Source of the DNA: Vairimorpha necatrix
Taxonomy: Eukaryota
Length of the DNA stretch: 56,891 bases
Direction of reading: 5' to 3'
Assembly (NCBI GenBank): GCA_036630325.1
Contig: CP142732.1
Location: 1,178,001-1,234,891 of the forward strand
The notes under the pieces were generated by a model, which was not told the DNA's origin, did not search any database, and saw only the letters and a list, made by a program, of their open reading frames with translations. Within the stretch, counting starts at the first letter, position 1, and every line of letters starts with the position of its first letter. Of this stretch, positions 1 through 56,891 are shown piece by piece. Made by a program: the position numbers and the translations under genes.

Positions 1-218
1 TTAGATATATAAAAAAAACGAACCTAAGGCAAGTTGACATGCCGAAATCGACAATGACTGATATTAACTCAATATTAATATCTTGGATCAGTTATGTAAT
101 TTTTTGAGAGGACAACAAGAGGGTATTTGGATACTAAAAAGTAGCTTTGCTTGAAAAAATTTAAATCGGAAAGAGCTATATAAGTTTGTTAAAAGATTTG
201 TAAAACAGAAGTAATTAA

Positions 219-2016
219 TGTCACAGTTAGTTGGTGGAACCAGTTAGTAGAGGGAACCCTAAAAAAATTTATAAAAAAAGACCCCCGTGGGAATCGAACT
301 TGGGACTTCTCGAAAGAATACAATCACAATGAACGACTTTTTTGAGACGGTTCTAAATTTGTCCTAATTGTATTATGGGGTATATTTCGAGTAATTTTAT
401 ATAAATTTGGAGGGAAAATAAAAAAAAATAAAATAAACAACTTTTTAAAAATTTATTCGTTATCAAGCAATCTCAGATCTCTAGTGTAAATTTCTTCTAT
501 AATAAGCAATGGATCGGCCTCTTTAGATAATTTTACTTTATTAAATTGAAGTATATCCATTACAATATATACATCGACATCCAAATGTTCGTATAGAGAT
601 AGCCTTCTAGTACTTTGATTATTGTCTAAATATGGTCTTATAAGAACCCTATCTCCCAATTTATATTCATAGAAGTCATTTCTCCACATACTTCTTTCAA
701 TCATTCTATTAGCAGCATTTTGAGTATTAAACCGTGCAGATTCGTGGTAAACTTAATTTAAAAAAAGATTTTCATTGTTTAAAGCATATAGTTCTTCGTA
801 ATTTACGACGTTACTTTCTTCAAAAACAAATTCTTCTCTTCGTTCTTCTTCCTCGTTTTCAACTTCGTTTTTTTTTGCAACCGAATCTATTTTATCAGTG
901 ATTCTAGATTCTTGCATCATGTCTTTAATGGGTTTACCAAAAATTAAACCGAATGTAGTTTGTTTAGTTGTTTTTGCCTTAAGTTGTTATATGCCCAGTT
1001 AACTTCTTGGCGTACTATGGTCCATTGCCCTAAGATATTCTTCGACCTCAGAGTAGATTCAATCATCCATTTTATTGTTTGATTGCATCGTTCTATCTGT
1101 TCTTGTATCCAAGGACATCTAGCTCTTCCTATTACATGTCTTATTTCATACTTTACACATAAATTCACGATATATTGATTAACAAATTCTCTACCGTTGT
1201 CGGTATGAAGTATAAAACAAGATCCAAACGTATTGAATAGTGTTTCAAAGGCATCACGCACACTAATGCCAGTTTTGTCACACAATGGAATCGTCCAACA
1301 GAACTTGGTAAATGAATCCACTACGTTAAGTAACCATTTATATCCATCATTGAGTTTGTGATACAATCGAAGATCAATCAAATCAGCAATTTACCTTTCT
1401 CTATAATATTTTGAAATGATTGGTCTAATAACTGGTCTAGTTATTAGATTTCTTCTTGCTTGACAAATATCACAACTTTTCAAAACTCCTCAGTACTTCG
1501 TTTTGAGTAACGTCGTATACTTTTGATTGTAACAATGGATACAATCTGTCACGCCCAGGATGTCCATTAGAAACATGAATCAGTTTGATGAAATCCAGTT
1601 TGAAACGCTGCTCATTAGTTGTAAAGAATCTCAATGATCTATATTAATCTACTTTAAACCTCACAGTTAGTTCAAAACTTCCATTGTTGTTTTCTTCAAA
1701 CAACATGAAACGTTCAGCTTTTCTTTAAAAATTTTTACGATCAACTTTGTCCAACAACGTTGGTGGCAGCTGACCATATAATAAAAAATTGTAAACTTCT
1801 TGTCTTTTATCATTGTCCATTTTTATTCTCATAACCCCACAAAAAAAAAAAATTATTTACTATAAATTGAAGGATAATTTTACTGTAATTTCTTATAATA
1901 TTTTTTTTCCTTTCTAAGTAAATTTTGTTTTTCTTCAAAAGGTCCTGGGTTCGATCCCCACAGAGCTCTTTTTTAGGGTTCCCTCTACTAACTGGTTCCC
2001 TCTACTAACTGCGACA
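219..2016 (-). mobile_element. Ginger2/TDD-like (KRBA2/SCAND3-type integrase) DNA transposon with TIRs
   Basis: Termini TGT...ACA. Imperfect ~90-bp TIRs (tgtcacagttagttggtggaaccagttagtagagggaaccctaaaaaa versus the reverse complement of 1970-2016). 5-bp TSD ATTAA at 214-218 and 2017-2021. Encodes only an integrase, with no RT or gag. Confidence 0.88.
453..1832 (-). pseudogene. Frameshifted DDE integrase/transposase (HHCC zinc finger, rve core, C-terminal GPY/F-like region)
   Basis: ATG at 1832 preceded by GGGGTT. Motifs HVSNGHPGRD...CDICQ, DLIDL, VDSFTKF, ILHTDNGREF, IERCNQTIK and YKLGDRVLI. Broken into pieces including ORFs 944-1381 and 453-704. Confidence 0.9.
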
Positions 2017-4517
2017 ATTAATAATGTTCTTATATCTTGCTTAATGAAGGAACTTTAGTTAAAATTTGTAAATTTTTATTTTGTAAAAATATAAATTTAT
2101 GCAGTAGACAATGTTTGTTTATACAACCCAGATTATTTACCTCTTAGAGTGGAATATTCTAGGAATTACTACAAAATAAACAAGAATTTAGCTTATTGTA
2201 TTCCCTCTTAGTATGTAGTAAATATTTTTTTTATACCCAAAAAAAAAGATTTCTTAGTACAGCAGAATCTACAAATGTTTAACTTAAAAAAAAGGTAGAC
2301 ACAAAAGCATTGACCACTATAACATTAAATGAAATTAAAATTTCCCCATTGTTTGATAAAAGAACCAATATTTTTAAAGAGAAGTTGTCATGCAATTAAA
2401 AATTTTTACTAAAATTAAAAACTATTGGGCAGCAAATAACATATATTTATGTGAACTGTCTATAATAAAAATTAAAAAACTTAAATACTATGCATGTAAC
2501 GTCATGAAATGGAGTTGTGACTAATATTACAAAAGCGCATTATAAACGAACAATCTAGTTTTATTTATTAAAACAACTTGTCTTGTGTAATAAAAGCCTA
2601 TGAGTTTTTTTTTTTATTTTAATTGAGACTGGCTTGCTAGGAGAAAATGAGAATTAATTAGAGCTGTTTTTGTTTCAGGCCGAAGTAATATTTGATGAGA
2701 AAAATAGGCAAATAGAGTCGCACATATGATTTTACAAGTTTACAAGCATACTTTACATTATCTAACAGATGTTATATCATAACAGCATCAAGCACTGCAG
2801 AAATTAATTGTTAAAAAAATCTAAAAAAATTATTACGCCCTAAAATTTATATGTTTATAAATAAGTACATTATTTAATGATTTCTTTTATAATAAACATT
2901 AAAAAAAAAATGCTTTTAGGATTTAAATTATAATATAAGTAGATTTAAAAATAGAAAAAAAAAATACTTGAAAGAGTTATGATAAAATATTCCTAGTATA
3001 TAAATTATATCTTTTAATGTTTTACTTTATTAATCTTTAGTTGTCTCAATTATAAAATCTTAAAATATTTTCATATACAATGACATCTATAATAAAGAAA
3101 ACTCTTAAAATAAGTGTATTAATGAAATTTCTATATGCAAAATAATTGCAATATTTATAATGGTATTGATTACAAGTTATATTTTAATAATATGTTTTTT
3201 TATTTGAAATTTACCATAATTATAAATGTTTACAACTACATGACTTAAAAGGTTAACGAGGGAACATAATTCATTTATTTGTACCATTTCATACTAATTA
3301 AATCATTATAGATGAAAAAAAAATGTATATATTGTTAAAAGCTATATAATAAGACAAAAAATTAGGCTTTACCTAATGTATTGTTTAAAAACTTGTTTAA
3401 AACACTAAAAATATGTTACTATTTTCACAATAATTAAAAAAATAGAATAGAAATGTAATATATAAATGTATATATATATTAAACATTGATTTTTTATAAG
3501 GCAATCGAAAATAAGATTTATTATTTTGTTTAATAATATGTTTTAACTAAATCTATAAATGACTTTTTCGCTAAATATAAATGTGTATTTCTAAACTCTA
3601 GTTTTTTAAATGCTTTGACTTAAAAACTAAAAGTAAAAGATATGATTTTTTACTTATGTGTAAAAGTGCAGGTAAAGTAGAATAACCCATTTATTATACA
3701 AATTTCTTTTTACACCATTTGATAATTATCTTCAAATTGATGAACGATGTGTGATAAACCTAATCATTTAAACAATATAATAAAATAAGTCTTTGCGCAA
3801 AAAATATATTTAGATACTGTTGTGTCAACAAAAAGATTTAAAAAAAAACAAATTATGAAAATAGAATCGTTTAGTTTGCTTTATAGTCCTGATTATTGAA
3901 AAATCAACATTGTAGATAGTATATAAATGTTTAAAAATATCGTTTTACTGATGTCAAAACATGAGAATATTACTGTTGTAACCCTAGTTACCAATCATTA
4001 CTCTCTATCAGATATCAAACTGTTAAATCTACTACTAATCTAATCCGACAAAGTTGTTACAAACCATTGTTTTGAACACAAATATAAAAAGGAACCTTTT
4101 CAATAACCTTGCAATTTCGTTCAAACTCATCTACTCTTTTAAACAAATACATTCACAGTTTCTAAACTTTAGAGAAAAACAATCTATTTTTTTGTGAATT
4201 TTATTATTTTATTTATAATGTTTATGTATCTAGACGAAAATTGTATAAATTTTTTTTCTATTCTTGTTTGAAAAAGTATTAATGGCCGACTTCAGGTTCA
4301 AATTATGTTCAAATGAAGCTATATTATCTGTATTCGTAATGTAGTAGTCCCCAACATTTTTGCACACTATAAAATTTTTATCGAAATAAAATACATTTTT
4401 CATTTTAACAGTATATAAAAAAGATGAAAGATGTTTTTTTTGTTTTATTATTATAGTAAAAAAAAAAATAAGACTCTCTTGTTACTTTTAAATATTAATT
4501 TTGAAAATGGTTTAATT

Positions 4518-5048
4518 TTAACGTATTATAAAATTTTCGTTAGATTCTAAGATTTCCATTAGTTTATCATATATCCGAGGTTTAAACAAATTAACAACAT
4601 TTCCGTCGATCTGTAGTTTATAACTAATATTAAACAATTTCTTTAGCTTGTTTATTCCCTCTCTAGTAAATTCTGTGCTATCAAAACAGCTGATTAGATA
4701 TAAAATTTTAAAGCTACTCATCGCAATAGAAGCTACGAATCTTTGTTCTGAGGATACGTTATCTAAATTCTCAATTTCACGGTGTAAAAATTTGTCCAAC
4801 CAATTTTTAAAATTTCTAAATTTTAGTAATTCTTTAATTTTTTTGTCTGTACATTTCAATTTCTTAAATGAATATTGAATATCGGGCTGTTGCTTTATAA
4901 AATTTATGAAAGTCTTAGACACAATACTAAAATTTTTACGTTTAAAATTAGCAGGCAATGCTGTAGAATAAGCAATGTTTTCATTGGTTTGAATTTGATC
5001 TGTGTATAAACAAAAATATGATGGAAGAAAGATCAATAAGAAGCGCAT
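4518..5048 (-). CDS. Hypothetical secreted protein (~176 aa)
   Basis: Open frame in very AT-rich DNA. The likely ATG at 5048 (MRFLLIFLPSYFC, signal-peptide-like) is preceded by CCCC, the microsporidian start-proximal motif. Confidence 0.8.
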   Translation of the reverse strand: MRFLLIFLPSYFCLYTDQIQTNENIAYSTALPANFKRKNFSIVSKTFINFIKQQPDIQYSFKKLKCTDKKIKELLKFRNFKNWLDKFLHREIENLDNVSSEQRFVASIAMSSFKILYLISCFDSTEFTREGINKLKKLFNISYKLQIDGNVVNLFKPRIYDKLMEILESNENFIIR

Positions 5049-8000
5049 TATGGGGCACAAAATATTTATATTATTTATAGGTAGTCAATGAATAATGATT
5101 ATGTGTAAAATAAACTTATGTGTTTAAATCACAATTAACTCTATAATTTTCTAAATGTATATTTGATGGATGACTTGTCAAAATAAGTAAAAATATTTTA
5201 CAATGGGGAGACGAAAAAAAGTATATGATTATAAAAATATTAAAGTAAAAAAATTGATTACAAATCTTACGCATACTTTTTTTTCCAATCAGTTTAAAAT
5301 ATTATGAAAAAGAATAATCAATTAAACTACATGTTTGAAATCGTGTGATTTACAATATGATTATTGTCATAACAATGAAATGAAGATTAGTAATGAAGAA
5401 CATAATTAATTAAACATTTTTATCTATTTATGAATTCTTAAATAGTTCTAGTTTTGGATCTGAGACCAATCTGTTCAAATCATTATCAATAATATAACCG
5501 TTTAGTATAGTAAATTATTGACGTATAAAATACAGATGGTAACGATTGTTTTGATTCAATTTAGTTTTCATATAAAAACTGTCATCAAATATATTCGAAA
5601 TTTGACAGGTTGATCGATGATTTATATAACATTTTTAAAACGAAACTTAAATGACATTTAAAAAGAAACTGACATAATGCATAAAAAAAAATTAGAAAAA
5701 TTAAATTAAATAGAATATTACTAAGCGTGCCAGTGAACAGCGTTTACAAGTTATTCGTCAATTTTGATTATAGATCTAAAAAATGTATTAAATGCTTCTT
5801 ACATTACTTTTATTTACAACTTTAAGATTTCGTTTATAGTGTCCAAAGGCGTTTAGTATTTTAAGCATTGTTATGTTTAATTATATTGTTCCAAAGATAT
5901 TTTTTTGAGTTTTTTATTTTAAGTTTATCCAATCATCCTCTAAGTGTAGACCCTAGCTACTTCTGCCTCTCAATACTTTTCACTTTCGGCATTGATACAG
6001 ATTAATAGATTGTAAAGTCCATTTAGTTCAAAAAGCTTTATGTCTGATTCTTAAATTTTTTCGTCTGCTTCTTGATTTATTATATAAACTAAATATGTAT
6101 TCCATAATTTTGCAAATTTTGGAAGAATAAAATTGTTTATTAATATAAAATTTATTTAATGACAGCAAAATTAGCTATAACAATGAGTGGAGTTTAGAAA
6201 ACTTTGCTGTATTGATGTATAATTTTTTATTTTAAAAAGTTACAAAACATATAATTGAAGCCCAACGTAATTTTATTAATTTTAACTAATAGATAAAATA
6301 TAAAATTACAAATGATACTTCATCAAGTTGCTTGTAAGGAGAATTTGGATATTTATATAATTGACAAAATGTATGAAAAATAAAACAAAGGCCAAATTTA
6401 TAGTTATTAGAAAATTTAAATAGTCAGTAATAAACAAGATTACTAAGCTAAATTACCATCGATCTTAAGGAAGTTTTTTTTTTGATTTGTTGAAAAGATT
6501 TTAGATTTAACAAAACATATTATGGTCTAAATCAACATTTACATTATAATAAAAATCTGGATAAAATATAGAATCAAGAATGGACACAAAGAACATATTA
6601 AATTCTGAGCTCACTGTAAATGTAAATGGAACGATTAACGAACTAATGTTATATATTCGATCATACAAATGAGATTAATTATAATTAATTTTCTTTTTTT
6701 GCACAGAAAAAATTTAAATCGATCAAATTTTTATCGACAATGCTTTTATAATAGACTACGGTTCTCCCGCCTTTAAAACATTTTTAGTATCTGATTAATG
6801 TTTGGTTATTAAAGGCAAATATTGTACATTAGTAGTTAAATTACTTAAGCTATGAAAGAATTATAATCTCGGCAGACAATTCAAAGATAATACTTAATAA
6901 AATTGTTACTTTACTTAATTTTTTTTATAAAAGACGAAAACGTGAATAAACTCAATATGAAGATATACAGCAAACACACTTATTCAATATGATAACGTGA
7001 GTTTAAATAAGCGGCCTGGACATCCCATTATAAAATAAATGACGTATTGAAATTTTGTTTTTTGTAAATCATTTTTGCAATTTTAGTTGAATGTATAGTT
7101 AATATTTTGAGCAACAAAAAAAACAAAATTCAACGTAATAACGTTTAAGCCTATTAGAAAATAAATATACAAATGCAGTCAATGCACAATCTCAAATAAT
7201 CATATAGCGCAATGTATAGACATCTATTTTTAAATATGATTCATACCCTAGTCTACATAAAGAATATTATATAACCAAACAAATAATTTTCTTTCTTCAT
7301 ACATCTTCTTTAAACAATGAAGTAGTTAATATCTCCAAATATACTTTTTAAATCTATTTGTAAAGGGTATGATTAAACTTCATAATATCAGGTTAGAGAG
7401 ATTTTTTTAAGATTATATTATATAACCATACTAAATGTTTTTATAACTCTAAAAATTATTAGTTCCGTAACCAAAAAGTCTTTTTTGAAATAAAATTTAT
7501 ATTTTTAAATGTATACATTCTGTACATAATATATATTACGATACATATTTTTTTGCTAAAATATATTCTGATAGCTGTTATATACCTTTGTAGACTACAA
7601 TAATATTATAAATTGTCCACGTCGCAAAAACATAACTTCTTCATTTATATTATGAATGTTTACGCTATCTATAATAGCTCTTGATATTTCCAAAACTTAG
7701 TACACATAATAAAAAAAATTAAGATCTGCGTTTTTGCGCCTATTTATTTTAGATTCAAGTCTGTTCATTTTTGATCTTTTTTTCTTGCTACAATTGAATA
7801 TTTGGGTTGTGATAGATACAATCTTTACACTTTAATTTGTCAAATTTTATACAATTTTATCATATGAGAGGGACATATTGAATATTTAATTTATTTGACT
7901 GCTACAAAAAGACTTTATTTATCACTAGAAAAAATAATTTTTTTTTGAACAAAAAACGTTGACATCAATATTATATCAATCTATTTATTTGATATGTATC

Positions 8001-9540
8001 GCCATAAAACTGTTGATATTTTAGAAAAAGGATGTTTTTTACATATGAATTCTATACTTTCAGATTCGTGGGCTTGATGTTAATCATGTCAGATTTATAA
8101 AAAAATCTCGCCCTCAATATCTTTCCGAACTATTAAACTTTAATATGAAATTTTCGTTTTTTTCTAATTTTTACATACAAACATTTTATTTTGTATTGCT
8201 ATTTCCGTACTATTTAAAATATGTGTAATTTAATATAGAGGCATTAGGATATATAGAGGGGCTAGTTAAGAATACTATTCTAGTCAACCTTATATTATAG
8301 CTAATTTTGAAAATATTCGTATGTTATACTCATCATTCGACACTATTTATACTGCAAAAAACAATACAAACAATATACAATTATACATATGTACTCTCAT
8401 TCGTACACAACAAAACAAATGATTTAAAACATCGCGCTTTTTTATTTGCATTAAGGTTAGAATCAAATAATTGCTTTTAGTGCAAAGAAGAAAACCATAT
8501 TTTAATAATTTACAGAAAAACGCATACAATATAGTACATATCTAACAAATTTTCATTTATATTTGTTTTTCTCACATCAAATTAGCTTGTATACTTGTTT
8601 AATAAAAGGTTTCAATTGTTACAAAAATTTTAAATCAAGAAAATTTACATTCAAAAGACTAATAAGTAATTCAAAAAATAGAGCAGATGTCGAAAGTTTT
8701 TTTTATTATAGGTTACTGACATGAACCGGAGTAATATCTCCGTTTTTTAAATACATTTCTAAAATATTTGTATTATATTTCTTTTTATTTGATTTGTTAT
8801 TAAAGTTACTCTTCATGCTCGGTGTCTTCTAACTTTTTTGGACTATTTATATTTATTTATGAAACATAACGTTTCATGTCCGATCGTTAGAGATCACCGC
8901 CTTAGACTATTCGTTCGGGGCAGTGTTTTACTGATTAAAGTTTTAACACAGTAAAACACAGATGTCATGGTTTTGAGGACATGACAGTTACAATATATCT
9001 TTTTTGAAAAAATTCGCTATAACGTTAAGTTTTAATCCTAAGTAAAAATATTGAACAGATGTCTATGGGGGTTACTATTTTATAAAAAATTTATTTAGAA
9101 TAAAAATAACTAATTTTTTTTTCGTTATGTGATTTATATGCTTTAAAATATACAATTTAACAAATAACAACCTAAATTATATATCAAAGCCTTTTATAAA
9201 ATGAAAAAATTCGGTATAGTAATTTTTTACATATTATGGTATTTGTGAAGGAAACTTCCCTATATTCTTTTTTATTTGCATAAAACGCCTCTCTTATGAT
9301 AAAAAATTCTGAAAAACTTAGCATCCGTTTATTGTGCTACTAATTAGCTTTTTTGATAAAAAATAATTCAATTATTTGCATTATTTTTGTTCAGACAATA
9401 TAAATAAATATTAGCCATTTAAAAATTAAGCAATACTTTATGTATAATAATATTCTTATAATTAACATAAGCTGTAAGTTTATAGTTTGATCAATAATTT
9501 TTCGCTTTATCATATAGAGCTAATTAAAACAGACTTTTTT

Positions 9541-10379
9541 GGGTGAAGGATACTTTAGACCCCCCCCCTTTGAAGCGCTTCAATTTTTTTTTCGAACCCC
9601 AAAATTGAAGTGCAAAAAAAAAGAGGAGCAGGAAGGGGACAAAAATTACTAAGCACTTATGACATTAAAAACAATAAATAAATATATATTTATGTACACA
9701 ATTATATTTTAATACAAGTTTTTACAATAATATAAACCAATAAGCATTTTTTGCCCTTCCGATTTTTTAGAATTGGGGACAAAAACGCTCCCCTCTGAGA
9801 GTGTTCACTTTATAATTTTGAACCCCAAAAACGAAGTGCAAAATAAAGGAGAAGCAATCATTAGTACTCAAATTACTTGCATCTTCAAACAGTAAAAATA
9901 CCAAATAATAATATATTTGTATACGAAATTTAATTTAAAAAAAGAATATAACCATAAAACTATATAATTCTAAATAACTTAACATATTTTAAATTAAATT
10001 TTTTTGATTTAACAATCTGTAAAGATCGTTGAACATTTATTTAAATTTTCTTATATAAATAATATTTATAATTTTAATTGTTGGTTTATTATTAAAGTAG
10101 ATTTTTGAAGAAAATCTACTTTCATAATAAACCAACAATTAAAAAAAATTAAAAAAATAAGAAGGGCGAAAAAGACACAATACTACAAATGATTATTATA
10201 ACTAAATTTAAAATTAATTTTTGTATAAAAGTATATATTTATTTATTGTTTTTAATGTCATAAGTGCTTAGTAATTTTTGTCCCCTTCCTGCTCCTCTTT
10301 TTTTTTGCACTTCAATTTTGGGGTTCGAAAAAAAAATTGAAGCGCTTCAAAGGGGGGGGGTCTAAAGTACCCCACCTCC
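9541..10379. mobile_element. Non-autonomous Mutator(MULE)-like foldback element/MITE
   Basis: Near-perfect ~145-bp TIRs (tactttagacccccc...gacattaaaaacaataaataaaatata and its reverse complement at ~10233-10369). GG...CC ends. 9-bp TSD GACTTTTTT at 9532-9540 and 10380-10388. No ORF. Confidence 0.8.
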
Positions 10380-10779
10380 GACTTTTTTTTATGTTGATTA
10401 AATTATAAACAAAATGATTTCTAGTCGCTAAAGTTCATAAATTCTTTAAATTGTAAGTAAAATAGAGGCTTTAAGAATTTGATTATTTAAATTCCTAGAC
10501 TAGACATTTAATATAATTATTTGTCACAAATCTCTTCCCTATTTAAAAGTTATTTATTTTTTACAAATTTGATTAATGTTTTTATCAGTAAAAATATGCA
10601 TTTTAAAATATCAATCATAAAAAGTTTTCGGTAATACTCACATTTCATTATTTAGTCGATGTACTATAATAGTAATTTAATGCAAAAACTAATCTCTAAA
10701 AATTTTATATGTTCTTATATAGATATTGTATTAAAATTTATATATATAAATTTTACACCATTGTGATACATTTTTTCAA

Positions 10780-10852
10780 GGTGCCCTTATCACAGTGGTA
10801 GAATGCAATGCTTCCATTGAGCAATGGCTGGGTTCGATTCTCAGGGGCACCA
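10780..10852 (+). tRNA. tRNA-Gly(TCC)-like sequence, probably a pseudogene or SINE-type head
   Basis: Perfect acceptor stem GGTGCCC/GGGCACC, D-loop AGTGGTAG, T-arm CTGGG-TTCGATT-CTCAG, loop CT-TCC-AT. The anticodon and D stems do not pair properly. Confidence 0.7.
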
Positions 10853-10869
10853 AAATTGTTTCTGCTTTT

Positions 10870-11562
10870 TATGAAGCAGTTGGAACAACTCAGATGATGA
10901 AAATGTCCACGATAATCATTAAGTTGATTCAATGAAACTTGGGCGTGTCCAGCCACAACGGGATTAGCATCTAGTGTAGAAACGCACCTCAAAGCCAAAA
11001 AGAAGTATCACTCTTTGACTTAGAGATACATAAAAGTATCTAATGGGTACGGCCTAGTTGCTGCCCATGGCTGGTGCACTCTAGAGTGGGATCCTAGAGC
11101 TAAATAGGAGACTAGACGAAGTAGGGCAATAGAAGGTCTCGTGGACCCTATCATACAAGATTCTGTAACACGGTGGCCGAAACTAGTGGGAGACTGGTGT
11201 TCAACGCAGCCCAATAAAAACGCCGGGCTGGGGATGTGGTCGTGTAAGGGGCCGTGTGTGCAATACGGATGATTGTATTGACCTTTGAATCAGTACGATG
11301 ATGTCTCTCCTCGGGTTATATATAACCATGCCCGTTAAGTATATCCGCTGTGAGGTCACTCTGGACGCGATTTGAGGTATAAATAAAAAGTGCTCTCCTG
11401 GAGCCAAAGTCCAATGGATACGGCGGAGCTTGCTGCACCGGCAAGTTGTATGGGGGGAGTTTTAGTTAGTAAGAATCTCACAGTACCAGTTGGATGAGGA
11501 TCACAACTAAATCCTTTTGGTTTCTATGTAAGGTTTCTCCCTACTTCTTACTTGCAAGAAAA
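10870..11562 (+). ncRNA. Unidentified GC-rich structured non-coding island downstream of the tRNA-like head
   Basis: Sharp GC rise over the flanks, no credible ORF, many hairpins (ctctag/ctagag, actagt/actggt, cagccc/gggctg, cttgc/gcaag). Ends in an A-run. Confidence 0.4.
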
Positions 11563-12052
11563 AAAAATTTATGTGTGAAGTTTGTTTCTGTGGTATAATG
11601 GATCATACCACATGATTGTTAAAAACCAATTAATACTTAAACGCTGATGCTTCTTCGGAACGATCAGTTATGGTCGACTATCATTGGTCAGCCAAATCTT
11701 ATTTCTTTTATATTGGTTACCATGTATATAAATAAAGAAATTCCATGAACAACATGGTACAACATCAGAACGCAAACAAACACTCTTCCTTCTACAAATC
11801 AGATAAACAAAACTCTTTATAACAATAAACAATCCTTTCACTATAACTCTTTTAACTCCGGTTTTCACGGCTCCCCAAAATGTAGCATCATTGAATGCTT
11901 TCTTGCTACAGGCAAGCTCCCCGGTAAACACGCCAGTTTCAACATCCATCTTTTATTTCCAAGAATTTACAAAATAAATAACTAATTCGAATACATATAT
12001 CATAGTATATGGTCATAATATCAATTGAATTTGTTATAACTAGATAATAACC

Positions 12053-12702
12053 GGTACATGGCCGTTTGGAACCCGCTTTGGGAAAATGAACCCGCATTGA
12101 AATTTTAAAGGACCCCCTTTAAAAAAATGGCAAAATTGGCAAAAACAATGTTTGTTGAGGCAGATGAGGTTTTTAGTGATGTAATGTATTTATACGTGGA
12201 ATATAAAGAAAAGTTTATTTTGGAAACATTTGATGCTGAATCAGTGCGCCTTGCTCGTTTCTGTAGCTAGTAGAATGCTGCTTTTTCCTTGAGGTGATAC
12301 AAGAAAATGTATAACCTGTTTCTATATGATTTCTAATCAATGGGTAGCATATGATGTCACATTAGCTAAGCAAAGGGATGGAGCACAGTACTAATAATCA
12401 CTCCATAAATGCCGTAACCTCTAGCGATTCTGAGGCACAATATTATATAATTTAGTTGGTTTTGGCTCATTCCTATAAGAGATATTTGATCTTAACATAA
12501 ACAAAGAAGAACACTATGAGTACCTTTTACAGTTTCACTAGGCTTTTCAAATTCCCAAAAATATACGGATAAATTGTCTTCTGTCATTATTTAAAATAAA
12601 TCATCAAGTCCTTTTTTTATAACTTTTTTTTATTTTTCCCTTTTTTTGAATTTTTCAAAGCGGGTTCATTTTCCCAAAGCGGGTTCCAAACGGTCATGTA
12701 CC
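12053..12702 (+). mobile_element. Internally deleted Merlin (IS1016/IS1595-like) DNA transposon
   Basis: ~50-bp TIRs GGTACATGGCCGTTTGGAACCCGCTTTGGGAAAATGAACCCGC. Perfect 8-bp TSD TAATAACC at 12045-12052 and 12703-12710. Internal remnant ISNQWVAY...EHSTNNHS resembles the Merlin SDxWxAY...HxTVNHS motif. CCCCC motif before ATG 12127. Confidence 0.88.
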
Positions 12703-13752
12703 TAATAACCTTCTGATTCCATAAAATGTTTAAAGAGTGTATATTTATATCATAGTTCTCCATGCTATTACAAACTAGATAGAATATAATCCATTGTAAA
12801 AGTAAAAATCAGTGATTTAAATATAAAATACACGACTAAATCTATTAAAGTAATTTATTTTTCTTACGATTTAACTAAAGTTCTACATATCTTATATTGT
12901 ACAAGTTATGAAGATATTATTTTATTATCATATTAAATTGAAAATTTTTATGCGAATCCGTTGTTTGTAAATAACAAATTATTGATTTTTATTATGATTA
13001 GTCATTAAATCAAAAATCAAGGACGCCTTATATTTTAAATTCTAAACCTAAATCTCAAAAAATTTTGATATATTTATTAATTGCGTGCATTAATAACATT
13101 TTATAATAATAGTAAGAATTTTATGTTAACTTTCTATTAATTATAAATTTTTTGACAGTATTAAAAGAGGAAATAAAATTTTGATAAGCGCGAAATATCT
13201 AATCATACATAAAAAACTCATTTATAATATTTGATGTCAAAATAAGTTAATACTTTGGACAATATAGAGTTAAAATGACATGCTTCGGCTAATTAATATT
13301 CATAAAGAAATTAAGGTTACAAAATCAATCCTTTTAGAATTCCGTACATGTATCAGGTTTACATTATTTGACGATAATTGACATTTATTTTACTTCAAAA
13401 ATTTATATATTAATAAGTTATTATTCCAATAACCAATTTTATATACTTATATCACATAATATTGGTTTTAAAGGATATTAATTGAAAAAATTACATTTCA
13501 TAGAATCTATTATAAATTTTTTAATATATAATCCAAATACATATATAAATATAATAATGTCTTGAAAATTCAATATTTAATTTATTAAAAAACAATTAAA
13601 AGATATTTGGTAAACGTTGATTTTGACGGTCATATCAATAACACATTGTATTCGACGAAATTTCTAATATAATAATTGATCAAAACCAATATGTCATTAT
13701 TTATAATCAATAATCATTACAAAATTATAAATTATGAAATTTCAACCCTAAA

Positions 13753-14470
13753 ATGGTTTTTCTTACATGCGTGCTTTTAGTTTATACTACTTTAGGAAAC
13801 TTAAGCCTTCTACAAAACAAAATTATTGAGAGACCAAACATGCCTTATAACAACAGCGAGTCGAATTATATCATGGATAATTTTGATTCAAATTATAAAG
13901 CTCAACCTTTTAATAATACCTATAAATCCGAGTCTCTAAGTAATTTCAAAGAAAGTCTAACAAGACCTTGAGAGCTAAAAAATTAAATTGTCCTGAAAAG
14001 TTTGAATTTGAACCTAAAAAAAATTCTTTATAACGAACTTAATTGGGAAAAATAACAAAGCTTCAGATATTGTGTTTGATGTTTTAACGTCTCATGAAGA
14101 AATATCTAAAATCATATCTATAACAGATGATACGCTAAACATGAAGATGATTTGAGATATTATTTTAAATTTTTTGTCACTAAATTTTTATTTAAGCAAA
14201 CAACAAAAAAGAAATTAGCATCCATTGGTCATCTTTTAGAATTATTAGCTTATCATAGTTATGATCTGATATTTGATCTGAGTTTTTATTCCACCTATAA
14301 AGACTCGAAAGAAATCGAAAAACTCAAAAAGCTTATCTACGGATATATTGATATTAAGATTAATGTATCGTGCTATTGGCATATTACTCAATAATATAGT
14401 GACCAAATGTTTTCGAATGTTAAAATAAAAAAACCATTGGAAATAACATTTGTTGGATTACGAGGGTGAT
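13753..14470 (+). pseudogene. Disrupted secreted-protein gene, paralogue of 4518-5048
   Basis: CCC motif, ATG and a signal peptide (MVFLTCVLLVYTTLG), then a stop and frameshifts. The C-terminal piece LAYHSYDLIFDLSFY...KEIEKLKKL aligns by eye with IAMSSFKILYLISCF...REGINKLKKL. Confidence 0.65.
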
Positions 14471-17079
14471 CTAATTAAAGGTTTAATTTTTCGTTTATTT
14501 TAATATTTAATATTATTGATTGTACATTCTTCATAATTTCTTTTACAATAAATATGTTGCTGTAAAAATTTGAACGTTGTTTTAAAAACCCTTTAATATA
14601 TATATATATATATATTATAATGTAAATTACTATACTATGTACAAATATACAATCATATAACAGAATGATTATAGACAGTATTTTTAATACTAATAGTAGA
14701 ATTTGCGAGAGGTTTTACATATTTTATTACAATTAGTTACCTAAAAGTTTGATTTACAAGAACACACAAATCAAAACTTTGTACGTACACATAAACTTAT
14801 TTTAAAATAACAAACCAGTCTATAAATTAGGATAAACAATTTCTGATTTATCTGTTGAATCATATTAATATACAACTTTAAAGAAAGTAAAGCTGAAAAA
14901 ACATATTATAAGGTCCACTTTCTTATTGTTTTGAACAATATATGAACAATTTTATAGAGTTTTTTAAACAAATGTTATAATTAAATTTTTACGTATGTGT
15001 ACGCATTAATTGCTTAATTATTCGAAAGATGATTCTTTTATCTATGATATTTTTGTTAAAATGCAAAATTTTCAAAGAACACATATACACTTTAAATATT
15101 TTAAAGATATAAAATTGTAGCGTTATATACAAGTTTTTAATAATGATAATATTTTTGATGTAGAAACTTGAGATCGCTCTGAGTTAATATTATTTGTGAC
15201 CAGAATATTTCCTCTTAACTTGACTATTTATCTTTCGCAACAAATAGTATATTATGAAAACAAATTCAGGAAAATAATACAAATTTGAATTTTTAGAAGA
15301 AGAAACAGTCTAATAAAATAAAAAGACAAAAATTGCTTTAAATGGGCATTAATTTTGCTTTCTTATGGCAGATAAAACTCTTAAAAAAATTCAAGACATT
15401 TTATAAATTTAGAACTATATTTATCACAAAAAAGTCATTTTTTCATTTTACAATAAATCATGCTTTTTATGTGAATAAAAATCTCTGTTCACAAAAATCA
15501 AATTGCTCATTAGAACCAAGAAATGTAAGTGATAAAAACATAAAGTAGACATCTAACATATTCTGTTTATAATGAGCATTATTTCATGGTATATCGGCCA
15601 AAGCACATTTTTTTAACGCTAAATTTTAAATGAATTAAATACGTCATTGTTTACCATTACAACTTCAGAAATTCAATTTTAATTAAATAAGTTTGTCAAA
15701 GAATTTTTCATAAATTATAAAACTAGAAAGAACACAGCTGCAGTATTTTTACAATAAGTATTAGTACATAGTACAAATAAGAGAAATCTTATATTTCTCT
15801 TGAATTAAAAAGAATGATTAATACAAAACAATTAAAAAAAGCAAAAAGTACATCAGAGTATAAATCTTGTTCCAATTCAATACTTATATATATATATATA
15901 TCTTAGTAGAAAGTGCAGTTTAATAAACTTATAATGTTTTGCAGGCCCAATGAAACACTTTTGAATTTTCCTTGCTATTTATAGCATAATTTTATTTTCA
16001 AATACAAAGAAATAAAGCAAAAGTCATTCTGACAGTAAAATTTTCATTATACAATATTAATATTAAAGGTCTAAAAAACAGTTTGGAACACAAAAAAATT
16101 ATAATTTTTCTAATATAATTCTACTAGAAATGAGTTTACTTTGAATTACTGTACAGACTACATCAATAATATTTTTGAAACTAAACTGCCATACACAAGT
16201 ACATGATGAACTGCATAATATTAGACGTAGTAATAAATTTTTTTTTGTAAACAAGAGTTTTTGAACTGTATTTGTTGTTGATTTTTGCAATATTATGTAT
16301 TTTTAAATTTTTTTTTTATTTTCTTCAAATGATTTGTATATTTTATTTTAGATTTATTAAGTTTACATAAACTCTATTAATATGCGTATTTTAGTTAAAT
16401 TGATTTATAAAAATATGTTTAGTTTCGATGATACCAATTCATGTCAGCAAACACTTTATAGATAGACTTTGAAAATAAAAATATCGTTGATGATAATAAT
16501 CCGCATTTAATTGCAAAAGAATTATTATACACAATTTTTTTTTTAAATTCGTATAGATGTAACAAATTCGAGTCATAAACAAAACATAACAATCTGAGAA
16601 ATATAAAAAAAATAGTATGTTGATCGACCATAAAAAATTTTATACTTTTCATTAAACAAACATAAAAAATCAACACAAAACATTTCTCTATACTTACATC
16701 CTAATAATGTTTTGGCGGGTTTGTGTGGTATCTTTTGATAATAAATAGATGACGTTTTAATTACTATTGGACCTTACATACACTATAAAGAAGATATGAT
16801 TAATATACTTTCTTATTACGAATTAACTTAATTTAGAGAATAATTGCCCGTGATCAAAACTTCCGTTGTCTGTACATTTTTTCATTAGAGTAATGACCGT
16901 GTTATTGCGGAATGTTTTTTTTTGCAAATATTTTATAAAAAGAAAGCATAAAAATATAAAGTATAAGCAAACCATGAGTGAATAGCATTAACATAAATTA
17001 CAATAAACTAAGTTTAAGATTTTAATTTAAGTATTTTAATAATATGACATAATATAGAAATAAAAAGATTTATAATTAT

Positions 17080-18839
17080 CGTATTACTTACAAACCCATA
17101 ATGCCCGGCTTTATATGAACACGCCGTTTTTTTTTATTTTTATATCGACTTTTAGTTGGCAGCTTTTGATGTGCCGTCTAGTGATGTAAATATACTTGAA
17201 TTATATAGTCTATCAAGATTTCGCCTATACTTGGTTTGGGATATTTATCTTTTATAATGATCTTGTTTAGAGGTCTGTAGTCTATACACATGTGCAATGT
17301 ACCATCAGATTTTTTTACTGGTACTATTCTGCGGTTCAATGGGCCTTTACTAAGAGTGAAAATGCCCAATTTAAATTTTTATTTATTTCGTCGTCAATTG
17401 CCTTTTCAAAGCGTATTGAGATTTTTGTAAATTCACAGAATATCGGTTCTCTTTCTCCGACATCTGTATTATGTCTACCTTCTTTAAAGTTTGTTTTGTA
17501 TTGATTTCTTCGTAAATAGTTTCGGATACCTATTATATATATCTTCTTTACTATTGCGATTTTTCCCCTCAATTTGATTAATGGCAAGTAGCTTCTTTAA
17601 ACTTCTTTTAGACAATAGTTTTGGTTGGTTAGTACTTCAATCAAGATTTTTGAATGCTGCGTAATCAAATCCGCTTTAACTATAATGTATCTTAGTTCAG
17701 TTTCTCGGACAAGAGAAAGAAGTATACTTCAGATACTAAAATTTATATTCTAAATTCTTTAGTTGTGCTATTACACAATCTATTAAACAGCCATCGAATT
17801 GTATTCTCATGTATGTATTTATTTTGTATCCGGCTTAACAATATTTCTTTGTATTATAGAGACATCTTCTCCTGTATCTATGAGAAATAACTTCTTATAT
17901 TTTTAAATTAAACATGAATATAGAATTTGTTTTATACATGTCGCAATGAATCTGTTGAATTATTTTATCAGACTTATTTTATTGATTGAGCCCTCAGTTA
18001 TTTTTTAGGTGTCTTATTTCAATACGTTGACCTTTTCATTTAATGTGGTTCGATCCAACTCATATTCTTTAATTTTTAATAAATAAAAAAGAATTCTGTA
18101 TCATGATTTCCCGTTCCACAGTTCTAGAAAAATTTTTATTACAGTTGACTTTTATATTTATTTGTTTTTAAATTTTTTGATTTTTTAGGGAAAGTTAAAA
18201 CTCTGTTCAGTAAAATGTCTGGATGTACTATCTACGCCGAATGCTCTGCTCTTTGGCAAATTTGTTTCAATCACTTGCCTTTTCGGCTGTTTAAAAATAG
18301 TTGTTAGGTATCTGGGCACTTTCTAATAAGTACAAGCATTAATGCTCCTACATTTATAAAATTTTTTGTTTAGAATAAAAGTTCGAGTATTAAGTAATTC
18401 TGAAAAATCATCTCATGATGAAGGTGTAGGAGGAGTAAGGATTTTTCATAACGCATATTCCGTAATTATACTTGACAAATATATCCTTGAAAGGGTTGTA
18501 AATTTATCGTTCGTTATTTTCCATTGTCTGCTTTCCTTATTTCTGAAGCCCAAGATCGAGCTATTCCTCTCAGCTTTATCAATTATCAGTTGCACTAGAT
18601 TTTAATCATACAACCCTGTTATTTAGTGTTTAAATTGGGATCAAGAAACCATATTATTATATCTTCGTCTTGATTACCATGGAAATTTGTAATACCATTG
18701 TTCATTCTCGGCACGTTGCAGAAACGCTTTATTTGGTTTTCGTCCTCTCTTCTCGGCTTAAGACAAGGATAAAATATTATTATAATATATAGAAATAATC
18801 AAACAGTATAAAACTCTAATAAGAGATCATACGCGTCAC
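17080..18839 (-). mobile_element. Degraded, 3'-truncated Ty3/Gypsy LTR retrotransposon (gag-protease-partial RT)
   Basis: RT motifs VPVKKSDGTLHMCIDYRPLNK...DKYPKP and KTA...GHY. Protease motif LFLIDTGEDV near 17861-17890. Zinc-knuckle remnant near 18100-18125. Many stops. Confidence 0.85.
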
Positions 18840-18979
18840 AATAAAACATTTTATATTTTAAAATCATATTTACTTTGAGGAATTAAAATGAAATCTTAAA
18901 CTTAAACGAGAAAAATTTAAACAAGTCATAATTGTATGTAGCAAATTAAAACAAAAAAACCGTAAAGGAATAAATTTTA

Positions 18980-21187
18980 TTACAACATAATTGCTTGACT
19001 AGCAAAGAATCTTACTAAAATATTATGTAGAAGTGAACCAGACTCCTCATTTAAAAATTTCAAAACATAATCTTTATGGGTTTTTAATGAGATCAATTTC
19101 AATCTATTTTCGGTTTTCTTTTTCAAAATTAGATTATCGTGCAGTTCAGCATAAAATAAATTAATTATTGTTTTTGAAAAAAACAATTTTACTTTTTCTT
19201 TAATATTTTTTTTAAAGTTACTTTTTATTTCACCAGTAATTTTTTTTATTAATTTATTTTTATACTCTAATAGTGAGGACTCGTTTATTTGGACATTTTT
19301 GAATTTTTCTAAAAACATTGTTTTAATGGTCTCAATTCCTTTTTGTATATAATTGTTTTCTAGAGCATTTATTTTATTTTTATCAAATAATCTTTTTATA
19401 TTAACGTTTCTGGACTCATGTGTTATTTGATTTAATTTCTTTTCCAATAAAGAATCTTTAATTATACGCATCATTTTAGTTAACTCATGTTCTTTATTTT
19501 TTCTTTTTACTTCTAATTTTATATCGTCTCTAGTATTTTCTATCAACTTTTCTCTTAAAATTTTATTATTGTTCACTACGTCGTTTATATTGAGTTCAAA
19601 ACTGTTAATGACATCTTCGTCTGTGACTCTCTCAAGTTCACACCTATCAAAAAATTCAAGAAAGGATGTTTTCAATCCTGTAAATATCGATATTAGTTTA
19701 CCTGTTGTATTTAAAACTTCATTTTTATATGTTTTTAAATTAAAAATATGCAAACTCACCACTTCTTCCATGATTTCAAGCATACTAATTTTTTTTTCAA
19801 CATTACTTATTTCGAGCTCAGTTTTATTATTTTTGGACAATATTAGATTTCCTATATCTCTAAAAGTTTTATAAAATAGATCATTATCTTTATCATATTC
19901 ATCAATATATTTTTCTGTTATATTTAATAGTGCGATTTTTAATATAAAAAATTCGGTGTTATGTAAATTTGACATTTTTGCTAATATCGTATTAATAAGT
20001 CTGGTTTTTTGACTTGTACTATATTCATTTTTTAGCGTTATTATTGTTAATTCAGATTCTTCAATTATGTTATAATGTAAAAGTAAATGAGCCAGTAAAA
20101 TATTTGGGGCTGATTTGGGTGTTTTAAGAATCAAATCGATTAAATAAAACATTTTATCTTCATGACTTAATAGTTTAGACCACAGTATAACTGCTTTGAT
20201 GGCATTTTCATCAGTTATCATAGTGCCAACTTCTATTATTTTTCTAAAATCTATAAAACATTGCTTGTCTATCAAAAAATTTACATTTTTTCCATATTGT
20301 AAATAATAAAAATATACGCCAGCATTTTGAATAAAAATTATTTTATCCTGTTCTATTTCAATTCTAAAAAATACATATTCATATCTAATTTCAATACTAT
20401 TGAGTGAAATATTTATCGGTATATTATAAAAATATATCTGGAACAAATGATCGTATGGCATTTTATATAATTTGAGCAAAAGCTCAAGTATTTTTTCGTC
20501 ATATTTGGTTTCTAGTTTGATTTTTATATCATTAAAAAAATCAAAATTTTCAATACATAACCGAAATAAATATGAAAATTTTTTTATATTAAAACCAAAT
20601 ATAAAATAGTTTGGAATGTAATCATAATGTTTTATGGTATTTACATTAACGTTATTTTTACAAATATCGCGAATAACATCATCAAAATAATCAGATTCTA
20701 TACAAATATTTTCATAGTATATCTCCCACCCCTTTTTATTTATCTTCCTCTTACAATTTATGTTTTTTATAGTTTCTATAATATTTTTAAAAGTTATAGA
20801 ATAATCAAGACTGATAGAGTCGTTAAGTTGGCTCTCATTGTAAAATAATACTAAAGATGTGTTATTTGTCAAACTTACAAAGTCTTGTATTTTTTCTTCT
20901 ATTTTCGCTATAATTTCATTTAAAGTCTTGTTTTTACAATTTATAATAGAGTTTTTATGGTTGTTATTTTTAGTATCAAAAGAAAGTGTCACTTCTATTA
21001 AGATATTTCCATTCCCGATATTATAATGATCAGTATAAATACCAATACTCGCATAGCGTTTTGTATGATCAAATAACACATAGTCTCGACTTTCTATTTT
21101 GTCAGTGAGAATGTCTTTGATTTTATTATATAAAAACTGATTTGCTTTTGAAAGAACAAATAGAGTAAATATTTCCAAGATATACAT
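18980..21187 (-). CDS. Hypothetical 735-aa secreted, lineage-specific protein with a Lys/Glu-rich helical C-terminus
   Basis: Long intact ORF. N-terminal signal-peptide-like MYILEIFTLFVLSKA. CCT immediately before the ATG. No recognisable domain. Confidence 0.88.
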   Translation of the reverse strand: MYILEIFTLFVLSKANQFLYNKIKDILTDKIESRDYVLFDHTKRYASIGIYTDHYNIGNGNILIEVTLSFDTKNNNHKNSIINCKNKTLNEIIAKIEEKIQDFVSLTNNTSLVLFYNESQLNDSISLDYSITFKNIIETIKNINCKRKINKKGWEIYYENICIESDYFDDVIRDICKNNVNVNTIKHYDYIPNYFIFGFNIKKFSYLFRLCIENFDFFNDIKIKLETKYDEKILELLLKLYKMPYDHLFQIYFYNIPINISLNSIEIRYEYVFFRIEIEQDKIIFIQNAGVYFYYLQYGKNVNFLIDKQCFIDFRKIIEVGTMITDENAIKAVILWSKLLSHEDKMFYLIDLILKTPKSAPNILLAHLLLHYNIIEESELTIITLKNEYSTSQKTRLINTILAKMSNLHNTEFFILKIALLNITEKYIDEYDKDNDLFYKTFRDIGNLILSKNNKTELEISNVEKKISMLEIMEEVVSLHIFNLKTYKNEVLNTTGKLISIFTGLKTSFLEFFDRCELERVTDEDVINSFELNINDVVNNNKILREKLIENTRDDIKLEVKRKNKEHELTKMMRIIKDSLLEKKLNQITHESRNVNIKRLFDKNKINALENNYIQKGIETIKTMFLEKFKNVQINESSLLEYKNKLIKKITGEIKSNFKKNIKEKVKLFFSKTIINLFYAELHDNLILKKKTENRLKLISLKTHKDYVLKFLNEESGSLLHNILVRFFASQAIML

Positions 21188-21419
21188 AGGCTGTAAAAAA
21201 TCAAAAAATTTTTATAACATTTTTAAGTTAACCTTAAATAAATATTTAAAAAAAACATTTTTTTTTAGTATATTATAAAAATTAATTCTTTGTAAACATG
21301 TGGGCTTAATATATGGTTTTAAAACAGAAATTAATCTCTACTTATTCATTGGTTAAGTATAGTGACTAGATTTTACAAATCTTATACCACAAGACTTGAA
21401 ATTCCTAAAAAGGTAGAAC

Positions 21420-21610
21420 GTAAATCTAGATGATCACGCTAAAGAAGACGCTAGAAAGCATTTCTCTAGAATACAGAAAAATAGAAGACGAAGCCGATGT
21501 TTATAAGACTATGGAGCTGGAAGCTACTTTAGTAGGAGACTCTAGCTCGAGAACTATTCTTGCTAAATTGGAAATATAAACTACAAAAGCATACACTAAT
21601 CAATATTTTT
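21420..21610 (+). repeat. Dispersed repeat copy 1 (probable diverged solo LTR)
   Basis: Shares tctagatgatcacgcta, aaagcatttctct, aagactat, gaagc, aggagac and aagcat blocks with 33191-33447, and several of them with 42837-43152. Confidence 0.6.
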
Positions 21611-24600
21611 ATTATATTTTCTTTCTATTAATAAGCTCAAACTTCTTTGCGAGTTAAATAAAAATACTAATAGTTCTTTCTTGAGAAAATTATAGGTTTG
21701 TTGAAATTTGTGTTTTAATTTATATAAATTTTTAAAAAAATACTCCTCAATTAATTGATTTTGTTAGTTAGAAAATTAATTTATCAGAAAGTGAAATAAA
21801 TTTATAATAGATGAATATTTAAAAACGCATGAATAGAGTACTACATTTCGTATAAAATTTTTTTTCGTTATAAAAATTATCATAAAACAATTACTTAGAA
21901 TTTCTAAGTCAAGAAAAATTTTTCATATAAACGGTGTTTATTATATTTGCGAGTTCGAAACACATTTTTACTATACAAATTATAGGAGAATAAAATATTT
22001 TAACTAATTGTATTACTAATCATTTTTTTATGTCAATTATATATTTTATATAATAGAATATGATTATCTCATATATATATATATATATAAAAACACAAAG
22101 TAATGCAATAACAATGTATTAATTGAACTTATACTTTCACTCAAAAAGTTTTAGTGGATCTAAGTCAAATTGATAATCAAATATTTAATTTAATATTACA
22201 ATATGTATTGCCGATATAAAAAAACATATAATCTATAAGATACATACATAAAATACTAATTTTATAATTTTAAAAAAATAAGAATTTAAATATAAAAAAC
22301 AATATATCGCAGTATAAAATTAAACATTAAAATAGATTTTTTAAGTATGTAAATTAACTATAATAATAAATCTATGATTAGCAAAAAAAATAAGACTATA
22401 TATAATGTTTTTTACTCGTTTTACTTTTCATTGAAATATTATATGCAGTATTTTATAAAATTCTATATAGAGAGGAATTTTTGAAATATAAACTTTAAAG
22501 CATATAAGAGTTAACATTTAATAAAAGAATGGCTTAATTTTATTAGAATCCACTATCCATAACATAAATTTGAGAATATTAGTCAGAACTATTTTAGATT
22601 ACAAAAGAAGCCTATGCAATAAAATTAATATCGAGTATTATTAAACATAACTTTTTCAGCAAAAATAAAGAGAACTCGGAAAAATATGATAGTCGTTATA
22701 GATATCACAAAAAAAAATTGACCGAGAAAAGATTTATTTTAATTTGATACTAAATCAACAAAAGAATATGCAGACGAGTAACTAGTATATAATATACACA
22801 TACTGCCGTACATAAAAAAAATAAATAAATAGTTTCAAATATCTATGGTAAAATATTTTGCTTATAATCTATATTAGGCTAACTCAATTACTATAAGTAA
22901 TGAATTGTCTGAGGTTCTGAAAATCAAATTATTATATGGAAATATATCTATATAGTTAGATAATACTTGAATAAAAACATACATAAATAAGAATCAAATT
23001 TTCTGATTAAACTAAATACTGGATAATAATAATTACACTATAAAATTAAGATTTGAATATTCAAATTATGTTACAATATGTTTAAAAGTTATGTGATACC
23101 TAATATTTTCATTTAACCCTTTAGCCGGCAAGATGTGGGTGTTTTTAATACGTTTCTAAGACATAAATAAAGGAGAGTTTATAAACAGAAGAAATTTTTA
23201 TTAGTAACAATATGATAATAAAACGAAAATAATCTTTGAAAATAAAACTATTTGTATTAAATGAATGTAATATTACAAAAGCAATATAGCATAAAACTTT
23301 TCTGGTATGCAAGAATAATAAAACAACGATAATAGTATCAAATAAGTAAAATGTCTTGTTTAAAGATGTAAAAAATATATTCATTCAAATATTTGGATTC
23401 GTCTAGTTATATTGAAGTAATTTTTTTAAATAAAAAAAGCGAAGAAGTAAATTTATATAAATTGAATATTATATACAATGGGACTTGGTAAAATATAAAA
23501 AAACATAATTAGAAATTAAAAATTATTTATAAAAATATATTTCAATTTAGTTTGTTTGTTACAAAAACTTATTTTGGAATTGTCGTAGTAGCTCAAAAGC
23601 TGATATATACATGATTGACACGTTTAATATTTCTCAAAATCATAATATTTAAAACTTCTGTATTTATATCGAAGCAATATGAAGGAAAAGTATTGACTGA
23701 TAGACATTTAAAGATAAAAAATTGTGTTTTATTTTTCTCTTCATTTACGGAAAAGAAAAAAAGTCAACCAATGATTATCAAAAAAGACCTTTTTATGAAA
23801 TAATAAAGAAAAATATGAACAATCATAAAAGTAATAGTTTAATATAATTTTACTAGAACTTTGTAATGAATTTTTTTTTTTATAAATTGGCTTTAAAAAG
23901 TTTATCTATGAGAGAAACCTTTTTTTAGTATTTTCGTGTTTGTTGGTAAATATGTATTTTCTTTTTTTCTGATCAAAAGTCTGCAAAGTGCACAGAATTA
24001 CTTTGTTTAAAATAAATATGAGTTATGTAAAACAATATATATACGATAAACACATTAATTTTAAAAATAAACACTGATTAAGTAAAAACAAAATGAGTAC
24101 TAATTGCTTTGACATTGTAAAATATTACTTATATTGTTTATAACCAGAAATAGCAATACAAACGAAAAAAAATTTGCATCATATAAATGATAAGTCAAAC
24201 ATGCCTAAACTAGAAAGTTCTGTTCTTGTACAATTAAAAGTATTTTTAAAAACATAAAGAATAAATATAGTAAATGCCTTAAATACTATAGGAAAATGTA
24301 AAAAACATATACATGTAAATTGATAGAAAAATACATTATACATATCTAATAATATAGAACGAATAAATAATTTATATTATAATTTTAAAGTTTATATGTT
24401 TGCGTAGCCAAAAATCCGTTATTAAAGTCTTTTTTTTTTATTGCACATATTCGTAAATTCGAAGATGTATTTATATTTATTTCTGAGCCATTGTTTCGAA
24501 ATTATTATGCTAAAGATGTCAAGAGGATAATCTAATTCGTCGAGACTATCTATTTTTTAAATATATGATTTTAATGTTTTTTAAGATAAGACATTATGAG

Positions 24601-27600
24601 TGCAGAATGAGTTTAAAAAATAAACTTACAAAATAATAATACGATAAATGAAACTATTTAAACAACAAATTTGTAATTTTCTTAATCTAGTTAGAACTAA
24701 CATCGCTTATAGATATTACTTATTGTTTTTGAACTGCTAATATTAAAAATTTTATCATTTTTTTGTTGAGAATATATATTTAATAAATTAACCCTTGACT
24801 TACTATCATCTTTAACATGGTGGAAATAAAAAAATGATCGAACCCAAACATAAACAAAAGAAAAGTTTGAAAGTTCCGCCGTGGCATTAGACGTATTAAA
24901 ATGCAGTATATGACAGATTGGGGTGTTGGATGTCTAACAGAAGAGAAGGTGATGCCTTGCATATGTGAAGACTTAGAGTAGCTATGGATTGCTATTTGAA
25001 ACAGTTTTGATCTTGTAAGATCTGACATAAAAGTTGTCGATATTGAGTGTAGTGGTAATCACCATTAATATTAAAGCTATCGTGGGAAGATAGCTGAACA
25101 ACTAGTGTTCAAAATCCAGAGAGATTTAAAAAGAGAAGAAAATCAAAAAAAAAAAACAGTGTTATAGTTGAATAATGAAATAGATAGATAAAATCATGGT
25201 TTTAATGTTAAGAAGACATGTTAAAATTTTTTTTCATGCTTATCGAGGAAATTTATTTCAACAGGGAAAGAAAGAACTGTAAAGACCAAAACAAGAGAAG
25301 ATATTAAGATGCAAAAGAATAAAGCACAGCTCATGGTCTGTTAACATAAAAATGCACTTCTATTATGAGAGCCAAGTAGTGAGGGTAGGAAGTAGAAAAA
25401 ATATATAAAATACTTAGTTCTAATTTCTGCGCGGGATGTTGAAAATATATATTTTATAAATTAACCCTTCACATACAATTATCTTTAACAATAAGCCTTA
25501 AATTATGTTATTTTTTTTGTTTTTATAATTTTCTATAAATATCACAATAACACACAACTTTTCTGAATTATTTTCCCTATTAATTAATATTCGCCTTCTT
25601 GTGCATTTATTTATTTAAAAAATGAATTAGAAACTAAAATGTAAATTACGAAACCCCTATTATATATTATATTATATTTATTTGATTCAAATTTGAAATG
25701 TTATACAAAACCCATTATAATTCTATAAATTATATATAAAACAAGAAAATCTATAATAAAAGAAACAATTCATTTTTTATAAATTTAATAACAACACAAA
25801 ACAAAAATAAATTGTTACTCAGAAAAGAAATTTATTTATTTAATTATGATATCAAGAAAAATATTAGAAATGTAAGTTTAAAGATTTAACAAATTTAAAG
25901 ATGTAATTGATTGTATTTTTGTGACAATTCGATCATATTTAACAAACCTTATACAAAAGTTCAATTAAAATTCTAATCTCTACATTTATCTCCCTCTTAT
26001 GAAACAGAAACATTTTTTGAACTATGATGAGTGACACATCCTAGGCTTTTCAAAATTCTATAATTTATATATCTGTATTCACGGCTTTACGGCACACTTA
26101 TCCAGGTTCAGAAAATACTAGATAAAAATATTATATCTTAATATGCATAAAATCGCAAATACAATAGCGTTAAGCCATACATGTAAGTGGTATTTTTTAC
26201 GAAAAGAACTAGTTCAAATATGAAAATAAAAGCTTCAATTCTTTAAAAATTGTAGATATTTATATATTAATGTTAATTGAAAATTTGTAATGGACATAAT
26301 CATTAATGAATATTGCATAGTGAACATAAACCTTATATTAAAGATATATGAATTCAAGACTCATTTAAAGATAGATAAATACAATATCTGATTAAATTTA
26401 GAGTAATGTATAGAACAAAGTAGTATATTTAATCTATCTTTAGTATGTGTAATATACATATTATTGATATTTTCTAATATTCGTTAAGAAGATGTTCAAG
26501 AACAAAAAAAGATACTTACGTAGGCAATGTTTGAATGGTTGGTTAAATGTTTAGATAGGTAAATCAATGCTATAGATAAATATCTAAGATATCTACTTTT
26601 TATTAGATAATTTAATGTATCCAGCAAAATTTAAAATAAAATGCAATATTAATACCATAAAATTCATTTTACAAATTATTTTTGTTATACATAAAATTTC
26701 TAAAAAAACAAAGAGATAATATAATTTACATTTATATACATCTTACCTTCTTTTTTCATTGCGTGCATATACAAAGAATCAAAATATGAAAAATCTCAAA
26801 AATTGGCTATCTATTATATTGAAATTTATTTGTTAAGAATTTGAATTATCAAAATGACGATTGATTTGATAGATACAGGTTATAGAAAGTAACAAAAATT
26901 ATGTATTTAAAATCCTTGTGTTTACCGGAAAAATAAAACTATACATTTATTTAAAAATATAATAAAACATTACTTTACGACTATAAAACTCATAAAATAT
27001 AATAATTTGATCCGATATGTCAATATAATTTACATTTATATATTAATAGATTAGATATTTTACACATTTTTTATCTCCTTGTCTTTAAAATCGTTTACTG
27101 GGAGTTCCTAACAAATCTTACAATGGACTTCAAAAAGATTCTATTTTATTTCGTATCGCCTTACCGAACTAATTCTTAATAAAGTTTTATTATCGAAGGA
27201 TAGTATTGTAAAACTTTTTAAAATTCTTTTATAACTCCGTCCTTATAGATGACTTAGTACAAAGTTTAGCTTGACTCTATTGCATATATACTCAAAATAT
27301 ACATTATTTTGTTATAATTCGAATAGTTTTTCTAAAGGAATTAGATTTAAAATTTACGATTGACACTTCTAACATAAAATTATATTGCAATGAATGATAT
27401 AATATCATTATTAATGAATACAATCATATAATGCAAGGTATATTTTTTTATTATTATGCATTAAACACTAAATCTTACTTTTAGAAATGTTAGTAATTAA
27501 AGTTTGATCGAATTATAGACGATACTTTAAATAACAAATGGTTTATAATATAAGTACGTATTTCAGCACAAAATTTATTTTGAATTTTTTTAAAAACTCA

Positions 27601-27633
27601 AACGAGAATGCATTAAGGAAAAGATACGGCTAA

Positions 27634-27670
27634 TTTAGTTTAGGTTATGTAGAGGTAGGTTAGGTAGGTA
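27634..27670 (+). repeat. Interstitial telomere-like tract
   Basis: ttagtttaggttatgtagaggtaggttaggtaggta: the same TAGG/TTAGG units and orientation as the terminal telomere. Confidence 0.6.
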
Positions 27671-28249
27671 TTTTTTATCTAGAAAAAGACCAATTCATAA
27701 CTTAAGAAACAATTAAAGTCCGCAAAACAAAGCAATGCAAAGTATTTTCTATTTATTTATATTATTGTATATTTAGATCATCTATTATGGTTTGTTAGGC
27801 CCTTTAAGTTTTTGAATAACCGATATTTGAAGAAGTTGTGTCAATAATTAACCATAATTTTTAATAGTGTAAATATAGAAATTCAACCTTTAAATTGTAA
27901 TTATAAAACAATAATATACTATATACACTATAAAGCTAAATTATTTAAAAAGCTTTAACATAACGTATTTTAACAACAAACAGAAACATACTGTATCTGA
28001 ATATTGGTTAATATATTCAAATCATTGAGGTACTAAGAAAAACAGAACTTATACTCTTTTTAAAAAATCAATTGTAAATATATATATGTATTTATAAGAA
28101 GGATAATGAACTTATAAGAAGAAGAAAATTAACATGTATAGTATATGTATGTTAAGTTAGAAGTATTGGTTTTCGTGATGATATTTTTAGAAGAAAAATA
28201 ATTTTAAATAATTTTTATAGTTAAGTAACTATAGCTTAATAAACATATA

Positions 28250-30790
28250 AGAAGGAAATAACAATGTCGTAAAATTAAGAACATCTCAGACTACATATAA
28301 ATCTAAATTATTGTTATATAAGTGACATTTGTGTATCTTTTTTTGTTTTTGAGCTATTTAAAAGATTAATATTTTTCATCTCCTTCTTGTATACATATAT
28401 AAGAAGACAAATCTCGAAAAATATGAAAAAAATAAGAACATCTAAGACTACATATAAATTCATATTATTGTTCTATAAATGACACTTGCGTATCTTTTTT
28501 TGTTTTTAAAGCTTTTATGAAATTTGATAATTTTTCATCTCCTTCTTGTATACATATATAAGAAGACAAATCTCGAAAAATATGAAAAAAACAAGAACAT
28601 CTAAGACTACATATAAATTCATATTATTGTTCTATAAATGACACTTGAGTATCTTTTTTTGTTTTTAAAGCTTTTATGAAATTTGATAATTTTTCATTTT
28701 CTTCTTGTATATATACAAGAAGACAAATCTAGAAAAATATGAAAAAATTAAGAACATCTAAGACTACATAAATATTCATATTATTTGTCAAGGGACAGCT
28801 CTCCAGTGGTCCTCAGATGGCCCTGGAGACTAGAGAATACTATTAAGTAGATATTCTCCTCCTTTGTATTATTCATGTTTTTGGCGGGAAAGTGTACCAG
28901 ATTTTCCCGCCCATAAACATAAAAGAAAATCATCCTCAGAAGGGTATGAAGATGAGAAAGATAAATAAACAATTTATTAGTAAACCTTCTTCACAGACTG
29001 TTGGACAAACAACAGTCCACATTATTGTTTTACAAGTACTTTTTGTGTATCTTTTTTTGTATCTTTTTTTGATTTTAAAGCATTTATGAAATTTGCCATT
29101 TTCCATCTCCTTCTTGTATATATGTATATAAGAAGACAAATCTTGAAAAATATGAAAAAATTAAGAACATCTAAGACTACATAAATATTCATATTATTGT
29201 TTTACAAGTACTTTTTGTGTATCTTTTTTTGATTTTAAAGCATTTATGAAATTTGCCATTTTCCATCTCCTTCTTGTATATATGTATATAAGAAGACAAA
29301 TCTTGAAAAATATGAAAAAATTAAGAACATCTAAGACTACATAAATATTCATATTATTGTTTTACAAGTACTTTTTGTGTATCTTTTTTTGATTTTAAAG
29401 CATTTATGAAATTTGCCATTTTCCATCTCCTTCTTGTATATATGTATATAAGAAGACAAATCTTGAAAAATATGAAAAAATTAAGAACATCTAAGACTAC
29501 ATAAATATTCATATTATTGTTTTACAAGTACTTTTTGTGTATCTTTTTTTGATTTTAAAGCATTTATGAAATTTGCCATTTTCCATCTCCTTCTTGTATA
29601 TATGTATATAAGAAGACAAATCTTGAAAAATATGAAAAAATTAAGAACATCTAAGACTACATAAATATTCATATTATTGTTTTACAAGTACTTTTTGTGT
29701 ATCTTTTTTTGATTTTAAAGCATTTATGAAATTTGCCATTTTCCATCTCCTTCTTGTATATATGTATATAAGAAGACAAATCTTGAAAAATATGAAAAAA
29801 TTAAGAACATCTAAGACTACATAAATATTCATATTATTGTTTTACAAGTACTTTTTGTGTATCTTTTTTTGATTTTAAAGCATTTATGAAATTTGCCATT
29901 TTCCATCTCCTTCTTGTATATATGTATATAAGAAGACAAATCTTGAAAAATATGAAAAAATTAAGAACATCTAAGACTACATAAATATTCATATTATTGT
30001 TTTACAAGTACTTTTTGTGTATCTTTTTTTGATTTTAAAGCATTTATGAAATTTGCCATTTTCCATCTCCTTCTTGTATATATGTATATAAGAAGACAAA
30101 TCTTGAAAAATATGAAAAAATTAAGAACATCTAAGACTACATAAATATTCATATTATTGTTTTACAAGTACTTTTTGTGTATCTTTTTTTGATTTTAAAG
30201 CATTTATGAAATTTGCCATTTTCCATCTCCTTCTTGTATATATGTATATAAGAAGACAAATCTTGAAAAATATGAAAAAATTAAGAACATCTAAGACTAC
30301 ATAAATATTCATATTATTGTTTTACAAGTACTTTTTGTGTATCTTTTTTTGATTTTAAAGCATTTATGAAATTTGCCATTTTCCATCTCCTTCTTGTATA
30401 TATGTATATAAGAAGACAAATCTTGAAAAATATGAAAAAATTAAGAACATCTAAGACTACATAAATATTCATATTATTGTTTTACAAGTACTTTTTGTGT
30501 ATCTTTTTTTGTATCTTTTTTTGATTTTAAAGCATTTATGAAATTTGCCATTTTCCATCTCCTTCTTGTATATATGTATATAAGAAGACAAATCTTGAAA
30601 AATATGAAAAAATTAAGAACATCTAAGACTACATATAAATTCATATTATAGTTTTACAAGTATTTTTTAACATTCTTTATTTGTTTTTTAAGCATTTATG
30701 AAATTTGCCATTTTTCCATCTCTTTCTTGCATATATATATATAAGAAGACAAATCTTGAAAAATATGAAAAAGATAAGAACATCTGAAAA
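28250..30790. repeat. Tandem satellite, ~160-bp unit, about 14-15 copies
   Basis: ttaagaacatctaagactac recurs at 29161, 29321, 29481, 29641, 29801, 29961, 30121, 30281 and 30441 (exact 160-bp period). Diverged ~158-bp units lie to the left and two more diverged units to the right. Confidence 0.95.
28786..29021. mobile_element. 236-bp insertion in the satellite (solo-LTR-like)
   Basis: TGT...ACA ends and 5-bp TSD TTATT (28781-28785, 29022-29026). Removing the insert and one TSD copy restores the satellite unit. Confidence 0.8.
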
Positions 30791-31332
30791 TGCATATAAT
30801 TGTACGATCTATGTGATAACTAGGAATCTGTGTATATATATATATGCGTACTTATATGTTTGAGTGATTTATCTTTTCTTTAAGTAAATCAAAGTATGTC
30901 TTTATTATGAAGATTTTAAAACAGAATGATTCTAAAAGTTTCTAGTGTAACCGTGGGCGTTTTACGATTTAACATTCTAACATAAGAATAAAATTAATAA
31001 ACGTATACTAATTGGTAAAAATTTTTATTATAATGATTAAATAATTTAAAAACTCTCAGAAACAATCTATATTTTAATTACAATTACATCTAAATATATA
31101 TACAAGTCTTTAAGTATCAGCAATATTTCTAATTTTTTTGGCTAATGGAAAGTCTCTGTGTATATTTGTACATGAGAGAGATAATGAACACAAAAAAGTG
31201 AAAATTGACATCTCATAAAAACTAGTAAAAATAACTTATGAAGTATATGTAACTAGATTGTGAAGTTTTTTTTATTCTAATTAAAACCTTTATTACATAC
31301 ATGATTTAATTTTTTTTTAAAGGGTATCTATC

Positions 31333-31372
<40 letters not shown>

Positions 31373-31474
31373 TACAAAATAAAAACTTTAAATTCAAGAA
31401 AAATATACATAAATATTAGTGCAGTGAAATTAATTGTATTGAAATAATAGAACATTCATATGGTAACAAATAAT

Positions 31475-32498
31475 GGCTAAAGTAAGCATTAGCTACAAAA
31501 AATCGATATAGGGTTTTTTTGTTTTTTTTTTGCCCCTTTTTTTAAAAAATGGAGGAAAGAAAATGATGAGGAAGGAACAAAAATAAAAACTAGAATAAAT
31601 ATTTTAATAAAGCTTCAAACACTGGAGTTGTAAAGTTTATTTGGATCATATATCTAAATAAATAAAGTTTAGCGCTATTCGATGATCAGTTTCTATTTGG
31701 TATAGAATGTTTTAGAGATCTCCAATTACCTTCTATGGTATTGTTATGTACTCCTGTATTCGGATTTCTAAATGTAATGTATTATTAACCATATGATGTT
31801 GGTTAAATATTGTATTTAAAGAATGATACGCTCTCCACATATCGCTATATATAATACTGCTTCTACTTACATATTTTAAAAGAAGTTCAGTAAGTGTTCT
31901 TTTGTCTCTTTTCTTAATATATACTACTATGATTCTACGTTGGATGGTACGTTCAACCATTCCAAAACACCAAAATTCTTTTACTAACTTCCCCTATTGT
32001 ATTTATTCTTCCCAATCTTAGTCTCATCAATTTCCACTATAGTATTATCGCCTCCAATAGTCCCTATACTAGATAAATACTTATCATAAAGACTCATTTC
32101 TTTTACTTTTTTTTAGCACGAAAGATATAGAAGGTTTAGTACAACCTAAAACTTGAGAAATGGACTTACGCGAATAACCTAGAATCAATATATTTAGTAT
32201 TTGTAATATTGTACTGTAATTTATCCTAGGATCCTGAAAGAAAGTTCCATTCCAAATTGAAATTGTGTTTTTACATGAGCTCCATGGACACCTAATAAGA
32301 CTTCTTTGCTCCCTCTTTGCTTCATTTTTTTGATTACAGACGCTACATATTTTATTTTGTTTCTTAATTATTAGATCATTATATATGATCTCCAATTCTT
32401 CTCTTGTCCGAATTCTTTCCTCCATTTTTAAAAAAAAGGGGCAAAAAAAAACAAAAAAACCCTATATCGATTTTTTGTAGCTAATGCTTACTTTAGCC
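31475..32498 (-). mobile_element. Merlin DNA transposon, near full length
   Basis: ~86-bp near-perfect TIRs starting GGCTAAAGTAAGC. 8-bp TSD caaataat/aaaataat (7 of 8 match). Encodes an IS1595-family DDE transposase. Confidence 0.92.
31590..32425 (-). pseudogene. Merlin/ISXO2-like (DDE_Tnp_IS1595) transposase, frameshifted
   Basis: N-terminal CSVC...CPWSSC zinc ribbon. Motifs IGGDNTIVEIDETKIGK, FGMVER, IYSDMWRAY, HHMVN and NTIEGNW. Confidence 0.92.
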
Positions 32499-33190
32499 AA
32501 AATAATATATAAGTATTTTTATGTAATTAAAATATTCAATTATATAATTATTGCCGGTATCAACACATAGAATAAATAGATTTTGAATTAAACAAATCAG
32601 AAAATAATTTGTGTATAAATTAATAACAAAGATTTTTTGAATTTAAGGATGAATTCTTATTATTGGAATACATCGAGGTACATTAGAAAGAATATAATCG
32701 TGGATAAAAAACAACCAATACCCCATTGGAGAACAATACTGTATAAAAATACAACACTTTAATATAATATAAAACGAAATTTAAATATCATGAAGATTTT
32801 ATATTTTATTCATTTATAACGAGAGAGCGATTATATAAATGTATCGAGAATAAACACAATTTCTATTAAGAATAATAGCAAAATCTCATAAGTACGTATG
32901 TATGAATTTAACATTGAAATTATTAAAAACTATAATTTTCATACAAAAATGTAGATATTATCGTAGCCAATCAAATACTGATCAATCATATTCTTACACA
33001 TTGGCAGATTTAATTGGCTACAAAAAGTATTTAGAAAAATTTCCAAAAGAGGGCATGGAAAATAAGAATAACGAAATTGACATATTTACAATAAATAACA
33101 TCTTATAAAATCATGTAATTATATTATATAATTGTATAATTTTTGCATAATTTAATGAGATTTTCTAAAAAAATAAGCTTGAATAAGAAT

Positions 33191-33447
33191 TGTTATATTT
33201 ATAAAAATTATGTTATGTCATAATAACATCTAGATGATCACGCTACAAAGCATTTCTCTGGACTTGTGAAGGAGATGTGGAAAAGACTATACAGACGAGA
33301 AGCAACCTACAAACAGGAGACGCTAACGCGGAACCTATCCTTGTTAAACTATAAATATAAATTACAATAAGCATCACCTAATTAGATTCATTTATTTTTA
33401 TGATGAAATATAACTATATCCCAACGATATCTTATGGTAGCATAACA
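33191..33447 (+). repeat. Dispersed repeat copy 2 (probable solo LTR)
   Basis: Begins TGTTAT and ends ATAACA (alternative end 33491). Shares acaaacaggagacgctaa-gcggaa with 42837-43152. No exact TSD. Confidence 0.55.
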
Positions 33448-34614
33448 TAGAATTTCGCGACCCAATATAGGATATAAAATTAGTTATAACATCTTGATCT
33501 TAAGATATCTCATGATTTTACGAGATCAAAATTACTTTTAATAAAGGATAGTTTTTGAAAAACTTACTTTCAATATATGATAATATTGGCAAACCTGTTC
33601 AGGAAATGATTAGACCACCTTCAATTAAAACGAAATATATATATTTATATATATATATATATATCTAATTGTTATGTTAGTATCTTTCTATTAGAGAAAA
33701 TATTTTATATCTGATCGTATAATATTTACTCGTTAAATCAGTAGTAGATCAAAAAAAAGTAAAAAGGACTCAACATTTTCAACTAATATTTTTCGTATAT
33801 CTTTTATATAGAAACCTCATTAATAACAATTACTAATATATATATACAAAATACTTTTTTGTTTAATATTTTGTTTTCGATATTTCTAAAATTTTTCTTA
33901 TACATCTGTTTTAAATTATAAGCAAATTGAGAATTAGGGATATTTATGCATACTTCTTAATTAAAAATATTCATTGTTAATCATATAGTGTTATAACACT
34001 AAATATGATAACGTTTTGAATTTTACCATTTATTTATATCAGTATATGGAAGGAACACATAAAATCTTAAGCATTCTGAAAGTTTTCATAAATTATCTAT
34101 TTGAATTCTTATAATCATAAATAAAAAAACTAGAATAATCATCAAAATATTATTGTTTACACATATCACACAATTCATCAGACTGATGTTCTATGAATAA
34201 TATTAGTAAGTAAAATTATTTAAATAGTCGAAATGTCTAAAATTGCACCTTTATTCTACGTAAAACTGTTTCTAAATAGTCTAATATTTATAATTTGATC
34301 TTAATTCTAATATCCCTTTTAGTAATTGAAACATTTATTCAGATATGTAAACTTATATCTATATTAGTTCTCGCATACATTCTTCTCAATGATTATGTAA
34401 TAATCATACTTATGGTTGATTAAGCAATAATTAGGCATAAATGCGATCATTAAAATCATTATTTTCTACGGACTAGAAATATATGACCGGAGAAACCTTA
34501 TGTTTATCAATCAATAGATTATATGACTAAATTTGGGTAAAGCACATGTAGCGGAAGAGCTTCTATTATAATTATAGTAAAAAGTGCAATTACAATTCTT
34601 GTGGCAGCTCGTGT

Positions 34615-34905
34615 TTTTTTCACTGTTAATGTAATTTTTTTTTATTTTATGCTCATGATCTTATTTATCAGCTAATGATTATTATACAATTTAATACTTC
34701 GGAAATTTGAGTATACATCTGTATTCCAACTTTTCAACTTCTCGCGACACGTGGGATGCGCAAGCGCTATAAGGTCTTGTCCATTGAAGTTGGTATAACT
34801 AACGTTACTCAAATTTCTGAAGTATATAATTGTATAATAATCATTAGCTGATAAAAAAGAATATAAACATAAAATATAATGAATATTACACTAGCAGAAA
34901 AAAAT
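34615..34905. repeat. Long foldback inverted repeat (MITE-like or hairpin locus)
   Basis: tttatcagctaatgattattatacaat...tacttcggaaatttgagta (from 34664) pairs with tactcaaatttctgaagta...attgtataataatcattagctgataaa (to 34855) around a GC-rich spacer. Confidence 0.75.
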
Positions 34906-36592
34906 TGACTGTCTTTGATTTGATATTGTATAATCCTCTATTTATAGTAGTATTAATTTCACAAAGTTTATTGTCATTCCAAACTTTCTTATCTCTTTTA
35001 TGCACCAATCCAATCTTTGATTTATCATTGCCCCTCAACAAATTTTTTTTTTAATATTTTAGGAGGGAAATTTAAAATAAATAAAATATAGAAAAGAGCG
35101 TAGATTTTGAATTTAAAGGAATTAATAGCAAAAATAAAACAAATTTTTGTTATAAATTAATTAAAAATATACAATCAAAAACTAAACAAATATGTTAATT
35201 ACTCTTTATTCAATGATCTTTATTTGAAATTTATTATTAATTTTTCTTTGTCTACAGAGTAACAACTCAATTAAAAAGATGACCAGATGGTATTTTTTGA
35301 AATACAATACGGCCTTTAAATTTTTTAAATTCTCTTGACATTTTTGAAGAAATTCAAAATTTAATTAAATTTTTACTAAAAATCAATCGTAATGTCAAAA
35401 TAAAATATTTTTTCCATAATAATAGTTACAATTGTAAAATTTTAAAAGTTTAGGAATTCATTATTTCTAAACTATATTATTATTGTGTACATATATATTT
35501 ATATTTTAAAATCTTATTTGATTCTGCAGAAATCTAAACATTTCTGGAAGCATACATTCAGTCTTATGTGATGAAGAAAACTCCAGAGTCCATTCTTTAG
35601 AACGACGAACAAGATACGATAAAGATTATGCAGAAGAAGAAGAAGTGGTTAGAGCTGTAAGCGCACTAGCGAATATGGCGACTGTTGAACAAGCTATGTC
35701 GGTATAGGAGAATGAAGCTTAAATTTGGAGTTGAAAAACATTAATAATTCCACAGAAACCAAAGTCTATGAAGAGACGAATCTAGTAAGCGATACCGAGG
35801 AAAACTGTACTAATCTAACTTTAATGATAAATTAAGCTAATAAATTTTTTATATGTTGTCACCACTAAACACAAACATTGGCGTACTTACGAATGTAGTA
35901 ACGACCATGCAACTTTCGTTTGATTGTGTGACCCAACTTGACATGCCATCCGAAACGGTTGACATATTTTTGACATCTGTCCATGTGTTGTAGTAATGTA
36001 CATCACAGTATCTAAGAAAAACAAAATCATAATAAAGAATATTAGTTAAATCACATAAATATGTTTTTATTATTTTGTAGTTGAAATTCTTAAAAGAATG
36101 TAGTTCATATATAGTTGTAGCAGATCAAATACATATTAATCATATTCTTCAAATGACAGTTTTAACTTGTTAAAAAAAATTTACTTTAGAGGGTATGAAA
36201 AATAAGAATAACAAAATTGCCAGATATAATGGAGAAATTGAAATACGATGCCAGTAAATCTTAAAATTTGCGATCACATATGAAAGTATTTTGTATATAA
36301 TATAGGATATATACTTGTTTTTGCCGTGTAAAATCTTTAAATTTTTTAGTTACTAAGTATATATATATTAGAAAGGTATATTCGGATCAAAGAAAATCTT
36401 ATATAATTTTATTTTATATAAGAAAGCATATAACTAATATTGTAAATTATTCTATTATTAGGTTAAATCGCTTAATGATCTTTCAATCTGACTAATTTGA
36501 AATTTTTCTTTATGTATAGAAAGAAAACAAAAATTAAAGGAAGTTGAAAATATAATTAGTTTTTTTAAATGATAACAAAAATTAAAATAAAT

Positions 36593-36660
36593 GTGCTTGG
36601 CATAATGGTTGCACCTTGATTCGGGATATCGAAGGTCCAAAGTTCGATTCCCAGTGGGAA
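36593..36660 (+). pseudogene. tRNA-derived remnant with Pol III A and B boxes
   Basis: A box TGGCATAATGG, stem TTGAT/ATCGA around TCGGGAT, and B-box-like AGTTCGATTCC. The T stem and acceptor stem do not pair. Confidence 0.5.
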
Positions 36661-37399
36661 TAAAATTTAAATTTATATTCTAAATATAAAGATATCTATT
36701 CGCGGACATACAGACGTCTCTAAATATAATATTTCAAAATCGATAGACTAAACAAATATTATGAAAATAATTCTTGAAATGAATTGATTAGTAATTTCTG
36801 AAATATATTCACACTTTAAATTCTTATTACATATAATTTGTTTTTCTGTGTTTCAAAATACCATGGCTGTATATTCTATAGGGATCTAAAAGCCGATTAT
36901 GGCACTCTTGATGTAGAAATTTATGAAGTTTGTTATTATACAAACAAGATATAATATAAGATGGAGATCTGTTCAATTATTTCATTAGTGACAAAGAAGT
37001 TTAATAAGTTTGCTTTTAGTGTTCTGTGTAAGAGAAAGAGCTATCTGAGATCTAGATGTTTTATATATATAATATATACACTAGATTAAAACGATAAATC
37101 TATACTGAGTTTTTAAAATATTTATTTTAATTTATTTATTGATTTGATGAGCGATTAGAGGCTTGTATATAAAAAAATTCTTACCAAATCAAATCCCAAT
37201 GGTTACGTCGGAGATAGTGCAGCGCAAGTATTCGGTAATAGTTAAGTGAGTAGAAATACCTTATTTTCATTGGATTGTTAACCCAATTTCTTTTATGTTT
37301 ATGTATAATATTTCATCTTCCCTTCTACTCGCCAAGAATATGAAATTTTAAAGTAAATATAGGCTATAAGTCAAAATTTTGTTTTTTGAATTTCCAAAT

Positions 37400-37785
37400 T
37401 TTTAATTTTTCAAGGATGACAAGTATATATATTCAAACACCAAGAATAAGAATAAAATCATGAAAAAAAATTATCTAAAATGACAAATTTTGATTTTCTT
37501 TTTTCATGATAAAAAGAATATATACACATTTATAAAAAATAAGAAGTTGATAAAAATCATGAAAAAATATTTGTCTAAAGTGTCATAATTTTGAATTTTA
37601 GAGTTTTGAAATTTTCATTTTATAATGAAGAAAATTCTATATACATATATATATACAATAAGACAGAAAAGAAAATCATGGAAAAATAATTAGTCTAAAA
37701 TGTCATAATTTTAAAATTAGATTTTTTCAAAGACAACAAGTATATATACAATGTAATAAGATGAAGAAGAAAATCATGATAATTA
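37400..37785. repeat. Degenerate tandem repeat, ~100-120-bp unit, about 4 copies
   Basis: aaaatcatg recurs near 37455, 37553, 37672 and 37770; the first three are followed by tctaaa-tg(t)ca-aatttt. Confidence 0.65.
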
Positions 37786-40700
37786 ACTGAGGAAATTAAT
37801 CCCCCAAAATAATATATTCTAAACAAACTCTTATATCATGAATGATTAAAAGTAATTATTCTTGACATTTTAAAGGATCAACTAATTATTAAGAAGAGTT
37901 GCACTGTATATGTATATATATTTAAGAAGAGATAATAATATCGACAAGACGAAAATAGTCCATCGATAAAATTCAGAATAAACAGTATTGTAAGTACAAA
38001 ACTTTAAAAGTAGACTTAATATTCTTTGCGATTGAAAAATTATGATTATAACATCGCTTGCAAACAAAGTAAAGTTAGTATATATAATAGAGAAACATAA
38101 ATAATTAGTTTAATCAACAAACACTGTTAAATACATTGTTATATAAATATTTATCTATATAATCGAACTTAGATGATCTAAGAAATTTGTATTTCGAACA
38201 GATTTCCCATCAATACAACGTAATTAAATAATCTATGTGTGACGAGTCATTTGCATACTGAGACGTGCCCTGCCCTGAGTATAGCCATTATTGACTGGCA
38301 CATCGATAGACTGAAGAAATGATTGACTTTAAATGGCAAAATGAGCAGGTATATATATGTAAAAAAGACATATAAAGATTTATATAACAAACGTTTCTTG
38401 TGTTTTAAATATCTCCAATTAGTCTATAGCATTTTACATAAACAAGACACTTTTAGTGGAAGACTAGGAAAGATTAATTATTAAGGATCGAAAAGCTCAG
38501 AAAAAATGACTACATTAAAGAAAACAACAACATTCCTTCTTTAGGGCGTAAATGATCCTCGAAGTCTATATATAAAATAAAAATGATATGATACGGAAAT
38601 TCAAAATGCCAACAACATTTATAAATTTTACTAAAGAATATGTGTAGATATGATATAGATGCCAAGTGCTTAATATAAATATGCATAAATATACTAAGAA
38701 ATAAAAATCTTGGTAATAAGTTCATATTCATTGCAACAACCAGATGTATCTATGTATAAAAGAATGAAATACACCAGAATCAATTACATAATATCTTTTA
38801 TTCGTACAGACTAAACAAATTGAACAATAACATATTTTGATGATATAACGTAAGATAATTTTGAGTTTCTGTGTTATGATAATTTCGATTAATGAATAAA
38901 GAAAAAATAATTCATATGTAAAAAGAATAAACAAATTATATAAAAGAACCCAATCGATGGAAATTAAGTATTGTAAACAATCAAACTATTGTTCTCTTTG
39001 GCAAGATAATAGTAAAACCCAAAAACAAAATTAGAGACAAATTAAAAAATAAAATTCACGTTTCATTTATCCTCTAAGAATAGAAAGTCAATGTGAATAT
39101 ACTATTAACAATATTCTATAGGACTGATATAGTAATTTTGACTTAAAAAACCAAAAAATAGAAGAGAAATAATCAGTTATTGAAGATAGTAAAATGAACA
39201 AAGTTGAAAAATAAAGGAAATATAAAGTGGGAAACACGAGATTATAATTATTTGTGATTTTGATTATAAATAAAATCATTTTTTTACAACATATATACAA
39301 TAGAGTAATATAATTCCGCAATTTAATATTTGATATGTTTAGATTTTATTACGTTAACATTTTATTGTAAAATTATATAATCTTAACAATGGAAAAAATT
39401 CATTTGGGATACTATATTTTTTGAATATTCCAGAAATGAAAATATTTTTCATAAGATGGGGAGAATGATCATTTAAATATAACATATCTAAAAAACAATT
39501 GAATTGGTATATTTTTGAATTACACCCCCTAATAGATATACTTTCTGTTTGCAAATAATTAGACCATCAAAATCATACATAATTTAAACAGATAAGAGGA
39601 CGTTGTATATAATAGAAAATAAAACAAATAAAAAGATTACAGATCAAAAAATAGTTATAAAAATGTACACTAAATCAAATTTATTGTTCACATTAGATAT
39701 TATATCATGGATTTAATAATTGCAGACATAAATTTTGACTGAACCTTTCTGGGATTGATTCGGTTGCAAATTAAATTTTTATAAAAAATGCACATATTTT
39801 ATTTATGTTCTATAAAAAAAAAGTAAAAAAACAATATATTCACATTATAAGTTACTTTAAAAATAATTTGACAAAAATAAAGTATGCAGGAAACAAATTA
39901 ACTCCTTTAGTCTCTATTTCTAATTTCTAAAACCAAATTCCGTACACAATTTTTTTTGGCAGAAAAACATTTCCCTAGATGAAAGATTATTGAAATGTCG
40001 TAACTTACATTAAAAATTTTGATGTTATGTTCAAGCCATTTATAATTAAGAGCAAAAATATAGCGCGAGAAATTTTATATTTACAAAATAAAAGAATAAA
40101 TTTCTTTGAAGAAACAGTCCTATATTTATTTTAGATGAATCAATAGCTTACATTCCTCGTATAAAGGACAAGAACACATATATCATTATTAAAATAGCAA
40201 TGCTGTAATTGTTATTTGTTTGTTCCGTAAATCCGAACCTAATCCTCTATCGTATAACAAAACATAAGGTTACACATTTGATAATCTTTATATATTTTTA
40301 GATTGGAATGGTACTGTTTCTTTAATAGAGATATATTGTTTTATTATTCTCAGTTGTAGATAAAATCTTGACAAGAAATTAATGTGAAAATTACCTTCTT
40401 AAACCTAGATGAAATACGCTTAATACGTATAATTCACGTTGAATTAATATAATCAACTTGTTATTAGTTTAGAATATTATGTTAAGCCGCATGATTCAAT
40501 GTATCTGTGTAAATTCAAAAATAAGAATAATTCTTAGTTAAAAATACATTATGTTAAAATATAATAATTTGAAGTATTTATATTTTTCAATTATTATTTG
40601 TAAATGACAAAAACGGATCTACAATAAAAATATAATACAAGGATCAAAATGATGCAAAACTAACACACACGTAAAAATCAAAAACAACTTGCATTATAGA

Positions 40701-42314
40701 CATAAAACTATCTATGTAGAAATTTTTAAGTTAATGAATTTGAATATATATTTTGCATAGCAATATATATATAGAGTGGATAAAAAAATATTATGTTCAA
40801 AACAAAATAACAAACTCTTTTTCTAACAGAAACATAATCAAGAGTGTAATATAAGGAAAGTTTACATATAGAGTATTAAAAAAAAAAAATGTTCTATATA
40901 AATTAGAGATATATTATATAAAAAATAATAAGTAATTCTGTATAAAGTAGCTTTTAATATTAAATTTTAAAATTATATTTTTTGTAGTAGACAATGAATA
41001 TGTAGAACATTTTGTGAATATTTATGAGATATAAAATGATATCCAGTCCTTTATCTTGAAGATTAACGAAACTAATAAAAAAAACATGGTAACCAAGCCT
41101 TTAAAACAATGACTTTCTAATTTCAGGTTTTTTGAAAAAACTTTTTTGTTCCCCGCACGACGAAGTTTATTTTTGAAATCATTAAAAAATTTTATGTAAC
41201 AATGAGCTTCAAAAAATACAAAAATAGAACTTTACTATTATTGAACAACTTCACTTACAACTAGAAATAAAATTGATGTTTACATCAACCGTTTTTCAAA
41301 AAAAAAGGCTAGTTTTTTAAAAAAACATTACTGATGCAGTGTTTAATGAAATTTCTTAATGGTGAATTTACGACTAGAAGGATTTATCTAGGAGCATCTT
41401 CCTTTCTTTTATACAATTTTATATCTTCATTTGACAAAATTCGAATAACTTGTGGTCAAAGAAGTTAAAAAAAAAAGGATCGAATTTTAGTAATGTTAGA
41501 AGCCACGTAAAAGATTTATGTAATGATAAGTGACATTCGTGGAAGTTAATTATGTACATTGTTTAGCAATTTAGAAATTATTTAAATCTTAGCTTCTTAT
41601 CAGCAGTGAATCTTGACGATGTAATATAAATATAGATAAAAACATATGTTCTGAAACGAATAAATATTACAATATGTACTTTCTGTAAAGAGTATGAGAA
41701 TTTAAATTAGTGTTTATCATTAAACTACTACACTAAACGTATGAGGTTAAATTTATTGTTAACAAAATTCTATGTAATGGTTCTCTCTTTTCTTACATGA
41801 AAAAAAAAAAATTAAGAAGAGAGTAATATTATGAGAAAAGAAGAGAATGTCTAGAAATAATATCTAATGAAGGATCATTAACATTAACGAAAAATTTATA
41901 AAAATTGAAAAGCGAATTCATTAGATAAGAAATTTAGCATATAATAAAATTTGAAAGTTTGTGCATACGGTAATTGATTGCAATTACATATCTGTCATAT
42001 AAAGTATATATTGACACTGATTCAGACAAAGTTTAATATCAGCTTTAAAAGTCTTTATTAGTAAACATTCAACTTTAGATAATATAATAGTAATAAATAA
42101 ATAGTGTATTATCATATAAACTGTTTACAGTTATAATTAAGATGAATCAGTAGAACAAAATATTTTAAATGTAAAGTCATAAATAATTAGAACATTATAT
42201 TAACCATATTAAAGACTTATATTCTATTATAATGAATAATTAAATGAGTTTAATAAAATAATATATTATAAAAACGTATATATGATATAAATTTCTATAA
42301 AGTATGAGAATGAT

Positions 42315-42320
<6 letters not shown>

Positions 42321-42376
<56 letters not shown>
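42321..42376. repeat. (AT)n microsatellite
   Basis: Uninterrupted AT dinucleotide run. A shorter run lies near 31337-31367. Confidence 0.95.
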
Positions 42377-42379
<3 letters not shown>

Positions 42380-42836
42380 TAAAAATCTAGAGTTTTGTAT
42401 AAAAAAAAATATATTTAGAAAAAACATGTTGGCCATGTAAAAGAAGGTGTGTAGTAATTTGGTTGTCGGTAATGAAGTTTGCTTTTTTTAATAATAAAGA
42501 TAATTAAAACAACGGATTATATTACAATAAATACTAAATGAAGGATAAATCATCAGATCAAGCCTTGTAGAACCTAATATTTTTTATCGATGTAAGGTTC
42601 ATATTAATCTTGTCTATTATATTTAATAAAACTAATCTTTTTGTAATATTTAATTTATATATTTTGGGATCTGAAATTGTCTTCATTTAAGGAAAATATT
42701 TGAAAAAAAATATTTTAAATATATTATGATTAAACAAAAATGATATATAAAAAAGTAAATAAGATAGTTTATAGAGTATAATAAAGAAGATATATATACA
42801 TTTGAATAAAAATATAATATAATATTAATATTGTTG

Positions 42837-43152
42837 TGTTATATAAAATAAAAAATAGGTTTAATATCAAATACTCTAAGAAAGTAGATTCGTACATCAA
42901 GATGATTAACAGAGAAGACAAACTAAAGCATTCCAATAGACTACAAAAGAGGTGTGAAGGTTCCGATTTAAAAAGGACTAAGAGCCGAGAAGCTGCCCAC
43001 AAACAGGAGACGCTAATGCGGAAACTATTCAGAATATACAAGAAATATACAACACCATTAGCATATCCCGTTATAATTCATTTTTTATAATAGAAAAATA
43101 TTAGTATTTATGTTGTAATTGTTATTAAAGATTGTTTATATATATTATAACA
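42837..43152 (+). repeat. Dispersed repeat copy 3 (probable LTR)
   Basis: TGTTATA...TATAACA inverted ends. The core is homologous to the copies at 21420 and 33191. Confidence 0.6.
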
Positions 43153-43215
43153 ATGGAATTTATTATGTTATTTTATGAAAAAAACTATATTTTTTTCTTA
43201 TATTAAATATGAATT

Positions 43216-45192
43216 TGTGGTATTATTTACCACATTATTATATTTTCCTCCAAATGAATTTTCTAGAATTTATTTTTCTATAAATATTTTTTTTTTTATT
43301 TTTACCCTCACCAAAATATGTCAAGAAGAACAGAGGAGTCTAGAAATCAGCAGTATCAATCAATGCATCCCCAGAAGATGGAAGATAAAGCCCAAGGAGG
43401 CAGATTTAATTATACAACTTTAATTATAATAAAACTTTAATACCCGGGAGAAGCATTATAGAATGCTATCTGAGGAGCAGCCAACTCCCGGGTAATACCT
43501 CAATGAGCTCATTAGTATTAGAAAAAAGTAATAATACTGAGAAACAAAATAATGATGAAGCATATACTACATTTGATAAAACCATAGAAGGAATTACAAT
43601 AGTGTTTAAAGAAAAAATTGAAAAATGTAAAACGAGACTGCACCATAAAGCATCTCGAGCTGTTTAAAGAGCAGGAACGGCCAATAAATGGACTGATGAG
43701 CAGATGGGACTCATCTACCATTCTTTGATTGAAGATTCTAAGGTGAAAGATAAGCTAAATAAGAAAAGCTTCAAAAAACAAAAAAAAGAACTACTAGAAT
43801 TTAGATATCCAAAAAATGATGTAGCTTTATTATTAACAGAGATGGAAACTGTAAAACAGGTAAATTTTAGAAGTATAGCAGATTACTATGAGAAAATAGA
43901 GTCGATGATTGAAATATACGGACTATCAACGAACCTATCGAAAAAGGAATTTGATGTTAGAATGAAACAGATTTTTGAGAGAGGATTAGGCAGATCAACT
44001 GCCATTGAAGTTTTAAAATCAGGAATGAAAAACAAGGGAATAAACAAGCTATTAAAATATATACAAGATCTGGAAGAAATGATTATTTATCAGGCGAAAC
44101 TGGAAGGGACACGATATCGCAATTTATATCTAAGAAAGAGCTTTATGAAAGACCTGAAGAAACAGGAAGATACTTTATAAGTGATAAGTGGTGCTCTATA
44201 CATCAAGCAAGATCACATGATACACGAGATTGTCGTCTACGAAAACCAAAAGCCAACGATAGAGAAATAAAAAAAAGAAGAAAAATCGTTAATAATAAAA
44301 AAAATTCCTAACGATGAATTGGATATAAAACATAAAAAACCCGACTGCCTATTAATTTAGAAACAAAAAGAAAATAAAATCATCAATAAACAGAAATGTA
44401 TAAATGAAAGAATAAATAATATGACTTTGTATTAAAAGGAATTTGAATAAAAATAGACAATCTTCCAGCTAAAGTCTTAACTAATATAGTTGACTTGTGA
44501 AAAGGACATGGAATACGATACCATCAGATGATATATATTCAAGAATTATTAAAATAAATAACAAAGAAAGAAGCAAGCCTCCTGATAAAATTAAAGATAA
44601 GCATCAACAGGTAAAAAATTTGGCAACATCTAAATATGATAGTTATTAGAATAAACTAAATTAAATCTTGGAACTTTCAGAAAACATTGCCTCAAAAATA
44701 AAATGCAGCAGATGCCATTTAGCATATGTAGATATGGAGTAAACTGTGAATATGAGAAGCTCAAATATGATAAGTTGAACTCATACCTTGATTTGAGGTT
44801 TAAAATATCCAACCCAGCTATTACTAGGAAAAGGCGGAAAGAACTATTTGATGATTTCGGAGGAATCCGTATTCTAATTTGCTGACCCTTTAGAGGAGGT
44901 AGTATGTGGTATTATTTACCACATTATTATATTTTCCTCCAAATGAATTTTCTAGAATTTATTTTTCTATAAATATTTTTTTTTTTATTTTTACCCCCAC
45001 CAAAATATGTCAAGAAGAACAGAGGAGTCTAGAAATCATCAGTATCAATCACTGCATCCCCAGAAGAGGGGAAGATAAAGCCCAAGGAGGCTAATTTAAT
45101 AATACAACTTTAATAATAATAAAACTTTAATACCCGGGAGAAGCATTATCGAATGATATCTGAGGAGCAGCCAACTCCCGGGTAATACCTCA
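43216..45192 (+). mobile_element. Non-autonomous gag-only LTR retrotransposon
   Basis: Near-identical LTRs at 43216-43502 and 44905-45192 (TGTGGTATTA...TAATACCTCA). 5-bp TSD GAATT. Purine tract agaggaggtagta before the 3' LTR. Gag-like ORF 43704-44180 followed by WCSIHQARSHDTRDC. No RT or integrase motifs seen. Confidence 0.9.
43318..44300 (+). pseudogene. Disrupted gag-like gene
   Basis: CCC motif and ATG at 43318 inside the LTR. ANKWTDEQMGLIY...SIADYYEKIE capsid-like region. CxxHxxxxHxxxxC knuckle near 44190-44235. Confidence 0.7.
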
Positions 45193-48100
45193 GAATTAAA
45201 CATAAAAACAAGAAATAAATATATGACAAATTAATAATTTTTTTTTATGGTGTATATACAAATCTTATGATCTAACATGTAGCCTGATCCGAAGTAGAAG
45301 TGGTGAGTCTAAACTAACATATTGATTTATATTATTTGTTTGTTTTGCTGTTCATCGGAATTGTAGGTCAGGGGTAAATTCCGTTTAAATAGTAGGTTAG
45401 ATTAACTGGTAAACTCTTTGAGATGTAAACAAACAAATATGAAACCGAAGTTCTACTGAATCAGTAGTACTTCATGTGACATGCACTTGTCTTACTTTTA
45501 GTTTGTGAATGTCAAACATGTCTAATGTTTATTTACAATTCTCTGAGATGTTTGACAGTACAAACAAAAATTGTTTAATTATAATCAAGATTTGTTCAGT
45601 GCAGGTCTGCAGCCTCACACATCAGAATAAATATTAATATTGTTATTTCGAAAATTATTTCTTGCACAATTAAGTACATTTTTTATAGAGGTTGCCAACG
45701 TATGTATCTTTTAATTAATATATTAAGAAATTTAGATTTATTTGTCTTTTCGTATGAGTACGTAAGTTATAATTTGCTGTATATAAAATAATTATGAAAC
45801 GCCTTATGTGCAGAATCGACATAAAAATAAAAAATTGTAAGCATAGTTAAACATATTAATTCGGCTTTGAACACAATACGTTAATTAAACGATATATTTA
45901 TTTCTTTTTGCAAGATAAAAACATATATAATAAAAAAGTAAATTAGATTCTTTCAAAAAGAAATTAAAACATAATCATATAGTGATTTAATTACAATAAA
46001 TGTTCGACACTATATATTAATCATTTAAGACATATAATTTAGTCTAACAATATATTTGTTGAAAGAATAAGGACATATTTATATACAAGAAATAAGATTA
46101 TAAATCTATCTAAAATTATCTAGGTATATGCATTAAAGCATTTAAATTAATGTGAAAAAACCAAAACTTGATAAACTAAATACAAAGGTATCATTGAAGT
46201 GTGTATTAACGATTGCATCATAAGGACAGTTGTCGAAGTTTACTCTGTCAAATATTCACCAACAATACAACAAAAAATGAAAAATTTACAATATGTGTTT
46301 ATCCATGCAAAATAATTAACCTTTAACTTACGTGGCTAAAAATCATTACAATAAAAATAAAATATAAAAAAGAAGTTTGTATATGAAGGGCAAGGAATAT
46401 CTATGAAGCAAGTACACAATCATAAAGTTACTAATGGCAAAATATTTTTAGCCTTCTAACTTAAAGGATGCAAAGTTTCATCTATGAAGAATAGAGAAAT
46501 AAAGGACAAATAAGAAGGAGCATATTGGTTATAATAAAAAATATTTTTCAAAATTTATAACGAACTTTACAATCTATCTAAAATTACAACATAGGCAATA
46601 ACAAGATAATTTAAATTTGATCTTTCCCTTTTTCATTTGGTATAAGTACGAACAAAAGAATGGAATTACTTACGATCAAAAATAGCACTGTTTTAGAAGG
46701 AATACAAATAATATAAATTTATTATAACTAGATAGTAAAGGGATTATAAAAATAGACATATGATTCATACATATTGCTTTGCAAGATAATTACATAAGAA
46801 TTTAAAATAAAGATATACTATCAAGATATTAGATGAATTACAATTTTCTTTTATATTAAAATCTACGCCAATATAAACAAAAATAAATCCCAATATTGCA
46901 TATAGTATAATTTAAATATAATTAACACATGCAATGAAGTTTTTTAATTATCTAAAAAAAATCAGACGATTTTATAAATGAAAATTATACTAATAAAAAT
47001 CAACTATATTATATTTATATATGACCAATATGTACTCGTTATTAAGTATAATAATTACTAATGGTAAAAAACGAAAACAAATATTATATAAAAATTTTAA
47101 CCGAATTTCGATTAACCTCGTATATTACATTTTTTTGGTTTATAGAATTCTAAAGAAGTTTCAGTTATAAAACAAAGTAGACTTTTGAAATCGAAGTTGG
47201 TAAAAAACAAATGTCACAAATATTAATTTGTTGTTTACAATCATATTGACCACACAAAAATAGAAATTAATACCAAAAAAATCTAAAAAGTAAAATCATT
47301 AATACTTTTATCATGTTTATAAAAATATATTATTTTATTATTAATTTTAATGAAATAATAAAACAATTCAAATATCTTTCGTTTAAATATTTGATAATCG
47401 CTCTTTTGTTGTATATAATACTTTCTAAATCCGTTAAGTATAATATTTTTATATAATATTTAGATTAAAATTAAAGTATGAAGATAGAAATATTATAAAA
47501 AAGGTTCATTTACGAAAGAAAAAAAAAATCCAAATTTAATTAACAATTATATATTGATGGGAAAATCATTTATTTAATGTATAATTAGAAGAATTGAAGA
47601 AAATTATATTAAATAAGACTTATTCATTGTAAATCGTTTAGTAAAGGTAAAAGGAATTTTACTCAGAAACAACATTTATGTTATTGATTTTAAAAAATCC
47701 TAGGGAAAACCCCTACATGAATACACTTTCCATATTATAATATTATAAGAAATAATAAGTAAATTTTCAATTATGAATAATTAAATAAAAAAATAGCACA
47801 TACAATTTAATACAAGGTTGTTGTGAATAAAACGTTTTCGTGATTTTGAAAAAGGCGTCGCATATTCCAAAAAATTAAAACCAAAAAATGGGGGGGGGGG
47901 AATATAAATCCAATACAGTAAATAACAATAATAGAATTAAATATGAAATGCTATATTTTTTAAAATCTTGTATAGATAGTTACAAGCAAACGGAATATAT
48001 ATTTCAAAATTAATATATTTAAGCAGAAAATAATTTAAATTAATATAAAGAGTAATAACATAATAAAATGATTAACACTAGCTTAATTAAAAAAAAACCC

Positions 48101-48599
48101 ACTATAAACATGTTAGTACAAGAAAATTATTCTCAATTATAATACCATATAATATTTCATCTGGACGTTTTCAAGATTATTTACAAAAAAATAAAAGAAA
48201 AGTCTAAAAGTTAGAATTGGATATATTAAATATTATAATATTGTAATACTTCGAAACAAATAAGAATCTTAGAAAAAACACCTAAATAATAACTATATAT
48301 CGTTTGTCTCAAAAATTTAAAAGTATTCTTAAGAAATTAAATTTTTAGAATATATAATAATTCATTTACATATATTTAAATAAAAAAAATAAAAATTTTT
48401 ATTATTTAGCAAAAAAACGAAATATTATTAGTTAAAAGACTAAACCTAAAAATTCCTCTTATATAGTAAAAAATTTCATTCTTTGTCTTATAATTATCAG
48501 ATATTTAAAATTTTTAGATCAAAAATTTAAATATAACAGTTATAGTCAATATTTTTATGAAGAAATTTAAATTTAATTTTGATATTATATATTCTCTAT

Positions 48600-49050
48600 A
48601 GTTCAACAAAATGCGTTAGATTAAATTTAAGATTGAAAAGGTCAAGAAAAGTTATACTTCAATATAAATATTTGAAACACAAAGATTGATCTACAAGTAA
48701 AATAAACATAATGCCAATAAAAATCTTTGAAAAAACTAATATATTTCGAAATGCAATTTCAATAAAGATAATTGAGGTTAATATTACAAAAATAATTTTT
48801 AAAAGAAAATATAATTAAAGTAGTAGGATAACTTTTTTTAAAAAAACATATTGGACTAAAACTCGTTTTGAAAAGAAATATTTTCTTTTAGAATAGTTTA
48901 TAAAAAAATTCAAACTAAACGTTCAAATAATTTTAGATAAGTAGAAAGAAGAAATTTTTCATACAATTAAATTTTCACGACTAATTAAGCTAGAAGTCTC
49001 AACCACTAAAACGAAAATAATATTTTTTTGATCATTAAATTGAATTTTAT
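48600..49050 (+). pseudogene. Possible heavily decayed paralogue of the 735-aa gene
   Basis: Fragments KIIEVN, ENIIKVV and YWTK occur in the same order as KIIEVG, ENAIKAV and LWSK in the 735-aa protein. By-eye match only. Confidence 0.3.
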
Positions 49051-51478
49051 ATTTTCAAAGTTCTCTGTTAATAATACACATACGACTGATTAAAATAAGT
49101 AATAGAATTAGAACATACAACGACTTAATCTTTTTTTAAAAATAATATATCAATCGAACATTTAAAATGCAATATATTACACCTACATTATTAAACATGT
49201 AAATATATACAACCTACCGAAAACATATTATTCAATAATGAAAAATTTATAAAAATATTATAAATTTTTATATATTTGTTTTCAAAAGATTCTATATCAT
49301 ATAGGGTTTTAGAAAATTGTAGATTAAAGTTATCAAAAAACTATCAATATTTTAAAAAGTTTTAAAAATGATTTAAATTATTCTTATAGTAAAAAATTAA
49401 ATACTATTTATCGCAAGGAAACATTGGAAAGTTCTTCATATCTAAAAACTCATTTTTTATGCTTAACTTAAGTTTTTAAAATTATTATAAAAATCTAGCA
49501 TGTATAAACCAAATAATATCAAGAAAATTCATAAATGAAAATTTAAGTCTCAAAGAAACAAAAAGACATACGACGAACGAAAAAATAAACATCTATAGAG
49601 GAACACAACAAACGACATTTCATTCTGTTATCATTTATTACAACAGTATTTTGAAATTTTTGGTTATAATCTGTAAAAATATTGTAAAATAAAATACAAA
49701 AAATTATTTCAATGGAAATAATGATAAATAATTAAGAAATAAATCTAATAATGGTCAGAAAACATATTAAATACATTTCAAATGATAAGATAATTAATAT
49801 TCAAACAAATTGTAAATTTATGCACAAAACTAGGCTTGAAATAAATTTCGAATTTCTTCATTTGAATTTTTCTAGTAAATATCATATATTCCACGTATTT
49901 ATTATTAATACTATAATTATAGTAAAAATAAAATTAAAATAAATACAGAATTAGTAATTTTATTGAAAAAAATTTACACTAACCGAAGAATTTAAAAATA
50001 TAAATAAATAAGAACTATAAAAGTTAATAAAAAGTATAAACAAACCCCAATGCAACTAATTAATAGATATTAATATAAATATAAGGATAATATAATGTAA
50101 GAGCATATAAATTAAAAAACCAATTCTTATCTTAAATAATGACAGAAAATAGTTTAATTAAAATTTTTATATGCATAAACCCAATTACATATTAAACATA
50201 GATGCATTTAATGATTTATAATAATTAATAAATTATATTTACTTTAAATATTTATTGAGAAAAAAAAATATAATAAATTGAAAAATTAAATTGTAAATAT
50301 TATAACAAAAAAATCTTTTTGAATTTTTTGAATAAAAATTTTGAATTTTGTAGAATGAAATCAATTTAATGCTTTAATTCAAAACTAAATTTTTTTATAA
50401 TCCAAAAATTGGTTTTATCATAAAAAATACATTTTATGAAAACACATTAAGTAAAACAATTTCATAGAGAATGTTAAGTTATTTTATAACTATCCGCAAT
50501 TTTTTACGCAATAATTTTGACAATACAACATACTGAATCGCAAAAATTTATCAATATTAACTGGTTATCAAATATATCAAGTTAGTTCTCTTCATAATTG
50601 AAATTATATGAAGATCAAGCAAGAAGTAAATCTAACGGTTATAAAAGAAAATATAAAAGTATAAACAAAACATATCTAGGGTATTATGATCACATAATTA
50701 AATACATTCATTTTAGGATATATTTTTCAATTATCCAATATTTTCACACCTCTTATTTTTAAAATATAATATTTTCTACCGTAAAAAATTGAATCCCAAA
50801 GAGAACATAAAAAATAGACACAATATCATTTGTAATTATAAAAGACTTCCTGAACAGTTGGGCAAATACATAGATAAATAAGATTGTACATTAGAAGAAG
50901 CCGCATCCCTATGCAGCAGCCAAGTAGATATAAATATTCATAAAAAAATTCCAAAAACAATTTTTCCTTTTATTTTTTATTTCTATAAAAATAAATTGAA
51001 TCATATTACTATAGATAAATATAGATTACTTTCATTGATCTATTTTGATATCACATAATTTTATACTATATTATTTTAATGTAATTAGTTATTCGTATTG
51101 TATTTTCAAACAAACGCTTGAATCTTGTCCTTAATGTTTCCAAATTATTACGTCCTTTTACTTTCTTAAAATAATGATCCAATTTTTTTATTCAAAGTAA
51201 TTACCATAAGCTTTCCTATAGAGTATAAGCTCCTGTGTCTGTATATATGCGTTAGTACAGCATTCGAGATTTAAGTTATTTTATAATATCCCTAAAATAT
51301 TATTTTTTTTAGTATAATACGAATATTTCGAGTATAAAACATGTTAAAACACAAGAATGATTTTTTTTTACAAGAAATATATTACAAAATAAAGATATTA
51401 TTTCATACTTTAACAATATATTATTTTATAAATTTATTCGCAGAATTACACCAAAAGTACTTTGTGTTTTAATTATAA

Positions 51479-54400
51479 TGTTAAAGTTAAACCTCCTATT
51501 AAATTAATGTATAACATGGCAAACACAAAAGACGAAAGGGTAACAAGTGAGAGCCGTGTTCAAGAAAACAGAAAATTTCTGAAAGAAGCACTCATTAGAA
51601 TGCAGAAGATGTAAAATTGTGACAACGAAGCAGGCGAAACAAGTAAGTACTGAACTTCGAAATTTTATTGTTGATAAAAATTTAATAAGTATGATAAATT
51701 GGAATGATATTATTGATGAAATAGATACATTAGTTGTTGAAGAGAAAGAGAATAAGAACAAGGAAAAAATAAGGAGTAGAGAACTAGAAGATATGGTAGA
51801 GGTTATGAAAGAAAAATCAAAAAGAATATTAAAGGATAACTGACTAGGACTGTAGCAGTGCCAGGAAGAAACTTTCAATATCAAAGACGAGAAGAAAAAC
51901 ATTGTTTTATATGTGGAAGAATTATACATATAGCTAGAGGTTGTATGGAGCGTAAAGGAAGACAGGAAGAGAATAATAAATATAAAAGTGTTAAGTGAAT
52001 TGGCATTCGTGATAATAGTAAAATGAAAATATTAAAAGGAAATGATTTTAAATTGAGACTACCAGTGGAGGTAGAAAGAGAGAACTCAAGAAACAGTTTT
52101 TATGTAAAAAAAACGAAACAAGATAAAAGGGGTAAATATTAATAAATTAGAAGAATTGAGAGGAAAATTTCCAGAAGTATTAGGAAATGACGAAGAGTAA
52201 ATAAAATACTTAACAGGGGGAAAATATTCTATCAAAACAAGGAGTGAAAGTAGTTATAAAAAGACAAAATATTTCTTATAATTCGAGAAAAGTTAGAAAA
52301 GTATATTAATTTAAAAGAAAGTAGAGGTATTTTCAGAAGGACAAAGAGCGAATGAAGAAGCCCAATAAGTACTATAGAAAAACTAAATGGTGAAGTACAA
52401 TTGAGAAGCAATTTGATGGCTTCAAACGAACTGGTTTAAAAAGATCCGTAAGAATTGCCATTGATTAGAGACATTATTAATGCAACGCTAGGTTCTAAAG
52501 TATTTATGGTTATAGACCTAAAGGAAGGATTCTATCATATAGAAATTGAGAAAGTTCAAATGCATAAGACGGCTTTTGAGATAAATGTTAGAGTTTACGA
52601 ATGGAATAGCATGGTAATGAGATTTAAAAATGCCCTCATATTATGCAAAAAGTGATGAACGGAGTTTTAGATAAGTTTAGAAGCAAGAGTGTTGAGGTGT
52701 ACATGGATGATATTATTATTCATGCAAGAGATAGTAATATACACGAAAATTTATTAAAACAAGTAATTCGAAAATTTAACGAATTGTTATTAAAAGAAAC
52801 TTAAAAAAAATACAATATGAAGGAGAAGTAAAACTACTTGGAGTATCAATTAACGGAGAAGACATTACACCTAACAAAATTAAAAAGCAAGAGACATTAA
52901 AATTCAGAAGGCCCAACAACATAAAAGATCTTAGAAGATTTGGGGGACTGGCAGGCTGGTTAAGAGATTTTATTTCTCATTATGCTTATCGGTCAGCGCT
53001 TCTTACAGAAGAACTAAAATAAGATGTTAAATGGGGATGGTCCGAAGATATGGAAAAAGCTTTTATGGATATCAAAGAGTGGTTTATAGGATGTGAAAAA
53101 ATTAAAAACAGAGGATAGTTATAAAATATTTAGAGTAAGAACGGATGCATGCGATACGGGAATTTGAGCCATACTTCTGCAAGAAGACAAAGAAAATAGG
53201 TGGATTCCGATACAATGGGCATAAAAAATGATAACACTAACAGATAAAAAGTATACGATAGTGAAAAAGAATTGTTGGCAGCGATTTTTGGAATAATGAA
53301 ATTTAATCAGATTTGTGAGGACGAAATTAGATTAATGACAGAACATTAAGCACTGGCCGAGATTAGAAACAACCCGTTTTTTAATAATAACAGAATTAAT
53401 AGATGAATAGAATATTTACAGAGTTCGATTTTACTATTGAATATGTAAAAGGAGAATTGATCACGTATGTGGATGCTCTTAGTAGACTATTTGAAAATAA
53501 CGAAGTAATTGAAAAAGGCGAAAGATAGAAACAGACCTAAAAACAGATGAAAGTGAAAGAAATAATCCGCATGTTAAAAGAGAAGGTAAAAAATATTTGA
53601 AGTTCTCAACAGGAGAAATTAAAGAAATACTACACGAAGAACCATGATAGACAAAAATTCGTAGAGTTCATGAGGAATTAAAGGATCGAGAAGTTAAAGA
53701 TTCACATTATAAGATTTAACAAAAACGATACCGGTCAGGTATGAAGGACCAGATGACCACAACACAAAAAAATTGTGAAGTATGTAGCATTAATAACAGA
53801 AACAAGACCTGAGGTTGCAATTTTGTAATAACATTCAAGAAATTAGAAAAAGTAGTTTAGAAGTAATGGATATTGCAGAAAAAGAAAGATACGTGCTATA
53901 AGGGATTGACTACTTCGAGATAAAGAGTATGGGGCGTAAAGATAAAAAATAAGGGAAGTGATGTTATTACGAAAATTTTAGAAAAATGGATAAAGGAAGA
54001 TGGATTGCCAGATGAATATATTACGGATAACTGTAAGGAATTTGTCAGAGGGAAGTTTGTAACTTGGTGTAAATAAAACGGAATTATGCAATGGAAAGTA
54101 TGTTTAGATCCTCATAGGAGTAATGGAAGAATAGAGCGATGTATTTGAACAATAAGGGAATCGATGATCAAATAAAAAGAAGGAAACACGGAGGAAAAAC
54201 TAGAACAAGCTGTAAGAACCTATAATAACACTCTACACACAGCGATAAAATGTACACAAATGGAAGCATGGAAGGACCAAGGAGAAGAAGTTTTTATGAA
54301 AATTGATGAAAAGGGTGTGTATGCAGGAAATTTTAAACAAAGGTATAGAGAAAAATTTGAAGTAGATCACGCTGTGAGAATCCAAGATAAAAAACTTGGG

Positions 54401-54627
54401 TAAATAGATGAAATGTACGAAAGGAAGATTTACAAATGTTGATAAAAGAATGGGAAAGTGTGAGAATGATTCTTAATTTGTAAGTACTGATAGCAAAAGA
54501 TACATTAAGAAAGACATTATGACCTAGAATTTTATAAAAATGATAAATTAGAAGCTTGTAACCTGAGACTACCCGTTTGAAGGAGAAATGTTAGGGTTGA
54601 ACTTTCCTATTAAATAAATGTATAACA
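51479..54627 (+). mobile_element. Compact Ty3/Gypsy LTR retrotransposon with 38/39-bp LTRs (degenerate copy)
   Basis: Terminal direct repeats TGTTAAAGTTAAACCTCCTATTAAATTAATGTATAACA (51479-51516) and TGTTAGGGTTGAACTTTCCTATTAAATAAATGTATAACA (54589-54627). TSD TATAA on both sides. PPT gaaggagaaa. Gag knuckle CFICGRIIHIARGC, RT (IDLKEGFYH, KTAF, VYMDDI), RNase H (RTDAC), integrase (CEVC, ITDN, SNGRIER). Confidence 0.92.
51516..54560 (+). pseudogene. gag-pol polyprotein with many stops and frameshifts (gag, RT, RNase H, integrase)
   Basis: ATG at 51516 overlaps the last base of the 5' LTR. Domain order RT-RH-IN is that of Ty3/Gypsy. Confidence 0.9.
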
Positions 54628-54789
54628 TATAATCATTAATCTTAAAAAAAAATAATTGAATAAAAAAAATAGTTAGATAAATTTTTATTAAAAATTTTCT
54701 TTTTTTATTTATTTTAGTTACATATTGATTTAACTGATAAATTTTTTAAACAAAAGATTGAGGAAGTTTTGAAGGTAAAAGCTTACGTG

Positions 54790-56891
54790 TTAGTTAGGTT
54801 AGGTAGGTAGGTAGGTTAGGTAGGTTAGGTAGGTAGGTTAGGTAGGTTAGGTAGGTTAGGTAGGTTAGGTAGGTAGTAGGTTAGGTAGGTTAGGTAGGTT
54901 AGGTAGGTTAGGTAGGTTAGAGGTTAGGTTAGGTTAGGTAGGTAGGTAGGTTAGGTAGGTTAGGTAGGTTAGGTTAGGTAGGTTAGGTAGGTAGGTTAGG
55001 TAGGTAGGTTAGGTAGGGTAGGTTAGGTAGGTTAGGTAGGTTAGGTAGGTTAGGTTAGGTAGGTTAGGTAGGTAGGTAGGTAGGGTAGGTAGGTTAGGTT
55101 AGGTAGGTAGTAGGTTAGGTAGGTAGGTAAGGTAGGTTAGGTAGGTAGGGTAGGTAGGTTAGGTTAGGTAGGTAGTAGGGTTAGGTAGGTTAGGTTAGGT
55201 AGGTTAGGTAGGTAGGTTAGGTAGGTAGGTAGGTTAGGTAGGTTAGGTAGGTAGGTAGGTTAGGTAGGTTAGGTAGGTAGGTTAGGTAGGTAGGTTAGGT
55301 AGGTTAGGTTAGGTTAGGTTAGGTTAGGTAGGTTAGGTAGGTAGGTTAGGTAGGTTAGGTTAGGTTAGGTTAGGTAGGTTAGGTTAGGTAGGTTAGGTTA
55401 GGTAGGTAGGTTAGGTAGGGTAGGTTAGGTAGGTAGGTAGGTAGGTAGGTAGGTTAGGTAGGTAGGTTAGGTTAGGTAGGTAGGTTAGGTAGGTAGGTAG
55501 GTAGGTAGGTAGGTTAGGTTAGGTAGGTTAGGTAGGTTAGGTAGGTTAGGTAGGTTAGGTAGGTTAGGTAGGTTAGGTAGGTTAGGTAGGTAGGTAGGTA
55601 GGTTAGGTAGGTTAGGTAGGTAGGTAGGTTAGGTTAGGTAGGTTAGGTAGGTTAGGTAGGTTAGGTAGGTTAGGTAGGTTAGGTAGGTAGGTTAGGTTAG
55701 GTAGGTTAGGTAGGTTAGGTTAGGTAGGTAGGTTAGGTAGGTTAGGTAGGTTAGGTTAGGTTAGGTAGGTTAGGTAGGTTAGGTAGGTTAGGTAGGTAGG
55801 TAGGTTAGGTTAGGTAGGTTAGGTAGGTTAGGTAGGTAGGTTAGGTAGGTAGGTAGGTAGGTTAGGTAGGTTAGGTAGGTAGGTAGGTAGGTTAGGTAGG
55901 TAGGTTAGGTAGGTTAGGTAGGTTAGGTAGGTAGGTTAGGTAGGTAGGTTAGGTAGGTTAGGTAGGTTAGGTAGGTTAGGTAGGTTAGGTAGGTTAGGTA
56001 GGTTAGGTAGGTAGGTAGGTTAGGTAGGTAGGTTAGGTAGGTAGGTAGGTAGGTAGGTTAGGTAGGTAGGTTAGGTAGGTAGGTAGGTAGGTAGGTAGGT
56101 TAGGTAGGTTAGGTAGGTAGGTTAGGTAGGTAGGTTAGGTAGGTTAGGTTAGGTTAGGTAGGTTAGGTAGGTTAGGTAGGTAGGTTAGGTAGGTTAGGTA
56201 GGTAGGTAGGTTAGGTAGGTTAGGTAGGTAGGTAGGTTAGGTAGGTAGGTAGGTAGGTAGGTTAGGTAGGTAGGTTAGGTTAGGTAGGTTAGGTAGGTTA
56301 GGTAGGTAGGTTAGGTAGGTAGGTAGGTAGGTTAGGTAGGTAGGTAGGTTAGGTAGGTTAGGTTAGGTAGGTAGGTTAGGTAGGTTAGGTTAGGTAGGTA
56401 GGTTAGGTTAGGTAGGTAGGTAGGTTAGGTTAGGTAGGTTAGGTAGGTTAGGTAGGTAGGTTAGGTAGGTAGGTTAGGTAGGTTAGGTAGGTTAGGTAGG
56501 TTAGGTTAGGTAGGTTAGGTAGGTAGGTTAGGTAGGTTAGGTAGGTAGGTTAGGTAGGTAGGTAGGTAGGTAGGTTAGGTAGGTTAGGTAGGTTAGGTAG
56601 GTAGGTTAGGTAGGTGGTAGGTAGGTTAGGTTAGGTAGGTAGGTTAGGTAGGTAGGTTAGGTAGGTTAGGTTAGGTTAGGTAGGTTAGGTAGGTAGGTTA
56701 GGTAGGTTAGGTAGGTAGGTAGGTTAGGTAGGTTAGGTAGGTAGGTAGGTAGGTTAGGTAGGTTAGGTAGGTTAGGTAGGTTAGGTAGGTTAGGTAGGTA
56801 GGTAGGTTAGGTAGGTTAGGTAGGTAGGTTAGGTAGGTAGGTTAGGTAGGTTAGGTAGGTTAGGTAGGTAGGTAGGTTAGGTAGGTAGGTA
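54790..56891 (+). repeat. Telomere: irregular composite (TAGG)/(TTAGG) array
   Basis: About 2.1 kb of G-rich-strand repeats running to the end of the window. Confidence 0.97.

Follow-up and report, generated by a model that had tools for sequence, protein, structure and literature searches.

tRNA-derived SINEs have a head that descends from a tRNA and carries A and B boxes at tRNA spacing, they are non-coding and shorter than 1 kb, and their 3' part is a conserved domain with an A-run behind it; they occur in more than one copy, dispersed among unrelated flanks, and heads and bodies can differ between families that have a tail in common. Among fungi, tRNA-derived SINEs, including long ones, occur in powdery mildews and in Magnaporthe. 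tRNA-like sequences also lead or adjoin other kinds of unit. In the dicistronic tRNA-snoRNA genes of plants, and in the yeast Pol III genes RPR1 and SNR52 with their tRNA-like leader promoters, a tRNA or tRNA-like part that contains a promoter lies upstream of a non-coding RNA and on its strand; in mascRNA/MEN-beta (RF01684), which is a vertebrate family, a long RNA has the tRNA-like element at its 3' end; and in Dictyostelium TRE/DGLT and yeast Ty3, retroelement sequence is found beside tRNA-like Pol III elements of a compact, AT-rich genome.

In this study, we revisited a GC-rich unit in a 56,891-nt stretch of Vairimorpha necatrix DNA (called the window here, with positions counted from its first letter). 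The unit agrees with tRNA-derived SINEs in each of the features named above; however, it is long (~780 nt), contains internal T4-T5 runs, has no significant TSDs, is present in two copies in the window and has no partner LINE there, and unlike most SINE heads its own head is still fully paired in acceptor stem and T arm. We suggest, at a probability of roughly 55%, that positions 10780-11567 (copy A) are one copy of a non-autonomous, non-coding tRNA-derived SINE-type retroposon.

By its sequence, the window reads as a transposon-rich subtelomere of a Vairimorpha-like microsporidian, with few genes and many transposon remnants. A composition count over the 56,891 nt gives a GC content of 0.245 without the telomere; the published V. 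necatrix genome is described as tetraploid, with 28.3% GC, ~50% repeats and TAACC telomere repeats (PMC10759460, accessible sections). The window is closed by a 2.1 kb telomere array (54790-56891) of 273 TAGG and 191 TTAGG units, 5 TAGGG units and a few others. This is an irregular TAGG/TTAGG mix and not pure TTAGG, the motif published in the same sections being a 5-mer, and it suggests that telomerase often skips, or slips on, one template base. A telomere-like stretch also occurs internally (27636-27669, ...GGTAGGTTAGGTAGGT), and ~600 bp further on lies a tandem satellite (28233-30898) with a unit of 157-160 bp, eight copies of which are 100% identical; together they may represent a former chromosome end or a telomere-associated repeat. 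Near the telomere, a frameshifted RVT_1 remnant (52452-52801, + strand) is followed downstream by a frameshifted rve remnant (53924-54073, + strand), and the two form a decayed Ty3/gypsy-like pol oriented toward the chromosome end. They sit in a purine-rich block (51500-54700) that adjoins the telomere and has a GC skew of +0.29 to +0.45 and an AT skew of up to +0.37. As this reverse transcriptase adjoins an integrase, it is therefore of the LTR type, and we rejected it as a partner LINE of the GC-rich unit.

Further remnants are spread over the remainder of the window. An rve integrase remnant (947-1390, - strand, found with Pfam) lies in an element at 201-2034 that is bounded by 66-nt inverted repeats (201-266 and 1969-2034); just inside both repeats there is a tRNA 3'-half-like piece (1936-1975 on the + strand, 311-275 on the - strand) with a B box and an acceptor-like end, followed by T6-T7. 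In total, four tRNA-like fragments of the window bear a B box, and a real tRNA gene is absent. A Merlin/IS1595-type DDE transposase remnant (31736-31993, - strand, E 2.6e-10) is enclosed by inverted repeats at 31474-31548 and 32425-32499 (75 nt, 96% complementary), and the GC-rich unit itself has a MITE-like or foldback structure on one side (9548-9768/10152-10372, 221-nt arms, 87% complementary, 383-nt spacer) and another on the other side (12053-12109/12646-12702, 57-nt arms, 91% complementary, 536 nt apart). Direct repeats of ~290 nt (43216-43502 and 44905-45192, 95-98% identical) surround ORFs of 170 and 100 aa, for which a Pfam search gave zero matches, and the region 43216-45192 looks like a small LTR-bounded element. 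A 743-aa ORF (18980-21211, - strand) without a Pfam domain belongs to a multi-copy uncharacterised protein family; its six named relatives, 27-51% identical, are all uncharacterised V. necatrix proteins and, judged by their locus-tag numbers, are located mostly near chromosome ends. On the ground of these relatives, we assign the window to a subtelomere of V. necatrix or of a closely related species.

The head of copy A (10780-10852, + strand) was read directly and checked pair by pair. All 7 pairs of the acceptor stem are Watson-Crick, and the T stem is fully paired (5/5, one G-U) around the loop TTCGATT; the anticodon stem has 0/5 Watson-Crick and 2/5 wobble pairs around the loop CTTCCAT, which contains the anticodon TCC. 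The original prediction had described a tRNA-Gly(TCC)-like head with intact acceptor and T arms and a broken anticodon stem, which is what we find, and the D stem, paired at 2 of 4 positions, is broken too. An A-box-like TATCACAGTGG at 10788-10798 and a B-box-like GGTTCGATTCT at 10831-10841 each show one mismatch to what we take to be the consensus motifs of tRNA-type Pol III promoters. The head scored 16.4 bits with the Rfam tRNA model (threshold 29), and ARAGORN called no tRNA in the whole window; a functional tRNA gene at 10780-10852 was rejected on these two results and the lack of Watson-Crick pairs in the anticodon stem. From these features, we consider the head to be derived from a tRNA-Gly(UCC) and non-functional as a tRNA. 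Its best Rfam model was the mascRNA tRNA-like one, again below threshold (22.9 bits, E 0.069, gathering threshold 42.5). With mascRNA/MEN-beta it has in common the acceptor stem, the T arm and, where a normal anticodon arm would stand, a short hairpin (CCATTG/CAATGG) as its substitute; however, the RF01684 family is vertebrate, and its tRNA-like element is a 3' end, whereas that of copy A lies at the 5' end. The predicted T5 run is present at 10866-10870 (+ strand), 14 nt 3' of the tRNA-like end and on the loop side of a hairpin (CTGCTT/AAGCAG), and would likely act as a Pol III stop. A 12-nt inverted repeat, ACCATTGTGATA (10757-10768) and TATCACAGTGGT (10788-10799), with 11 of 12 positions complementary, pairs sequence immediately 5' of the unit with the head's A-box region and gave a sub-threshold miRNA-like hairpin match.

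The head is followed by a body (10853-11366, + strand), by a conserved 3' domain, or tail (11367-11558, + strand), which is common to a second copy and includes the blocks GCGATTTGAGG and CCAATGGATACGGCGGAG, and by a closing A9 run (11559-11567, + strand), a few bases beyond which the homology to the second copy ends; copy A thus measures 788 nt. With a GC content of 0.42-0.54 per 100 nt, the body contains no ORF, matches no family and has only a weak colinear likeness to the second copy. Several further points of the original prediction were borne out here. The unit is far more GC-rich than its flanks, with 0.453 (10780-11562) against a window background of 0.245 without the telomere, and 11001-11500 (GC 0.476) is the highest non-telomeric 500-nt bin of the window. 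It also ends in an A-run as had been stated, although the end then assigned, 11562, cuts the A9 five bases short. No credible ORF is present: the longest stop-to-stop frames measure 84-89 aa and are all on the minus strand, as expected from the plus-strand skew of G over C and A over T. The three longest gave zero Pfam matches, a word-indexed protein search with the 89-aa frame among proteins of near and longer lengths returned no homologue, and an HMMER protein search with the 86-aa frame returned three weak matches, all to repeat proteins matched in multiple stretches, which we judged spurious. With no Pfam match and no credible protein relative in the tested frames, a protein-coding or HGT origin of copy A was rejected. 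A solo-LTR reading, with TG...CA ends and a 5-bp TSD, was rejected by eye, the flanks not matching.

Using a sensitive self-search of the window and then nhmmer, we found a second copy (copy B) at ~36590-37347, ~758 nt long, on the same strand as copy A and 25.8 kb away. Its head (36590-36665, + strand) is a decayed tRNA-like segment with an anticodon arm unlike that of copy A, in which an A-box-like TGGCATAATGG (36598-36608) and a B-box-like AGTTCGATTCC (36641-36651), each with one mismatch to the same presumed consensus, keep the 43-nt spacing of copy A. The body (36666-37150, + strand) is AT-rich and not independently alignable to that of copy A. The conserved tail and a degenerate A-rich end, AGAATATGAAA, make up the remainder (37151-37347, + strand), and the A-rich end aligns with the A-run of copy A. 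Copy B has a GC content of 27.7%, and in the aligned columns G or C in copy A is matched by A or T in copy B at 194 positions and the reverse is found at 70.

With copy B as the query against 113,782 bases, that is both strands of the window, the sole significant non-self match was copy A 11008-11569 (E 9.7e-10), the next best having an E value of 0.79. The tail of copy B alone matched copy A with 29.2 bits (E 2.2e-10), and the alignment of the two tails (11367-11562 and 37151-37345) reached a z-score of 21, with none of 1000 shuffles as good. When 1.5 kb of flank was added on each side, the homology was confined to 11008-11575 in copy A and 36809-37353 in copy B, and the flanks scored below their own shuffles. 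With the tails masked, no alignment of the two bodies was found; a full-length comparison with the real body scored 31.6 bits against 24.0-28.3 bits for 30 shuffled bodies, a gain of ~3-8 bits, which hints weakly that the bodies may be colinear. Outside the boxes, 148 of 1000 shuffles were as alike as the two heads. The anticodon arms of the heads differ completely, and the heads may therefore descend from different tRNAs. At up to one mismatch, the two strands of the window hold three A-box and four B-box matches, and only two pairs in which a B box follows an A box by 30-60 nt, namely 10788/10831 and 36598/36641, both at 43 nt. These pairs sit 579 nt (copy A) and 553 nt (copy B) upstream of the tails and on their strand. 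We estimate at ~5e-4 the probability of an unrelated box pair landing, on the correct strand, within an interval of 60 nt, and we therefore regard head and tail as parts of one unit of 788 nt in copy A and ~758 nt in copy B. What may be part of a third tail, truncated on its 5' side and with A12 behind it, lies at 41768-41825 (+ strand); its tail-like piece (41768-41813) is marginal, with 1 of 40 shuffles as good, and was left out of the copy count.

The original prediction had called the unit structured, had pointed to a possible multi-way junction and had read its GC-richness as selection on RNA structure, and these claims are not supported by comparison with shuffled sequences. The MFE of the whole of copy A has a z-score of -1.72 on the plus strand, where 2 of 20 shuffles fold as well, and of -1.84 on the minus strand, so that the antisense folds equally well; for the GC-rich core (10900-11500, + strand) the value is -1.2 (5/40 shuffles as good), and for the conserved tail of copy A it is -0.45 (65/200). 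The folding stability of copy B, with its low GC content, likewise does not exceed that of shuffles. Between the two copies, a covariation analysis gave a shared helix of 7 bp with two double changes, which column shuffles matched in 83 of 200 cases for its length and in 37 of 200 for the double changes. The proposed junction is one among many alternative local pairings, with no test in its support. In separate MFE folds of both copies, the first bases of the 3' domain do pair with the last bases before the A-run. In agreement with the prediction that no known RNA family is represented, Rfam gave no match at the gathering threshold in the whole window (among others for RNase P/MRP, SRP, snRNA, snoRNA, ribozymes and rRNA), and at E values of up to 10 the regions 10600-11800 and 36400-37500 gave chance-level sub-threshold matches only. 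A telomerase RNA, which would need a template complementary to the TAGG/TTAGG telomere repeat, was rejected, as neither copy contains CCTAACCTACC within two mismatches or, on either strand, a 7- or 8-mer of the C-strand repeat. The GC-rich island is specific to one copy and gives no evidence of a structured RNA gene, which removes it as a false lead in that direction. As to the GC-rich body of copy A, the copy may be young and derive from a GC-rich source, or sequence may have been captured inside the element.

According to the SINE-type reading, the unit would be built from three modules: a head with tRNA-Gly(UCC) as its ancestor, in which A and B boxes are retained as an internal Pol III promoter, a body of ~510 nt whose GC-richness would be incidental to copy A, and a conserved 3' domain of ~200 nt that closes in an A-run. 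Copy B would repeat these modules with a different tRNA-like head, an AT-rich body and the same tail. The element RNA would be transcribed from the head, by Pol III or by read-through, an autonomous non-LTR element would supply the reverse transcriptase that recognizes the conserved tail and A-run, and the RNA would then be copied into new sites by target-primed reverse transcription. A pattern in which boxes and tail are kept and the body is lost cannot have arisen by neutral decay of a single insertion. Such modularity is what one expects of SINE families. It agrees with source copies having been selected both for being transcribed and for being recognized by a reverse transcriptase, and also with two SINE families that have a LINE-derived tail in common.

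Much of what defines a SINE is found at both loci. Both have a head with an A and a B box, the sole such pairs in the window, both are short and non-coding (788 and 758 nt, with frames of 84-89 aa in copy A), and both have an A-rich 3' end, A9 in copy A and the degenerate AGAATATGAAA in copy B. As to dispersion, 56.9 kb contain two clear copies with non-homologous flanks and one marginal truncated tail, and the surroundings, a subtelomere rich in transposon remnants, are in keeping with a mobile element. Copy A has no TSD, as had been predicted: among 300 shuffled flank pairs, 93 gave an equally good match. At copy B, a possible 11-nt repeat, TTAAAATAAAT (36582-36592) and TTAAAGTAAAT (37348-37358), matches at 10 of 11 positions and abuts both ends; however, in the generic test 118 of 300 shuffles were as good, and the candidate extends into the start of the tRNA-like head. 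The bodies are not free of terminators in these copies, and a master copy may differ in this respect. Copy A has three T-runs (T5 at 10866, T4 at 11460 and T4 at 11515; 2.9 expected from shuffles), and copy B has seven of T4 or longer (8.8 expected). Because T-runs inside the copies are not depleted, full-length Pol III transcripts of copies A and B are doubtful. The T5 after the head of copy A would probably stop Pol III, and because it sits just 3' of the head copy A may be dead; more generally, the copies may be dead, or full-length RNA may be made in another way. In the window we found neither a partner LINE nor the tail in any further sequence. A non-LTR partner is nevertheless plausible, because ~1.4% of the Nosema bombycis genome is labelled as LINE (PMC3614468, accessible part) and the accessible annotation supplement for V. 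necatrix (PMC10759460) lists a protein that PANTHER names 'non-LTR retroelement reverse transcriptase-like' and adjacent reverse transcriptase/endonuclease genes.

Of the three options named in the original prediction, the long tRNA-derived SINE fits best, with a second head-plus-tail copy 25.8 kb away in its favour, although TSDs and a depletion of T-runs were not seen. The 5' region of a non-LTR element does not fit, because the unit ends in an A-run, and for the dicistronic tRNA-ncRNA, which is conceivable, no positive evidence was found. Another reading is that the two copies are a tRNA-like-led non-coding RNA gene and its diverged paralogue, with the head as Pol III promoter, RNase P/Z signal or both and the ~200-nt 3' domain as the functional part. 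We consider this quite unlikely. It would account for the retention of promoter boxes and 3' domain while the remainder diverged, the perfect acceptor stem and T arm of copy A are the recognition elements of RNase P/Z, among Rfam models the head most resembles, below threshold, the tRNA-like element of mascRNA (22.9 bits, E 0.069), and the MFE folds of both copies join the start of the 3' domain to its end before the A-run. However, no Rfam family is found in the unit, there is no excess folding stability in the whole unit, the core or the tail, and covariation is at the level of chance (83/200 and 37/200 shuffles). In the plant tRNA-snoRNA genes and in RPR1 and SNR52, the arrangement of a tRNA-like part with a promoter upstream and on the same strand is the same, but here the downstream part is ~700 nt long and has neither an RNA family nor a structural signal, a T5 run stands directly 3' of the head, between it and the remainder, the unit ends in a genomic A-run instead of a T-run, and the location is a subtelomeric transposon graveyard. 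That copies A and B would even represent a microsporidian family of such genes, with Pol III promoter and RNase P/Z site in the head, a functional ~200-nt 3' domain and the GC-rich copy A as the active gene, we hold to be very improbable; were it true, a reduced eukaryote would have yielded both an RNA class and a way of arranging gene expression that are new.

The heads and tails could also be neighbours and not parts of one transcript, if retroelement 3' ends or a short non-autonomous element had integrated at a set distance downstream of two tRNA genes or pseudogenes, as in Dictyostelium TRE/DGLT and yeast Ty3. This is an unlikely course of events, in our view, even though the heads differ through the anticodon arm and are not significantly alike outside the boxes (148/1000 shuffles), copy A has its own T5 terminator behind the head like a normal tRNA gene, robust homology is limited to the last ~200 nt, and two more tRNA 3'-half-like pieces with T-runs (1936-1975, 311-275) adjoin the inverted repeats of another element. 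The distances speak against it: from the tRNA-like end to the robust tail there are 514 nt in copy A and 485 nt in copy B. Known tRNA-gene targeting distances range from tens to ~150 nt, much shorter than the ~500 nt to the robustly homologous part here. In addition, neither of the supposed targets is a functional tRNA gene, both being tRNA-like sequences, and the near-equal gaps, together with a real body that scores above 30 of 30 shuffled bodies, are a better fit to one colinear unit. A non-mobile relic would be a long shot, whether an old segmental duplication had left two remnants or a foreign GC-rich body (from host, virus or bacterium) had come to lie between a tRNA pseudogene and an older repeat, forming a chimera. 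Subtelomeres are frequently duplicated, and the body of copy A, in which GC reaches 54% per 100 nt, departs strongly in composition from its surroundings and is, taken alone, unalignable to copy B; however, the flanks are non-homologous, the homology stops sharply at the A-run and the two units are nearly equal in length (788 and 758 nt). No match to the unit was found with blastn, in its distant mode, against plasmids and phages, a 23-nt word from the core had 0 exact matches in a scan of prokaryote genomes, a 22-nt word from the head had none in viral contigs, and there was no protein-level match in the tested frames. A tail-motif word did occur at 12 viral-contig and 57 metagenome-contig loci; however, all 69 fit a profile of copies A and B only around the seeded word, the best with an E value of 0.009 and 9.6 bits, and they were rejected as chance matches. 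The lack of an outside homologue in these scans also weighs against the SINE-type reading.

The SINE-type retroposon that we favour can be compared with what is recorded for other microsporidia. In the accessible part of PMC3614468 (Table 2), 0.18% of the Nosema bombycis genome is labelled SINE by RepeatMasker, and the accessible repeat tally of Microsporidia sp. MB contains no SINEs (PMC11585130). A word search for SINEs in the available text of PMC4202319, PMC10759460, PMC11592040 and PMC12449221 found no mention, and a full-text literature search, as far as the texts were accessible, yielded RepeatMasker tallies only and no described microsporidian SINE. Those supplements of PMC10759460 that were searched hold protein annotations and no repeat library, and the RepeatModeler library of its authors may already hold the family of copies A and B as 'unknown'.

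The element proposed here would be of an ordinary type, in a phylum for which the accessible literature that was searched holds no description of one. If the SINE reading holds, a microsporidian would have a tRNA-derived SINE-like family with a concrete description and defined boundaries; this would point to an active or recently active non-LTR partner and help to classify part of the ~50% repeat fraction of such genomes.

Follow-up and report, generated by a model that had tools for sequence, protein, structure and literature searches.

The stretch of DNA analyzed here (the window) comprises 56,891 nucleotides of contig CP142732.1 of Vairimorpha necatrix (GCA_036630325.1, positions 1,178,001 to 1,234,891), and is Nosema-like microsporidian sequence with a GC content of 25%. 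An LTR retrotransposon of 3149 bp occupies positions 51479-54627 of the forward strand, on which its parts and the telomeric array described below also lie, and is bracketed by two direct repeats that were identified by direct reading, core search, and repeat alignment. The 5′ LTR (38 bp; 51479-51516) runs from TGTTA to ATAACA and possesses a CCTCC motif (51492-51496) followed by an AT-rich core, ATTAAATTAAT (51498-51508). The 3′ LTR (39 bp; 54589-54627) contains ATTAAA (54609-54614) and AATAAA (54613-54618); it is adjoined by a polypurine tract, GAAGGAGAAA (54579-54588), directly 5′ of which is a conserved box, GAGACTACCCGTTT (54565-54578). Identical copies of the pentanucleotide TATAA flank the element at 51474-51478 and 54628-54632. 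The sequence thus displays hallmarks of an LTR retrotransposon insertion: TG...CA ends, a target-site duplication (TSD) whose 5 bp fall within the usual 4-6 bp, and a purine tract at the 3′ LTR. Direct reading bore out the original prediction in its coordinates, LTR lengths, TSD, polypurine tract, and overlap of the start codon with the LTR. Telomere repeats in which TAGG and TTAGG units are mixed (54789-56891) begin 161 bp from the element; this composite type of telomere is described for Nosema muscidifuracis in a passage of PMC11592040. Also present in the window are the remnant of a second integrase and a DDE fragment of Merlin type.

Global alignment of the two LTRs reveals 33 identical columns out of 39, the differences being three A/G, one C/T, and one T/A substitution plus a single indel; with its LTR copies 15% apart, the insertion appears to be old. 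The 22-base LTR core, CCTATTAAATWAATGTATAACA, occurs at two places only in the window, even when up to three mismatches are allowed, and no solo LTR was found there by this search. Two core matches were recovered in none of 100 shuffled sequences, and of 300 random 38-mers only one found a partner 2.5-4 kb downstream at seven or fewer errors. The chance of an identical 5-mer TSD, at the composition of the window, is 0.003. A blastn comparison of the element with the window returned the LTR-LTR match alone, and the flanks outside the two repeats are dissimilar, such that the likeness ends at the repeat boundaries. No further copies were detected in the window by blastn, or by tblastn with three frames; comparison of sister copies is accordingly limited to the window, where one copy occurs.

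The junction between the 5′ LTR and the coding region is unusually tight. The A of the ATG at 51516-51518 is the final base of the LTR, and this start codon, together with the stretch resembling a primer-binding site (PBS), TGGCAAACAC (51517-51526), extends over 51516-51526, with the codons Met-Ala-Asn-Thr. The element had been described as possessing no leader; the ATG does overlap the end of the LTR, but a second in-frame ATG (51507-51509) lies inside it, from which the sequence reads M-Y-N-M-A. The printed consensus of “Aalg retro L,” from Anncaliia algerae, begins with TGTTA, contains ATTAAATAAAT, and ends its LTR with TTAACA followed by TGGCG, again encoding Met-Ala (Parisot et al., PMC4202319). 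The LTR end and start codon read ATAACATGGCA in the window and TTAACATGGCG in retro L, whose termini and core are also those of the 5′ LTR described here. Directly 3′ of the 5′ LTR, the window has TGGCA and its relatives TGGCGTCA(GCC); the junction is AACA/TGGCGTCA in retro L and GACT/TGGCGTCAGCC in the A. algerae elements retro S and CK, the slash marking the end of the LTR. Beyond TGGC, the PBS-like stretch and that of retro L share no more than scattered bases, and no tRNA genes were found in the window. Among full-length close relatives, 21 of 25 proteins have M-A or M-G at their very start or following a leader of 3-6 residues, and in all 14 relatives with a leader this Met is preceded by H, Y, N, or D. 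These are specified by NAY codons, which is what would be expected from a ...NACA/TGG junction. The Nosema granulosis protein P0201 starts with MTYMANTRDERE, compared with MYNMANTKDERV in the window, and its residues 1-29 are 65% identical to the translation of 51507-51593. The retro L junction of LTR, ATG, and TGGC and the N-termini of the relatives therefore support the proposal that the putative PBS lies within coding sequence.

The interior of the element is recognizable throughout as the remains of a single polyprotein gene. Frame translation reveals a decayed gag-like region (51516-52265) consisting of a coiled N-terminal part, one CCHC zinc knuckle, CFICGRIIHIARGC (51903-51944), and a short protease-less linker; no capsid family was detected, and the zf-CCHC domain is also present in relatives. 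It is followed by a decayed reverse transcriptase (RT; 52281-52840, with YMDD at about 52700), which is spread over three frames and was detected by tblastn and, in frames 0 and 1, as the Pfam family RVT_1, and by a decayed RNase H (53084-53421; RT_RNaseH and RT_RNaseH_2). The decayed integrase (53594-54526; rve) has a zinc-binding part, a DDE core at about 53924-54088, and a C-terminal part closed by the conserved motif HYDL (54515-54526); tblastn aligns it with residues 684-992 of the intact relative P0164. The order RVT_1, RT_RNaseH, rve, assembled over three frames, is that of Ty3/gypsy elements, and intact relatives present the same order with the addition of Integrase_H2C2. Positions 51516 to 54512 are colinear with residues 1-992 of P0164 (1002 amino acids), including its gag-like N-terminal part (residues 1-366 against 51516-52652), from which it follows that the ORF extended from the end of the 5′ LTR to approximately 62 nt before the 3′ LTR. 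Since this ORF fills the interior, there is no space inside the element for longer LTRs. The homology path runs through about 29 stops and changes frame at least seven times. The description of the element as complete consequently holds for its structure and fails for its coding capacity, every full frame having 82-92 stops: the copy is a structurally whole, mutationally dead insertion. An alternative genetic code was considered as the source of the stops, but ORF counts under other stop sets were at the level set by AT-richness, and the frame changes rule it out in any case.

At E≤0.001, a search of a protein library yielded 1436 proteins, headed by P0001 (1090 amino acids; E 2e-64); the names recovered in the P0002 search were Vairimorpha necatrix, Nosema granulosis, Enteropsectra breve, and Nematocida ausubeli. 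The nearest named relatives, compared as proteins, are P0002, P0185, P0190, P0155, P0195, P0201, and P0205, which are annotated as “endonuclease” or “reverse transcriptase” in V. necatrix, “Transposon Tf2-9 polyprotein” in N. granulosis, and similar. They possess the same domain set as the element here, with RT identities to it of up to 64%, and their annotation is limited to generic pol terms. Seventeen relatives of at least 985 amino acids were found on Logan contigs, 16 of which are 3035-3159 bp long and carry 25-100 nt of non-ORF sequence, the seventeenth carrying 163 nt; these figures are an indirect guide to LTR length and, as the assembler may merge both LTRs, bound each LTR at about 120 nt or less, not at 50 or less. 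In 31 relatives the ORF ends 2-25 residues past HYDLK, and several read ETTRL followed by GG+ML/DV, which represents the box, the purine tract, and the TGT of the LTR in translation. Contig pieces with at least 80% likeness to the stretch number 223 and 333 in two sequencing runs, which indicates that the element is multi-copy. These two runs match the stretch with small shares (0.14 and 0.10), and no RNA run is among those listed. Contigs of the first run leave 51000-51507 uncovered, those of the second cover the flank with other repeats, and no loose contig ends at 51479 or 54627 are among the matches listed. A word-indexed protein search with the best open stretch of the window produced 45 candidates, none at E≤0.001. 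Profile scans of IMG/VR (12 loci, 22-28% identity, of retrovirus or caulimovirus size) and of JGI metagenomes (two loci, 32-33% identity) gave sequences too distant or otherwise uninformative with regard to the ends; one of the JGI loci lacks a direct repeat of at least 20 bp, its ORFs filling the whole contig, and the other is interrupted by the contig end.

On this evidence we consider it very probable that the element is a dead insertion of an ultra-compact microsporidian LTR retrotransposon lineage derived from Ty3/gypsy, of the retro L kind, whose LTRs are intrinsically about 35-50 bp long and whose members include annotated elements of Vairimorpha and Nosema. Judged from sequence comparison, the shortness of the LTRs characterizes the family and is not damage, and the design of the lineage is one ORF of about 1000 codons (nucleocapsid-like gag with one CCHC knuckle, RT, RNase H, and integrase, with no recognizable protease) filling most of 3.0-3.2 kb. 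Replication would have proceeded as for any LTR retrotransposon, with all cis signals compressed. The C-rich and AT-rich blocks of the 5′ LTR would represent a very short promoter of microsporidian type, with transcription starting a few bases 5′ of the in-LTR ATG, and the AT-rich block of the 3′ LTR (AATAAA) would direct 3′-end formation near the LTR end, in which case R plus U5 would measure only some 10-20 nt. A tRNA ending in GCCA would prime on TGGC(R), overlapping codons 1-2 (Met-Ala); plus-strand synthesis would begin from the purine tract, located after the end of the ORF or overlapping it in some relatives; and integrase would join the TG...CA ends to target DNA at a stagger of 5 bp. 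The present copy would have inserted long ago, at a distance of 161 bp from the telomere repeats, and decayed since.

As regards transcription, the CC motif and ATTAAA/AATAAA are putative signals for promoter, R, and poly(A) functions. C-rich motifs just 5′ of start codons are reported as a Nosema expression signal in a passage of PMC11592040. The CCTCC/TTTCC of the LTR, 10 nt from the ATG, differs from the published TTTTTTTACCCC motif, and the published form TTTTTTWACCC is not enriched in the window (seven matches against 11 expected). The one long ORF of the window has TTTTTTACAGCCT before its ATG, a single case. It might then be argued that the LTRs serve integration and strand transfer only, that transcription is by read-through from flanking promoters, and that the AT-rich block is no promoter; a 38-bp LTR offers scant space for a U3 region, the LTR and the Nosema motif do not match, and read-through transcription is mentioned for A. 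locustae in a section of PMC2474625. Against this, ATTAAATAAAT and a nearby in-frame ATG are common to the window and the A. algerae consensus while the remaining LTR differs, and in the retro L consensus a CCC comes after ATTAAATAAAT and adjoins the ATG (PMC4202319). Furthermore, RNA begun upstream of the 5′ LTR would carry flanking sequence into strong-stop DNA, and clean ends would not be regenerated. We therefore regard transcription by read-through as unlikely.

A second question is posed by the protease. No protease family was detected by Pfam in the window frames or in the four closest full-length relatives scanned, the records of 61 close relatives list none, and a conserved D-S/T-G is absent from an alignment of the linker (40-90 variable residues) in 26 members. 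By comparison, 13 of 20 more distant relatives carry one. Because the protease is unseen in the copy and in its closest relatives, and the copy is coding-incomplete, the element is not a canonical representative of Ty3/gypsy, the type originally named for it. These data could also be taken to mean that the lineage is non-autonomous, relying in trans on protease-bearing gypsy families of about 4 kb, with its small LTRs reflecting parasitism; another integrase-bearing remnant does lie in the same window. RT, RNase H, and integrase are nevertheless intact in many relatives, and the need for proteolytic processing is itself presumed. Dependence on such helpers thus seems improbable in our view.

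It is very improbable that the 38/39-bp repeats are deletion stumps of conventional LTRs of at least 100 bp. In favor of such loss are the age of the copy, its many mutations, and the indel between its repeats. Both cuts would nonetheless have had to fall at the same TG...CA ends, with a matching TSD outside and a PBS-like TGG and purine tract inside, and the interior is filled, first codon to last, by homology to intact polyproteins. The short design is moreover shared with the A. algerae consensus and the approximately 3.1-kb contigs of relatives. Long LTRs in relatives, or homology running past the TSDs, would have spoken for longer repeats; both were looked for and neither was seen. A chance match of termini around an unrelated pol remnant, for which the 75% A+T content of the window and its common short AT-rich matches might be invoked, can be dismissed in view of the shuffling and random 38-mer controls and of the coincidence of TSD, purine tract, TG...CA ends, and end homology with retro L. 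That the repeats are the real integration ends is thus backed by independent relatives, foremost retro L with its identical termini and junction, and a lineage with very short LTRs by the 50-bp LTR of that element, the contig sizes and N-termini of the relatives being compatible with it.

If the reading of an intrinsically compact lineage is accepted, a more far-reaching proposition can be made, albeit tentatively, as we hold it to be plausible but somewhat short of probable. The lineage may represent the most reduced LTR retrotransposon still encoding RT, RNase H, and integrase: 3.0-3.2 kb long, protease-less, with LTRs of 35-50 bp, an ORF with its start in the 5′ LTR and, for some members, its end in the 3′ LTR, an AT-rich block acting as both promoter and poly(A) signal, an R region of about 15 nt or less, and a primer site coinciding with codons 1-2. 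Given its many intact ORFs, it would have been active until recently in several species of Nosema and Vairimorpha, and LTR finders would have missed it systematically. Approximately 40 bp is a practical lower bound on LTR content, having apparently sufficed to provide integration ends and strand transfer and probably also the signals for transcription. Microsporidian genome compaction likewise reaches mobile elements, in the form of ORF/LTR overlap, a putative primer site within codons, and a protease that is not seen. Structure-based LTR finders are usually set to ignore LTRs shorter than roughly 100 bp, as a result of which such elements would go unreported, and the retrotransposon content of microsporidia and the ages of insertions are likely undercounted. 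The lineage should provide a tractable system for studying the minimum length of R and whether a gag-pol fusion is functional when it lacks a protease of its own.

Ty3 of Saccharomyces cerevisiae, the type member of the Metaviridae, is about 5.4 kb long with LTRs of about 340 bp, encodes a protease, and has separate, overlapping GAG3 and POL3 frames. The window element resembles it in its TG...CA LTRs, 5-bp duplication, PBS-like stretch starting with TGG, purine tract, CCHC knuckle of nucleocapsid type, and RT-RNase H-integrase order; the lineage differs in LTRs one-ninth as long, a single LTR-overlapping ORF, and a protease that is not seen. The miniature terminal-repeat retrotransposons of plants, TRIM and SMART, are also very small LTR elements, with LTRs of at least 100 bp; they are non-coding and non-autonomous, whereas the ORF of the present lineage specifies RT, RNase H, and integrase. 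SMART elements are named in a passage of PMC3701649. The literature searched on very short LTRs contained nothing on microsporidia, 194 bp already being called “very short” in one paper, and that on microsporidian retrotransposons yielded no text on LTR length or protease loss; neither LTR length nor protease is discussed in the main text of Parisot et al. The same main text places the microsporidian consensi in Ty3/gypsy (PMC4202319). Most A. algerae consensi and N. bombycis elements, as far as the published sections describe them, share with the present element a microsporidian host, a fused gag-pol ORF that often starts in the 5′ LTR, and the RT-RNase H-integrase order, and a section of PMC2474625 gives a protease domain for nearly all of the N. 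bombycis elements. Most other A. algerae families are about 3.6-4.3 kb long with LTRs of 105-272 bp, the lineage here being some 1 kb shorter. Retro S is listed with an LTR of 45 bp, yet the ends of its printed consensus repeat over about 80 nt (PMC4202319), which makes the LTR lengths in the published table inexact. With LTRs of 50 and 45 bp in that 2014 supplementary table, the lineage is compact, as predicted, but not unprecedented; the window element is a new member of a lineage that had been catalogued and never described in text. The closest counterpart is retro L, with an LTR of 50 bp, an ORF at 32-3049, and a total length of 3127 bp (PMC4202319). It differs from the window element in LTR length (50 versus 38/39 bp), in host genus, in that the window copy is dead, and in its DNA and remaining LTR sequence, none of five family-specific 12-14-mers from the window occurring in the consensus file; a sixth matched another element, in the YMDD region only. 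In retro L the stop codon is followed by GAGACTAACCGTCTT and then by the purine tract AGGAGNNGGA before the 3′ LTR (PMC4202319). The two elements are alike in size (3127 versus 3149 bp), in their single ORF of about 1000 codons, in their TGTTA...TAACA LTRs with the core ATTAAATAAAT and an in-LTR, in-frame ATG, in the AACA/TGGC junction encoding Met-Ala, and in the GAGACTAmCCGTyT box and purine tract that precede the 3′ LTR.

The element's two terminal repeats are 38 bp (51479–51516) and 39 bp (54589–54627) in length, and both read TGTTA...ATAACA. The target-site duplication TATAA lies directly outside each (51474–51478 and 54628–54632), and the purine tract GAAGGAGAAA (54579–54588) adjoins the 3′ repeat, exactly as the original prediction described. 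The ATG at 51516–51518, said there to be that of gag, does start on the final base of the 5′ LTR, whose A it shares. Alignment of the LTR pair reveals 33 identical columns out of 39, the differences being three A/G, one C/T, one T/A and one indel. Within the 56.9-kb window a 22-base core is found, at three or fewer mismatches, only at the two LTR sites; two matches were obtained in none of 100 shuffles. Only one of 300 random 38-mers possessed a partner at seven or fewer errors 2.5–4 kb downstream, and the chance of an identical 5-mer at window composition is 0.003. No homology was found past the repeat ends; the similarity stops at the repeats rather than extending beyond the duplications.

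The element had been described as complete, which is true of its structure and untrue of its coding capacity. Each full frame contains 82–92 stops. Pfam matches spread over three frames occur in the order RVT_1, RT_RNaseH/RT_RNaseH_2 and rve, and frame translation reveals a CCHC knuckle, CFICGRIIHIARGC, at 51903–51944. A frame-0 query against 1.84 billion representatives returned 1436 proteins at E ≤ 0.001, the top match being a 1090-aa polyprotein (E 2e-64). In tblastn with all fetched proteins, element positions 51516–54512 are colinear with residues 1–992 of P0164, an intact relative of 1002 aa, which implies that the ORF formerly spanned the region from the 5′ LTR end to approximately 62 nt before the 3′ LTR. 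This homology path includes at least seven frame changes and 29 stops. Although whole in structure, the copy is no longer functional, consistent with its two LTRs being 15% apart.

By Pfam, no aspartic protease was detected in any of the four closest full-length relatives (P0001, P0002, P0006 and P0007); three of these possess zf-CCHC, RVT_1, RNase H, Integrase_H2C2 and rve, while P0007 gave no zf-CCHC match. A search with P0002 scored 7998 candidates, 232 of them at E ≤ 1e-20; the best 120 were listed, and the first 61 (E ≤ 1.3e-90) are here termed close relatives. None of these best 61 of 232 matches has a protease family on record, and a protease is present in 13 of the 20 more distant relatives scanned. 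P0013 and P0030 matched a protease weakly in Pfam. Across 26 aligned full-length members, the region from the knuckle to the conserved pre-RT motif consists of 40–90 variable, charged residues in which no conserved D-S/T-G was found. The window has approximately 120 codons in this region and likewise lacks the motif; no protease was found at 51945–52265. With none detected, the element misses one defining Ty3/gypsy feature, while it keeps the terminal repeats, the 5-bp duplication, the purine tract and the RT–RNase H–integrase order. By comparison, Nosema bombycis elements are described in PMC2474625 as carrying, nearly without exception, gag and a protease together with RT, RNase H and integrase.

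Among the matches listed, the nearest named proteins are from Vairimorpha necatrix and Nosema granulosis. Sixteen of the 17 close relatives of at least 985 aa found on Logan assembled contigs lie on contigs of 3035–3159 bp, with 25–100 nt outside the ORF, into which a pair of conventional LTRs would not fit; the seventeenth, at 3283 bp, leaves 163 nt. Should the two LTRs have been merged in assembly, a single LTR would still be at most roughly 120 nt. These sizes match those of the element (3149 bp) and of Anncaliia algerae retro L (3127 bp). The termini of the proteins were also informative. M-A or M-G starts the protein, directly or behind a leader of 3–6 residues, in 21 of 25 close relatives of at least 985 aa, and each of the 14 leaders has H, Y, N or D (NAY amino acids) just before that Met, as predicted from a conserved ...NACA|TGG junction. 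The other four have Y-M-A behind a longer leader (one), N-M-V (one) or nothing of the kind (two). The closest N-terminus, that of N. granulosis P0201, reads MTYMANTRDERE as against MYNMANTKDERV in the window. At the other end, the ORF stops 2–25 residues after an HYDLK-type motif in the 31 relatives where this is recognisable. In at least six relatives the reading frame continues as ..ET(T)RL..GG with ML, DV or C after it; such tails are translations of the box GAGACTAmCCGTyT, of the purine tract and of the opening bases of an LTR starting TGT. The element and protein evidence together indicate a short-LTR design that would be lineage-wide. Two public runs contain 223 and 333 diverged family pieces at 80% likeness or more. 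In public records two close relatives, P0171 and P0203, are assigned to bacterial metagenome-assembled genomes (Clostridium sp., Bacteroidales), probably a result of eukaryotic contigs having been binned with bacterial ones.

A gap of 161 bp separates the element from the telomere repeats. The array closing the window (54789–56891; 2.1 kb) consists of interspersed TAGG (273 units, 57%), TTAGG (191, 40%) and TAGGG (5). A composite TAGG/TTAGG telomere is reported, in the available part of PMC11592040, for Nosema muscidifuracis and no other microsporidian, with TAGG making up 75.3% of units there. The 5′ flank (51000–51281) is also repeated in sequencing run X2 (contig pieces approximately 90% alike), which places the element among other subtelomeric repeats. 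The window has a GC content of 25% and few genes, with three ATG ORFs of at least 150 aa. Its composition, telomere type, transposon remnants and nearest named proteins point to a Nosema-like microsporidian as its source. The sole long ORF (18980–21187, minus strand; 735 aa) drew no Pfam match, and the TTTTTTACAGCCT in front of its ATG is similar to the T-run/C-rich upstream motif published for Nosema. A Merlin-type transposase fragment (DDE_Tnp_IS1595, E 3e-10) is located at 31736–31993 on the minus strand; the Merlin superfamily is abundant in microsporidia. An open stretch of 148 codons at 947–1390 (minus strand) encodes an integrase core (rve, E 4e-13); the minus frames of window positions 1–6000, within which it lies, gave no RT or RNase H match. 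It represents either a second decayed retroelement, from a different family, or an element with integrase alone, as in the A. algerae "rve" consensi (PMC4202319).

Both overlaps of the ORF, one with the LTR end and one with a primer-site-like TGGC, are conserved, and the element most likely went through a normal LTR-retrotransposon cycle with compressed signals. The 5′ LTR presents, in order, CCTCC/TTTCC, an AT-rich block and the in-frame ATG. For microsporidian genes, C-rich signals a short way 5′ of the start codon have been reported (PMC11592040), and in the printed retro L consensus ...AAATACCC immediately precedes the ATG (PMC4202319); on these grounds a putative transcription start is placed a few bases before the in-LTR ATG. 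The LTR contains no match to the published Nosema motif, and the window shows no enrichment of it. An alternative in which the LTR contributes just att sites and a short repeat, and transcription starts outside the element, strikes us as rather unlikely. Under the compressed cycle, AATAAA (54613–54618) would be the 3′-end signal, active in the 3′ copy only since it lies upstream of the putative start in the 5′ copy, and R plus U5 would amount to approximately 10–20 nt. A tRNA ending ...GCCA would serve as the primer on TGGC(R).

Supplementary Table S1 of Parisot et al. 2014 (PMC4202319), as far as available, lists 97 A. algerae LTR-retrotransposon consensi, most with LTRs of 105–272 bp. Shorter values are tabulated for retro L (LTR 50 bp, ORF 32–3049, total 3127 bp), retro S (45 bp) and CK (73 bp), although the ends of the printed retro S consensus repeat over approximately 80 nt and the tabulated lengths are thus approximate. 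Like the element, retro L starts with TGTTA in its printed consensus. Its LTR contains ATTAAATAAAT, then ACCC and an in-frame ATG, where the element has ATTAAAT(T/A)AAT and an in-frame ATG that shares the two final bases of this core. The retro L LTR ends in ...GTTAACA, with TGGCGTCA immediately after it, so that a second ATG straddles the LTR end and codes Met-Ala; the element's counterpart, ...ATAACA|TGGCA, codes the same. Ahead of the 3′ LTR are GAGACTAACCGTCTT and AGGAGNNGGA in retro L, and GAGACTACCCGTTT and then the purine tract in the element. These shared ends, core and junction, together with the relatives' contigs and termini, bear out the predicted minimal-LTR lineage, and long LTRs were not what the relatives revealed. 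At the DNA level the two are distinct: none of five family-specific window 12–14-mers is present in the available A. algerae consensi, and a sixth 14-mer matched only the YMDD region of another element.

The box is found at 54565–54578 in the element and at the same place in retro L, just 5′ of the purine tract. It lies 3′ of the stop codon in retro L and is translated as ..ETTRL.. in several relatives, which suggests conservation at the nucleotide level. In Ty3, the primer site has a second tRNA-binding part, and by analogy the box may be a cis element of this sort.

Searches of the literature on microsporidian retroelements and on very short LTRs revealed no discussion of LTR length in this lineage or of a missing protease, and the available main text of PMC4202319 mentions neither protease nor retro L, its only "short" being unrelated. 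The short-LTR architecture is already in print in the 2014 supplementary table and file (PMC4202319), and the Vairimorpha and Nosema relatives already have entries under generic pol names. For plants, an LTR of 194 bp has been termed very short (PMC3701649). The element is a new family of a known, undescribed kind, and its 38/39-bp LTRs are the shortest documented in this comparison.
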